This document shows, piece by piece, positions 1 through 64,000 of a DNA stretch of 64,000 bases. The stretch's first letter is position 1, and each line of letters starts with the position of its first letter. The stretch is taken from NCBI GenBank assembly GCA_035221665.1, contig CM069145.1, positions 52,700,001 to 52,764,000 on the forward strand, read 5' to 3'. A program made the translations under genes and the position numbers. The DNA is from Okamejei kenojei (lineage: Eukaryota). The notes under the pieces were generated by a model. That model searched no databases. It saw only the letters and a list, made by a program, of their open reading frames with translations, and was not told where the DNA came from.

Positions 1-59
1 GCTCTGGTCGGACACGGTGACATCAGAAACAATATTATGGATATCATTCAAATTGGTTA

Positions 60-500
60 ATTCAGCTGCGGGCCCACCTCAAGGTGAGGGCGGCGGCAAG
101 AGGCCCTCGCTGAGCGTCCGCCCGGCCCGGCCTGGCCAGGCGGTCTGGTCTGACCTGACAGGCTCTCTCCCTCCCGCCCGTCCGCCCGGCGCAGTGATAT
201 CCGCCACCCCCCACCCCCGGAGAAGCGGCCCTCTGTTCCAGCCGATGCCCAACCGACCTGAGCGCTTGTATTCTGCCGACAAAGGGGCGCCCGACGCGGC
301 CGTTCTCCGGGAGGTGAGGACAAGCAGGGATGGCGGTTCCGGCTCCGGCTCCTCACCTGGGCCTAAAGCGAGAAGGGAGGGGGGGAAATGCGCATGGTTG
401 CCCGGCCCCGGCCCGCTTCCGTGTCCTCCTCCTTCCACACAACGTACGGGCAACACCAAACCCTCTCCGTGGTTCCGACAACTCGTCAGAGAGTTGAGTT
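60..500 (-). promoter_or_regulatory. CpG/GC-rich patch; candidate promoter and non-coding first exon of a gene transcribed leftward (possibly ATAD1 by synteny)
   Basis: High CpG density against an AT-rich background. Minus-strand donor CCAG|GTGAGG at 357/356 and an NRF1-like TGCGCATG at ~389. ORFs here are GC-rich noise. Gene identity rests only on conserved ATAD1-PTEN head-to-head synteny. Confidence 0.4.
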
Positions 501-559
501 GAGTGAGTCTAAAGAAGGGTGCCGACCACCCCCCACCCACCAACCACAAAGGTCGCCAG

Positions 560-1800
560 TCAATGTCCTCCAGAGATGCTGCCTGAGTTGCTCCACCACT
601 TTGAGTCGTTTCTTTTGTAAACCAACATCTTAATCTAAATTAAGGAGAAACAAGGAGCTGCAGAAGTTGCTTTACCAAAAAAAAAAGATACAAAGTGCTG
701 GAGTAACTCAACCTATCCATGTTCTCCATCCAGAGATGCTGCCTGACCTGCTGAGTTGCTCCAGCACTTGTGTCTTTTTTTTTGTAAACCAGCCTCTAAG
801 TTAAGGAGTAAATGTAGAAACAAGGAAATACAAATGATGGTTTACCCCCCCCCCCCTCCCCAAAAAAAATAAAGTGCTGGAGCAACCTGTTGAGTTGCTC
901 CAGCACTTTGTGTATTATTTTGTAAACCAGCCTCTAAGTTAAGGAGTAAATGTAGAAACAAGGAAATACAAATGATGGTTTACCCCCCCTCCCCCCAAAA
1001 AATAAAGTGCTGGAGCAACCTGTTGAGTTGCTCCAGCACTTTGTGTATTCTTTTGTAAACCAGCATCTAAGTTAAGGAGTAAATGGAGAAACAAGGAACT
1101 GCAGATGTTGCTTTACCTAAAAAAAAAGATACAAAGTGCTGGAGTAACTCAACCTATCTATGTTCTCCATCCAGAGATGCTGCCTGACCTGCTGAGTTGC
1201 TCCAGCACTTTGTGTCTTTTATTTTGTAAACCAGCATCTAAGTTAAGGAGTAAATGGAGAAACAAGGAACTGCAGATGTTGCTTTATCAAAAAAAAAGAT
1301 ACAAAGTGCTGGAGTAACTCAACCTATCCATGTTCTCCATAGATGCTGCCTGACCCGCTGAGTTACTCCAGCATTTTAAATATTTTTTTGTAATCAAGCA
1401 TCCATGTTAAAGAGTAATGCAGAAACTAGGAAATGCAAATTTAGGAAAAACTAAAAGCTAGTTTATAGAAATAAAACACAAAGAACTGGACTAACTCAGC
1501 AGGTCAGGCAGCATCTCTGGAGAATATGGATAGGTGGCACAAACTGCCAAACCTGCTGAATCACTCCATCACTTTGTGACATTTTCTTTGTAAACCAGCA
1601 TCTATTGCAGGGAGTAGATTGAGAAACAGGAAACTGCAGATGCTGGTTTACCAAAACCAAAGACAAAGTGTTGGAGTAACTCAGCAGGTCAGGCAACATC
1701 TCTGGAGAACATGGATAGGTGGCACAAAGTTATCCATGTTCTCTAGAGATGCTGCCTGGCCCGCTGTGTTGCTCCTGCACTTTGTGTCCTTTTTTCTGCA
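560..1800. repeat. Tandem array of ~135-180 bp palindromic units derived from the Penelope-associated terminal repeat
   Basis: Repeated unit GAAACAAGGAACTGCAGATG...AAAGTGCTGGAG(T/C)AAC...GTTGCTCCAGCACTTTGTG...GTAAACCAGCATCT with spacer AAGTTAAGGAGTAAATG. About 7-8 units; 781-917 and 918-1050 are near-identical. Confidence 0.8.
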
Positions 1801-2670
1801 TTTAAGTCTGTTGTTACTTAAGTTCCCAAGTGCTGGTTTTGATTCCTGTAAATAAACTAAGACCCATGGAAGAATGGTTTGCAGGAGGTCAATATCTTAT
1901 TTTGTCTTTTTTTCCTTCTTTCTAGATTTGTGATAGATTATAGAAAATATATTCCATGGAAGGTGTTCATACTTATGCAGGCATTAGCTTAACTTTGCTG
2001 TTAACAATTGCTCATTTACTATTCATCCTGGGGCAACATCTGGGGAATTTAAAGTCAGGCAATTCAACAAGCCTACAATGATATGCAGGTTCCATTAAAG
2101 TTAGACATGAAACTAATGGGTGGTTGTAATATTTAATCTATTTCACCAATATTCATTAGTTAGTTTAGTTTATTGTCATGTGTACAGTGAAAAGTTTTTT
2201 TGTTGTGTGCAGCCAGTGGAAAGACTATACAAGTTTATAATCGAGCTGTCCACAGCATGCAGATAAAGGGAATGACAATTAGTGCAAGCTAGTGAAGTAT
2301 AACTGGCATCTTTTAATGGTCTTTGTCTCTGTTTCCTCTGTGACCCCTAATCTGCCAGTCTCGTCTGGTCGACTTTGAAATTGCATGACAAATCATTCAG
2401 TTTAATGTGGTCATACAGCAAGGAAGCAAGCCCTTCGACCCAACTCGTCCAAAGAGAATTAAAGCTATTAAATAACAATAAAACTACCAGTTTGATGCAA
2501 AAATCCAACAGTAATATTGTTCAGGGAAGGAAGTTGATTATCCTTACCCAGTCTGGCCTATATGTGACTCAAGACCATTAATGTCTTACAGTTATACAGC
2601 ATGAAAACAGGCCCTTCAACACAACTCTCCATGCCGACCAAGAGCCGCCATTTAAACAAAGGCTTAAAAG

Positions 2671-2716
2671 GCTTCTCGGCCTTTTGGCTAAGATCAAGTG
2701 TAGTATCTGTTCTTAT
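2671..2716 (+). pseudogene. RNU2: U2 snRNA 5' fragment (nt 4-49), followed by a second copy of U2 nt 37-52 at 2729-2744
   Basis: GCTTCTCGGCCTTTTGGCTAAGATCAAGTGTAGTATCTGTTCTTAT matches vertebrate U2 as I recall it, including the branch-point recognition sequence GTAGTA (2700-2705). The rest of U2 (Sm site, 3' stems) is absent. Confidence 0.93.
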
Positions 2717-2878
2717 TGTGAAAGAGACTATCTGTTCTTATCAGAACAGTTCTGGCGGTTCCTTGGGGACAAGGGCCGTGGATTGCGGAGCGAAATCGTT
2801 GAGGAGTCGGTCGGCTGCAGGCTTAGAGGTGGATCCATGCTGGTTGGGAAACCAACCTAACACCTTATTTCAGCCACA

Positions 2879-4518
2879 ATGTCAGCAGGAGCAGGAGCAG
2901 GAGCAGGAGTGCAGGGTATTCGGAATACCCTGCGAATAAGCGTCAAGGACCTCAGCAAGGGGAACCCCTTCTCACGAGACCTGTTCGTGAAGAAGGTCTT
3001 GCTAGAGGCCTGCAAATTCGAGGCCAAGGACATCTACTGCCTCCAGGATTTTCCGGGTAACGGATATTTTGATGTTACCTTCAAGTATCCAACGGGATGG
3101 CAGAAGGTGATGGAAGTCTTCCGGGAGAGGGGAAATGAAGCTCCGCTGTCGCTGCTGAAAGTGCAGCCGCTCTTCACCCTCCCCACCCAGAAGGAAAGGT
3201 TCATTACGGTTCACATGTTTAACCCACATGTGCCCGTAGTGGATGTCCTCACCTTCCTTGCTCGTTACGTTGAGGGAACAGGAAACTGTGTGGACGTCAA
3301 GGACATGCACGGGATTTGGACCAGCAAGCGGCAAGTCAAGGTAAAGCTGAGGGTGGACAAGGATGGAGAAATCGTCCACCCCCCCTCGGTTTTCGCGATT
3401 GGAGGAAACCAAGGGTACTTGAGCTATGTAGGGCAACCCAGGCTGTGCAGGAAATGCAACAAGCCTGGGCATGTGATGGCCCAATGCACTGCAGTTGTCT
3501 GCAAAAACTGCAAGATGGAGGGCCATGAGACAAAGGACTGTCAGGCCAGCAAGAACTGCAACCTGTGCGGGGAGGCAGGTCACCTTTACAGGGCTTGCCC
3601 TAAAAGAGCCTGCACCTACGCACAGGCAACAAGAGGAGCTGCTGCCAGCACCCCAAAGGGGGGTGAGGCACCCCCCACCACTGCCAAGACCCCAGCAGAA
3701 AGAGGGAACACGGACGAGGACAGCCCGACCACCTCGAGGCCCCAAGTGCCAGAAGGAGACGCCCAGCATCCTGCCCAGGAGGGAGAGTCGATGGAGGAGG
3801 GGGAACAGCAGGAGAAATGGACAATGGTGAAGTATAAGAAGAGGGGTCAGCCCAAAGAGCCAAGGCCGGAAAAGAGTGGTAAGTCCAAAAGAAAATCACA
3901 AAAAAGGTGTCTTTCTCTTACAGAAGGCAGCAACCTCTCCTCCTCGTCGGAGGATGAGGCGACCGGGAAGTCCCAACGAGGGAAGCAGAGGAAGAAAACG
4001 GGGGAGGAAAAGGAGACCGAGAGCAGAGAAGTGGCCGAGGGGCTCCAGCCCCAGGACATCGGGAGCAGCGCAGTGGTTGAGGGGCTCCAGGCCCCGGAGA
4101 CAGGAATCATCACAACGGCAAGTGGACCCCAGCTCCAGGGGACTGGGAGCAGTGCAACGGCCGATGGGCCCCAGCTCCGGGCGACCGGGAGCATTGCAGT
4201 GGCCGATGGGCCACAGCTCCGGGCGACCGGGAGCATTGCAGCGGCCCATGGGCCCCAGCTCCGGGCGACCGGGAGCAGCGCAGAGGCCATTGGGCCCCAG
4301 CTCCGGGCGACCGGGAGCAGCGCAGAGGCCATTGGGCCCAGCTACAGAAGACAAAGGAAGCGGCATGCCCAAAAGGGGGTGGAACGAGAAGGCCCCCCGC
4401 AACGACAACTTTGGTTACGCCACCTGATACTCACCTCACCGTTGGATTCCTGAGCCCAGGAAAGCTGAGGCAATTCACCGAAACGGTGGGGATGATGGGA
4501 CATGGAAATGGCCAGTGA
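2879..4518 (+). CDS. Tx1 ORF1p, ZCCHC3-like nucleic-acid-binding protein with three CCHC zinc knuckles; probable 1-nt deletion near 4338
   Basis: ATG in GCCACAATG context; knuckles CRKCNKPGHVMAQC, CKNCKMEGHETKDC, CNLCGEAGHLYRAC. The track ORF stops at 4453. Restoring one C in GGGCCC(C)AG keeps the GPQL repeat phase and reads to TGA 4516-4518, just before the ORF2 ATG. Confidence 0.85.
4124..4345 (+). repeat. 39-bp coding minisatellite in ORF1 (13-aa unit GPQLRATGS...), about 5.5 copies
   Basis: Repeated GGGCCCCAGCTCCGGGCGACCGGGAGCA... seen directly. Confidence 0.9.
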
Positions 4519-4529
4519 CTCTAAAGACA

Positions 4530-7500
4530 ATGGAGCTCAAACTGGCATCTTTAAAACGTGCGCAGTATAAAGAGCACTGCGCGATGTGTTAATGCCTTAC
4601 AGTACCTGGCCAAGGTCAAGGCAGATGTGACTTTTCTTCAGGAGTGCGGGCTGCCACACCTCCGCTGCTATCGGAGGTGGTCGCGATGGTGGCCCCACGG
4701 ACTGTCTGTGTGGTCGGGGGGAAATGACTGTCGTGCTTCCGGCCTGGGGATTTTGCTACGGGGAGGGAACTTCACCATCACTGAGGTCAAGGAAGTGGTT
4801 GGAGGGCGTCTCCTCGTGGTGGATGTTATGTACCGTGGCTCTCCGCTCCGGCTGATAAATGTGTATGCCTCACCCACGCAGAGCGAGCGGCTGGCCGTTC
4901 TCCAGCAGCTCCCAGTGCTGCTGGCCACGTCCCGGCAGCTCGTTCTGGCCGGTGACTTCAACTGCATCATTGATGCGGCTGGACGATCCGGCAGTGCCGA
5001 CAGCAGACTGGACAGCACGTCCAAGTTTCTGATGGAGATGGTAAAAGACGCAAAGCTGCGTGACGCCTTCAGCGACCCTGCAGGCGGGTCCCAGCCGCAG
5101 TTCACTTGGTCGAGATCGGACGGTTTAGCCCGATCCCGGATAGACTTCGTCTTCACGACGAAGGCCGTCACGGTGAGACACACTGACCTCACGCCAGTGT
5201 TCTTCTCCGACCACTGCCTACTTCAGGCTTCCTGTCACCTACGGGAGGACCGGAAGGCAGGCAGAGGGACGTGGAAGTTAAACACGAAACTGTTGACCCC
5301 AGAGAATGTCGAGGAGCTAAAGAGGGACTACGCATGTTGGAGAACGGTGAAGCCCCTCTTTGACTCCCCCACACTCTGGTGGGAAGCAACCAAGGAGAAC
5401 ATTAAGAGGTTCTTCATAATTAAAGGGGTTCAGAGAGCAAGACAGAGTCAGAGGGAATTGTGCCAACTCCAGACAGATTTGCAGCAACTGCTCCTTCTGC
5501 AGTCGAGCGGGGTGGATGTGAGGGAGGAACTTAGAGAGTTGAAGGACCGGCAAGCTCAGCTCTTCACCTCTGAATCCTCCAAGATCATCTTCCGATCTAG
5601 GGTCCGCCATGTGGAGCAGGATGAGACGTGCTCACGTTTCTTCTTCCATAAGGTTCACAGGGGGAGCTCTGTGATGAACAGCCTTAGGGAGGAGGACGGC
5701 ACGGTAGCATCCTCACACACAGACATGCTGAGGATCTGCAAATCCTTTTACACAGATTTGTATGACCAAAAGACCACAGACAGTACCTCCTCCCAGAACT
5801 TCCTGTCCTCAATCACGGAGGTCTTGGAGGACAGCAAGCGGGAGAGTCTGGACCAACCACTGACCCTAGAGGAGCTGACTGGCTCCATCCGTTCCTTTGA
5901 CTCGAATAAAACTCCCGGAAGCGATGGCTTACCGGCTGAGTTGTATTTGGCTCTGTGGGACTGGATGGGCCCGGACCTGCTAGAAGTGTACAACAACATG
6001 CTTCTGGCTGGTAGCATGTCAGACTCCATGAGGAAGGGCAACATCACCCTAATCTACAAGCAGAAGGGGGAGATGAAGGACATAAAGAATTGGAGACCCA
6101 TAACACTCTTGAATGTGGACTACAAGATCCTGTCCAAGGCCATCGCCAACCGGGTCAAGTCTGCTCTGGGACAGGTGATCCACCCGGACCAAACCTGTGC
6201 TGTACCTGGCAGGAAAATCACAGACAGCCTAGCGCTGCTGAGAGATACCATCGCCTACGTGCAGGACAGACGGGTGGATGCCTGCCTAGTCAGCTTGGAC
6301 CAGGAGAAGGCCTTCGACAGGATTTCGCACACGTACATGAGGGACGTGCTCTCCAAAATGGGTTTTGGGGAGGGAATCAGAAATTGGATCAAACTGCTCT
6401 ACACCAACATCCGTAGTGCAGTCCAAATCAATGGGTGGGAATCAGACAGTTTCCCTGTAAGGTCTGGAGTTAGGCAGGGTTGCCCTCTCTCTCCTGTCTT
6501 GTTTGTCTGCTGTATTGAACCTTTTGCTGAATCCATCAGGAAGGATGCTGGCATAAGAGGAGTGACATTGCCAGGCAGTGGGGGCATTCAAGTAAAGACC
6601 TCCCTGTACATGGACGATGTCGCTGTCTTCTGCTCGGATCCAGGGTCGGTTCGCAGACTGATTAGTATCTGCGACCAGTTTGAGTCGGCCACGGGAGCCA
6701 GGGTGAACCGCAAGAAGAGCGAGGCCATGCTCTTTGGCAACTGGCCCGACAGATCTTCCGTCCCCTTCACCATCAAGCCTGACTTCTTGAAGGTGCTGGG
6801 GATCTGGTTCGGGGGGGCTGAGGCATGTAACAAAAATTGGCTGGAGCGGATAGCCAGGGTGGGGAGGAAGCTGGAGCTGTGGAGGCAACGCTCCCTCTCC
6901 ATAACGGGAAATAATTTGGTCATCAGGTGTGAGGTGCTCTCGGGGCTGCTGTACTTGGCACAAGTGTGGCCTGTCCCTCCCTCATACGCCACAGGGATCA
7001 CCCGGGCCATCTTCCAATTCATCTGGGGGTCGAGGATGGACCGGGTGCGACGGGCTACAATGTACAAGTCGGCAGACAACGGGGGTAAAAGCGTGCCCAA
7101 CGTCGCCCTCATTCTGATGGCCACCTTCGTGTGTGGCTGCATCAGACGGATTGTAGAGCCAAGGCACGTGGGCACCAAGTGTCACTACCTGCTGAGGTTC
7201 TACCTGTCCCCGGTGTTGAGAAGGATGGGCCTGGCGCAGGTGCCACGCAATGTGCCAGTCAGCTGGACATTGCCGCCCCATCTGTCGTCGGTGGAAGGGT
7301 TCTTCCGGACCAACACCTTTGACCACATGTCCATCGGGCAGTGGTCAGCACAGAATGTCCTGCAGGCACTGCAGGGAAAGGACTCTATGGACCCGGTGGC
7401 GTGGTTCCCTGAGCAGACTGCCCAGCTTGTCTGGCAAAATGCCTCATCGCCAGAACTCACCAACAAGCACCAAGACCTGGCTTGGCTGGCGGTGAGGGGA

Positions 7501-7938
7501 GCCCTCCCAGTCAGATCCTTCCTGCACCGTCGGAACCTCACTGCCAGCGCACGCTGCCCTCGGGACGGCTGCTATGGCGAGGAGACGGTTGCCCACCTCT
7601 TCACAGAGTGTGGGTTTGCTAAAGGAGTCTGGAGAAAAATGCAAGGGTCCCTGGTACGCTTTATCCCGAACAGCTCCGTCACAGAGGACTCTGTGATTTA
7701 CGGACTGTTCCCAGGGACACATTCAGAGACTGACATCGAGTGCTGCTGGAGGGTCATCAACTCGGTAAAAGACGCCCTTTGGTCTGCCCGAGCATTGTTC
7801 ACCACCCAGCAGAGCGAGATGTCCATCAGGGAATGTTGCCGACTGGCCCGCTGCAGACTGCAGGAGTACGTGCTGAGGGATGCACTGAAGCTCGGTGCAG
7901 CCAACGCCAAGGCTCGGTGGGGGAGGGCCACAGTCTAA
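4530..7938 (+). CDS. Tx1 ORF2p: APE endonuclease, reverse transcriptase and C-terminal zf-RVT; extra A near 4553-4556 separates the ATG from the 1126-aa frame
   Basis: EN motifs FLQE, GDFN, RIDF, SDH; RT motifs WRPITLLNVDYK, LDQEKAFD, GVRQGCPLSP, YMDD; C-terminal CPRDGC...HLFTEC. ATG 4530 reads MELKLASL and removing one A gives the canonical ...SLNVRSIK start. Confidence 0.93.
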
Positions 7939-8869
7939 GGCCCTTCCGCTGCTGGACATGGGGGGTACAGTATTGTGGAGACGCCCCTCAATATAAGGGA
8001 AGGTATCCCACGCCATTGTGGCACGAGTGGGGGACTGATTTGTGGAAATTTGGGGGAAAGAAATGTCTAAACTGTATTGATCTATTGTACAGCCTCCGAA
8101 AATGTCGGATGGATTTTCCGCAAGGTTAATGTATTGTATATATTTATCATTCGAATAAAGTATATTTTGAAATTTAAAAAAAAAAAAAAAAATTTAAACA
8201 AAATCCATTTGCCTGCATTTGGCTCATAATCCTCTAAACGATTCCTATCCATGTACCTATCCAAGTGCCTCAACTCCCTCCTCTAGTCTCTTACCAGATA
8301 CCCACCATTCTTTGGGTGAAAAACGTTCCCCTTGGGTTCCTATTAAATCTTTTCCCCCCTCACCTTAAACCTCCGTACTCTGGTTCTTGATTCCACTACT
8401 CTGGGTAAAAGACTGTGCATCTACGCTATCTATTCCCCTCTCATCCTCCTGCTCTCTAAGGAATAAAGTCATAGTCTGCCCAATTTCTCCCTATAGCACA
8501 GGCCTTAAAGTATTGACAACATGCTTATAAATCTTCTCTGTCACTCTTTCCAGTATAAACAATATCTTTCCTATAGCAGAGTGATGAAAACTGTGCTCAA
8601 TACTCCAGATGAGGCCTCACCAACATCTTGTACCACACAATATTTTTGGATAATAGTTACTTTCCCTTTTTAGTTCAGGTTAGCAGATGTACAGCATTCG
8701 CCAACTTGTTCAATAGTTAGTTTAGTTTATTGCCGGTAACACTGATACCAGGAAGGGATACAGTAGGTTTTCCTGTTTCTGCAGGTCACTGCGATGATTG
8801 TGGAATTTTTTTATTTCCAAAAAATTGATTTTATTAAAATTTGCAAATGTACAAATCATTCACCTGTTA

Positions 8870-9125
8870 GTCATACAGTGTGGAAACAAACCCTTCAGCC
8901 CAACTTGCCTACACCGACCAACAAGTCCCAGCTGCACTAGTCCCACCTGCTCACGTATGGTCCATATCCCTCCAAACATGTACTGGTTTCTTAAAAGTTG
9001 GGATAGTCCCTGCCTCAACTACCTCCTCTGGCAGCTTGTTCCATACACTCACCACCCTTTGTGGGAAAAAGTTATCCCTCAGATTCCTATTACATTTTTT
9101 CCCCTTTCAACTTAAAAGTTCTCCC
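8870..9125 (-). mobile_element. CR1-type LINE 3' tail fragment
   Basis: GGAAACAAACCCTTCAGCCCAAC...CCTGCCTCAACTACCTCCTCTGGCAGCTTGTTCC, similar to other CR1 tails in the window. Confidence 0.65.
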
Positions 9126-9208
9126 TTCACTGTACATGACACATTACCTTTACATTATATCTACATGGCGTATTTTCAGAAACATTCCAAGGTTGTGTTT
9201 TTAAAGAG

Positions 9209-9622
9209 TTAAAGAAGGAACTGCAGATGCTGGAGAATCGAGGGTACACAAAAGGCTGGAGAAACTCAGCGGGTGCAGCAGCATCTAAAGGCGACGTTTC
9301 GGGTCGAGACCCTTCTTCAGACTGGTCAGGGATCAGGGAAACAAGAGATATAGATGGTGATGTGAAGAGATAGAGAACAATGAATGAAAGATATGCAAAA
9401 AAGTATCGATGATAAAGGGAACAAGCCATTGTAAGCTGTTTGTGGTGTGAAAATGTGAAGCTAGTGCGACTAGGGTGGGGGAGGGAGATAGAGAGAAAGG
9501 GAATGCCAGGGCCCGAGGGCTGAGGGAGAGGTGGGAAGGGGAGGAGACAGCAAGGGTTAACAGAATTGAGAAAATTCAATGTTCAAGCCCAAAGGATGCA
9601 GACTCCCCAAGTGGAATATGAG
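9209..9622 (-). mobile_element. Penelope-like element, 5'-truncated (end of GIY-YIG ORF plus pLTR with hammerhead motif)
   Basis: 14-bp TSD GTGTTTTTAAAGAG (9195-9208 and 9623-9636). Near-identical to part of 18542-19105. Confidence 0.8.
9291..9322 (-). ncRNA. Minimal type I hammerhead ribozyme motif
   Basis: Minus strand reads GT-CTGAAGA-A-GGGT-CTCG-ACCC-GAA-ACGT-C-GC: CUGANGA and GAAA core, 4-bp stem II, palindromic ACGU helix III and GUC cleavage triplet. This architecture is known from Penelope-like elements. Confidence 0.7.
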
Positions 9623-10493
9623 GTGTTTTTAAAGAGATTATTTTCCAGCCCCTAGTGGTCGTAAAAAGCATTGCCAAGACCTGGCTCATTAAATAATGGC
9701 TCAGATTTTCCAGTTGTAATTATGCTGAAAGTGCCAGCGTTCACTGTCATCTCACTGTGAAACTAACACTTAGCAAGTTTTGGAGTACAATCGTGCAAAT
9801 ATTGAAATCTAGAAATTGCTGTCAGTGACTTCCTTTCCCTCCACAGACCATTTTATTTTTACACGTTGTCCAACACAACCAAGAAAAAAACAATAATTTA
9901 ACAAAAAACTATTCAAGCTAATTGCCAATTTTGCTGCCTGTAAAATATGCTGTACTTTTTTTTGTAATAAGTGTGAGCCAGCTTTACATGATGAACTCAT
10001 ACATAATTACTCCTTTGTAAATTCTCTCGCCCCAAAAATAAACGTTGTGGTTTGTACTTCTCTGACAAATAATTTCACTCTGACATAATTTCTCTTTTTA
10101 ACGCAAATTTCAATACAATTAAATCGTGCATTGAGTGCTTTTGTTAAGTTTGATATTTCAGTTACTTCCATCTCATGTATATTCCAATTATTTGTACATG
10201 GTTTGTAAAATATTTACACTATTAACTTAAACCTGTAAATATATGGAACTGCAGTTCTGGTTTGCAATAAAGAAACCCAAACTGCTGGAGTAACTCAACA
10301 GATCAGGCAGCATCTCTGCAGAACTTGGAGAAGGGTCCCGACCTGAAACATTTCCTATTAATGTTCTCCAGAGATGCTGCATGACCTGCTGAGTTACACC
10401 AGCACTTTTATGCCTTTTAAAAAATATAAATGTGCCTGTTTTTCTTCCTGTACATTTTGTGTCATAGGTTGCTGACTCAATTGGGGGACATCG

Positions 10494-11631
10494 CTGTTGC
10501 TTAATGCCTGGGATCCTGTAGAAATGACTCAGAACGGTTCCTGACCTTGAAAAAGAGGAACTACATATTATGGAGTTCACCAGCTCTTTATGAAAATTAT
10601 TTTTCGAAATCAGCAGATTATACTGATTGCAAAATCTAGACTGTAGACACCTCTATCTCACGAGCTGCAGCAGATGGCTGTTTGGGAAATTCAAACGTGA
10701 GTGTGAACACACATTAAAGTACACCTTGAAATGTTCAAATCATTTCAACGTACATATGACAACATACTTCGACAACCAATGAGTGTGTTGAAATACATGT
10801 ATTTATTTTGTCACCAATTTGAGATGCGAATATGTTTGATTTGGTCATCTGTGACAGCGCCCCCTACCCCTGGCTGACTGATCAGGATGGGGGGGGGGGC
10901 TCTCATAGGTGACCAAAGCAAACATGTTCGCACCAAAGATCCTTTGGCAAGCAAGATAGACCACTCCTTCTAAATGCAATGGGCTGATGCGTAGTACGCA
11001 ACGGAGCAGAACGTGAGCCTTTTTTTCATCCATTTCCGTAACCCACCCGACTCGCAGTGTAATCAGCATTGCGGGGGAACAGTTTGTGTTAATAAATTAT
11101 AATTCTGAAAATGAGAAGATTTTTCCCAAATAACTTTTATTTTTACGTGGATGTTTCCGTAACCGGCTTCCGCACTAGTATCCTATGGGATCTTTGGTGC
11201 GGAGACGGAAGCTGGTTACGGAAATGGGGCCGGAAATGACCCATGAATCTGCCCATGACCGTACTACTTGTTTTTCGTCGAGTGATCTATCTTGCTTGCT
11301 ATAGGATCTGTGGTTCGCACCTCAAATTGGAGACAAAAAAAACCCCAACATCTATTTCAACACACTCATAATTGGTTGTTGAAGTACGTTGTCGTATGTA
11401 CTTTGAAATGATTTGAAGTGTGTTCACACACGTTTGAAATTCCCAAACAACAATCTGCTGCAGCTTGTGAGATAGAGGTGCCTACAGTCTAGATTTTGCA
11501 GTCAGTATACTCTGCTGATTTCAAAAAATAATGTTCATAAAGAACTGGTGAACTCCGTATTATGGAGTTCCTCTTTTTCAAGGTCAGGAGTTCTGAGTCA
11601 TTTCTACAGGATCCCAGGCATTAAGCAACAT
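10494..11631. mobile_element. Foldback/palindromic MITE-like element, ~370-bp inverted arms around a ~30-nt loop (~10865-10895)
   Basis: TGTTGCTTAATGCCTGGGATCCTGTAGAAATGACTCAGAAC... on the left is the reverse complement of ...GTTCTGAGTCATTTCTACAGGATCCCAGGCATTAAGCAACA. The right arm is interrupted by 10934-11312. Confidence 0.85.
10934..11312. mobile_element. Non-autonomous DNA transposon (hAT- or P-type MITE)
   Basis: ~33-bp TIRs (CAAAGATCCTTTGGCAAGCAAGATAGACCACTC / GAGTGATCTATCTTGCTTGCTATAGGATCTGTG) and 8-bp TSD GTTCGCAC at 10926-10933 and 11313-11320. Confidence 0.85.
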
Positions 11632-12435
11632 TCCCCAGCATCATTGTTAACACTTGGATCTAATTGGCTAATATTGGTTGGCCACTTGAACCTTGTCAGC
11701 CTACGCCCAATGAAACCCAGGCATCCCAACCAGAGGGAAGAGGACCAAAGTGGGACACCTCCCTGCTAGCTGTGCTCTCCTATCGCAGGTTCGAGGAAGA
11801 CTGAGCCTCTGGGACAAATCTGAGACCACCAGCACCCCTGTGTGATCATGATTGAGTTACTGGGAAGAAGCCCTAGACAGCCAGTAACTTTATTGAGTGG
11901 CAGGGGCAAGTCTGAGATGCCAATGCTTCTTCCTGCCCACAGACAACGAGGGGCTGTACCCAAACACAGAGACAAAAGACTGAGCCACCAGTACCACCTC
12001 TTCAACCACAAAGCTGAGCCACCAGGATAAACCTGAGATCTCCAGGATAAATCTGAAACAGCCAGCGCCTCCTCTCAAAGCAAGGGTGAACCTCAGGGAG
12101 AAGCCTAAGATCGCTATGCTTCCTCCTTCAAAGACCAGGACTGAGCTGCCGGGATAATCCCAAGATTACCAACACACATGTGTGCTGACAGTGAGGGACA
12201 ACGTCCCCCTTGTGGTCCTGGACTTTCTTACAACTGTAAATAAAATATATTGTATAAGTTCACCCTACTGCAAGTGTTAATGTGGTCACAGCCAAACCTG
12301 GCATCCCCACAAAATGTTTCCTGTGGGTTTCTGCCATCTTCCAACTCCATAAAATGTTAGTTTTAGATGTTTTATTGAGTGAGTTTACTGGCACTTTGGA
12401 AACCTTCAGACCAATAATCTTGTATGGGTAAGTTA

Positions 12436-12630
12436 ACCACAGAAGGCTGTGGAGGCCAAGTCAGTGGATATTTTTAAGGCAGAGATAGATAGATTCTTGA
12501 TTAGTATGGGTGTCAGATGTTGTGGGGAGAAGACAAGAGAATGGGATTTGGAGAGAGAGATAGATCAGCCATGATTGAATGGCGGAGTAGACTTGGTGGG
12601 GCCCAATAGCCTAGTTCTGTTCCTATCACT
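12436..12630 (+). mobile_element. CR1 LINE 3' tail fragment (similar decayed tails at ~13450-13680, ~19230-19790, ~30980-31550)
   Basis: CCACAGAAGGCTGTGGAGGCCAAGTCA...GATCAGCCATGATTGAATGGCGG. Confidence 0.65.
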
Positions 12631-15600
12631 TGTGACATTTTACGTGTGCAGTGATTTCAATGCAGCCCTGGGTTCTCTTACTGAATACAGGTGAAGACGA
12701 ATAGTATAGTTAACTTGTGAACTGAACCTTATTACAACCACCGACAAATATTTTCAATCAACAGTGCGTTTGATCTTCACAAGAAAATTAAACTCGCCCT
12801 GTCCCTTCTCTCTGTATGCTTTATTCCAAATTAAAGGTAGTTGACGAATTTTCACTTTAACGGTTCTCCGAAATATTCTAAAATTTGTGGTTATCTGAAG
12901 ATATTATTGAAAGATATCCTTTTTGAAACCACAAAATATAAAAGTATTTTGAAATTATCAATTAAATAGAACCTCTGAATTGGAGCTTAATGTGGGGTCT
13001 TGCCAAAATGATCTTATTTTTCTGTTCAATATTTATTGCCAGCTTTGCTTTCCACGCATAAATTATTAACAACCTGATATTCCTCTTTCTACTTATCTCA
13101 CTCACTGCTAATCCACAATTAAGGAAATCACAAACTGATTTGGCAATCTTATCAGATAATATTCAGCGTCAATTTACAGACACTATTCTTTTGACCATGT
13201 GATTAATGTGCAATCAGGTATGTCTGAAAGTTGTAATATTCTCATTCAAACACTGATATTAGTTATAAAGCTTATAATTTTTTTGGACCCCACAGAAAAT
13301 AAGCTTTATTTATAACAGACAATATTGCTATTATTTAATGCATCAAAGCTGCTGTCAATTCCTACGTAATAACATTATATTGATGTGCAGACAACAGAAA
13401 GGCACTATAGTCTATTAGTTGTACATTTAACGTCATGGAAATAGCTGTAAGGTGAGAGGGACAACATTTAAATGAAATGTGATGGGTAACTTTTTCTTAC
13501 ACAGATGATGGTGGGTGCCTGGAATGCTCTGCCAGGGGTGGTGGAGGCAGATACAATAACTGTGTTTGAGAGGCTTTTAGAAAGGCACATGATATGGATC
13601 ATCTACAGGTAGGTGTGATTAGTTTATCTTGGTATCATGTTCAGCACAAAGATTATGGACCAAATGGACTGTTCCTGTGGTGCACGGAACTGCAGATGCT
13701 TGTTTACACAAAAGGAAACAAAGTGCTGGAATAACTCAGCGGTTCAGGCAGCATCTTCAAGAAACGGCACCAAAGATGCTGCCTGAACTGCTGAGTTCCT
13801 TCAGCACTTTGTGTTCTGCACGTTTCTATGTTCTATATTTATCGAAAGGATTAAATTTTAAGTTAACTTGTGTAGTTTTGGTTCTGACAGATCAGTTATG
13901 TCCATGCCTTCTTCTGTGTTTGATAAATAATATGGCATTGAACTGAACCTTATTCGTGTCTTCGGGCATCTAATAATTTAAAGTATTAAGTTTATATTTT
14001 AAATACGTTTTGAAAACAATTTTTAATGTTTCAAACATGTCTTTTTTTTCCAAATGCGTATCAATTTTGGTTATGTCTTGGAATATTGTTGGATATTAAG
14101 GGAATAATGAAACTGAGGTAACTTAGGCAAAGATGACTGAATGGCAGAGCAGAGTTCAAAAGACAAATGCCATTTTTCTTAATTTCATATTCTTCTGATT
14201 TATATATATTACTTTTGATTAGATGAAAGAATATAGCCTATTATTTCAAAATCTTCACAAAGGATAAAAAGAATCAATCAAGTAAAAACATTTTTGCAGC
14301 CTTTTTTAGAGAATAATTAATTTTGGAGACAACTGTGTGTTCTCACCAAAGTCTTGTATTGCAGCAAGACTTCCTTCCTTTAAATCCCATTCAATAAAAG
14401 TTAATTTGCCATTTGCTTTCCAAAGTGCTTTCTGTGTCTTCTCTAAAAAAGGCTGCAGCAAAGGTTTACTTCATTGATTTTTTTTGGTTGACAGGATTAT
14501 TCTCTAAGGAGATTTGGAATGAATGTACCATACTCTCCGGAAGAATGAAAGATGATATAAATGAAATATAAAAATAGTAAGAATGTGAAATTAAGACGGA
14601 TTAGATGATCTTTTCCTTCAAATCTTTCAGCCATCCATTTAAATTTGCTGCTCATACACATTAAGAATTCATTCATGATCTCATTCCTCTCCATTTTTGA
14701 CCTTCTTTAACCTAATAATACTCGTTGGACAGTTTCTTCAAATGAATGTGGGTCTCACAGCATTTAGGCATATAAAAAAGACACAAAGTGCTGGAGTAAC
14801 TCAGTGGTTCAGGCAGCAGAAGAACATGGACAGGTGACTTTTCAACTCGGGACCCTTCTCTTAGGAATGCTGCCTGACCCGAGTTATTCCAGCGCTTTGT
14901 GTCTTTTTATTGTAAGCCAGCAGCTGCAGTTCCTTGTTTCTACACCTAGGCTTTTATACATAGGCACGACAAGCTTCACCTCTTCAAATGACAGACTTGT
15001 CACCCCAAGAATCAACGTGTTTTACTTGTGCTGAACCTCAATCATAGGTTTTGTAGGAAGGAACTGCAAGTCTGTCATTTGACGAGGTTAGGCTTGTTGT
15101 GCCTAGATATAAATGCCTAGGTGTAGAAACAAGGAACTGCAGCTGCTGGAGAAGCTTCAGTCTGAAGAAGGGACTCAACCAGAAACATCACCCATTCCTT
15201 CTCTCCAGAGATACTGCCTGTCCCGCTGAATTACTCCAGCTTTTGGTGTCTATCCTCAATCATACGTTTTTACCTTTGGTAAGGAGATCACATCTGTGCA
15301 TTCTATTCCAGATATGATTTTACCAAGGCAATATATCATTTCAAAGTGCTAGAGTAATTCAGTGGATCAGGCAATCTATCTGAAGAAGGGTCCACACCAG
15401 AAATGTACTCATTTTTTCAAGCTTTTGAATGTCGTGAATATCCAGGAGCATTCAAACCCATAACAGCTTTGTCAACCAGCTTTGCTTAGCAGACTGTTAC
15501 TTTTCTTTCCAAAATATTGTGAACGGGGTTAGTTTTGGCACGCCCACATGAATGTTCTGTTCCAAAAAGATCAAATTGCTTCAGAACACGTTGATACCAG

Positions 15601-16104
15601 TAAAAGAACGGTTCTGGTCATTGTACACAGTTGTGGTGAGCATGGGTGGTTCACCATAAGCTCCAAGTCCTGATCTACTAGATTAAGTAATGAGTTGGTG
15701 GTGGAACAGCACTATGTCTATTATTATAACGACCATTAAATGGCTTGAAGATGGCACTGTCTCAAAAAATGTATATTGTGTCATTACTACTACTACTATA
15801 CACTTGTACTGTATCTGATATGCTTTTCTAAGATATATCTAAGTGCCCACGTATAGTGATACTTGTACTGAACTTTACACAAATGAATTTCACTGTATCT
15901 CAGTATATGTGTCAAATAAAGGAACACAAGGAACTGCAGATGCTGGTTAACAAAAAAAGGTACAAAGTGCTGGAGCAACTCAACGGGTCAGGCAGCAACT
16001 CTGGAGAACATGGCACCGTTCACAACATAGCAGAAAAATTTAATAATCGAATAACCTCGTATCTTAATCTTCTGTGGAATTACTCATCAACAATTTAAAG
16101 ATCA

Positions 16105-16350
16105 TGATCCTGAGTACGGGTGCTGTCTGTATGGAGTTTGTACATTTTCCTGTGACTGTTTTCTCCGGTTGCTCCGGTTTCTTCCCACACTCCAAAGATA
16201 TGCAAGTTTGTAGATTAATTCGCTTCGGTTAAAAAAAACTGTAAGTTATCCCTTGTGTGTAAGATAAAATTAGTGTACGGGGTGATTGTTGGTCAGCATG
16301 GACTCGGTGGGCCAAAGGGCCTGTTTCCACACTGTATCTCTAAAGTCTAA
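16105..16350 (+). mobile_element. V-SINE (HE1-like), 5'-truncated
   Basis: TACGGGTGCTGTCTGTATGGAGTTTGTACATT core and CTGTATCTCTAAAGTCTAAA tail. Confidence 0.75.
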
Positions 16351-16499
16351 ATCAATTATTACGATGTGCATACCCTGGAGACAAACTAAATTATATTACC
16401 AAAACTTTCCTCACCTCTGTCTATGTCATTAAATAATTTTGGTCCCAGAAATAATTTTGTCACATCTGATTACAAAGCAATTTTTTCTTAACCAGCAAT

Positions 16500-16770
16500 T
16501 TAGAAACAGTATAAATAGGTGCAGGAGGAGGCCCTTCGAGCCAGCGCCTCCATTAATTGTGATCATGGCTGATCGTCCCCTAGCAATAACCCGTGCCTGC
16601 CTTCTCCCCATATCCCATGACTCCACTAGCCCCTAGAGCTCTATCTCTCTCTTAAATCCATCCAGTGACTTGGCCTCCACTGTCCTCTGTGGCAGGGAAT
16701 TCCATAAATTCACAACTCCGGGTGAAAAAGTTTTTTCTCACCTCAGTCTTAAATGACCTCCCCTTTATTC
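16500..16770 (-). mobile_element. CR1 LINE 3' tail fragment (another at ~18053-18255)
   Basis: AATAGGTGCAGGAG...GATCATGGCTGATC...TTCTCCCCATATCCC, reverse complement of the tail at 51150-51360. Confidence 0.7.
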
Positions 16771-17542
16771 CCCATTATCATATTTCCACTTTATCCAGGT
16801 AGGAACAACATGATACAAAATGAACACAAACCTCGGGAAGAAATGTTCTTGTTGCAATGGGCTGGATTTTCTTTGAAAGACAAAATTCTGCAGTAACTCA
16901 GCAGATCAGGCAGGATCTCTGGAGAACATGGAAAGGTGACATTTCAAGCCAGGATCCTTCTTCAAATAGGTGACCTTTCGGGTCTGGTACATCCAGGCCA
17001 AAAACAGAGTCTTATTGCATTGGCCACCTGCACTAGGACCAATTAGGAAGGTTCAATGGCGAGAAAGCCAAGAAATGTGATTCATAACATTGAATTATTT
17101 CAAACCTGAGGCTTTTAAATTGTTTTTTAAAGATCTCCAACATTACAAACGATATAAAAGGTATTAACATTGAAGCATGTAATTTAAAAGGTTTTTTTAG
17201 AATCTGTCATAGGCCAAAAATCCATCAATGAATTAAACGAATGTCCAATTCTGCACTGGGCCTGACCTGGTATGAGATCAGGAAGGTACTTCACATCACA
17301 ATGCTGGGAAACCCTAGTAAGGCCTAACATTGAAACCAGGCTAGATAATGTTGGCAGATGTAAAGGCTATGCCAACACCTGGACAGTTATGTTTTTTTAT
17401 TGTCATATGTCTCTGATAGAACAATTAAATTCTTACTTAGTAGCACAACAGAATATGTAAACATAGTACATTGTAAACAATATAATAAACTAGAGGAAAA
17501 CAAAGTTCAGTGTGTGTGTACATATACATACTCACAAATACA

Positions 17543-17545
<3 letters not shown>

Positions 17546-17589
<44 letters not shown>
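17546..17589. repeat. (AT)n microsatellite
   Basis: About 22 AT units seen directly. Confidence 0.95.
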
Positions 17590-17591
<2 letters not shown>

Positions 17592-18541
17592 ACATTCAGC
17601 TCATCTGCTTTGGATATCATGCTCCAGTCCAATTCTCCATTTAAATGTAATTTCTATATTACCAACCAATTACTATATTACTTTTTGTACCAAATTATTA
17701 ATTCTCGCATTTTATTAACCTATGGTATTCAATTTAAGCATGGAGTGTTCTTACAACAGTTTCAACTGTAACGGATAAAGCTGTCTCTTTAAGCTACCAG
17801 TAATACATATAAGGGGCTTCTTTTTTTCCCCTGGCACATTACTTCTACTTTTATCCGGCACATTATCTCCAAGGATGGTGGAAGGCATTCATTTGGAATG
17901 AGAACATAATTTATCATCTTATTTTACAAATCAGTTTATTAGAGACATTAATTATTGTTTAATAAGTCTCTAATAAACTAATTAGTAAATTAAAATGATA
18001 AAAAATAATGCTGTCATTCCAAATGGATATCTTCCACCATATTTGGAGATAATAGACAATAGGTGCAGGAGTAAGCCATTTGGCCCCTTCGAACCAGCAC
18101 CGCCATTCAATGTGATCATGGCTGATCATCCCCAATCAGTACCCCGTTCCTGCCTTCTCCCCATATCCCCTGACTCCACTATTTTTAAGAGCCCTATCTA
18201 GCTCTCTCTTGACAGCATCCAGAGAACCTATCTCTACCGCCCTATGAGGCAGAGATAATGTGCCATAAACAAGTGGAAGCAAAAAAGAAGCACCCTAAAT
18301 GATATAAAGTGCTGGAATATGTCAGCAGGACAGGCAGCATCTCTGGATAACATGGATGGGCAACATTTCAGGTTGGGACCCTTCTTCAGAATCAAGAAAT
18401 GTCACCTATCCATGTCCTCCGAAGATGCTGCCCAACCCGCTGAGTTAATCAGGCACTTAGACATGCGCAAAATTCCAGCATCTGCAGTTTCTCGTGAGAC
18501 CCGATATGACTCCAATCCAAGTGGATGGTCAAATGGGAGAT

Positions 18542-19105
18542 GGGGGGTACACAGAAAGCTGGAGAAACTCAGCGGGTGCAGCAGCATCTAAGGAGCGAAG
18601 GAGATAGGCGACGTTTCGGGTCAAGACCCTTCTTCAGACTGGTCAGGGATCAGGGAAACGAGAGATATAGACGGTGATGTGGAGAGATAAGGAACAATGA
18701 GTGAAAGATATGCAAAAAAGTATCGATGATAAAGGGAACAAGCCATTGTAAGCTGTTTGTGGTGTGAAAATGAGAAGCTGGTGCGACTGGGGTGGGGGAG
18801 GGAGATAGAGATAGAGGGAATGCCAGGGCCCGAGGGCTGAGGGAGAGGTGGGAAGGGGAGGAGACAGCAAGGGTTAACAGAAATGAGAAAATTCAATGTT
18901 CAAGCCCAAAGGATGCAGACTCCCCAAGCGGAATATGAGGTGCTGTTCCTCCAGCTTGCGGTGTTGCTCACTCTGGCCGTGGAGGAGGCCCAGGACCGAG
19001 AGGTCGGATGCGGAATGGGAGGGGGAGTTGAAGTGCTGAGCCACCGGGAGGTCGGGTTGGTTATTGCGGACCGAGCGGAGGTGTTCGGCGAAGCGATCGC
19101 CCAGC
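18542..19105 (-). mobile_element. Penelope-like element, 5'-truncated: GIY-YIG endonuclease C-terminus plus pLTR with hammerhead motif (18608-18639)
   Basis: Minus ORF LGDRFAEHLRSV...PVAQHFNSPSH...RKLEEQHLIFRLGSLHPLGLNIEF is typical of Penelope-element GIY-YIG domains. 12-bp TSD CAAATGGGAGAT at 18530-18541 and 19106-19117. Confidence 0.88.
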
Positions 19106-21079
19106 CAAATGGGAGATCTTTGGCGACTAAGCAATTTTTAATACAATGAGACATAATAATCATGTGTACTCTCCTCAATACAGCAGTGATTCAAAATTGA
19201 ACTGATGAATACATCTCCTGCAAGGACTCTTGGGAGCATTGATGTACAGAGGGATATTGGAGTGCAAGTCAGTATTACTCCCTAAATATGGCAACACAAG
19301 TGAATGGGATGCTTGCCTTCATTGGTCAGGGCATTGAGTATTAAAGTTTGCAGGTTCATGTGGCTACTTGCTCTGAAATGTAGCCTTTTAGGCAACATTT
19401 AGAGTATTGTATGCAATTTTGGTTGCCACATTATTGAAAGAATCTAGAGGCTGTGTATCGCATGTTCAATGGAATGTTGTCTGGATTGGAGTGTATTAGC
19501 TACAAGGAGTGGTCGGACAACTTGGCTTGTTTTCTCTGGAGTGTCAGACCTGACAAAAGTGTATATTATCAGAATTACGTGAGTCATAGATAAGGTCCCG
19601 GCATGGAAATGTCACAAACTAGAGGCCATATGTTTAAGTGTGGGGAAAGTTTAAAAAAGTATTTTGTTTACAGACAGTTAACATAGTAAATAAAGGTATA
19701 TGAATCACATGTAGGCAGATGGGATTAGTTTAGATTGGCATTGTGGTTGGGCAGACATGGTGCGCTGAAGAGCCTGTTTCATGTTCTATGTAAACTGCAA
19801 GTTTTGCACTTTAATTTTGTGTTATGATTTTATTTTCAGGCGAGGAACAATGAGATTTAAGGTTGTGCAGGTCTGCAGGAAACTGTCCAGTTGCTGGCTG
19901 CAGTGTAACGGGAATGAAGACGTTTTTGTTTCAATGCTGACTTCACACCCATCCATACTGTAAACTGAGCTGTAAATTCTGGGAATGATAGGACATTTAC
20001 TGCAGTTCTTTCCCTGTAGGCCATACTTTCATGACATATTCATGAACCTGAGATGGCACAAGATTATTTTGATCTGAGGAAATGTGTTCAAATGACCCGT
20101 CATCAGCATTTGGTCTTGTATTACTTCATCCACAATAACAGGTAATGCTAAAAATACTCATCAGGCAGCATTTGTAGAAATAGAAACAGTTAACCTTTCA
20201 GATCAAAGACCCTCCAACAGTAAGGTGAGAAAACAAATTTGTTTCAAGTGGCAAAGGGTGTGTGGGGGAAGAAATGCTATTGGAAAGGAAATTCTCCTAA
20301 GGATTGCCACGGCGATGACATATTTGTTTACATCATCAATTTCATGTAGAATAAAGAAATGCAAAATGCTTGCTAATATTCCTCCCATATCAAGGTTTGT
20401 CAAAAATGCAATTGCTGCAACCATTATTTTCATCTTTTTCCTTCATTCTCTCCATATATTTTTGAACAAGGGCTTTTCCACCCTATCTACAATAATCTGT
20501 CATAGTAATATTCCTCATGGCCATTATACCTTAAAAGGGGCGGTCATCTTTTTGACATTTACTTTGTGTTGAAAACCTGCTGAGTCAACACATATCACAA
20601 ACCTACTAGAGAAATATAGCCTCTGCCAAAAATCAGCAAGATGCCAGGGAACGTGAATAATTATTCAATATAATGATCAGCAATTTACATTTTATTTTGG
20701 ATCTTTAGCATCTGCAGAATTTTATTTTCCCCTGGTTTCTCCACCTATCATTCAGGTTTTGTGTTCCCCTCATCAATGAGCACAGAAACATTCCATGTAC
20801 TTTTTTTTACTACTTCATGGCCATTGAGCTAGGACGAGATGGGGTGGGGTGGGGTGGAGGAGGGCGTTTTCCCCTGTGATTTCATCTTAACTTTTTTACT
20901 TTCCCCTCCACATAATTTGTAAATGACCAACGAGGTAAAGTCCAAATAGTGAGAATCATCATTTCTTCAAACTATCCTGCAAAAATCTGATGCTTTATCA
21001 CCTTGCAAGCAGGAACCTAGACATCTCATTGTCATGCATTTCCAAGACCTGGTTATCTTCTTGCCTTTACGGTTTGAAG

Positions 21080-21770
21080 AACTGAGTCTAAAGAAGGGTC
21101 TCAACCAGAAACAAAACCTATCCTTGTTCTACATAGTTGCTTCCTGGCCCGTTGAGTTACTCCAGCAATTATAGCTAGTGTTTATCTGTTGTCCTTTCCT
21201 GTACTCCTTCAGATGGAGAGGGAAACTAGAGATATGGACTGAGGTGTGAAATCAACAGATTAAAGCAGACAGTGACAAGGCAATGTAAAATGGTTCATTG
21301 CTGGCTGAGGGGGAAGGTGACAAGAGGCATACAATCACTAAAATGTCACTGTCTGGTAGAGACCAAAGATATAGACAAATTTTGGAGGGTAACAAAAATG
21401 CTGGAGAAACTCAGCGGGTGAGGCAGCATCTATGGAGCGAAGGAAATAGGTGACATTTCAGGTCGAGACCCTTCTTCAGACTAGTCCACTAGTTGTAGTC
21501 GTAAGACTGTTGGAGTACTCAGCGGGACAGGCAGCAACTCTGGAGAGAAGGAATAGGTGACATTTCAGGTCGAGACCCTTCTTCAGACGAGTCCACTAGA
21601 CAGTTGTAGACCAAAGACTGATTGAAGAACTGAGAGTCCAGCCTGAGACTAGTTAAAGTCTACAACTAGTCGACTGGTCTGAAGGGGAAGGAGGGGGGCT
21701 CTCGGCCCGAAACGTCACCCAGAGATGCTGCCTGTCCCGCTGCGTTACTCCAGCACTTTTGTGTCTTTAT
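21080..21770. repeat. Cluster of Penelope pLTR-derived repeats in both orientations, with a local tandem duplication (21400-21610)
   Basis: GCTGGAGAAACTCAGCGGG...AATAGGTGACATTTCAGGTCGAGACCCTTCTTCAGAC twice, plus inverted partial copies. Confidence 0.75.
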
Positions 21771-21779
21771 CTCGGTGAT

Positions 21780-23878
<2,099 letters not shown>

Positions 23879-25844
23879 TAGAAAATACAATTGGCAAACG
23901 GTTTCTCGTGTGCCTTAAGGATGGTTTGATTGGAGAAGTGCACACAACGCCAAATAGTGTTTAATTTTGGATAAAAGAAGCGCAGGCCTACCCTCATAAT
24001 TTTTTTTTTTTGCATTCCCATACTTTCCAAATTCTGATTTTGCAGTTTTAGGTAATAGGCAAGTGACCGCAAAGAGGTGCCTGGGTGAGTTCTTTAACAC
24101 TTAAATCTGATTAAATATGTGTCGGCCTATGCATTGTATATTTAATGTGTAATGCCATTATAATAATTTCATTCTGCACTGAGATACCTATTGTGCAGAT
24201 TTAGAGCTGCCATGCGTAACCTCTGTGGGAGGGGAGGTTGGTGGGGGGGGGGGGGGGGGGGGGGGTGGCACTACCTAGTGTGTGAGTGCGGATAGATTTT
24301 GGCCTAGATAGGAATGACTGAAGTTCTATATCAAATATTTGATTTTTTTTTGGCTTGTCGTTGGATGGTTTTTTAAAGCTACTTTTCCTCATACTTTTGC
24401 ATAATCTTTTGTATATTTCGAGGCAGTCCTATAGCAATAGCTATTCTTTTATATCACTGTCTTGAGAGATTAAGTAATCCCTGATTTTAGTTTGACTTGA
24501 AAGCAATTCCTTTATCTAATGAAATGCTTGTAAGAATAGATTTTATTTTTTTAAATCAGGTTATCCTGTCTTGAGTGAGATTCATGGTTTTGGATGTTTT
24601 AAATGAGTAGAATATGTTCATCAATTTATTGATCTTGTCAATATCTTTGATCTCATTTTTTTTTAGTGGTAGTAGTTTAATGATAATCAGAAAAGTGGAT
24701 TTACAAGAGGAATTCTCCAACCAGTTTGTGGCTGGTGATGGCACTATGTGTCGGGTTAAAATTACAGAATACGCTGTCTGATCTTGTTACATTAAGCTTT
24801 CTATTTCAAATCCTACTAATGGCTAACGAGTATGTATTATGTTAGATTTAAGTAGTTTTATGGCCTACAATTTTTGAGCAATTTATTTAGTTTTTTTAAA
24901 AGTAGTGTCCTCTTTCTAATGCCATCTAGTATCTCTGACATGTGTCCAAATGAGTAAAACTTTGTTTGTATTTGTCTTGTTGATGAGATGCAAATTATCC
25001 AAACCCGATCCAAGATTCACATTTATCTTTATAGGTAACCCTTTGCACTGTGGCTGTTGGTATATTCGTACATTGGCATATTTAAATAATTTTGTTCATT
25101 TTCTGGTATAAGTGCAAGTTATGAAGGTTTTGCATAATCAAGTATGTTGAAGTATGGGTTTGATAATTTTGGTCAGTTTTGTAAATGGAAGCTACAAGGT
25201 ATCCATCTCATGACTGATTACAATTATAAAAAAAACATGCCACATGCTATTTGTCATAATTCTTGATATGTGAGAAAATATTTCATGAATTTATTGCATT
25301 GTCCTCGGGAAAATTAATATATTGGTACCAAACCTTCATCTGAAATCTTATGAAATTTAAAAAGTTTGTATTTTGCATTGCAGAGTTTTTTTTGGCTTTG
25401 TACAATCAAGCCTTGCTACTTTGCCATGGTGATTGAAGAGACCTGTGAAGTAATATATGATCTTAAAAAATAAAAATTGGTACTCGAGTAGTTAATACGA
25501 AAATGAGTAGCAATATGGTAGTTTACAGTAAACATTGCAAATATTGTGCAACTTGTCTTGCATTAGTAGCCTAGTTTCTCATCTATAATCCATGTCGGTA
25601 GGAAATATTTATGGCTTAACTGTCCTAGCATTGCAGTTTATATTAAAGAGTGCAATAGCATTCAAATAATTTAGTCACAGATGGCTGTCATCTGTTGGGG
25701 ACTTGGTGACACTTGACATGGGCTGGAATAAGACTCATTGCATTCTTTATCTCTTTGATATAAGGAAGGGGCAACCTATTTTAATGATGCTATGCAAATG
25801 TATGGTATTCTAAGAGTGAGATTAGGCTCTGTACTTTGTGCTTG

Positions 25845-26270
25845 TGTGTCAGCAAGGCTTAGCAGTTAACATTCCTGCCTCTGAGTTGATGTAGGTTCAA
25901 ATTCTAGTCTTGTATTTAAGCACAATGTTGAGTTGCACATTGAGAATGCCATCCTTGGGATGCAGCACTAAAGAGGTGTAATGTACATCAGATCAATTGC
26001 TGCTTGCAGACTTTGACCATTCCATTATCCTCTTTGAAAATCAGCAGGGACATCATAGGCAGGATAGATATTTCTCCTGCATTGCATATAATAAATTAGT
26101 CATTTATTTCATTGCTATTACTGGGGCGTTTCCATGTTCGAACAAGACTACTAATATCTTCCTATATAATATTTATTGAATTTCACTATACTTCATATTT
26201 GAAGCACTTCAACTGTTTCAGGGAAATATTTGGTTTTACACAAATGCTTGTGTGAGGTCAAAATACAAAA
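25845..26270 (+). mobile_element. Highly decayed Deu-domain SINE (SacSINE1/AmnSINE-like); another at ~62440-62740
   Basis: tRNA-like head TGCCTCTGAGT...GGTTCAAATTC and a degenerate Deu core (TGCCATCCTTGGGATG...TTTGAAAATCAGCAGGG...TCATTGCTATT); recognised from memory. Confidence 0.5.
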
Positions 26271-26419
26271 CATAATGGTAATTTTTTTTTAGTACATTAG
26301 ATATGAACACATTTGAAAGTAGCACGATAGAGTTGAGAGGAAGTTTCGAAGATGTCAATGTTATCCAAGAATAGGTTGCCATTTATGGAAGGTAGCATTG
26401 TACATTGTATATGTTATTT

Positions 26420-26845
26420 AACCATATAACATATAACCATATAACAATTACAGCACGGAGACAGGCCCTCTCGGCCCTTCCAGTCCGTGCCGACCATTTG
26501 TTTTCCCCTAGTCCCATCTACCTGCACTCAGACCATACCCCTCCATTCCCTTCAGGTCCATATACCTATTCACTTTACTTTTAAATGTTAAAATCGATCC
26601 TGCCTCCACCACCTCTGCTGGAAGCTCATTCCACACAGCCACCACCCTCTGAGTAAAGAAGTTCCCCCTCACGTTACCCCTAAACTTCTGTCCCTTAATT
26701 CTCATGTCATGCCCTCTTGTTTGAATCTTCCCTACCCTCAATGGGAAAAGCTTATCCACGTCAACTCTGTCTATCCCTTTCATCATTTTAAAGACCTCAA
26801 TCAAGTCCCCCCTTAACCTTCTGCGCTCCAAAGAATAAAGACCTA
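26420..26845 (-). mobile_element. Young CR1 LINE 3' fragment
   Basis: Minus ORF ERRRLRGDLIEVFKMMKG...FFTQRVVAVWNELP and (AACCATAT)n tail; nearly identical to 44940-45355. Confidence 0.9.
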
Positions 26846-29800
26846 TTTTAACTTTGTCCCTTGAGTGTTTTTTCTGTGATCAAGGTTTTGAAGGTGGAGT
26901 ATCTATCTAATGAAAACATAGCATAATAAAGTGTATCTATCAAAAGAGTTTTGACAATAAATGTTTTTGGGTGCTGCACCTTAACATTTGCTTGTATGGA
27001 TTGCAGCATGTTTTATAGTTGCTTCTAACAGTACTCTCCATGTTGCTTGGATGAATGCTATTTAGATGCAAATCTTGTAGCTCTTAGGAATTTTCTCAAA
27101 CCTTAACTGAGTTCTTAGGACAATTTTCTTGAAGTCTGTTTGGCAGTGGGCCAGAAATGAGAATTGAGTTTTGAATAATTTCACTTTGGCCTCTGTGAAA
27201 AGGTTTTGTTTCCCCCTAAACTGCATTTCCTAGTGATTCTATCCATGCTCAATAGATTGAAGAGAATTGCCTCTGTGGATTTTTTTATAGCAAATGTGAT
27301 TGGAAGCAAGATGGTGTATGGTCATATTAAACACATTATTTTACTTAAGTAGGTTTATTTAATCTCTAGCAAACGAGAAAGTGAATTAATAATTATCAGC
27401 AGAAGAGCTTTTTATTATCTGTGGCAAGATAGAATGCAACAAAATACTTCCAATGATTATAATATAAGTTTTGACTCTACGTTGTATTTTTCCTGTTTCT
27501 CTGTGTCTAATCAGTTAAGTGATTTTGAACCAACTGGATTTTTTAAATCCTTATCAATTTTAGAACAGCTTTTGTTAATTCTTTTCTATGAACCTTCATG
27601 GCATTGTGACCTGAGACACAAAATAATCAGTGCGTGGGCTAATTTATCCATTAGGGGTGGATTTATTTGAAAGATAATGTAACCATTACTCAATCAAATA
27701 AATTGCTAAATTACTAAATAAAATGGATCGGTATGGTTGGAAACATTTGCTTTGCATTTTGTGGTCCAATTCAATAGGTTGTTATGGGAGATTTTCCTTT
27801 GGAATTGAAAACTAATGAATCACTAATTTTACGTCCAGTAACTATTCAATAGTTTTTTGGTTTTAACTGAAATATTAAAGTGCGACTGCGTTTGGAAATA
27901 TCCATTAGCCAGAAATAACAGATAACATTGACTCATGCAGCAAGCAACTGCAGAATTCAAGATCAACATTGATCTGTCTGATTTGGACAAATAAAATGAA
28001 TGTCTAATGAAAATACAATGAAAGGGTATGGGCTCCTTTAAATCTGTTTAAACTAGATATAATACAACCCTAACACCATTCACAAAAAGGTATATTTAAA
28101 ATGTAAATACAAAATACAACCTATGGAGGAGAACATTGGAATTTGTTCTCAATCTCCAACATGGGCTCACTGCTAACCACAGCAATAATTTTTCTCCTGC
28201 GTTCCCCAATTTCCAGACTTTCCAAACAGTTTCTAAAAATAAACAGTTCATGATATCTCGCCAACTTTTTGGTATATTCCCCGGCCTTCTGATTTTTAAC
28301 TAATAGGAGCGACTGATCCACCTGAACATGTACTTTAAAACAGTCATGGAAGACCTTTCTTCTATTCACCAAGCTCATTTGGATGCCTGAAAATGTGACA
28401 TCACAGTTGCCTCTTTTGGGTTGTCTTAAGGACTCTCTCTGGTCATGTGAGGAGGCTAAAACTGAACAAAGGTGCTTTCAAACTTAGTATTTTTATTTTT
28501 TAAATTGGACTAACCTAGCATTGCAATGGAAACACCTGTAGCCTTGTATCCTGGTTTTAGAGTAATATAATTTGCATATTTATTAATTCCCTTTTGTGAC
28601 TTGATGTCCAAATGTGCATTGAGGTTGATGAAGTACTTTTGAAATGCAGTCAATACTGCACTGTAAGAAATCTCGCGGACAAGAAATATAGAGGAAGGGT
28701 GTGCATGTAACAATATGGTGATGATCAGATTGCCAGTTTTCAGTTAGATTGGTCAAGGGATAGCATTACTTTGGATACCACTGGTGTATGGGGTAGAAAT
28801 TATCTTGCTATGGAACCTAATGAGTCCAGCTCCATCAGCACAAACTAGATTTTCAACCTGTATAGTTTGCTGGATTGAGACAAAAACCAGCATGAGGGGG
28901 AAAAAAGGTAAAGTAAGTAAATATTTTGCACACTTAATGGTAGCAACAAACTTGGTGGCGTAGCTCACAATTATGGTTTCAGAAACTTGCTGATTTGAAA
29001 TATAGCCGAGCATTTTTAATCAGTTGGCATATATGGAAGTGCCATTGCGTGTAGTTCCTTTTTTAGAAGGTGGAAGTGATAAAGAATGCTAAGACTTCAG
29101 AAAATGAATAAAAAGTTAACTCTTTGGATTTCAAAAAAATATGTTGAACATTAATGTGCTTATCCCTGTCCTCATTCTTTTACTTTTTGAGTGTCATGTT
29201 TATTTTTCAGCACGTGTACATCTTAAATTTACAGAATCCTGTAGCTTATCCACATATTTGTCTGCTTCAATGTTGATTGAACAGTGCCATCTGTTTGAAC
29301 TTGGTAAAGGAAAGCGTGTATTCTTCAAAATATATTTTGATAGTTGGCCATGTGAATGCCATAGTTGGCACTGCTGCAAGTATATTGGAGATTACTTTTT
29401 TTTTCAAGTAAGGAAAGGAATATCCACTTGTATATTGGCTCAACGATCTTTCAAATTTAAGGTAGACAAAATTGCTGGAGAAACTCAGCGGGTGAGGCAG
29501 TATCTATGGAGCGAAGGAATAGGTGACATTTCGGGTCGTGATCCTCCACCTTTTGTAGGGGGTAGGGGTTGGTAAGCTGAGAGGGCATTGTTTTCCTGGC
29601 TGATCATGAGAGTAAAAATTAAATGGAATAAGAAAACATTACAGTTTCTAGCTGCTGTGAAGAAGCATTTTGTAGTTAAAAAAACAAAAGTTGATCCATT
29701 GTATTATTTGCGCATCCTGGACCATTTGGAATTGGGGATTTTATTTACGATTGAGTCCATTGCGTGCTTTTGTGAAAAGGTCTGTGCGATTTACTGCAAT

Positions 29801-31789
29801 ATATGTATCAATTGTATCCCTTCTGTATATTTTACCAAGTGAGTGCAATTAATATGTATTGTATTGTGAGATCATGTTTAAACTCTTAATGCACAACAAG
29901 GCATCAATAATTAGGCCAAACGTGACCAGTTCAAGTCAATTCTTAGTGGCTGAGGAGACAATCTCAGAATGGAGAGAGCCATGAACGAGGGTTGTAGCGA
30001 TGATTCAGAAGGTGGCAGAATAACCTGATGTATTGGGATGTGGCTGTAGTTATCAAAGGATCAGTTCTATATGTTGAATGTTAAAGGTTCTTAGTCCATT
30101 GTAAAATTTATGGAAAGTCTATTTGGCATGTGAACTTTTATCCACTTTATGGAAATTATGGGTTTTTTACAATTAGATTAAGGAGAAATGCAGTATATTT
30201 CAGAATTTTAGTAGTGCAGGTGTTAATTGGTTTTCATGCTTTCATACAAATGAATGTATTGATATTATTTGACAGTTATGCAATTGACTGATGATGCATT
30301 TAATAGATTTTCCATAGAAGAATGCCTTGTGTGCGGAATGATTCGTGTTGAGGTTGAATCAGCCCTTGCATGTGCAAGATTACAGATTTAAAAAGATAGG
30401 GTATAGAAATGAATTTGAGCAATTGTAAATCAGATTCATGGAGGCAATACTTTAAATTCTGCCACAATGATTTGTATCACTAAATAGTTTGAGCTTTTCT
30501 CTCCAATTCTGCATTGGGAAAATCTTCTGAAACAGAAGGGCATGTATTGTAGTTCATTGTTAATATACTGTGGATTCCACAAGTTGGTGTAAAGTTCAGA
30601 CAGATGTATGATGTGCATATGAAATAAAAAGAAGCGTAAAGTACACTTTTTTTATTTCAAAATTATTTGAAAGTGCTAATTACCAGAGCACATGCTCCTA
30701 ATTTGCTTGCAGAGCTTTGTTGATAATTTGAGCATATTATAAATCATGCTTTACCCGTGCTTCCTGTCACCACATATATAATGTCAGCCGTTCCATCATA
30801 AATTCATTTTGTTTGCATCATGCCTTAACCCTGTATAGACAATGCAGAATTGGTTTTATTAATACATCTTACTTTTCGTATTGAAGTCAGCTTTTCATGT
30901 TAGCAATTTGTCTTTGTGACCTGACAATTACTTAAAGTGGAAAAATAATGACCAGATCAAGAACCTACATAAATAGATTTTTAGGGTGATTAGGAAGGCA
31001 AATGGTATGTTGGATGGATTACAAGAGGAGTAAAGGTGTCTTGATGCAAGGAGCCTTTAGGAGACTGGATTTGAAATATTGTTTATAACTTTAGTCTCCT
31101 TGTCTAAAATCAATCAAAGTGTGCCATAGAGGAACTAGAGTGAAAAATCAACTGATTGATCCAGGGTTGCTGGTTTTGCAGTATGACACTAGGCTTGTGT
31201 TCTCAAGTTTCAAAAGTGAGACGAGATCTCAGTGAAACCTAGAAAACTTTGTGTTGATATGGCTGAAACGTTGCAAATAAGAAGTTTTGGTCTTGGAATA
31301 AGGCCATTTAAGACTGATGAATAGAAATGTCTTCATGCAGAGAATGGTGAACCTTCGGAATTCTGTCTGCCTTGAAAATACTAGGACGGCAATCACGGAG
31401 TTCATTCATAATGTAGATGGACATTTCTGCATGTTAAGGAAATTGAGGGATATAAGGATTGTACAGGAAAGTAACATTGAGGTAATAGATTACACACGAT
31501 GACTGGTGAACAACGCTAGAAGGGCTAACTGGCCAACTCGTTATTTATTTTAACCTATTTCAAACAGTTAAGAACCCAAATATTCACCACAGTTGATTAA
31601 AATGTTTGGCCAAACTCTATTTCAGAATTGGTTCTTGCCACTTAGGATGAATAAGTCTGAAGAAAAGTTTTGGCGAACTAGACAATTTCTAGAGTGGGCC
31701 CACACGTACAAAACTTGCCTGAAGTCAGTACTAAAGAGAAAGCTGAAGCATTGGCAAGGATCCTCAGCCAAAAGCACCAGTAGTGGTTG

Positions 31790-33470
31790 ATTCATCTCAT
31801 CCGCTTCCAGTGGACCCAGCGTGATAGATACGTGTCTTCGGCCAATTTAATTCATTCCATGTGATGTCCAGAAAGGAATTGAATGAAGCAAAGAATGTTG
31901 TCTCTAAAAACATTCTGCAAATAGTGCTGAAGGCTTGTGTTCTGGAACCCTCCATCATTGTCCAAGTTGTTCCAGTACATCCACGGCACTGGTGTCCACC
32001 TGACAATGTTGAAAATTGCCCAGTTGCGTCCTGTCCAAGAAAAGCAGGAGAAATCTCACCCAGCCAACTACTGCCCCATTAGTTTATTCTCGATCATTAG
32101 TAAAATTAAATAGCGACAGAGTCGGACTGTGTGGAAACTGGTCCAACTTGCCAATGCCAACCTATGTTTGGCAACCCCTCTAAACATGTTCTATCCAAAT
32201 GTTTCTTAAATGAAAGGGTTGGTTGATCGTGCTGTCAGTCGGCACTTTGCAACAACCTGCTCACAGAAACTCTTTTTGGGTTTGCCAAAGTCACTCAACT
32301 CTAACCTTATTACAGCCTTGGTCCAAAAATGGACAAAAGCACTGAACACCAAAGGTGAATGAGTAATTACTCTTAAAATCAAGGCAAGATTTGTTACCAG
32401 GCTGAAAGGAAGGTGGTTGTGGTGATTGAAGGTCAGTAATTTCAGGCATGGGACATCTCTGCAGAAGCCCCGGGTGTTGTCTGAGGTACTTCCATTGTTA
32501 GCTGCTTCATTAATGAATGTCCTTCAATCACAAGAGTAGAAGAAGTAGGGTTGTTCGCACTCTGTACATTGTTCAGCAACATTCACCACGACTCTGGTAT
32601 TCAAGTAGTCCATGTTACTTGTCACCAAGTTTCCAGGCAATGGCAATATCCAACAGCAAAAATTCCTGCCGTCATCCCTGGACATTCAGTGACGTTGTCG
32701 TCACTGAATCCTCCAGCAGTAATATCCTATGGGGTATCATTGATCTGAAACCGAATTGAAGTAGAAACAAGGAACTGCAGATGCTTGTTTATACTATATA
32801 AAGTGCTGGAGTAGATTAGCAGGTCAGGCAGCATCTCTGGAGAAAAAGAATAGACAACGTTTGGGTTGGGAACCTTATGCAGACTGAAAGCGAGGTGAGG
32901 GTGTTGGAGAGCTGGTGGCCAGAAAAGACCAGGACCAATCATGGGCTGGCCACAAATGACCTTGGGTAGAGGAGTGAGTAGCTATGTACCCAATGTGGCT
33001 ATAAAAGGTCAGAGGTTGGGAATCCTGTGGTGTGCAACTCGTCCCCTAACTCCCCAAAGACTCTCCACCATTTACAAGGCTCAAGTCTGGAGTATGATGC
33101 AATACTCCGCACTGGCTGGATGAGTGCAGCTTCGACAATACACAAGAAGATCTACACCATACAGAGCATGGCAGCTTGCTTGATAGGTCTCTTGTCCACA
33201 ACCATTCACTTCGTAAGCAATTACTCAGTAGCAGCAGTTAGTGCCATCTACATTTCTCACCAAGACTCCTTGGACAACACCTTTTAAGACCGTGACTGTA
33301 CCAGCTAAAAAGACATGGACAGCAAAGTGCAGGAACGCCATCTGGAAGTTTGCTCCAACCTGCACCTCAAGGGTCGTAGCAGTTCAAGGCACAACCTTGA
33401 GGGCAATTACTGATGGGCAATTTAAATGGTGGCTCAGTCTACAAATCTCACATCCTATGAATGAACAATA
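31790..33470 (+). mobile_element. Old CR1/L2-group LINE RT remnant with nested repeat insertions (e.g. 32760-32965)
   Basis: CCAGCCAACTACTGCCCCATTAGT (NYxPIS), and LSTIYKAQV..MMQYS in ORF 32941-33123. Confidence 0.6.
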
Positions 33471-34069
33471 AAATAAAAATTGATCCACATTGGGCGCAGG
33501 AAGGATACTTGAGTATGTGGTATTGCGCTTGATGTTTGAGATGTCTTTACAGGTGCTCTTAAAGGGGCTTGGGAAGTGCCGCCAATGGTAGTGCTTTGGA
33601 GAAAATTATTTCTTTCTCTCGGCACTGGTATTTGTGTCTTGAAAATTGGGACCCAAAATGTGACTTGCAATGGCTGTGGCTCATGATTTTACTTAACTAA
33701 ATTTCCATTATGTTTTGCATTACTTTCAAGGTTATGTTTTCTAGAATAGGGCAGTAGAATATTACTAAAGTTAGGCATGCATTTGTGTAACCTATGTGTA
33801 GTACCTTAATTACTTTGACTGTCAGGAAGCCAAATGCAATGCAACCATTCATTTCGAGGGAATTTGAATATAAAAGTAAGGATGTAATACTGAAGCTTTG
33901 TAAGGGGCAGATTAGCCAACAATTGGAATATTGTGAGCAGTTTTGGTCCCCATACATGAGAATGGGTATGCTGGCGTTGGAGAGGTTTACAAGAATGATC
34001 CCTGGGGACGATTGGGTTAACGTCTGAAGAGTGTTTGTGGGCTCTAGGCCTGCACTTGCTGGAGATTAG

Positions 34070-37000
34070 GTGCATCCAGGAAGACAAAGGCTTCCTGGGC
34101 ACGACCTATAGTCAGATTGTCACTCCAAGAGTGCAGGGGGTGCTACGGGTAGGGGCGGAAAGAAAGAGGATGAAGCGGGTGCAGGAGACCTTGGTGGAAG
34201 TTCTTCTTGCAAATAGGTACGCCCTCTTGGGAGCTGTTGGGGCAGATGATGCTTCCAGTCCGAGTGGCAGACAGGTAGGTGGCTCCAATCCTCCATTGTC
34301 TGATGGCAGGAGATAGCAGAGAAACTAGAGATGGAAAGATGTCTCGGAACATAGAGGGAAGGTGAGCAGCACCTACAAGTGGTTGTGCATGTAGGCATCA
34401 ACGACGTCGTGACAAAGAGGAAGGAGGTTCTGCAACGTGAGTTTAGAGAGTTAGATAGAAGGCTGAAAAGCAGGACCTCTAGGTTGGTTATCTCTGGATT
34501 GCTTCCAACCTCATGCTGGTGATACGGGATCTAAATGTGTGGCTAAGGGACCGGTGCAAGGAGCAGAGATTTAGATTTATAGACCACTGGGACCTCTTCT
34601 GGGGTAGGGGTGACCTCTACAAAAGGGACGGGTTACACTTTAACTGGGGTAACCAACATTCTGACAGGCAGGTTTGCTCGTGTGAAACGGGTGGGTTTAA
34701 ACTAAATAGTGGGGGGGACATGGCTGCAAGAGGATCAGAGCTGGGAACTGAATATTCAGGGGTATATGTTCTATCGAAAAGACATACAGGTGGGCAGAGG
34801 GGGTGGGGGACTCTGTTAGTAAGGAATGAAATTCAGTCCCTTGCTAAGGGTGACATAGAATCAGATGTAGGGTCATTAGGGATAGAACTGAGAAATTATA
34901 AGGATGTAAAGACCCTGATGGGAGTTATGTACAGGGCCCCAAATAACCTGGAAGCAAGGGTGCAAGTTGCATCAGGAGCTAAAATTGGCATGTACTATGG
35001 TGGTTATTTGCAACATGCAGGCAGACTGGGAAAATCAGGTTGGTACTTGACCCCAAGAAATGGAGTTTGTAGAGTGCCTGCGAGATGGATTCTTAAAGTA
35101 GCTTATACTGGAGTAATTCTGTTTAGTGTTGTGTAATGAACTGGATTTGAGGTAAAGGAACCATGAGGACCGTAATAATGTTTTTAAATTTGATAAAATC
35201 AGCAGTCAGTTTTTTTTTATTGAGAGGAAAGCAATGGTTTCATCAAAAGACAAAAAGGGAAGTCAAATAACATAGCAAAGGTGAGCGGGAAGCCGGAGGA
35301 TTGGGAAACGTTTAAAGATCAACAGAAGATAGCTAAAAAGGCAATACGGGAAGAAAAGATGAGGTACGAAGGTAAGCTAGCCAAGAATATAAAGGAGGAT
35401 AGTAAAAGCATCAATACCTCTTTGAACCAACTGACAGATTAAAATGAACTGGAAGTTTCTTACAGAACCTTAAATGTCTTTTTTTTAATATGTGAAGAGG
35501 AAAAAATTAGTTAAGACAAATGCGGATCCCTTGAAGACAGAAACAGGTGAATTTATTATGGGGAACAAGGAAATGGCAGACGAGTTGAACAGGTACTTTG
35601 TTTGGTTCTGGCTTCACTAAGGAAGACAATCTCCCAGATGTACTAGGGGACAGAGCAACTGAAGGAAATTCACATTAGGCAGGAAATGGTGTTGTGTAGA
35701 CTGATGGGACTGAAGGCTGATAGTCTGCATTGCAGGGTACACAAGGAGGTGGCTCTAGAAATCGTGAACGCATTAGTGATCATTTTCCAATGTTCTATAG
35801 ATTCTGGATCAGTTCCTGTGGATTGGAGGGTAGCTAATGTTATCCCACTTTTTAAGAAAGATGGGAGAGAGAAAGCAGGGAATTATAAACCAGTTAGCCT
35901 GACATCAGTGGTGGGGAAGATACTGGAGTCAATTATTAAAGATGTAATGGCGCATTTGGATAGTAGTGACAGTATTGGTCCAAGTCAACGTGGATTTACG
36001 AATCCTGACAAATCTGGATTTTTTTGAGGATTTAACAAGTAAAATGGACAAGGGAGAGCCAGTGGATGTAGTGTACCTGGGCTTTCAGAAAGCCTTTGAT
36101 AAGGTCCCACACAGGAGATTAGTGGGCAAAGTTAGAGCACATGGTATTGGAGGTAGGGTACTGACATGGATAGAAAATTGGTTGGCAGACAGGAAACAGA
36201 GTAAGGATTAACGGGTCCCTTTCAGAATGGCAGGCAGTGACTAGTGGGGTATTGCAAGGCTTGGTGCTGGGACCGCAGCTGTTTACAATATACATTAATG
36301 ATTTAGATGAAGGAATTAAAAGTAACATTAGCAAATTTGCAGATTACACAAAGCTGGGTGGCAGTGTGAACTGTGAAGAGGATGCAGGGTGACTTAGAAT
36401 CATAGAAAATAGGTGCAGTAGGCCATTCAGCCCTTCGAGCCTGCACCGCCATTCAGTATGATCATGACTGATCATCCAACTCCGTATCCTGTTCCTGACT
36501 TCTCTCCATACCCCCTGATCCCTTTAGCCACAAGGGCCACATCTAACTCCCCCTTAAATATAGCCAATGAACTGGCCTCAACTACCTTAATGTGGCAGAG
36601 AATTCCACAGATTCACCACTCTGTGTGAAAAATGATTTTCTCATCTCTGTCCTAAAAGACTCCCCCCTTATCCTTAAACTGACCCCTTGTTCTGGAGTTC
36701 CCCAACATCGGGAACAATCTTCCTGCATCCAGCCTGTCCAACCCCTTAAAAAGTTTGTAAGTCTCTATAAGATCCCCCCTCAATCTTCTAAATTCCAGCG
36801 AGTACAAGCCAAGTCTATTCAGTCTTTCTTCATATGGAAGTCCTGCCATCCCAGATATCAGTCTGGTGAACCTTCTCTGTACTCCCTCTATGGCAAGAAT
36901 GTCTTTCCTCAGATTAGGACGGGTTGGGTGAGTGGGCAGGTGAAGTATAAGATGGATAAATGTGAGGTTACCTACTTTGGTGGCAAGAACAAGAAGGCAG

Positions 37001-37750
37001 ATTATTATTTGAATGGTGTCAGGTTAGGAAAAGGGGAAGTACGAGACCTGGGTGTCCTTGTACATTAGTCACTGAAAGTAATCATGCAGGTACAGCAGGC
37101 AGTGAAGCAAGCTAATGGTATGTTGGCCTTCATAGCGAGATAAATTTAGTATGGGAGCAAAGAGGTCCTTCTGCAGTTGTACAGGCCCTGGTGAGACCAC
37201 ACCTGGAGTATTGTGTGCAGTTTTGGTCTCCTAATTTGAGGAAGGAGATTCTTGCTATTGAGGGAGTGCAGCGTAGGTTTCACAAAGATAATTCCTGGGA
37301 TGGCGGGACTGTCATATGATGAAAGAATGGAGTGACTGGGCTTGTATTCACTGGAATTCAGAAGGATCAGAGGGGATCTTATAGAAACATATAAAATTAT
37401 TAAGGGATTTGACACGCTAGATGCAGGAAATGTGTTCCCGATGTTGGGGGAGTCAAGAACCAGGGGCCACAATTTAAGAATAAGGGGTAGGCAATTTAGG
37501 ACTGAGGTGAGGACAAACATTTTCGCACAGAGTTGTGAATTTGTGGAATTCTCTGCCTCGGAAGGCAGTGGAAGCCGATTCACTGGATGCCTTTTAAAAG
37601 AGTTCGATAGAGCTCTTAGGGCTAACGGAATCGAGGGATATGGGGAGAAGACAGGAATGAGGTACTGATTGTGGATGATCAGCCATGATCACATTGAATG
37701 GCGGTGCTGGCCCAAAGGGCTGAATGGCCTTCTCCTGCACCTATTGTCTA
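34070..37750 (+). mobile_element. Degenerate, internally deleted CR1 LINE (ORF1 SGNH-esterase remnant plus ORF2 EN/RT fragments)
   Basis: ORF1-like NRYALL, VVHVGIND, DHWDLFWGRGDLYKRDGLH; ORF2-like DWRVANVIPLFKK, NYKPVSLTS, VYLGFQKAFDKVPH, RRIRGDLIETYK; many stops and frameshifts. Confidence 0.85.
36395..36918 (-). mobile_element. CR1 3' fragment nested antisense within the CR1 RT region
   Basis: Host reads GCAGGGTGACTTAGA... and resumes at ...GGGTTGGGTGAGTGGGCAG. The insert encodes LYSLEFRRLRGDLIETYK on the minus strand. Confidence 0.85.
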
Positions 37751-38956
37751 TGTATCTAAGTATGAGGGATGATCTACAAGATAACGAAAGGCCTAGATAG
37801 AATGGATATGGAAAGGATGTTTCCAGTAATGGGAGAGTCTAGAAGGAGAGTGCACAGCCTCATAATAGAAAGACATACCTTTTTGAATGGAGATAGGAAG
37901 AATATCTTTAGCCAGGGGATTGGTGGATCTGTGGAATTCATAGCCACAGGCGGCCGTCGAGACCAAGACATTGGGTATTTTTAAAACAACAGTTCTCCCT
38001 TCTGTGGAAGAGTTTAGGCACGCACAAAGCCAGAGTTTAAATAATCCTCAACGCCTAGGTATAAACTAAGAAATATTTATTTACTGGTGCCACTGTGAAT
38101 TCTTAAATATCCTTGGATTTTTTTCTGCCATTTTAATCTGCACATTTTATCACCATCATGATTTATTTTGTTGTTGATACAAGCTAACTAATTATTAGCT
38201 TGCTTGCTCACAAAAGTTGGGATCATTTTTCAACTGAAGATTAGTTTTAAAAAGTTAAAGTAGTTGGACTTTGAAGATCAAAATGCAGCCATGTGTTAAC
38301 TTTTTGTAACTAAGGATGGGTCAACTTCTGGCAAACAGTTAATTTTTTTTTAAACAAGCAATCTGCTCGATGATCTCAGCCGGTCAGACAGCATCTGTTG
38401 GGGATGGAGCGGGGTGACGAATTGTCAATGTTTCGGGTCAAAACCCTGCATCAGGGTTCATTACCTTCCTGAAATGCCATTTAACTTCATGCACCGGGTC
38501 ACTTGTTGCTCCAGATTTCAACAATGGTAGTCTTTTGTGTCCCCAGATTTTAATTTTCTGTATTTGCAATGCATAGTTTAATAACTTATTATGTAGTTCT
38601 GCTTTGGAATAAAATAGGTAATAGTATTTGCCTTGCTTATCAAAGCATTCTTATTGGTGATGATGGCCAATACAAAGTAATTTACAATTCTGGGTGTGCC
38701 GTCTCTATGTTGAATTCAGTGATCACAGACTATAAAATATGTGCCCTACCCTGTGCCACAAATGCCTGATGATATCGCATGCTGTTTTTTTGAAATAATT
38801 GGTTCGCTGTTCTACCAACTCCTTGTCACCAGAAGAGACCTTATGCACCACTGATATGGATTACCTCTTTATCCCAACCACCCCCTTCCTCTTTGCATCT
38901 CCATACCTGTGGAGGTCTTTTGAATTCCCTTTTTATATTAATGATCATTCTCTTCT

Positions 38957-39183
38957 CAAAGGTAGATAAAAATGCTGGAGAAACTCAGCGGGTGAGGCAG
39001 CATCTATGGAAATAGGTGAAGAAATAGGTGACGTTTCGGGTCGAGACCCTTCAGTCTGAAGAAGGGTCTCGACCCGAAACATCACCCATTCCTTCGCTCC
39101 ATAGATGCTGCCTCACCCGCTGAGTTTCTCCGGCATTTCTATCTACCTTCGATTTTTTCCAGCATCTACAGTTCCTCCTTAAA
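38957..39183. repeat. Inverted pair of Penelope pLTR-derived sequences (hairpin) with hammerhead-like motif at 39053-39084; similar element at ~40250-40440
   Basis: AAGGTAGATAAAAATGCTGGAGAAACTCAGCGGGTGAGGCAGCATCTATGG... mirrored by ...CCATAGATGCTGCCTCACCCGCTGAGTTTCTCCGGCATTTCTATCTACCTT. Confidence 0.85.
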
Positions 39184-41149
39184 CATTCTCTTCTCATATG
39201 CTACATTTACTCCTTGAATTCCTTTCCCCATTTGCCTGATTTCATGCAAGGGTCACCTGACTTTGAATTTCATACTTGTACAGCCTTTTCTCTGTTACCT
39301 TTACTCACAGGAGCTCTATTTCTTATTCCCTTACATTTTTCCCGCAAGGAAGGTATTTTTCCCGCAAGAAAGATTACCCATTAATCCATTTCACTTTCAG
39401 CAACTCATACCTTACTAGTCAGGTCCCTTCTCATACCATTTAAGTTAGCTTCTGTCTGATTCAAAGTTCTTTGGATTTCCTTTTCCTCTTCCATTATGAA
39501 TCAAAACCGGACCAATGGCCAACCTTTTTTCTTTTCTGAGTACCTGGTATGTTTTCAAGCATGTTCTCTTAATTTAGAGCCATGTTTCATTTCTACACTC
39601 AATTACACATCTTATTCGCAATGACTCTCAATTCATCACCTATGTTTTGTGTGATTATACATGTTCTCAACCAATTCTACATTTTACATGCACTGATAAA
39701 TTCCCATATTCTGTTTTTTGTGTTCAATGGTCTGAATCGTGTATAATTTTTAAAAGCCAATATTTGAGATTTTTGTTGTCATTTATAAATATCGAATAGC
39801 TAAGCTAAGTAATGTATAGTCTATACTAGATATTTATCCACTTAAAAGTTATTTGCTGGATCTGATGATTATGGTCTACTGGCTTTACAAAGCATTGAAC
39901 AGATCAAAGTCATGGAGTATATTTTAGTTTGGAGCCTTGTCATGGATTTATACCCTCAAAATAGTCAGCAGGTTATTTGGTAATGTAATGCAGATGTCCT
40001 TGAGGAAAATTTTGCTTTTATCAGCTAAATTCCAAAAATTAATTTGCTAATTTGAATTGAACCCGTTATGTGGTCTCAAATCCTCCATTGTTTGCCAGCT
40101 GTAGTGGTAAGCATTGGTCAAAATAGTGCAGATTGTGTATCAAGGGAATGATCTTGGGTTTGATTTGTCTTTTATGAACGAAGGGAGTCTAATTTATCAG
40201 TTTGATATTCAATTACTTTATTTTGGCAGCAAAAATCGAGTAGAGTGCAGACGCAAGGAACTGATGGAGTCTTGAGCAAAACAGTGCTGGAATAACTCGG
40301 CGGTCAGGCAGCATCTGTGGAGGGAATGGATAGGCGCTGTTTTGGGGTCGAGTCTCAAAAAGGATCCCAATCCGAAACGTTGCCTATCCATTCCCTCCTC
40401 ATCTGCTGACTGACGCGTTGAGTTACTCCAGCGCTTAGTATTTTAATCAAATGCAGTCCATGTTTTGCTTATTTACAAAACCAAAATTGACTTGTTACAA
40501 TGAAAATGAATTTTACACGTGTTAGATTATCAATTGGTAAATCAGAACATTGTTTTAAAACTATCAAAGTTGATAGTTAAATTGTTAATTTGCAAGTTGT
40601 TCACTTGTCTTCAAAGAAACTATAAATCTAATCCAAATTTGAATGATTGGTAGTTAAAACTGTCAATTTATTAGCACAGTTCCTTTTTAAAAATGAAAAA
40701 CAAAATAGTTTCATCAGGTCAATTGATTTGATCTTCTGTTAATGTGCGATTACAATTTAATCCACTCAGAAGATTTAAATGAAAGCGAAAGGAATAAGGA
40801 TGTAGTACTTGAGGAATGGCATTTGTTCTCCAGGGAACTATTGACTTAGCATTCTTGTGGCAAATTTGAAAAGGTTGAAACTTAGCTGTTTTTGTGTAAT
40901 TGTGAAGTGCAACAGAAATTGACCAGTTTGATCCCAAGAGAATCTGCTAAGTCATGGTACTACATATTCTTGGCTTAGAAAGAAATTTGCAACTTTGTGG
41001 AAAAATTGTATAAACCGTTGTATAAAAATTGTATATTGGCTTAACATTTGCTCCTCTGTGCCTTTGTTTCCTTCAGATATCACTACTTCAATAGTCTTCT
41101 GCCAACCTCCCTTGCTCACTTAAAAATATGAAGACATCTAAAACTTGCG

Positions 41150-41570
41150 TTGAATCTTGTTCACACATCATCCATGTACTTGCAGATCTACATCAGCTCC
41201 AGATCATTCTATTCATCAAATTTAAAATGCTCATCCTTGTTTTCTTTGTCCACATCTAATCTTTTCCAAGCTTTTACCCTGTTGAGCTATCTATGCTTTT
41301 CTAACTGGCTTTTCTGTCATCTGTGAACTTAACTATTCCACCAATGGGGGTTAAGCATTCGGCCTCTGAAGTCCTCTGATCTGGAATTCCCTACTTATAC
41401 TTAGTTGCCTTTCTACCTACTTCCTCCTTTTAAAATTTGCATCAGCACCTATCACTTTGGCTAAGCATGTAGTAATCTGCCTTATTATTTCCATGGATGG
41501 CATATGCTAATTATTTTTTGTTAATGTTCATGTGAAGTTCCATGGGTTACTCATTGCATTGAATAGAAAT
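41150..41570 (+). mobile_element. Ancient L2-type LINE 3' remnant
   Basis: CTTGCAGATCTACATCAGCTCC...TTTAAAATGCTCATCCTTGTT (decayed LHWLP...FKILILV) and CTCTGATCTGGAATTCCCT. Confidence 0.45.
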
Positions 41571-42124
41571 TGTCAACGTATAATTCTATTGAAGAGAATA
41601 GGGCTTGTGCGTTTGAATTAGATGGATTTAATTTATTTCCGATTCCTATTTTTCCACAAGGGATTTCTGTAATGGCCCTGAGCATATAAAATAACATCTG
41701 ATTGTAGCTATGTGATTTCTTAAATCATTATTTCAGCAGTTGGTATGGTTCCTTCACCTGTCAATGTGAATTATTTGTTGTGACGGAGGTCCAGAATCCA
41801 AATTGGACCCATGACCCTGGAGCTGGGAGGCGGGCATCATAGACTGCTGCCATTGGAATGGAAACAGTCACTAGATTAGCCATATATGCGACTGGGGGAA
41901 AAGCCAGAACGGGGTACTGATTTTGGATGATCAGACATGATCATATTGAATGGCGGTGCTGGCTTGACGTGCCGAATGGCCTAAGCCTGCACCTATTTTC
42001 TATGTTTCTATGTCAAGATAACGGTGGGGCATCACCAGTGTATTACCCTTTTTAACTAAAAGTTAAAATTTTCTGTGTCTAGCAGTGGATGGAGTAATTA
42101 AATAATTAATTCATTAATTGGCAA

Positions 42125-42382
42125 ATGTGGCGGCACAGTGGCATAGCATTGGCAGCGCTGGAGACACGCATTTGATCCCGACTACGGGTGCTGTCTGTAC
42201 GGAGTTTGTACATTCTCCCCGTTACCGTATGTGTTTTTTCCGAGATCTTCGATTTCCTCCCACACTCCAAAGACGTGCAGGTTTATAGATTAATTGGGCT
42301 TGGTATAAGTGTAAATTGTCCCTAGTGTGTAGGATAGTGTTAGTCTGTGGATCGTCGCGCTGTATCTCTAAACTAAACTAAA
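42125..42382 (+). mobile_element. V-SINE (HE1-like tRNA-derived SINE)
   Basis: GGCGGCACAGTGGC head, ACTACGGGTGCTGTCTGTACGGAGTTTGTAC core, (TAAAC)n tail. Confidence 0.8.
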
Positions 42383-43739
42383 ACAAAGGAGGAAAATCTT
42401 CCTGAACAAGTTGTCTTGGTTTATTCTGGTTATGCTTTCCTGCCGGGTTGCCCAGCCGGTAGCTAATCAGCACGGACTGCTCAATGCGGGGCTTTCTGAG
42501 CATAGGTGTCCGATTTCAGCTTTTCTTTCGAGGTAGACTGAGGCCATTCACACTATTGTGTTTATAATAACCCACACTCTTGCCAGTTTTTCCTACAATC
42601 TAACACAGGTTTGCACCTCAGTTTCAAAGCCGGAGCATTTCACCTTTTTTCAATAAGATGTAAGAGCATTAATGTTATGCCCAGCGTACTGTCCTTCGAC
42701 AGCTGTTCAGTGGACACTTTGTACTCCTTAGCTTTGACGTAGCCAGGGAGTCCAGCAATGAAGATGGCAGCTTGGCCCTGGTGGTGTAAGAGAGACAGGA
42801 TGAACTTGAATGTCATTTGTACCTTTTTTCTTAGACTCCCACCTGTGTTACTGTGAACATGTGAATCATTCCTTCACTTCCTGCTCGGATGGACTAGGAT
42901 GCAGTCACAAATAGTGGGCCAGTTACGATAATCACTGCTCACATTTAAAGGCTTGTGATATCACGAGATGGGCGTTTGTGACTACATGCAATTATCCGCA
43001 GTCACCATCTCTTGCCTTGGCCCAGGAGAGGATGCAGGAAGTGGTTTGCTCATGTTTGGCCCTTTCCTGTTTCTGGCCAGAAGGCATTGATATACATCCC
43101 ATCAATCAGCCAGGAGAATGAATGATGTTGATACTGCAGCTAGAGGAGGCATTTGCCAATAATAAGGCTGGGAGATTTCACTTGAACATGAATTCTCAGT
43201 GGAGCTCAGTATTCCTATGGAGGCCCAGTGTTTAACTGGCTGGGAGATGGGTCACCAGTGCCAACTCATGATATGAAAAGCTTGTCAGTGAGAGTAGTAA
43301 TTACTGTAGATAGACACAAAATGCTGGAGTAACTCAATAAGACAGGCAGTATCTCTGGAGAGACGGACTGGGTGACGTTTCGGATCGAGACCCCTCTTCA
43401 GACCCAAAATAACCAGCATCTGAAGTTCTTTCTTACACGTACCGCTGGGTTGTAAGCTACCCAAGCGAAATATGAGATGCTGTTCTTCCAATTTCCAACA
43501 GTGACTGAAACTGTAACAATAACATTACTGTAACTGGCCCACTGCACATTCCCAGCCTATAGTAGGACACTTGATCCCAGCCAGTAGCAGTACTTGCATG
43601 CGCACGCACTCCCGGGCACACTGACTGCCAGCCACCCTGTTCATTCTACACTGGTATCCATATCGTTATACTTAACGTCCATTAATTCCAGTGTACTTAC
43701 AATTCTTTTCGATCTCTGTAACCTTTCATTAGGAAATGT

Positions 43740-45355
43740 CAGGAGGAAGTACTGACACTTTTGAAAAATATAAAAGTGGATAAGTCTCCAGGTCCTGACA
43801 GGATATTCCCTAGGACATTGAGGGAAGTTAGTGTAGAAGTAGCAGGAGCTATGACAGAAATATTTCAAATGTCATTAGAAACGGGAATAGTGCCGGAGGA
43901 TTGGCGTACTGCGCATGTTGTTCCATTGTTTAAAAAGGGTTCAAAGAATAAACCTAGCAATTATAGACCTATTAGTTTGACGTCAGTGGTGGGCAAATTA
44001 ATGGAAAGGATACTTAGAGATAATATCTATAAGCATCTGGATAAACAGGGTCTGATCAGGAACAGTCAAAATGGATTTGTGCCTGGAAGGTCATGTTTGA
44101 CAAACCTTCTTGAATTTTTTTGAAGCGGTAACTAGGGAAATTGATGAGGGTAAAGCAGTGGATGTTGTCTATATGGATTTCAGTAAGGCCTTTGACAAGG
44201 TTCCCTATGGAATGTTGGTTAAGAAGGTTCAATCTTTGGGTGTTAATGGCGGAGTAGCAAGATGGATTCAACAGTGGCTGAATGGGTGATGTCAGAGAGT
44301 AATGGTGGATGGCTGTTTGTCAGGTTGGAAGCCAGTGACCAGTGGGGTGCCTCGGGGATCTGTGTTGGGTCCACTGTTGTTTGTCATGTACATCAATGAT
44401 CTGGATGATGGGGTGGAAAATTGGATAAGTAAGTATGCAGATGATACTAAGATAGGTGGTGTTGTGGATAATGAAGTAGATTTTCAAAGTCTACAGAGAG
44501 ATTTGGGCATTTGGAAAAGTGGGCTGCAAGATGGCAGATGGAGTTTAATGCTGTTAAGTGTGAAGTGCTACATCTTGGCAGGACAAATCAAAATAGGACG
44601 TACATGGTAAATGGTAGGGAATTGAGGAATGCTGCGGAACAGAGGGATCTAGGAATAACTGTGCATAGTTCCCTGAAGGTGGAATCGCATGTAGATAGGG
44701 TGGTAAAGAAAGCCTTTGGTGTGCTGGCCTTTATAAATCAGAGCATTCAATATAGGAGTAGGGAAGTAATGTTAAAATAGTACAAGGCATTGGTAAGACC
44801 AATTCTGGAGTATGGTGTACAATTTTTGGTCGCCTAATTATAGGAAGGATGTCAACAAAATAGGGAGAGTACAGAGGAGATTTACTAGAATGTTGCCAGG
44901 GTTCCAGCAACTATGTTACAGAGAAAGGTTGAACAAGTTAGGTCTTTATTCTTTGGAGCGCAGAAGGTTAAGGGGGGACTTGATTGAGGTCTTTAAAATG
45001 ATGAAAGGGATAGACAGAGTTGACGTGGATACGTTTTTTCCCATTGAGGGTAGGGAAGATTCAAACAAGAGGGCATGACATGAGAATTAAGGGACAGAAG
45101 TTTAGGGGTAACATGAGGGGGAACTTCTTTACTCGGAGGGTGGTGGCTGTGTGGAATGAGCTTCCAGCAGAAGTGGTGGAGGCAGGATCGATTTTAACAT
45201 TTAAAAGTAAAGTGGATAGGTATATGGACGTGAAGGGAATGGAGGGGTATGGTCTGAGTGCAGGTAGATGGGACTAGGGGAAAACAAATGGTCGGCACGG
45301 ACTGGAAGGGCCGAGAGGGCCTGTTTCCGTGCTGTAATTGTTATATGGTTATATG
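43740..45355 (+). mobile_element. CR1 LINE, 5'-truncated, RT domain with frameshifts
   Basis: KSPGPD, NYRPISLTS, GRSCLTNLL, SGVPRGSVLGP, YADD and the C-terminal CR1 motif; tail TTATATGG repeats. Confidence 0.92.
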
Positions 45356-45577
45356 AAATGCCAGTTTGAGAATCGTTTACATACTGCATCTGTATCTTTT
45401 TGATCTGTGGTAATTTTCCCATCTTTCCTCACATCTTAAAGATTTTGTTTCTGCATCTTTCAAGTGCCTTTCCAAACAATTGTCTGATCTTCCAATATAT
45501 GAACCATTCTTTTATCCCCTCAGGTGTTCAAAATTATGTCTTAAGAACCAAGAAGCTCTTCAATTTTAGGTTTCTAA

Positions 45578-45807
45578 AGGACCAGTCCCACTTGGAGATT
45601 TCTTTTGGCGACGGCTGGCATCATATCAGTGTTGCCAAAAGATTTTGAACATTTCAAATTCCAGCGGTGACATAAAAAAATGTTGCGACATTTGAAAAAA
45701 CACCGCTTGTCAATACGTCATCACGCCGCAAATTTGTTCGGCGACCCTGATACGCCAATCAATGATGCCGGCAGTCGCTGAAAAAATCGCCAAGTGGGAC
45801 AGGCCCT
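45578..45807. mobile_element. PIF/Harbinger-type MITE
   Basis: TAA TSD (45575-45577 and 45808-45810); imperfect TIRs AGGACCAGTCCCACTTGG / CCAAGTGGGACAGGCCCT. Confidence 0.75.
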
Positions 45808-47094
45808 TAATACTTAAGCTTGTTATACCCCCCCCCCCCCGGTTTTATTTGCTAAGCCTTTGTGATGACCTGCACAATAGGACTTAGTTTAACATTTCAA
45901 AGGCAAATCAAATCATGGAATTGACTAAAACTTTATTCAGTTAATAGCGCAGCATTGTAGATATCATTCCTCTAAAGTTTTTACCTTAAAATGAAAGTTT
46001 TGGTCTTATATGAATTGCTGATTTATAACCAAATAGTCACATTTTGTTCATAACATCCTAAATTGTAAAATTAAGATCATAATAAATGGTGCACTTTTTT
46101 TTCCCATGTTCGCTGAAGATTTAGTTCTGATACTATTGGTTCTAATACTATTCGTTCTGTTGAATGAAGGTAGTTACTGCTTCTGTAAGTTGTTGGAAAG
46201 ATCAGTTCTATATGTGATAGCGGCACGTTTCCAGATCTCCGAAAGTCACTTGTTCTTTGTGTATGTATATAAAGGAGCAAAATAGCAAATGGAAATTGAA
46301 CATGGGTGCTGCATAAAAATGAGTGGCCTTTACGTGTATACGAATGGGCTGTACTAGGTTTGATCAGCATTTCTGAGAATTGGCAAAGCAAAATAAGGAA
46401 TTGGAGTAGAAGCATAAGGAAATCTTGCTTTAAAAACCTCTTGAATAGGTCATACATGGAACAACATGTCGCAGAGGTTGACACTGAGACACCGTGGGGA
46501 CATTTGTTCTAGTTTCAATGTTGATGAGAGATTAATCCAGGGCGTCGGAGTGATATTTGGCGTTTTAAACGTGTAAAAGATCTGATCAGAATACAATCAG
46601 TAATATTTTCTGTGCATACTAAAAAGGTGGCAGAAGTGTCAAAATGAAATTGGTCAAGTCCATCATTATTGTCAATTTGTAGAAACAAAGAACTGCAGAT
46701 GCTGGTTAATACACAAAAGGACAAACAATGTTGGAGTAACACAGCAGGTCACACAGCATTTCTGAAGGACTTGGATAGGTTATGCTTTGGGTCAAGACTC
46801 CTTTTCAGACTAATTGTGGGGGGGGGGGGAAGGAAGCTAGAAGAGGGATAGGATTTGGATAGGATCTATTCCTTCTACAATGAGTGTAGTCTGCTCCGTT
46901 TTTAAGCAAGTTAACACTTTTTTGTTAATTTGATTATTTTGTACAGTATTCTGCATCTTCCTGTTTCTCATCTTTCTGAAAAATGTCACTGAACATTTAC
47001 TGCATTGGAAACAGTAATGGTCTTGCAGCAGGGAAATAATTATTCTGCCTGAGACCTTTTATTTTGAGCCATTTAACTCATTTAGAACTTCAAC

Positions 47095-47590
47095 TAGTAA
47101 AATTTATTGTTGCGTGTACCGAAGAACAGTGAAAAGCATTTGTCGTGTGCTAACCAGCCAGTGGAAATACTATATATGATTACAAGCAAGCCATCCCACA
47201 TGATAAAGGGAATAATATTTAGTGCAAGGTAAAGTCTGGTCAAAGATAGTCCTGGGGTCTTCAATGAGGTAGATAGTGGCTCAGGACCACTCTCTAGTAT
47301 GTAGGAAGGAACTGCAGATGCTGGTTTACACCGAAGACCACTCTCAAGTAGTTGATAGGATGGTTCGCTTGCCTGATAAACAGCTGAGAAGACACTGTCC
47401 CTAAATCTGGAGGTGTGCGATTTCCCACTTCTATACCTCTAGCCCGATGGGAGACCGGAAAAGAGGGGTGACTGGGGTGAGACTCATCCTTGTCTCACCT
47501 TGCTGAGGAAGCATGGAGTGTAAATGGAGTCAATGGAAGGGTGGTTGGTTGGTGTGGTGGTCTGGGCTGTGTCAATAATTCTCTGAAATA
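47095..47590 (-). mobile_element. Rex1/Babar-like LINE 3' fragment (related pieces at ~2155-2300 and ~58985-59300)
   Basis: CCTGATAAACAGCTGAGAAG...CCCGATGGGAGA corresponds to the minus-strand PSGxRY...SFFPxxIR C-terminus; 3'UTR shared between copies. Confidence 0.55.
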
Positions 47591-50382
47591 TCTTTGTCTC
47601 TTAAAGATTGGTTACTTAGAGTGACATTGTCAAAGCAACATGAACTTAAATGGGAAACTTTTAAGATTTTTGTTTGGAAAGTCTTTCTACGCAAATGAAT
47701 GTCATAGAAATATATATGTATTTAAAATAATGCAGTGCTGGAGGAACTCAGCGGGTCAGGTAGCATCTTGGGAGGGAATGGACAGGAGATGTTGAAACAT
47801 TGTTGGTCCATTCCTTCCACAGATACTGACTGAATGAAAGATTTCTTCCAGCATTTTGTTTTTCCCAAGATTTTAGTGTCCATAGTCTCTTGCCTCCAAT
47901 ATTTTAAAATAGCTGTTTGAGACATTTTGGGTCTAGACCCATGTGGCTTATCCTTTTCAAACCGGATGGTGAACATTTATTACAAGCCAAAGTGTGCTTT
48001 TGGCTAACTTGATTGCTTTATCCTTGATTTTTTTTGGTTTAGTAAGATTTGTAGAAGTATAAAGTTTGTATCTTTATTTTACTGGTATCTTTTCTAAGGA
48101 ATTTAGGGCAGTGTAACAAAATGCAATTTCTTTATCTTTTTAATTATTTGTGATTGGAAATGGATTGCTTGTACCATGCTGTGGCAGATATTTAAATGAA
48201 ATGCTCTTTTAAAGACATTCCTTTGTTTTAAATACTGGAAATTTAGATGTATGTACATAGTGAAATGTCTGAGAAAGTAGTTGTGCTGTCATTTGAAACG
48301 AGAGCCTTTGGTAGCAGCATTCCCAACAAGTAGAGTTGGTAAGCAACTTTACCCACTTGTATTTGAGGAGAAATGTGTCTCATGGCCCCGCAGCCATAAA
48401 TGAACAAGAAAGCGGAACAGACCCATTAAGAAACAATATGTTTGATTAATCTGCAGTCCCACATCTAACAGGATTCAGAAATACAACAGCAGTTTTTAAA
48501 AAATTAAAAAAAAATCAATTTATTGTGCTCCCTTTATATTGGTGGGATTTTGATCATTGGAGGGTGCATGATATTTTGAATGTTAATTTTCTGAAATCAT
48601 ATAAAAATAGTTAACTAGGACATAACTGTTCTGGATATGTTTTGCCAAGTCAGATTTCTGTTATTTGAGTCGGGTCATTTAACGTAGAAGATTAGTATGA
48701 AAAATATTCTGATTTTATCGTCTGTGTTTATCTGTGTTCGCAAGCTATTTTGATTGGGTAGTGTTCTAATCCATATTCTTGGTCGTAAAACATTCTGTCA
48801 ATTTGATTCTAAATTGACTTAACAAATAGAAATAAAAGTTATTTTCGAAAATTCTATTTTGTTTTGTCTGTTCTATTTGTGGCAAATGTATCTTTCGACA
48901 CTTATTCTGCCATTTCAATCATTGTTGCGTTAAATAGGGTCCGGATTTGTTTGCTAATAGTGAACTACTTTGGACAAAGAGTTCCTTGTGTTAATATTTT
49001 GGTACATTTGTGCCAAGACAACAAAGTATTTCTGTAGATTATAAAAGTTAATTGAAGTTGTCAAAACTAGCTGAATGTGTACTATTTCTGATGATCATTA
49101 CTCTTGTGTCACCAAGTAATGAAATATATTTTGAGAAAGGGTTTTGTTTTAAGCGCATTAAGCAACTTTAAGCTGTCAAAGCACATTGTGTAAAATTCTC
49201 CAAAAGTTCCTTTTCCAGGGATGTTGTATTTAATTTAATTTGTAATCCAGAGCATTTATTTTATGACTGATTGCAGTACCATATTGTCCAAAATTATTCC
49301 TCTTTAAGACATACAACTACAATTTTTTTTTTTAATGCATGTGAATAATTTAGAAATTTCTTGTTTTCTGTATAACTCATATCTGGCTTTCTGCAAAACA
49401 TTCTGCTTAAGTTATTGAAACCGATTTAGTAAGCACATTTTTGAAGTAGAGGTTACAGTTACTCCAATCATGGGACAGCTTCTGTATTGTTCATGTCGCT
49501 AAATATTAGGTTGCCTGACTGGGTACCAGCAGCTACGTGAGAATTTCAATTCTCTGAGGTAGCAATGCAACAGAAATGACTATTTCATCTTATTTTGCTT
49601 AGATGGGGAAATAATTTTAGACTAGAGCCTACTAGTTGTTAACATCCTCCTTTGAGATTTATCAGATTAATATTAAAGAGATCTATATTTGTTTGAGTAA
49701 GCTTTGTTTGGACATTATTAGCAGTTTAGTTTTTGATTTTAAATTTGTAAACTTAATTATTTGGCAATTAATCTTCCATGTATGAGTTTTCCCAAACCAC
49801 TATATTTGCATATCTCCAGTTGAAGATCTGAAGTTTTATCTGCCGCTGTTGTATCTGGTCTGAGAGGCATTGCTTTGAGAGAAGAGAAGCTTCGTGTTCA
49901 TGGTATAAACGTGACGTGAAAATGTTGGTACTTAAAGAGCAGAAAAGTGAATTAAACAATAGGGAAGCTCATTACTCAGTGCACATCTTTAATAGATGCC
50001 TGGAGCAACTTGCATTCTGTCTGTACATTGTGTTGTGCTTGCTTGGTGTGGTGAGCTCAAGCTAGGTTACATACCTACATCACCACAATGCAACCACTTT
50101 AATGGATTCAGTTGAAAAGTGCAACGTATTCATCCCCCCCCCCCCCCCCAAATAGTTTCCATTTAATGTGCATTTGGTTGAGATCTGAAGATGAAGCCAC
50201 ATTGAGATTTTGACAGTGGAGATCTGATACAAAGTTTGAAAAAAAAAATCTGTATTCATTGTATTTCCAATGTATTTGGGTTTTTTTTTTCATGATTTAG
50301 CAAACACTGTTTTGTTTGCTGTTAAGGGATGTGGCAAATTAATGCTCTTAATCTCAATATCAGAAGCATAATTTTGTTTTCA

Positions 50383-51363
50383 ATATTAATGATCTGGATG
50401 AGGGAATTGAAGGCAATATCTCCAAGTTTGCGGATGACACTAAGCTGGGGGCAGTGTTCGCTGTGAGGAGGATGCTAGGAGACTGCAAGGTGACTTGGAT
50501 AGGCTGGGTGAGTGGGCAAATGTTTGGCAGATGCAGTATAATGTGGATAAATGTGAGGTTATCCACTTTGGTGGCAAAAACAGGAAAGCAGAATATTATT
50601 TAAATGGTGGCCGATTAGGAAAAGGGAGATGCAGCGAGACCTGGGTGTCATGGTACACCAGTCATTGAAAGTAGGCATGCAGGTGCAGCAGGCAGTGAAA
50701 AAAGCGAATGGTATGTTAGCTTTCATAGCAAAAGGATTTGAGTACAGGAGCAGGGAGGTTCTACTTCAGTTGTACAGGGTCTTGGTGAGACCACACCTGG
50801 AGTATTGCGTGCAGTTTTGGTCTCCAAATCTGAGGAAGGACATTATTGCCATAGAGGGAGTGCAGAGAAGGTTCACCAGACTGATTCCTGGGATGTCAGG
50901 ACTGTCTTATGAAGAAAGACTGGATAGACTTGGTTTATACTCTCTGGAATTTAGGAGATTAAGAGGGGATCTTATAGAAACTTACAAAATTCTTAAGGGG
51001 TTGGACAGGCTAGATGCAGGAAGATTGTTCCCGATGTTGGGGAAGTCCAGGACAAGGGGTCACAGCTTAAGGATAAGGGGGAAATCCTTTAAGACCGAGA
51101 TGAGAAAGACTTTCTTCACACAGAGAGTGGTGAGTCTCTGGAATTCTCTGCCACAGAGGGTAGTTGAGGCCAGTTCATTGGCTATATTTAAGAGTGAGTT
51201 GGATGTGGCCCTTGTGGCTAAGGGGATCAGAGGGTATGGAGAGAAGGCAGGTACGGGATACTGAGTTGGATGATCAGCCATGATCATATTGAATGGCGGT
51301 GCAGGCTCGAAGGGCTGAATGGCCTACTCCTGCACCTAATTTCTATGTTTCTATGTTTCTATG
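50383..51363 (+). mobile_element. Young CR1 LINE 3' portion
   Basis: SKFADDTKL, 211-aa ORF 50629-51264 ([23 protein letters not shown]), (TTTCTATG)n tail. Confidence 0.92.
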
Positions 51364-53095
51364 TAGTGGTTTTGAAAATACAAGTACAATTATAATTATG
51401 TTGCTCACAATGATAAACAAATGAGAAAGTGCACCAAACCGAACTGAAGAGTTTCTCTACAACCATTGCTTAGAAGACCAGGAAGCATTGATATGTTCAA
51501 ATTATTAGTCCAGTCTGTCAGTGCTCATTGTTTGATGTAAATTACACTTCTCTGTTCACATCAGTATTGTTTCAATCTTTTACTTAAGTGCAAAATAGAT
51601 GAGAGCAAACAAGGGTCAGTGGTTCCAATAATAGGAATCCGCCTTACAAAACATGAATAAGTTTTGGCAGTGAAACATGTGTATGTGAATTTCTATGGTG
51701 GATCTAACTATATCTGTGCTGCACCACTGTGACCATACGGAGATCTGAGTAGTATTACATTTTGGAAGTAGAAGGTAGCTGACTTTGTTGCAATTTAGTC
51801 TATGTAAATCTCTGTGTTCTGTAGATAATTAAATGGTAGATCACAGATGATGGATGATTACTTTGTGTGCTCATTTAATGAGGGTTCAATTTCAATTATA
51901 AGATTACAGTGAGGCAAGCAGATGTTGCCAATTTTTTTTTCCATCTGATGAAACAGCCATTCTGTGTGGCATCGTGTATATTCACACTGGTATGCAAAAT
52001 TGTCCTCTTCTGCATTGGGTTGTAATATACTTGTACAATTAATTAAAATCTATTTGGGTGCAGTCTGAAGAGTCGTATCCTTGAAGCAAGTGAGACCTTT
52101 TGGAACCAGTGGCTCAGTCAGTTTGGTGACGAAAAATTAAAACTGCAACAGATTTACTTGCAACTGCTGAATGAGTTAAGTTGTACGTGATCCAGGAAAC
52201 TGTTGATGATCAGCACAGCAGCTTTGTTCATATATGGCAATGCAGGGATAGAGCAGTCCCAAACCTGGTGGACGACTTTATTGCGTTGAGAACCAGGTTC
52301 ACAAGTGGAACCATTTCCGAGGGCCATGCACATGAAGGCAATGTTATTTTAACCATTTGTAAGCTGATACTAATTTCAAGGGACCCGACTGTTGGAATTA
52401 GCAATTCATCTTCAGATTGCTATCAAAGAAGAAAAAAATGTTTATTTTAAATGCAGTATCTTTGTGTGCTTTGTCATATAATTTGTTTGAACTTCTGTTT
52501 TAAAACCCTTACCAGTGGTTGGCAATAACCCAAATAGTCTCCCATGTTGTGGTTTTCACAAGTTGCATGCAGGTTTTCTGATTTTTGATGGAGATTACCA
52601 GTGTCAAAGATGACCAAATATGCATAGGCGACCACTCTAGTTCACCCAAATAAAACAAGATGACTTATCCCAGCAGTGGTGATGTTCCCTCCAGTGGACA
52701 AGCTTTCTGTCTAGTCCTTCTGGCCATATCTGGGGTTGCAACTGAACTAGTGAGAAACAACTGGCAGGTCAAACGTTTGCCTGTGGGTTATTATAAGTCA
52801 CCACACCGAGAACAGACCTTTTTCATGCACATTCTGCATGCAGTGCAGTGGGATGCTTCTTATGTATGGTCGAATAAATGTTTATAGGTTCTTTGCAGTG
52901 GTCATGAGTGATAGGAGTAGAATTTGGCCATTCGGCCCATCGAGTCTACTCCGCCATTCAATCATGGCTGATCTATCTCTCCCTCTTAACATCATGTGGT
53001 TCTAGATTTTGAGTATGTTGAGTGCAAGACTCAGCTTTGGGATGCTTAGTGAATGAGTCGGTGACTGTTTTGGAGCTCGGCTTTAAACAAGTTTA

Positions 53096-54699
53096 CAGTG
53101 GCTTGCAAAAGTATTCGTACCCATTGAAAATTTCCACATTTTGTCACGTTACAATCACAAACATAAATGTATTTTATTGGGATTTTATGTGATAGACCAA
53201 CACAAAGTGGTGCATAATTGTGAAGTGGAAGGAAAATGATACATAGTTTCCAAATTTTATTACAAATAAAAAACTGAAAAGTGTGGTGTGCAAAAGTATT
53301 CAGCCCCGCTGAGTCAATACTTTGTAGAACCACCTTTCGCTGCAATTACAGCTGTAAGTCTCTTGGGGTATGTCTCTACCAGCTTTGCACATCTAGAGAT
53401 TGAAATTTTTGCACATTCTTCTTTGCAAAATAGCTCAAGCTCAGTCAGATTGGATGGAGAGCATCTGTGAACAGCAATTTTCAAGTCTTGCCAGAGATTC
53501 TCAATTGGATTTAGGTCTGAACTTTGACTGGGCCATTCTAACACATGGATATGCTTTGATCTAAACCATTCCATTGTAGCTCTGGCTGTATGTTTAGGGT
53601 TGTTGTCTTGCTGGAAGGTGAACCTCCGCCCCAGTCTCAAGTCTTTTGCAGACTCTAACAGGTTTTCTTCCAAGATTGCCCTGTATTTGGCTCCGTCCAT
53701 CTTCCCATCAACTCTGACCAGCTTCCCTGTCCCTGCTGAAGAAAAGCATCCCCACAGCATGATGCTGCCACCACCATGTTTCACAGTGGGGATGGTGTGT
53801 TCAGGGTGATGTGTAGTGTTAGTTTTCCGCCAGACGTAGCGTTTTGCATTTAGGCCAAAAACTTCATTTTTGGTCTCATCAGACCAGAGCACCTTCCTCC
53901 ACATGGCTTGTGGCAAACTGCAAACGGGACTTCTTATGTCTTTGTTTCAACAATGACTTTCTTCTTGCCACTCTTCCATAAAGGCACGATTTGTGGAGTG
54001 CACGACTAATAGTTGTCCTGTGGACAGATTCTCCCACCTGAGCAGTGGATCTCTGCAGCTCCTCTAGAGTGACCATGGGCCTCTTGGCTGCTTCTCTGAT
54101 CAATGCTCTCCTTGCCCGGCCTGTCAGTTTAGGTGGACGGCCATGTCTTGGTAGGTTTGCAGTTGTGCCATATTCTTTGCATTTTCGGATGATGGATTGA
54201 ACAGTGCTCCGTGAGATGTTCAAAGCTTGGGGTATTTTTTTATAACTTAACCCTGCTTTAAACTTATCCACAACTTTATCCCTGACCTATCTGGTGTGTT
54301 CCTTGGGCTTCATGATGCCCAAGGAACTTTGTTTGTTTACTAATGTTCTCTAACAAACCTCTGAGGCCTTCACAGAACAGCTGTATTTATACTGAGATTG
54401 GATTACACACAAGTGGACTCTATTTACTAATTAGGTGACTTCTGAAGGCAATTGGTTGCACTGGATTTTATTTAGGGGTTTCAGAGTAAAGGGGGCTGAT
54501 TACTTTTGCACGCCACACTTTTCAGTTTTTTGTAAGAAAAGTTGAAAACCATGTATCATTTTCCTTCCACTTCACAATTATGCGCCACTTTGTGTTGGTC
54601 AATCACATAGAATCCCAATAAAATACATTTACGTTTGTGGTTGTAACGTGACAGAATGTGGACAAGTTCCAGGGGTATGAATACTTTTGCAAGCCACTG
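53096..54699 (-). mobile_element. Full-length Tc1-like (DD34E, Passport-like) DNA transposon
   Basis: TA TSD at 53094-53095 and 54700-54701; ~210-bp IR/DR-type TIRs beginning CAGTGGCTTGCAAAAGTATTC; length 1604 bp. Confidence 0.95.
53314..54313 (-). pseudogene. Tc1 transposase pseudogene
   Basis: MKPKEHTR*VRDKVV (TAG at codon 9, 54287-54289), GRPPKL, frameshifting deletion near 53900, WSDE...QQDN-(34)-NPIE, ends AKGGSTKY. Confidence 0.93.
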
Positions 54700-56020
54700 T
54701 AAATGTAACTGTTGCCTGCATGTTATAGCTCAACTACCTTGGTTAGAACAACATTGGTCTTGGATTATGTTGCTGGAGGTAGAGCGTTTTTTGTTACAGT
54801 AAAACTCCAATAATCTGTAATCGGACCACACAGAAATTCCATATTGCAAACCTGCCAGTCCATGCATTACGAGCCATACCGAAGCCCTGTGTGAATAACA
54901 GAAGGAGCGTACCATTGCGTAAACCACCAATCTGTCTCTGCTGCCATGTGCTACTGGGCCTGTCTGAGAAAGGATCTGCAGTTCTCCAGTCAGCATTGAG
55001 TCACCCCAGAATCTACAGGGAGGGAGTGAAAGCAAATCATCTTCTGACCCAGGGACTGCCTAAGAAGGTGGTTTACACTGGATGCATTTCAGCAGTATTC
55101 TTGCAGATTATTTGACTGTCTGCAAACGTTGAACTTTGCAAACTTAAAGTTCTGTAATTTTGGGTAAATGGAATGTGTTTGCCACGTGAGCAACCATGTT
55201 GTTTTAGTTTTTCTGTTTAATCTTAAATTATGTTTTTTTGTGTTTCTGATGTAATTGAGCCTTTAGTTATTTGATACACCTTTTCGACTGTCATTTTTAT
55301 CCAACAGAAAAACAAGCTTTTAGACAAAGTATCTTCTGTGATACAAAGGTTGCGAGCTGTTTTCAAATCACTTAATTTAACCATTATAGATGTGATTGCA
55401 CTTGGAAAAGCGTTTGTGGATCTGTTTGCAATCTATTTAATGTGCGACAATATTTCATTATCACTTGTGTAGTTGTTGGGAAAGCAGTAAGTAACCTGCT
55501 GGTTACTGCATGGAAAACTTTTAATCTGAAATTTGCTGAACAAATAGCGGGTTTAGTTCATAAACCCAGAAGTTATAGGGGCAGAATTGGGCAAAATCAG
55601 CTTATCATCTACTCTGTCATTCACTGGATAGCACGCAACAAAAGCTTTTCACGGCACACATGACAAACTAACCTCAATCTCAATCAGGGTTGATCTATTC
55701 ATTATCAGTCGAAATGCTGCATATAAAAATAAATTGGGAAAAATTGATGTAAATGTTAGTGTCATTTTCATCAACATCACTGCATTTAAAGTGCAAACTG
55801 CATGTACGTCCATGGCAGCTGAACGCAGCAGTTGAATTTGCCAAATTTGTTGGCAGGAATTATGCAAAGATGGCTTCAATCTTTCCCCATGGCAAACACA
55901 ATGCATGTGGTTTTAGATCTGTGGCCATCTGATTCAATCCCACACATTGAGTTCCATGTCACAGGTGATTGCAGCATATTTGTGCAGTGCATAGTTTTCA
56001 GTATCAAATAATTGCTGTAA

Positions 56021-58491
56021 TGGCCCTGTCTCACGCCGGGAGTTGACCCACGAGGTACCCCGAGTGAAAGACTCGTGGATGTGTACGAGACTTCAAGTTT
56101 ATGATCAAGTGTGTAACCGAGTTCCCACGGGTATGTCATTGCTGCGATGCTCCAACTTCCTCTCCCGAGTTACCAAGTTCTCTCCCGTTACTCTTGAGCC
56201 AACCGTGAATGAAGGTATGTTTTAATAAAGCAACAATGTTAAAATACATCTCCATCCTGTGGCTTTGAGTTATTTCAGCGCGGCCGCATCTATTGATATG
56301 ACCCACAAAGGGAAAATGCGCACCCTCCACCAACCAACAACGTGGTAAGTGCATTTCTTGGTGCTTTATGTTTTTAAATACTGTATTTCCCGGGGTGGGG
56401 GGAGAGCTCAGTTCATAATATTTGGGGAGTCTGGCGCTGTGAAGGAGGGGATTGGGGTCAGTAACCCACTTGCCACGCTCCGGTCTGAGTGCAGGTAGAT
56501 GGGACTAGGTGACAGTAAACGGCACGGAGTAAAAGGGCAGAGATGGCCTGTTTCCGTGCTGTCATTGCTATATGGTTTTATTGTGGCCGGGGAGTGAATT
56601 TGCTTGGGTGGCTGCCGCAGAGCTCCGTGCCCAGCAGAACTGGCCACCACTTCCGAGGATGGAAGCAGCTCGGGTGACTGACTTTCAGCGGCCGCCGGGA
56701 CCCGACAGCAGACACACACAGACAGAGAGGGAGGGAGAGAGGGACTGACTTTGTGCGGCCGCCGGGAGCCGACAGCGCGCGCGCGCACACGCACACNNNN
56801 NNNNNNNNNNNNNNNNNNNNNNNNNNNNNNNNNNNNNNNNNNNNNNNNNNNNNNNNNNNNNNNNNNNNNNNNNNNNNNNNNNNNNNNNNNNNNNNNNNNN
56901 NNNNNNNNNNNNNNNNNNNNNNNNNNNNNNNNNNNNNNNNNNNNNNNNNNNNNNNNNNNNNNNNNNNNNNNNNNNNNNNNNNNNNNNNNNNNNNNNNNNN
57001 NNNNNNNNNNNNNNNNNNNNNNNNNNNNNNNNNNNNNNNNNNNNNNNNNNNNNNNNNNNNNNNNNNNNNNNNNNNNNNNNNNNNNNNNCAACACACACGT
57101 TAAATTACATGGCCCCAAGAAATCGCCTCTCACTTGCTTCGGGGTAGGAATTGAAATATATATATAATATGTATATACATATTGTACTACAAAAACATAT
57201 TTATTATATATACTGCAATTGTGAGAGTGGTGAATCTGTAGAATTATCTGCCACAGAAGGTAGTTGAAGCCAGTTCATTGGCTATGTTTAAGAGGGAGTT
57301 AGATGTGACCGTTGTGGCTAAAGGGATCAGGGGGGTATGGAGAGAAGGCAGGTACAGGATAACTGAGTTGGATGATCAGCGATGATCATATTGAATGGCG
57401 GTGCAGGCTCGAAGGCTGAATGGCCTACCCCTGTGTGTGTGTGTATGTGTGTGTGTGGTGTGCGCGCCACTGAATACTTTCAATTGCAATGCATACGCGT
57501 TTGATATTTAGACAACTTAATTTTATTTCCAGTTTTGCATTTTTAGTTTGTTCCACACATTTAATTAGTTTTAATCCCTCCAGAAAAAACCTGGAAGTGG
57601 AGATGGTTCTCATACAAAGCCCAAGAGATGGCTTCTTGATTTTAACGAATGTTTGGGAAAAATAGACACAAAAAGCTGGAGTAACTCACGGGACAGGCAG
57701 CATCTCTGGAGAGAAGGGATGGGTGACGTTTCGGGTTGAGACCCTTCTTCGGACTGGTGTTTGGGAAACGTGGATTAGGTTTGTTTTCGGGGGGCGAGGG
57801 GGGGAATACATTCGCCTTTTTCTCTGAATTCAGGAATGAATGCATGTTGACACACAACACAGAGAAGGGGGGATCGCTGCGTTTAGGTCTGAGGAGAAGG
57901 GAGCCAAGAAGTTCTCGATTTTCCCTGGGGATAGTTTCACTTTTTTTTGCATTTTTCCTTCTCTCCTGCCGCCTGTCCCGCTGAGTTACTCCTGCTTTTT
58001 GTGTCAAAGTCGTCTTGTTCAATCTCATTTCATTGCAACTTTCAGCTCTGGATACCCCGCGTTGATCTGCGCGTATTTCAGCATTTATATTTCTCAAGCC
58101 TCTTTACCTCCCGGAGCCACATGTAACTTAGCCACATGTAATTCCTCCAGCATTTTGTGACTCTCTTTGGTTCAGTCCCTTTAAGATTATGAAAAGGTTC
58201 CCACGATAGACTCACGAGACACTAAGGTAAACGCACGGGCCATTGCGTTATTGCAACGAGTTTAAATGTTTCCATTTTTAACTTGAGCAGTTAATTTGAC
58301 TCGTGGAAAAAATCAAACATGTTTGATTTTTTTCACGAGTTAACAAGTTTTCGAGTACCTGCCGTTAGTGCCACGAGTGGACAAGTTGAACGCGCGAGTT
58401 CCGACGTTCCCGCTACGTTCATCGTACGTGATCACCACGGGTGAAAACTCGGGGTCACTCCTGGGCCAACTCGCACTGTGAGACAGGGGTT
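56021..58491. mobile_element. Probable Harbinger-type non-autonomous element with nested repeats, spanning the assembly gap
   Basis: TAA-TGGCCCTGTCTCAC...GAGTTGACCCA at left and TGGGCCAACTC...GTGAGACAGGGGTT-TAA at right. The two ends may belong to separate copies. Confidence 0.5.
56797..57088. other. Assembly gap (292 N) flanked by (GC)n/(CA)n microsatellite
   Basis: Run of N in the sequence. Confidence 0.99.
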
Positions 58492-59724
58492 TAAGACTTT
58501 GCCACAATGTGACAAGTGTACAGAGCACTGATAATGTGGGTACGTAAATGCAGACATCAATGTGATAAACAATTGGTTAGAGTCTGAGAATGATCTGGAT
58601 CTGAAATGACATTGGTCAGTCCACGTCCCTCCACAGAGTCTGTCTGACCTGCTGAATTTCTCCAGCAGTTTGTTTTGTGCTCTGGATTCCAACATCTGCA
58701 GTCTCTTGTGTCCCTGATAACCAATGATTATGGGTGAGATGTAATTGCTCTTCTTCCTGACACTACAGCTAAAACAAGAGACCAGCACATCAATGTCTTT
58801 GTGTGTGAAAATGTCACTAAAATAACTTGTACTGCACTAAACTGCATTGTGCCCAGAAATGTTCGGTGTTCCAGTGGGCTAGGAGTTCTGTTGGTGAGGT
58901 CATTGTCTCAAAATGTACAATGGCTAGTATGCATGACCTGTACATTAAAAAAAATGCCACATTTTCTCACTTGTACAGAGAGAAAAACATTTTGCATGTT
59001 ATCCTGTCAAATTGTGCCGTACACGAATACAGTCATGCCATACACAAATGTAACAGGTAGTCCAGGGAGAAAAATAGCCAGAGTGCAGAATACACTGCTG
59101 CAGTGTTACAGCTCCACTTTTCTTTTATCTGCACTGAAAAGAAAAGTGCGAGGGCCGCAAAGAGGAAGTTTGGAGACTGGGACTACAACCCTCATTTTAT
59201 GAAAGGTCTATTCAGCAATCTGATAACAGCTGGGAAGAAACTATCTTCTGATGGGAGAAGAGGAAATGACAAGGATGCAAGTTGTCCTTGATTATGCTGG
59301 TCTTGTTCTGTGACAAGATCACAATGATAAATAGGAATCCATAATATCAACATGCCCTTCGTGAAATGACCGCTATGCTTTAGTGAACCAAATAGGGGTG
59401 AACACCAATTAATTCTGTAATGAATTAAAAACCAGCTGCGTTCTTGATAATTGTGTAAGCAAGAATTTAAAGCTTCAAAGAACTGTTAAATTCAGCATTG
59501 GCAACTGATCAGAACGTGAACACAATCTTGAGGCAGTAAACTGGATTTAGCAGTTGTAATGACAGTGCAAGCTTTTGCCTTCCATTATTTTGCGCAACTG
59601 AGCAAATTTGGGTTTAATGTGAAAATCCAAAGATTGCCATCAGTAGTTTGGCATTCTTCTGTCGGCTGTGCTATGCATGGATCCCGAGAAATTTATCTGT
59701 GTGTCTTGAGATATTGGCAATAAA

Positions 59725-60650
59725 ATGTAGAAACAAGAAACATCAGATGCTCTTTTACAAAATAAGACAGGGTGCTGGAATAACTCGGCGGGTCAGGCAA
59801 TATCTCTGAAGAACATGGATAGGTGACATTCCGGGTAGAGGGCCCTTCTTCATTCTGATGGGGTGGGGAGGAAAGGGGGTGAGGCAAGAGAAAGAAAGCT
59901 GGAAGTAGAGGGACAGGGCAAAGCAAGGCATGTGATTAGTGGATACAGGTGAGGGAGGGTTTTGATAGGCAGATGGTTGGATAAAAGACAGAAGGTGTGA
60001 GCCAAAAGCATTAAAGAGTTGCAAATTGTGAAGCTGGAGGAAGAAATGGAGGTGGAGGGAAGAAATGGCTGCGAGTCCAAGTGAGACACAGGGAGAGAGG
60101 AAGGGGTGGTGGAGGGAGAGGGTTTTTTTTTAGTTATGTACAATTAGCATTTTAATTCCTCTGCCCATTCCCATGCTGACCTTTCTGTCCTGGGCCACTG
60201 TTAGTGAGGCCACACACACACTGAATGAACAGCACATCATATTCCTCATATGTAGGAGGTGCTTACAACCCAATCATATGAAAATTAAATTCTCTAATTT
60301 TAGATAATTAAACAATTCTTCCCCCTCCACCCACATTCATTCCTCAAGCTTCACAATTCACATCATCAATCCTTTTGTCTCACACCTGTCTTCTTCTCTG
60401 GTCTTTGTCCAACAATCTGCCTATTTATCAGCATCAGCAATCTGCCTATTAAATGCCCATCCCCATTTCCCTGTATCCACCAATTACCTTCTAGTCTTTG
60501 TCCAGATCCTCCTCTCTTTTCTATCTCATTTTTCCCCCTCCTCACCCCCACAATCAGTCTGAAGAAGCACCCCATTCCAAAACATCACCTATCCATGTTC
60601 TTCACAAATGCTGCCTGAACCGCTGAGTTACTCCAGCACTTTGTATCTTT
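59725..60650. mobile_element. Old Penelope-like insertion: antisense pLTR part (59725-60125) joined to a sense GIY-YIG tail plus pLTR (60145-60650)
   Basis: CATTTTAATTCC...CATGCTGACCTTTCTGTCCTGGGC (HFNS...HADLSVLG), GAACAGCACATCATATTC (EQHIIF), and terminal repeat in both orientations. Confidence 0.7.
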
Positions 60651-61670
60651 GGTACAACAGTAAAACACATTGAAACATTTAGCATTTGCTATAGTTCTCA
60701 ATGTTGCAATAATTATAATTAGCGTTTAACAAATACTTTTGACCCTTGAACCTAATTTTATTTATGTTCTAATTCCCCGAAGTATCAAGATTCTTTTTTT
60801 TTAATGAATCTTAGTTTAAACAGGTTTGATAGCTTAAATGTATATTTTTCGGTCTTTCTAATATTTAATAACATAATCTTCATAATTTTTGCTCTCTGCT
60901 ATGCTATCTTTTAGAATTTAATGTGGTCAGATGCTATGAGAGGCATCTGCTAGAACTAATGGATTCAAGCAGAAATTTGCACTGAGTTTGGTATAATCTA
61001 TTGGGGAGTTTTGGGGGTCAACATAAAGCTGCATTGTTACTCTGAGTTGAAGTGTTAGTAACTATTCACAGATTAATGAAAACTGTAAATGGTACAAAGA
61101 AACTTCTGTGGCATCTTCCATCCTTGTCTATATTGCTTTTACAAAGCAGTGTTTGTGGTTTCTTTAGTCTATAGCTTTTCTGTATATTTGTGATAAACCT
61201 TTTAGTTTTATCATTCTCAGATTACAAGTTCCATGAGTGGAATTAATGGCACTTGATCAATTAAGATGCTTGGCCGAGTAAAACTATAGTACAACAAATG
61301 TTGCTTTATTAATAGAATGTAGTTCAGCTTGTTGGGTGAATCAGTGCGAGCTGATCAACATGTGTGAAAAATCCTCTGGTCTCTAAACATACTTTCTATA
61401 TCTGTAACAACCTTATCATCACCACTTACCAGTTCTGTTTCTTGTTCATTTGTCCTTCTACTCCATTAATTATGTGTGTTCTTTTATTATACCTTCATGT
61501 GATTATTTTGGTGCCCTTTAGTCTTCCTTATTAAATTGTTAATGCCACCCTTTTGTTGACAAATTTGGCCCCTCGCTGATTTTATGATCTCAAAACTTTG
61601 GATTTGCGCATGGTCCTTCGCAGACTGTCTGCATTAAATATGTTTTCATGAACGAATAAAGACAGAACTT

Positions 61671-61943
61671 AAGGGCAGCACGGTGGCGCAATGGTAGAAT
61701 TGCTGCATTGCAGCGCTTGAGACCCGGGGTTCGACCCTGACTACGGGTGCTGTCTGTACGGAGTTTGTACGCTCTCCCCGTGACCTGCGTGGGTTTTCTC
61801 TGGGAGCTCCGATTTCCTCCCACATTTCAAAGACATAAAGGTTAATTGACTTGTGTGTGTAGAATAGTCTTAGTGTGTGGGGATCGCCGGTCGCCGTGGA
61901 CTTGATGGGCTGTATATCTGCGCTGTATATCTAAACTAAACTA
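61671..61943 (+). mobile_element. V-SINE (HE1-like), full length
   Basis: A-box GGTGGCGCAATGG, B-box GGTTCGACCC, V-domain core, (TAAAC)n tail. Confidence 0.85.
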
Positions 61944-64000
61944 GTGAAAAACTGAGAGGTTCAGAATGTTAGGGAGAGCAGTGGATTAAGAACAGATTTG
62001 AATGTGAGATTATAGACTAGATGAAGTGGCAATATCTTTGTTACAATTAGTAACTTGTTTTTATTTTAAAATGTAAATTACTAATTGCTGATTTGCAGAG
62101 ATTATGAATTGAGAAGATGCCTGATCTATCATTGATAGATTTGTTTTTAATCTACACAATAAATGGAGCCATTTATCTGTAGTCGATAGTCAACAAATGT
62201 CATTAATTTAATGGGATGTGATGATAAAGAATTGACATTATTTTCGGCATGTATGGTTGTGAAGAGCCTCAGAAGTGATTCATTCTTGAAAAACAACTTT
62301 TGTATAAGACCTGGGACGTGCAAACAGGGGTAGTAATTGTCGAGAATGGTAAAATTATCGAGATAGTGTTTTTTTGCGCTTTGCGTAGGAAATATAACTC
62401 GTGATTATGACTCGTGATTATAACTCACTTATGATTTAGCTAATTGTGAGTTCCAATCAGTTCCAGAGATTGGAGTGTACAATTGTTGCGTACAACTCGG
62501 TACAATACTGAGGGTGTGCCTTGGTTAGAATTGGTGTCATTTTGGCGTGGTATTGAACTTGTGCTTTGTCCACTTTTGCAGTTGATGTGATTTATGTCAT
62601 GGTCCAATTTAATGAGCAAAGGGATTCTCTAGTTCCTGACTAATAGTCACTTTTCAATCAACATTTGTCATTTGTTGTGAGTTTGGCAGCACATTGTTTT
62701 CCATGTTACAGTTGTAGCAGGTTCAAAAGTGCTTAAATGACTAGAATAATGGTATGCAAAATGGCCAGATTGACAATCCAAATCTCATCTGCGGGTTTAT
62801 TGTCCACTGTGTTGTGTTTAACTGTACGCCTATATCTTTAGTTGCATGAAAACCCACACAAATGCAAGTTTATTTGCAGCCTTGTTTCTATTCTGATTAG
62901 TGCCAATTAGCCAGAAGCCAATAATAGTATCCTTATTTAAATAGTGGTTTGTTTTGTGTTTGACGGTATAATTAGTTTGAGCTTGCTTCTAGTCCTTATC
63001 AGGCTTGAAGTCTGAAAGCCACTTTGGATCTATAGTGACATGGCAATCATTCTTGATTTTAAAATGTTCATTACATCAAGTAAATTAAACTTTCATCATT
63101 CAAATATATTTCTTTCATTGGTGGTTATTCATTTTGTTTAGCATTTTGTCCATTCTCCTATGAGCCTCGAGCAAATCAATTTCCCAGTCAAACTACTGTA
63201 AAATCAAAAATGTGGATCTTTTTTCCCTGATCGTTCACTGCCTCCTTTTCTTAACACCCCGCCTCTACGCTTTAGTTTCTGAAGATAATCCGGCATGTGT
63301 TCACATGGATCACTAAAAGAGTGTCTACGAACTATACATCACGGTTCTTCTGGAATAAATCACTGGAATAACTTCTGGAATAAATGAACCAGCTAACGGA
63401 GGCGAAAGATGTTGAACGCAGAACATGCAACTAAACCCTAGATCCAGGTGGTATGTTATGCCATTTACTTTGGATAATTGTGGCGTTTCTGCTTGTGGAG
63501 ATCGAACACTTTTTTTATATGAAAGAACTGCAGATGCTGGTTTAAATCGAAGGTAGATACAAAATGCTGGAGTAACTCAGCGGGACAGGCAGCATCTCTG
63601 GAGAGAAGGAACGGGTGATGTTTTGGGTCGAGACCCTTTTTCAGACTAATGAGTGGAGAGCTTGTGTTTGTCACAATTCTCCTCCCTACCTCATGGAAAC
63701 TTTCAACAGCAATATTGGCATTAAATCCCAGAATATTTCAACAAGCTGGGATCTTCAGAATCTCCCCAGAGACCAAATATAAATGGCAATCTTTGGTAAA
63801 ATGAGAAAGGATGCTACAAGAAGTATTCTGCCTCAATTCATTCTTTAACTTGCAATTGTTATTGATCTGCCCGTCTCAATGGTCTTCAACCACTTTTACA
63901 AATAAAGGTTTCTCCACCGTGAGAAATTTGCTCGAGATCTCTTAACTTCCAATTGTGCCATTTTGGAAAGAGCTACGATAAGCTGTCTACCAACGAGTGT

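Follow-up and report, generated by a model that had tools for sequence, protein, structure and literature searches.

A Keno-like Tx1-type LINE of the skate Okamejei kenojei inserts into U1 to U5 snRNA genes and behind PSE-like motifs, probably guided by the snRNA promoter complex

Introduction

Keno is a Tx1-clade LINE with an AP endonuclease that is described as specific for U2 snRNA genes (PMC4640811, PMC4494074, PMC6136364), and target choice in Tx1-clade LINEs has been described as mainly a matter of endonuclease specificity (PMC4494074). Crocodilian Tx1-Mar elements carry snRNA-derived heads, i.e. a U2 head in Tx1-11_Crp and U1 heads in Tx1-2_Crp, Tx1-2B_Crp and Tx1-4_AMi (PMC4494074). 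For Tx1-Mar and SINEU-1/2, recurrent U1/U2 additions with 3' ends varying by up to 22 nt were reported, together with hotspots in another transposon at sites without recognisable sequence similarity; Tx1-Mar prefers Mariner-N4_AMi, a crocodilian repeat, with one hotspot near 240 (antisense) and another near 830 (sense), and the authors attribute the heads to template switching and leave transcription open (PMC4494074). The snRNA genes are also targeted by the DNA transposons Dada-U1 and Dada-U6 and by Utopia (PMC8869645, PMC4640811); PMC4640811 lists only Keno, Utopia, Dada-U1 and Dada-U6 as elements of this kind. Another mode of targeting is reported from Dictyostelium, where TRE5-A uses TFIIIB/TFIIIC to insert ~47 bp in front of Pol III genes (PMC5391098, PMC3159450).

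Here we follow up a U2-headed retrotransposon found in a skate. Our main reading, to which we assign a probability of roughly two in three (0.68), is that a Keno-like Tx1-type LINE inserts sense-wise at nt 32–42 of U1–U5 and elsewhere preferentially 94–105 bp behind PSE-like motifs, with SNAPc or the Pol II snRNA initiation complex as its likely tether, and that copies residing in U2 genes are read from the U2 promoter while snRNA heads stack up.

Results and discussion

The element in the window

The window, i.e. the whole stretch analysed here, comprises 64,000 nt of Okamejei kenojei (contig CM069145.1, forward strand positions 52,700,001 to 52,764,000, from the assembly GCA_035221665.1, which is rich in indel errors). 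Positions below are those of the window:

2547..2564, + strand, PSE-like motif in the target flank, 104 bp upstream of the nick
2650..2660, + strand, left TSD, 11 bp, sequence ATTTAAACAAA
2661..2670, + strand, 10 extra bases ahead of U2, with an 8-base match to the U1 variants L142/L143
2671..2716, + strand, U2 head, nt 4–49, the source U2 gene's 5' portion, ending where the source's target duplication ends
2717..2728, + strand, 12-nt spacer common to the family, where the element proper begins (178 exact head-spacer junctions)
2729..2744, + strand, inner U2 nt 37–52 block, fixed in the family, hairpin with 2744–2749
2745..2878, + strand, remaining 5' UTR
2879..4453, + strand, ORF1, 524 aa, two RBD_ZCCHC3 domains and CCHC zinc knuckles
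4530..7938, + strand, ORF2, AP endonuclease, RT with YMDD and zf-RVT; open frame 4555–7938
7939..8175, + strand, 3' UTR with polyadenylation signal; its last 21 bases occur in 1,852 exact copies
8176..8191, + strand, poly(A) tail
8192..8202, + strand, right TSD, 11 bp, ATTTAAACAAA

An earlier note on this DNA had described an 11-bp TSD, and both copies of ATTTAAACAAA are indeed exact and cannot be extended. All blocks of the order it gave (TSD, U2 nt 4–49, 12 nt, U2 nt 37–52) are present, with the correction that ten bases (2661–2670) separate the TSD from U2 nt 4. The copies L030 and L116 have the same junction; the ten bases might possibly be the remnant of a U1 head (U1 nt ~33–40) plus a short slippage duplication. 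The U2 head matches Rfam U2 with 65.5 bits (E 2e-11) and joins the element as it does in gene-resident copies, and the two U2-derived stretches, 2671–2716 and 2729–2744, are identical to the U2 gene of the same genome. The inner block likely represents an older 5' junction. The flanks are not U2, as had been stated before; they are repetitive (22-base match to another flank) and presumably the halves of an old CR1 tail. With 5.5 bits the PSE-like motif has the top score among 964 positions on both strands of the rebuilt empty site; taken alone it is a modest match, and the window site fits the PSE-distance rule described below.

ORF1 lacks the base or bases near 4340 that 40 of 60 copies have. 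The ATG of ORF2 at 4530 is out of frame because of one extra base near 4556, which 39/60 copies do not have and which is a mutation or an assembly error.

A young family of Tx1-type LINEs

The earlier note had proposed a search for further copies, and this establishes the U2-headed element as a family with 178 U2-headed copies and 1,852 exact 3' ends in GCA_035221665.1. A one-off template-switch chimera is ruled out by the 178 exact head-spacer junctions. Judged from sequence, the family classifies as a young, Keno-like Tx1-type LINE, Keno being compared by its published description. It shows the traits of Tx1/L1-type elements, namely RNA-binding and CCHC domains in ORF1, an AP endonuclease, an RT and a C-terminal zinc finger in ORF2, a poly(A) tail and a TSD, and its endonuclease is AP-type (Pfam Exo_endo_phos, GDFN and SDH motifs), not restriction-like. 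A protein called 'transposon TX1 149 kDa' matches the RT region at 45%, and Takifugu BAD04856.1, whose record carries no family name, is likewise 45% identical. At 5.5 kb and with two ORFs, the element is not a SINEU, i.e. a short non-coding retroposon.

Like Keno, the family is an APE-RT LINE with poly(A) that inserts sense-wise in U2 genes, partly at the published site with the 3' flank TCTGTTCTT. Unlike Keno, it is not restricted to U2, as it also targets U1, U3, U4 and U5 and Penelope repeats, and most of its copies are dispersed under the PSE-distance rule (1,852 ends vs 26 U2 junctions). With Tx1-Mar and SINEU it shares a probable Keno relationship within Tx1, repeatedly added U1/U2-derived heads, the extra heads being stacked as in SINEU, and a hotspot in another transposon, here a GIY-YIG (Penelope-like) repeat; gene-resident copies, U3/U4/U5 targets and heads and the PSE-distance rule set it apart. 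A U2-headed Tx1 element is not in itself novel, Tx1-11_Crp having been published already (PMC4494074).

A tree of element bodies (71 of 79 rows kept; the 8 dropped had <2,500 usable bases) is star-like, poorly resolved and largely uninformative. We also observed U6 3'-end chimeras of the classical kind with truncated copies (L170, L069, L418, L419 and L423).

Insertion into snRNA genes

Gene ends of U2 and U1 were chosen without regard to the element, 30 each. For U2, 25/30 are joined to element poly(A) at nt 33–38, 4/30 are intact and the remaining one runs at nt 28 into an element with a 3' deletion, with no junctions elsewhere; the commonest position is nt 35/36, and 7 of the 25 junctions lie at the published Keno site (37 nt in), before TCTGTTCTT. 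For U1, 16/30 are joined at nt 32–42, 11/30 are intact and 3/30 are other. Two of eight strong U3 matches are split at nt 35–37 (L278 keeps the promoter upstream), two U4 genes are split at nt 34–37 with three intact genes beside them, and an element fragment is joined to U5 at nt 37. The insertions into snRNA genes run in sense direction, and, as for Keno, tandem arrays occur within one gene (L245/L246). The split-gene counts include segmental duplicates (L306/317/321/323, L297/320, L295/296, L276/L293), and many split U1, U4 and U5 ends have no directly adjacent 5' half and promoter, reflecting large duplications, deletions or transductions.

The target sites in U1, U2, U3, U4 and U5 are unrelated in sequence and share the same promoter distance. 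This bears on the classical Keno model adopted in the earlier note, in which a U2-sequence-specific endonuclease occasionally inserts at random off-target sites and the head seeds new targets. That U2 is hit most heavily (25/30), with 7 junctions at the published site, and that the unique site of L122 resembles the U2 site would suit this model, but the use of four other genes at the same offset, the approximately 1,850 ends outside U2, dispersed nicks with no consensus beyond A/G, and heads that are not re-targeted make it very improbable.

The PSE-distance rule at dispersed sites

A PSE matrix was built from 18 promoters, with the PSE near −62; it also recovers the PSE of true U6 (−67) and 7SK (−68) genes. 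At 44 dispersed sites outside Penelope repeats, the best score 94–105 bp upstream averages +1.29, while 1,892 control windows average −3.45 (z 8.1, Mann-Whitney p 2e-9), and this enrichment is seen on the same strand only. For 200 column-shuffled matrices the maximum was 1.67 (4.83 observed). De-duplicating the sites (n=35) leaves z at 8.1. Each of the two subsets shows the signal (z 4.2 and 6.9), as do the 24 sites without TSD (z 3.4); 12 sites of U6 retrocopies do not show it (z −0.7). The motifs are often weak, with many low-scoring sites and at least 8 bits in just 4/44. In the Penelope-repeat hotspot we found 167 junctions, with a PSE-like motif 95–104 bp upstream in 8/10; two controls, the opposite strand and a position about 45 bp upstream, gave 0 junctions each. 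A second repeat hotspot, picked after two cases had been seen, is a weak case, with 11 vs 2 junctions (5/11 in one cluster). Dispersed nicks have no consensus except an A before and a G after, which is partly imposed by poly(A) boundary calling.

The dispersed insertions preferentially keep one distance from, and one orientation towards, a promoter element, independently of sequence and also at orphan motifs. They had been taken for random 'off-target' retrotransposition; instead, they obey the same rule as the snRNA genes. Because five unrelated genes and PSE look-alikes are used at one distance, the element likely homes on a promoter-bound complex and not on U2 sequence. This resembles TRE5-A, a non-LTR element that is reported to keep a constant spacing from a promoter-bound complex and to use isolated promoter-like motifs where there is no gene as well. 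The skate family differs in that its insertions fall within Pol II snRNA genes, with the PSE ~97 bp upstream, and in that it likely borrows their promoter.

The PSE-dependent Pol III genes, a small sample of four true U6 genes and one 7SK gene, are all intact, and two patterns searched returned no element junctions in U6/7SK; the single U12 match found is full length. Since these PSE-bearing Pol III genes are unhit, the PSE alone may not suffice. Their being unhit would also suit an opening of DNA that depends on Pol II, and the same positional data could be explained without any contact to SNAPc if ORF1p or a domain of ORF2p read PSE-like DNA directly, or if the element protein cut where Pol II, pausing beyond any SNAPc-bound site, has opened the DNA. 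Position +35 is near promoter-proximal Pol II. We nevertheless regard this explanation as unlikely: repeats with weak, degenerate motifs are also hit, with distance and strand unchanged, and we know of no precedent for a 97-bp reach by an element protein alone.

snRNA heads and their source copies

The earlier suggestion of a source copy within a U2 gene is borne out by the full-length copies L061–L063, which lie inside U2 genes with >400 bp of promoter. Dispersed headed copies start at U2 nt 1–32, and none of 60 headed copies has a recognisable U2 promoter. These observations fit the view that gene-resident U2 copies probably act as sources read from the U2 promoter. A G preceding U2 nt 1 was considered as cap-derived and rejected, as it belongs to the TSD in L081 and L093. 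The idea that the head spreads new target sites is not supported: 0/60 headed copies were re-hit at head nt 33–40, and 23/26 poly(A)-to-U2 junctions are on contigs or clusters holding U2 genes (the other three, one on C2 and two on C15, lie outside these clusters).

Extra U1 or U3 heads are borne by 25/60 headed copies, and all 25 start at nt 1–17 and end at nt 37–60, just beyond the nick window. The apparent 3' transductions in L328 (from a U1 gene) and L387 (from a U3 gene), together with the nested U1 duplication inside one TSD in L122, suggest gene-resident sources for them. A possible alternative, which we rate as clearly the weaker of the two, keeps the positional targeting and has the extra U1/U3/U4/U5 heads, perhaps also the U2 head, arise from RT template jumps onto snRNAs at microhomologies, as for SINEU. 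Most head-U2 junctions overlap by 2–8 nt, classical U6 3'-end chimeras occur here, and template switching is the explanation preferred in PMC4494074. Also consistent with it, a search for full-length sources that combine the U1 promoter with both a U1 and a U2 head gave 0 exact matches, and U1-/U3-headed copies are scattered over the star-like tree, only L078 and L118 forming a pair. Template jumps would, on the other hand, have to account for 25/25 head ends at nt 37–60 of 160–220-nt RNAs, none before the nick window, for head donors that are exactly the targeted genes, and for L122, L328 and L387. Moreover, U2-resident copies cluster solely among the youngest copies, so sources seem short-lived.

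Proposed mechanism

In the reading we prefer, SNAPc or the Pol II snRNA initiation complex would serve as the tether for the element ribonucleoprotein, which would nick at a fixed distance (~97 bp behind the PSE) with little sequence need. A copy inside a real U2 gene would be transcribed from the external U2 promoter; U2 sequence from nt 1 to about 47–49 would then head its RNA and be copied into every full-length daughter, the window copy included. Should such a U2-headed RNA land in a U1, U3, U4 or U5 gene, the following round would place the first 37–60 nt of that gene ahead of the existing head, and successive rounds would give stacked heads.

Going further, we lean slightly towards regarding the family as the first LINE to be directed to its targets by SNAPc or the Pol II snRNA initiation complex, one that lands a fixed step behind any occupied PSE, takes the promoter over and stacks snRNA heads by rounds; Keno's U2 specificity, the Tx1-Mar hotspots and the heads and transcription of SINEU might then come down to one PSE-tethering mechanism. 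The Dada elements and Utopia use other enzymes and one gene type per family, and Dada is argued to recognise primary sequence.

Implications

Our search of the open literature turned up neither PSE-distance targeting nor a single LINE family that occupies U1 to U5 genes. A PSE-distance rule over five genes alters the mainly endonuclease-based view of Tx1 target choice, and it offers a testable answer to the question left open in PMC4494074, i.e. how snRNA-headed retroposons are transcribed and heads repeatedly added. Promoter-complex tethering, known for Pol III from TRE5-A and also from Ty1 and Ty3, would with this family reach the Pol II snRNA machinery of a vertebrate. The finding may suggest a route to promoter-guided gene insertion. 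For the skate, it means a heavy load on spliceosomal genes, with most U2 and half of the U1 gene ends examined being split, and, if the tethering reading is true, the family, with its roughly 2,000 insertions, would provide a map of cryptic SNAPc sites in the germline.

The U2-headed element and its family

The window copy has the anatomy claimed in the earlier note, with TSD, U2 blocks, spacer, ORF1, ORF2 and poly(A) all present; 10 additional bases lie ahead of its U2 block.

Parts of the window copy at its two ends
2650-2660 and 8192-8202: TSD, 11 bp
2671-2716: U2 head, nt 4-49
Between U2 nt 4-49 and the inner U2 block: 12-nt spacer
2729-2744: inner U2 block, nt 37-52

The start of its ORF2 is out of frame through one additional base near 4556, a base missing in 39/60 copies. 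The relatives of ORF1 come from sharks and rays, so the host is probably a cartilaginous fish. Elsewhere in the window, inverted repeat arrays at 1020-1550 and 10220-10930, with weak miRNA-like Rfam matches far under threshold, are probably SINE or LINE tail repeats.

The element is a young family. In the 2.76 Gb genome assembly, all 40 candidates scored (from 571 candidates) match 2700-2900 at 99-100%, and the U2 head is present at 30/30 loci; the searches returned 178 exact head-element junctions, 183 inner U2 blocks (with a U2 head in 28/30 of those examined) and 1,852 exact element 3' ends. Copies diverge from the majority base by ~0.6-4% (window copy 0.72%), and the nearest neighbour of the window copy in the tree, with weak support (0.889), is L061, a copy resident in a U2 gene.

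Copies in U2 genes, the probable sources

Contig C37 holds a cluster of U2 genes. The source copy had been proposed to sit within a U2 gene, and we indeed found full-length copies (L061, L062 and L063) behind a U2 promoter, in the order U2 promoter (>400 bp), U2 nt 1-47/49, element, poly(A), U2 from nt 35/36; loci L245/L246 form a tandem array downstream of a partial promoter. The two common junction types of dispersed copies (31/60 and 22/60) are both found in gene-resident copies, and the dispersed copies, in which no recognisable promoter was seen, start within U2 nt 1-32. Because of the gene-resident structures, the matching junction types and these promoterless starts, the head corresponds to the source gene's 5' half together with the target duplication of that gene. 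On this sequence evidence, the dispersed copies were likely made by read-out from the U2 promoter.

The further proposal that the head spreads new target sites did not hold: 0/60 headed copies are hit at head nt 33-40, and 23/26 poly(A)-to-U2 junctions lie on C37, C21 or C593, contigs holding U2 genes, with the other 3 elsewhere. A second element stands immediately upstream of the head in 3/60 headed copies.

Insertion position across snRNA genes

What the family targets is defined by position and not by U2 sequence. Gene 3' ends were gathered independently of the element (38 U2, 46 U1) and the first 30 of each inspected. In these split-gene counts, several entries of which are segmental duplicates, 25 U2 ends were joined to element poly(A), at nt 33 (1), 35/36 (14), 37 (3) and 38 (7), while 4 were intact and 1 was joined at nt 28 to a 3'-deleted element; for U1, 16 were joined within nt 32-42 (15 that had been flagged, and locus L337), 11 were intact and 3 other. 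U3 is split at nt 35-37 in 2/8 strong hits, and locus L278 reads PSE (the promoter element common to snRNA genes), U3 1-37, truncated element, poly(A), U3 37-end. Two U4 genes are split at nt 34-37, next to three intact genes, and U5 nt 37 is joined to an element fragment without poly(A) at two similar loci. In many U1, U4 and U5 cases an intact gene lies in front or the adjacent 5' half is missing. By inspection, the nick sequences across the U1-U5 genes are unrelated.

At a U1 locus on contig C30 (L067, L068, L281) there is a tandem array. Its unit, repeated at least four times, is an intact U1 gene followed after an 84-nt spacer by a U2-headed element, poly(A) and U1 from nt 37-42. At L296 and L060, a truncated element has its 5' end on U1 upstream promoter sequence and its 3' end on U2 nt 35-36, which is suggestive of a rearrangement, linked to insertion, that involved U1 and U2 loci. 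U1 genes at L145/L334 and L275 (contig C21) are broken by other short insertions, not from this family, one of which has nt 24-40 duplicated. A U4 5' fragment within an antisense LINE-like stretch (L254-L258, L260, L262) is amplified on several small contigs.

The positional rule at dispersed sites

A motif search on 18 promoters placed the PSE at about -62, and the matrix also detects a PSE in front of true U6 genes and 7SK genes, none of them in its training set. Since the PSE-to-nick distance in genes is 93-103 bp, a test window of 94-105 bp was used. The nick was set by the TSD in 34/81 full-length loci and 25/70 loci picked by 3' end; 5 sites (tandem, nested, microsatellite or duplicate) were removed, and 10 Penelope and 44 other sites kept. 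At these 44 sites the mean best window score is +1.29; the 1,892 control windows give -3.45 (z 8.1, with p 2e-9 by Mann-Whitney test). The PSE-like enrichment is confined to the sense strand and peaks at 94-101; column-shuffled matrices reach at most 1.67, compared with 4.83 observed. It persists when duplicates are removed (35 sites, z 8.1) and when each subset is taken alone (z 4.2, 6.9), and 24 TSD-less sites chosen by hand show it too (z 3.4); U6 retrocopies (12 with TSD among 21 examined) are without PSE-like signal (z -0.7). The top motif-free 4-mer is TCAC (uncorrected p 0.004). Dispersed sites follow the same positional rule as the snRNA genes, with motifs that are mostly weak, since only 4/44 sites reach 8 bits; the window copy's own insertion site has the best of 964 PSE scores at 104 bp.

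A GIY-YIG-coding, Penelope-like repeat (at least 4,087 copies) is a hotspot, with 167 exact junctions within ~15 bp, none in the opposite orientation and none about 45 bp upstream. Of the 10 Penelope sites, 8 have a PSE-like motif 95-104 bp upstream; these are one sequence and therefore count as one test. A second repeat gives a weak signal (11 vs 2 junctions).

Among PSE-bearing U6 and 7SK genes, no insertion interrupts 4 true U6 genes or the only 7SK gene, two search patterns gave no U6 junctions, and one U12 match is full length. The unhit U6 and 7SK, few genes in number, hint at a Pol II-type complex. An older Tx1 fragment, 74% identical (L406:2022-2255 and L408:2016-2249), follows true U6 genes at a distance of ~400 bp.

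Stacked heads

Among 60 headed copies (the first 60 of 178), extra front pieces derive from U1 in 20 and from U3 in 5; they start at nt 1-17, end at nt 37-60 and lie inside the TSD wherever one was called. U4 heads occur at L069, L214 and L248, the last with U4, U1 and U2 stacked, and a U5 head at L231. Template jumps, which the junction microhomologies would permit, could have stacked these heads, a possibility that we regard with some doubt. We lean slightly towards gene-resident sources, which are favoured by three loci: L122, where one unique TSD encloses U1 1-51, a complete element with poly(A), then U1 39-56 and a truncated element, and L328 and L387, where U1 40-168 and U3 42-76, respectively, follow the poly(A) and are read as 3' transductions. 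Against gene-resident sources count the dispersal of headed copies over the tree and the fact that no U1-promoter source was found for the U1-headed copies.

The loci L131-L149 comprise at least six variants of the U1 sequence, which have distinct promoters and are set apart by stem-loop I; all but one were seen as heads or targets. At L232, L246, L290, L243, L244 and L235 the head junction is of another kind, in which the spacer is longer and U2 37-47 blocks recur. The one such copy whose divergence was measured, L232, is more diverged, and these junctions would fit an inner U2 block that arose by successive junction capture. The U6 3' end is fused to 5'-truncated element copies at L170, L069, L418, L419 and L423, the classical U6/LINE chimera type, here in a cartilaginous fish. 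Close behind a U3 gene, L290:1985-2500 is a short U2-headed derivative with an internal deletion (5' UTR, ORF1 start, 3' end and poly(A) are kept), possibly a SINEU-like offshoot.

Proposed mechanism and relation to known elements

Insertion positions and PSE-like enrichment were observed; a tether and promoter use are our inference. Most likely, the element ribonucleoprotein would dock on SNAPc or on the Pol II snRNA initiation complex; its AP endonuclease would nick the DNA ~97 bp past the start of the PSE, and reverse transcription would then be target-primed. The strong PSEs of real genes would be hit very often, giving promoter-driven sources, and dispersed copies would gather at weak PSE look-alikes. 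The closest mechanism to such tethering is that of TRE5-A, as described in PMC5391098.

U2-headed Tx1 elements are already known: the crocodilian Tx1-Mar families, Keno-related, are U1- and U2-headed, and recurrent head addition is attributed to template switching, two unrelated hotspots are placed in Mariner-N4_AMi and transcription is left open (PMC4494074). The snRNA-targeting list in PMC4640811 is limited to Keno, Utopia, Dada-U1 and Dada-U6; the Keno insertion site is given in PMC6136364, and PMC8869645 argues for sequence recognition by Dada. In the literature searched, we found no report of PSE-distance targeting. What is new here, as a putative form of promoter-complex-tethered retrotransposition, is PSE-anchored targeting, at five snRNA-type genes and at orphan motifs.
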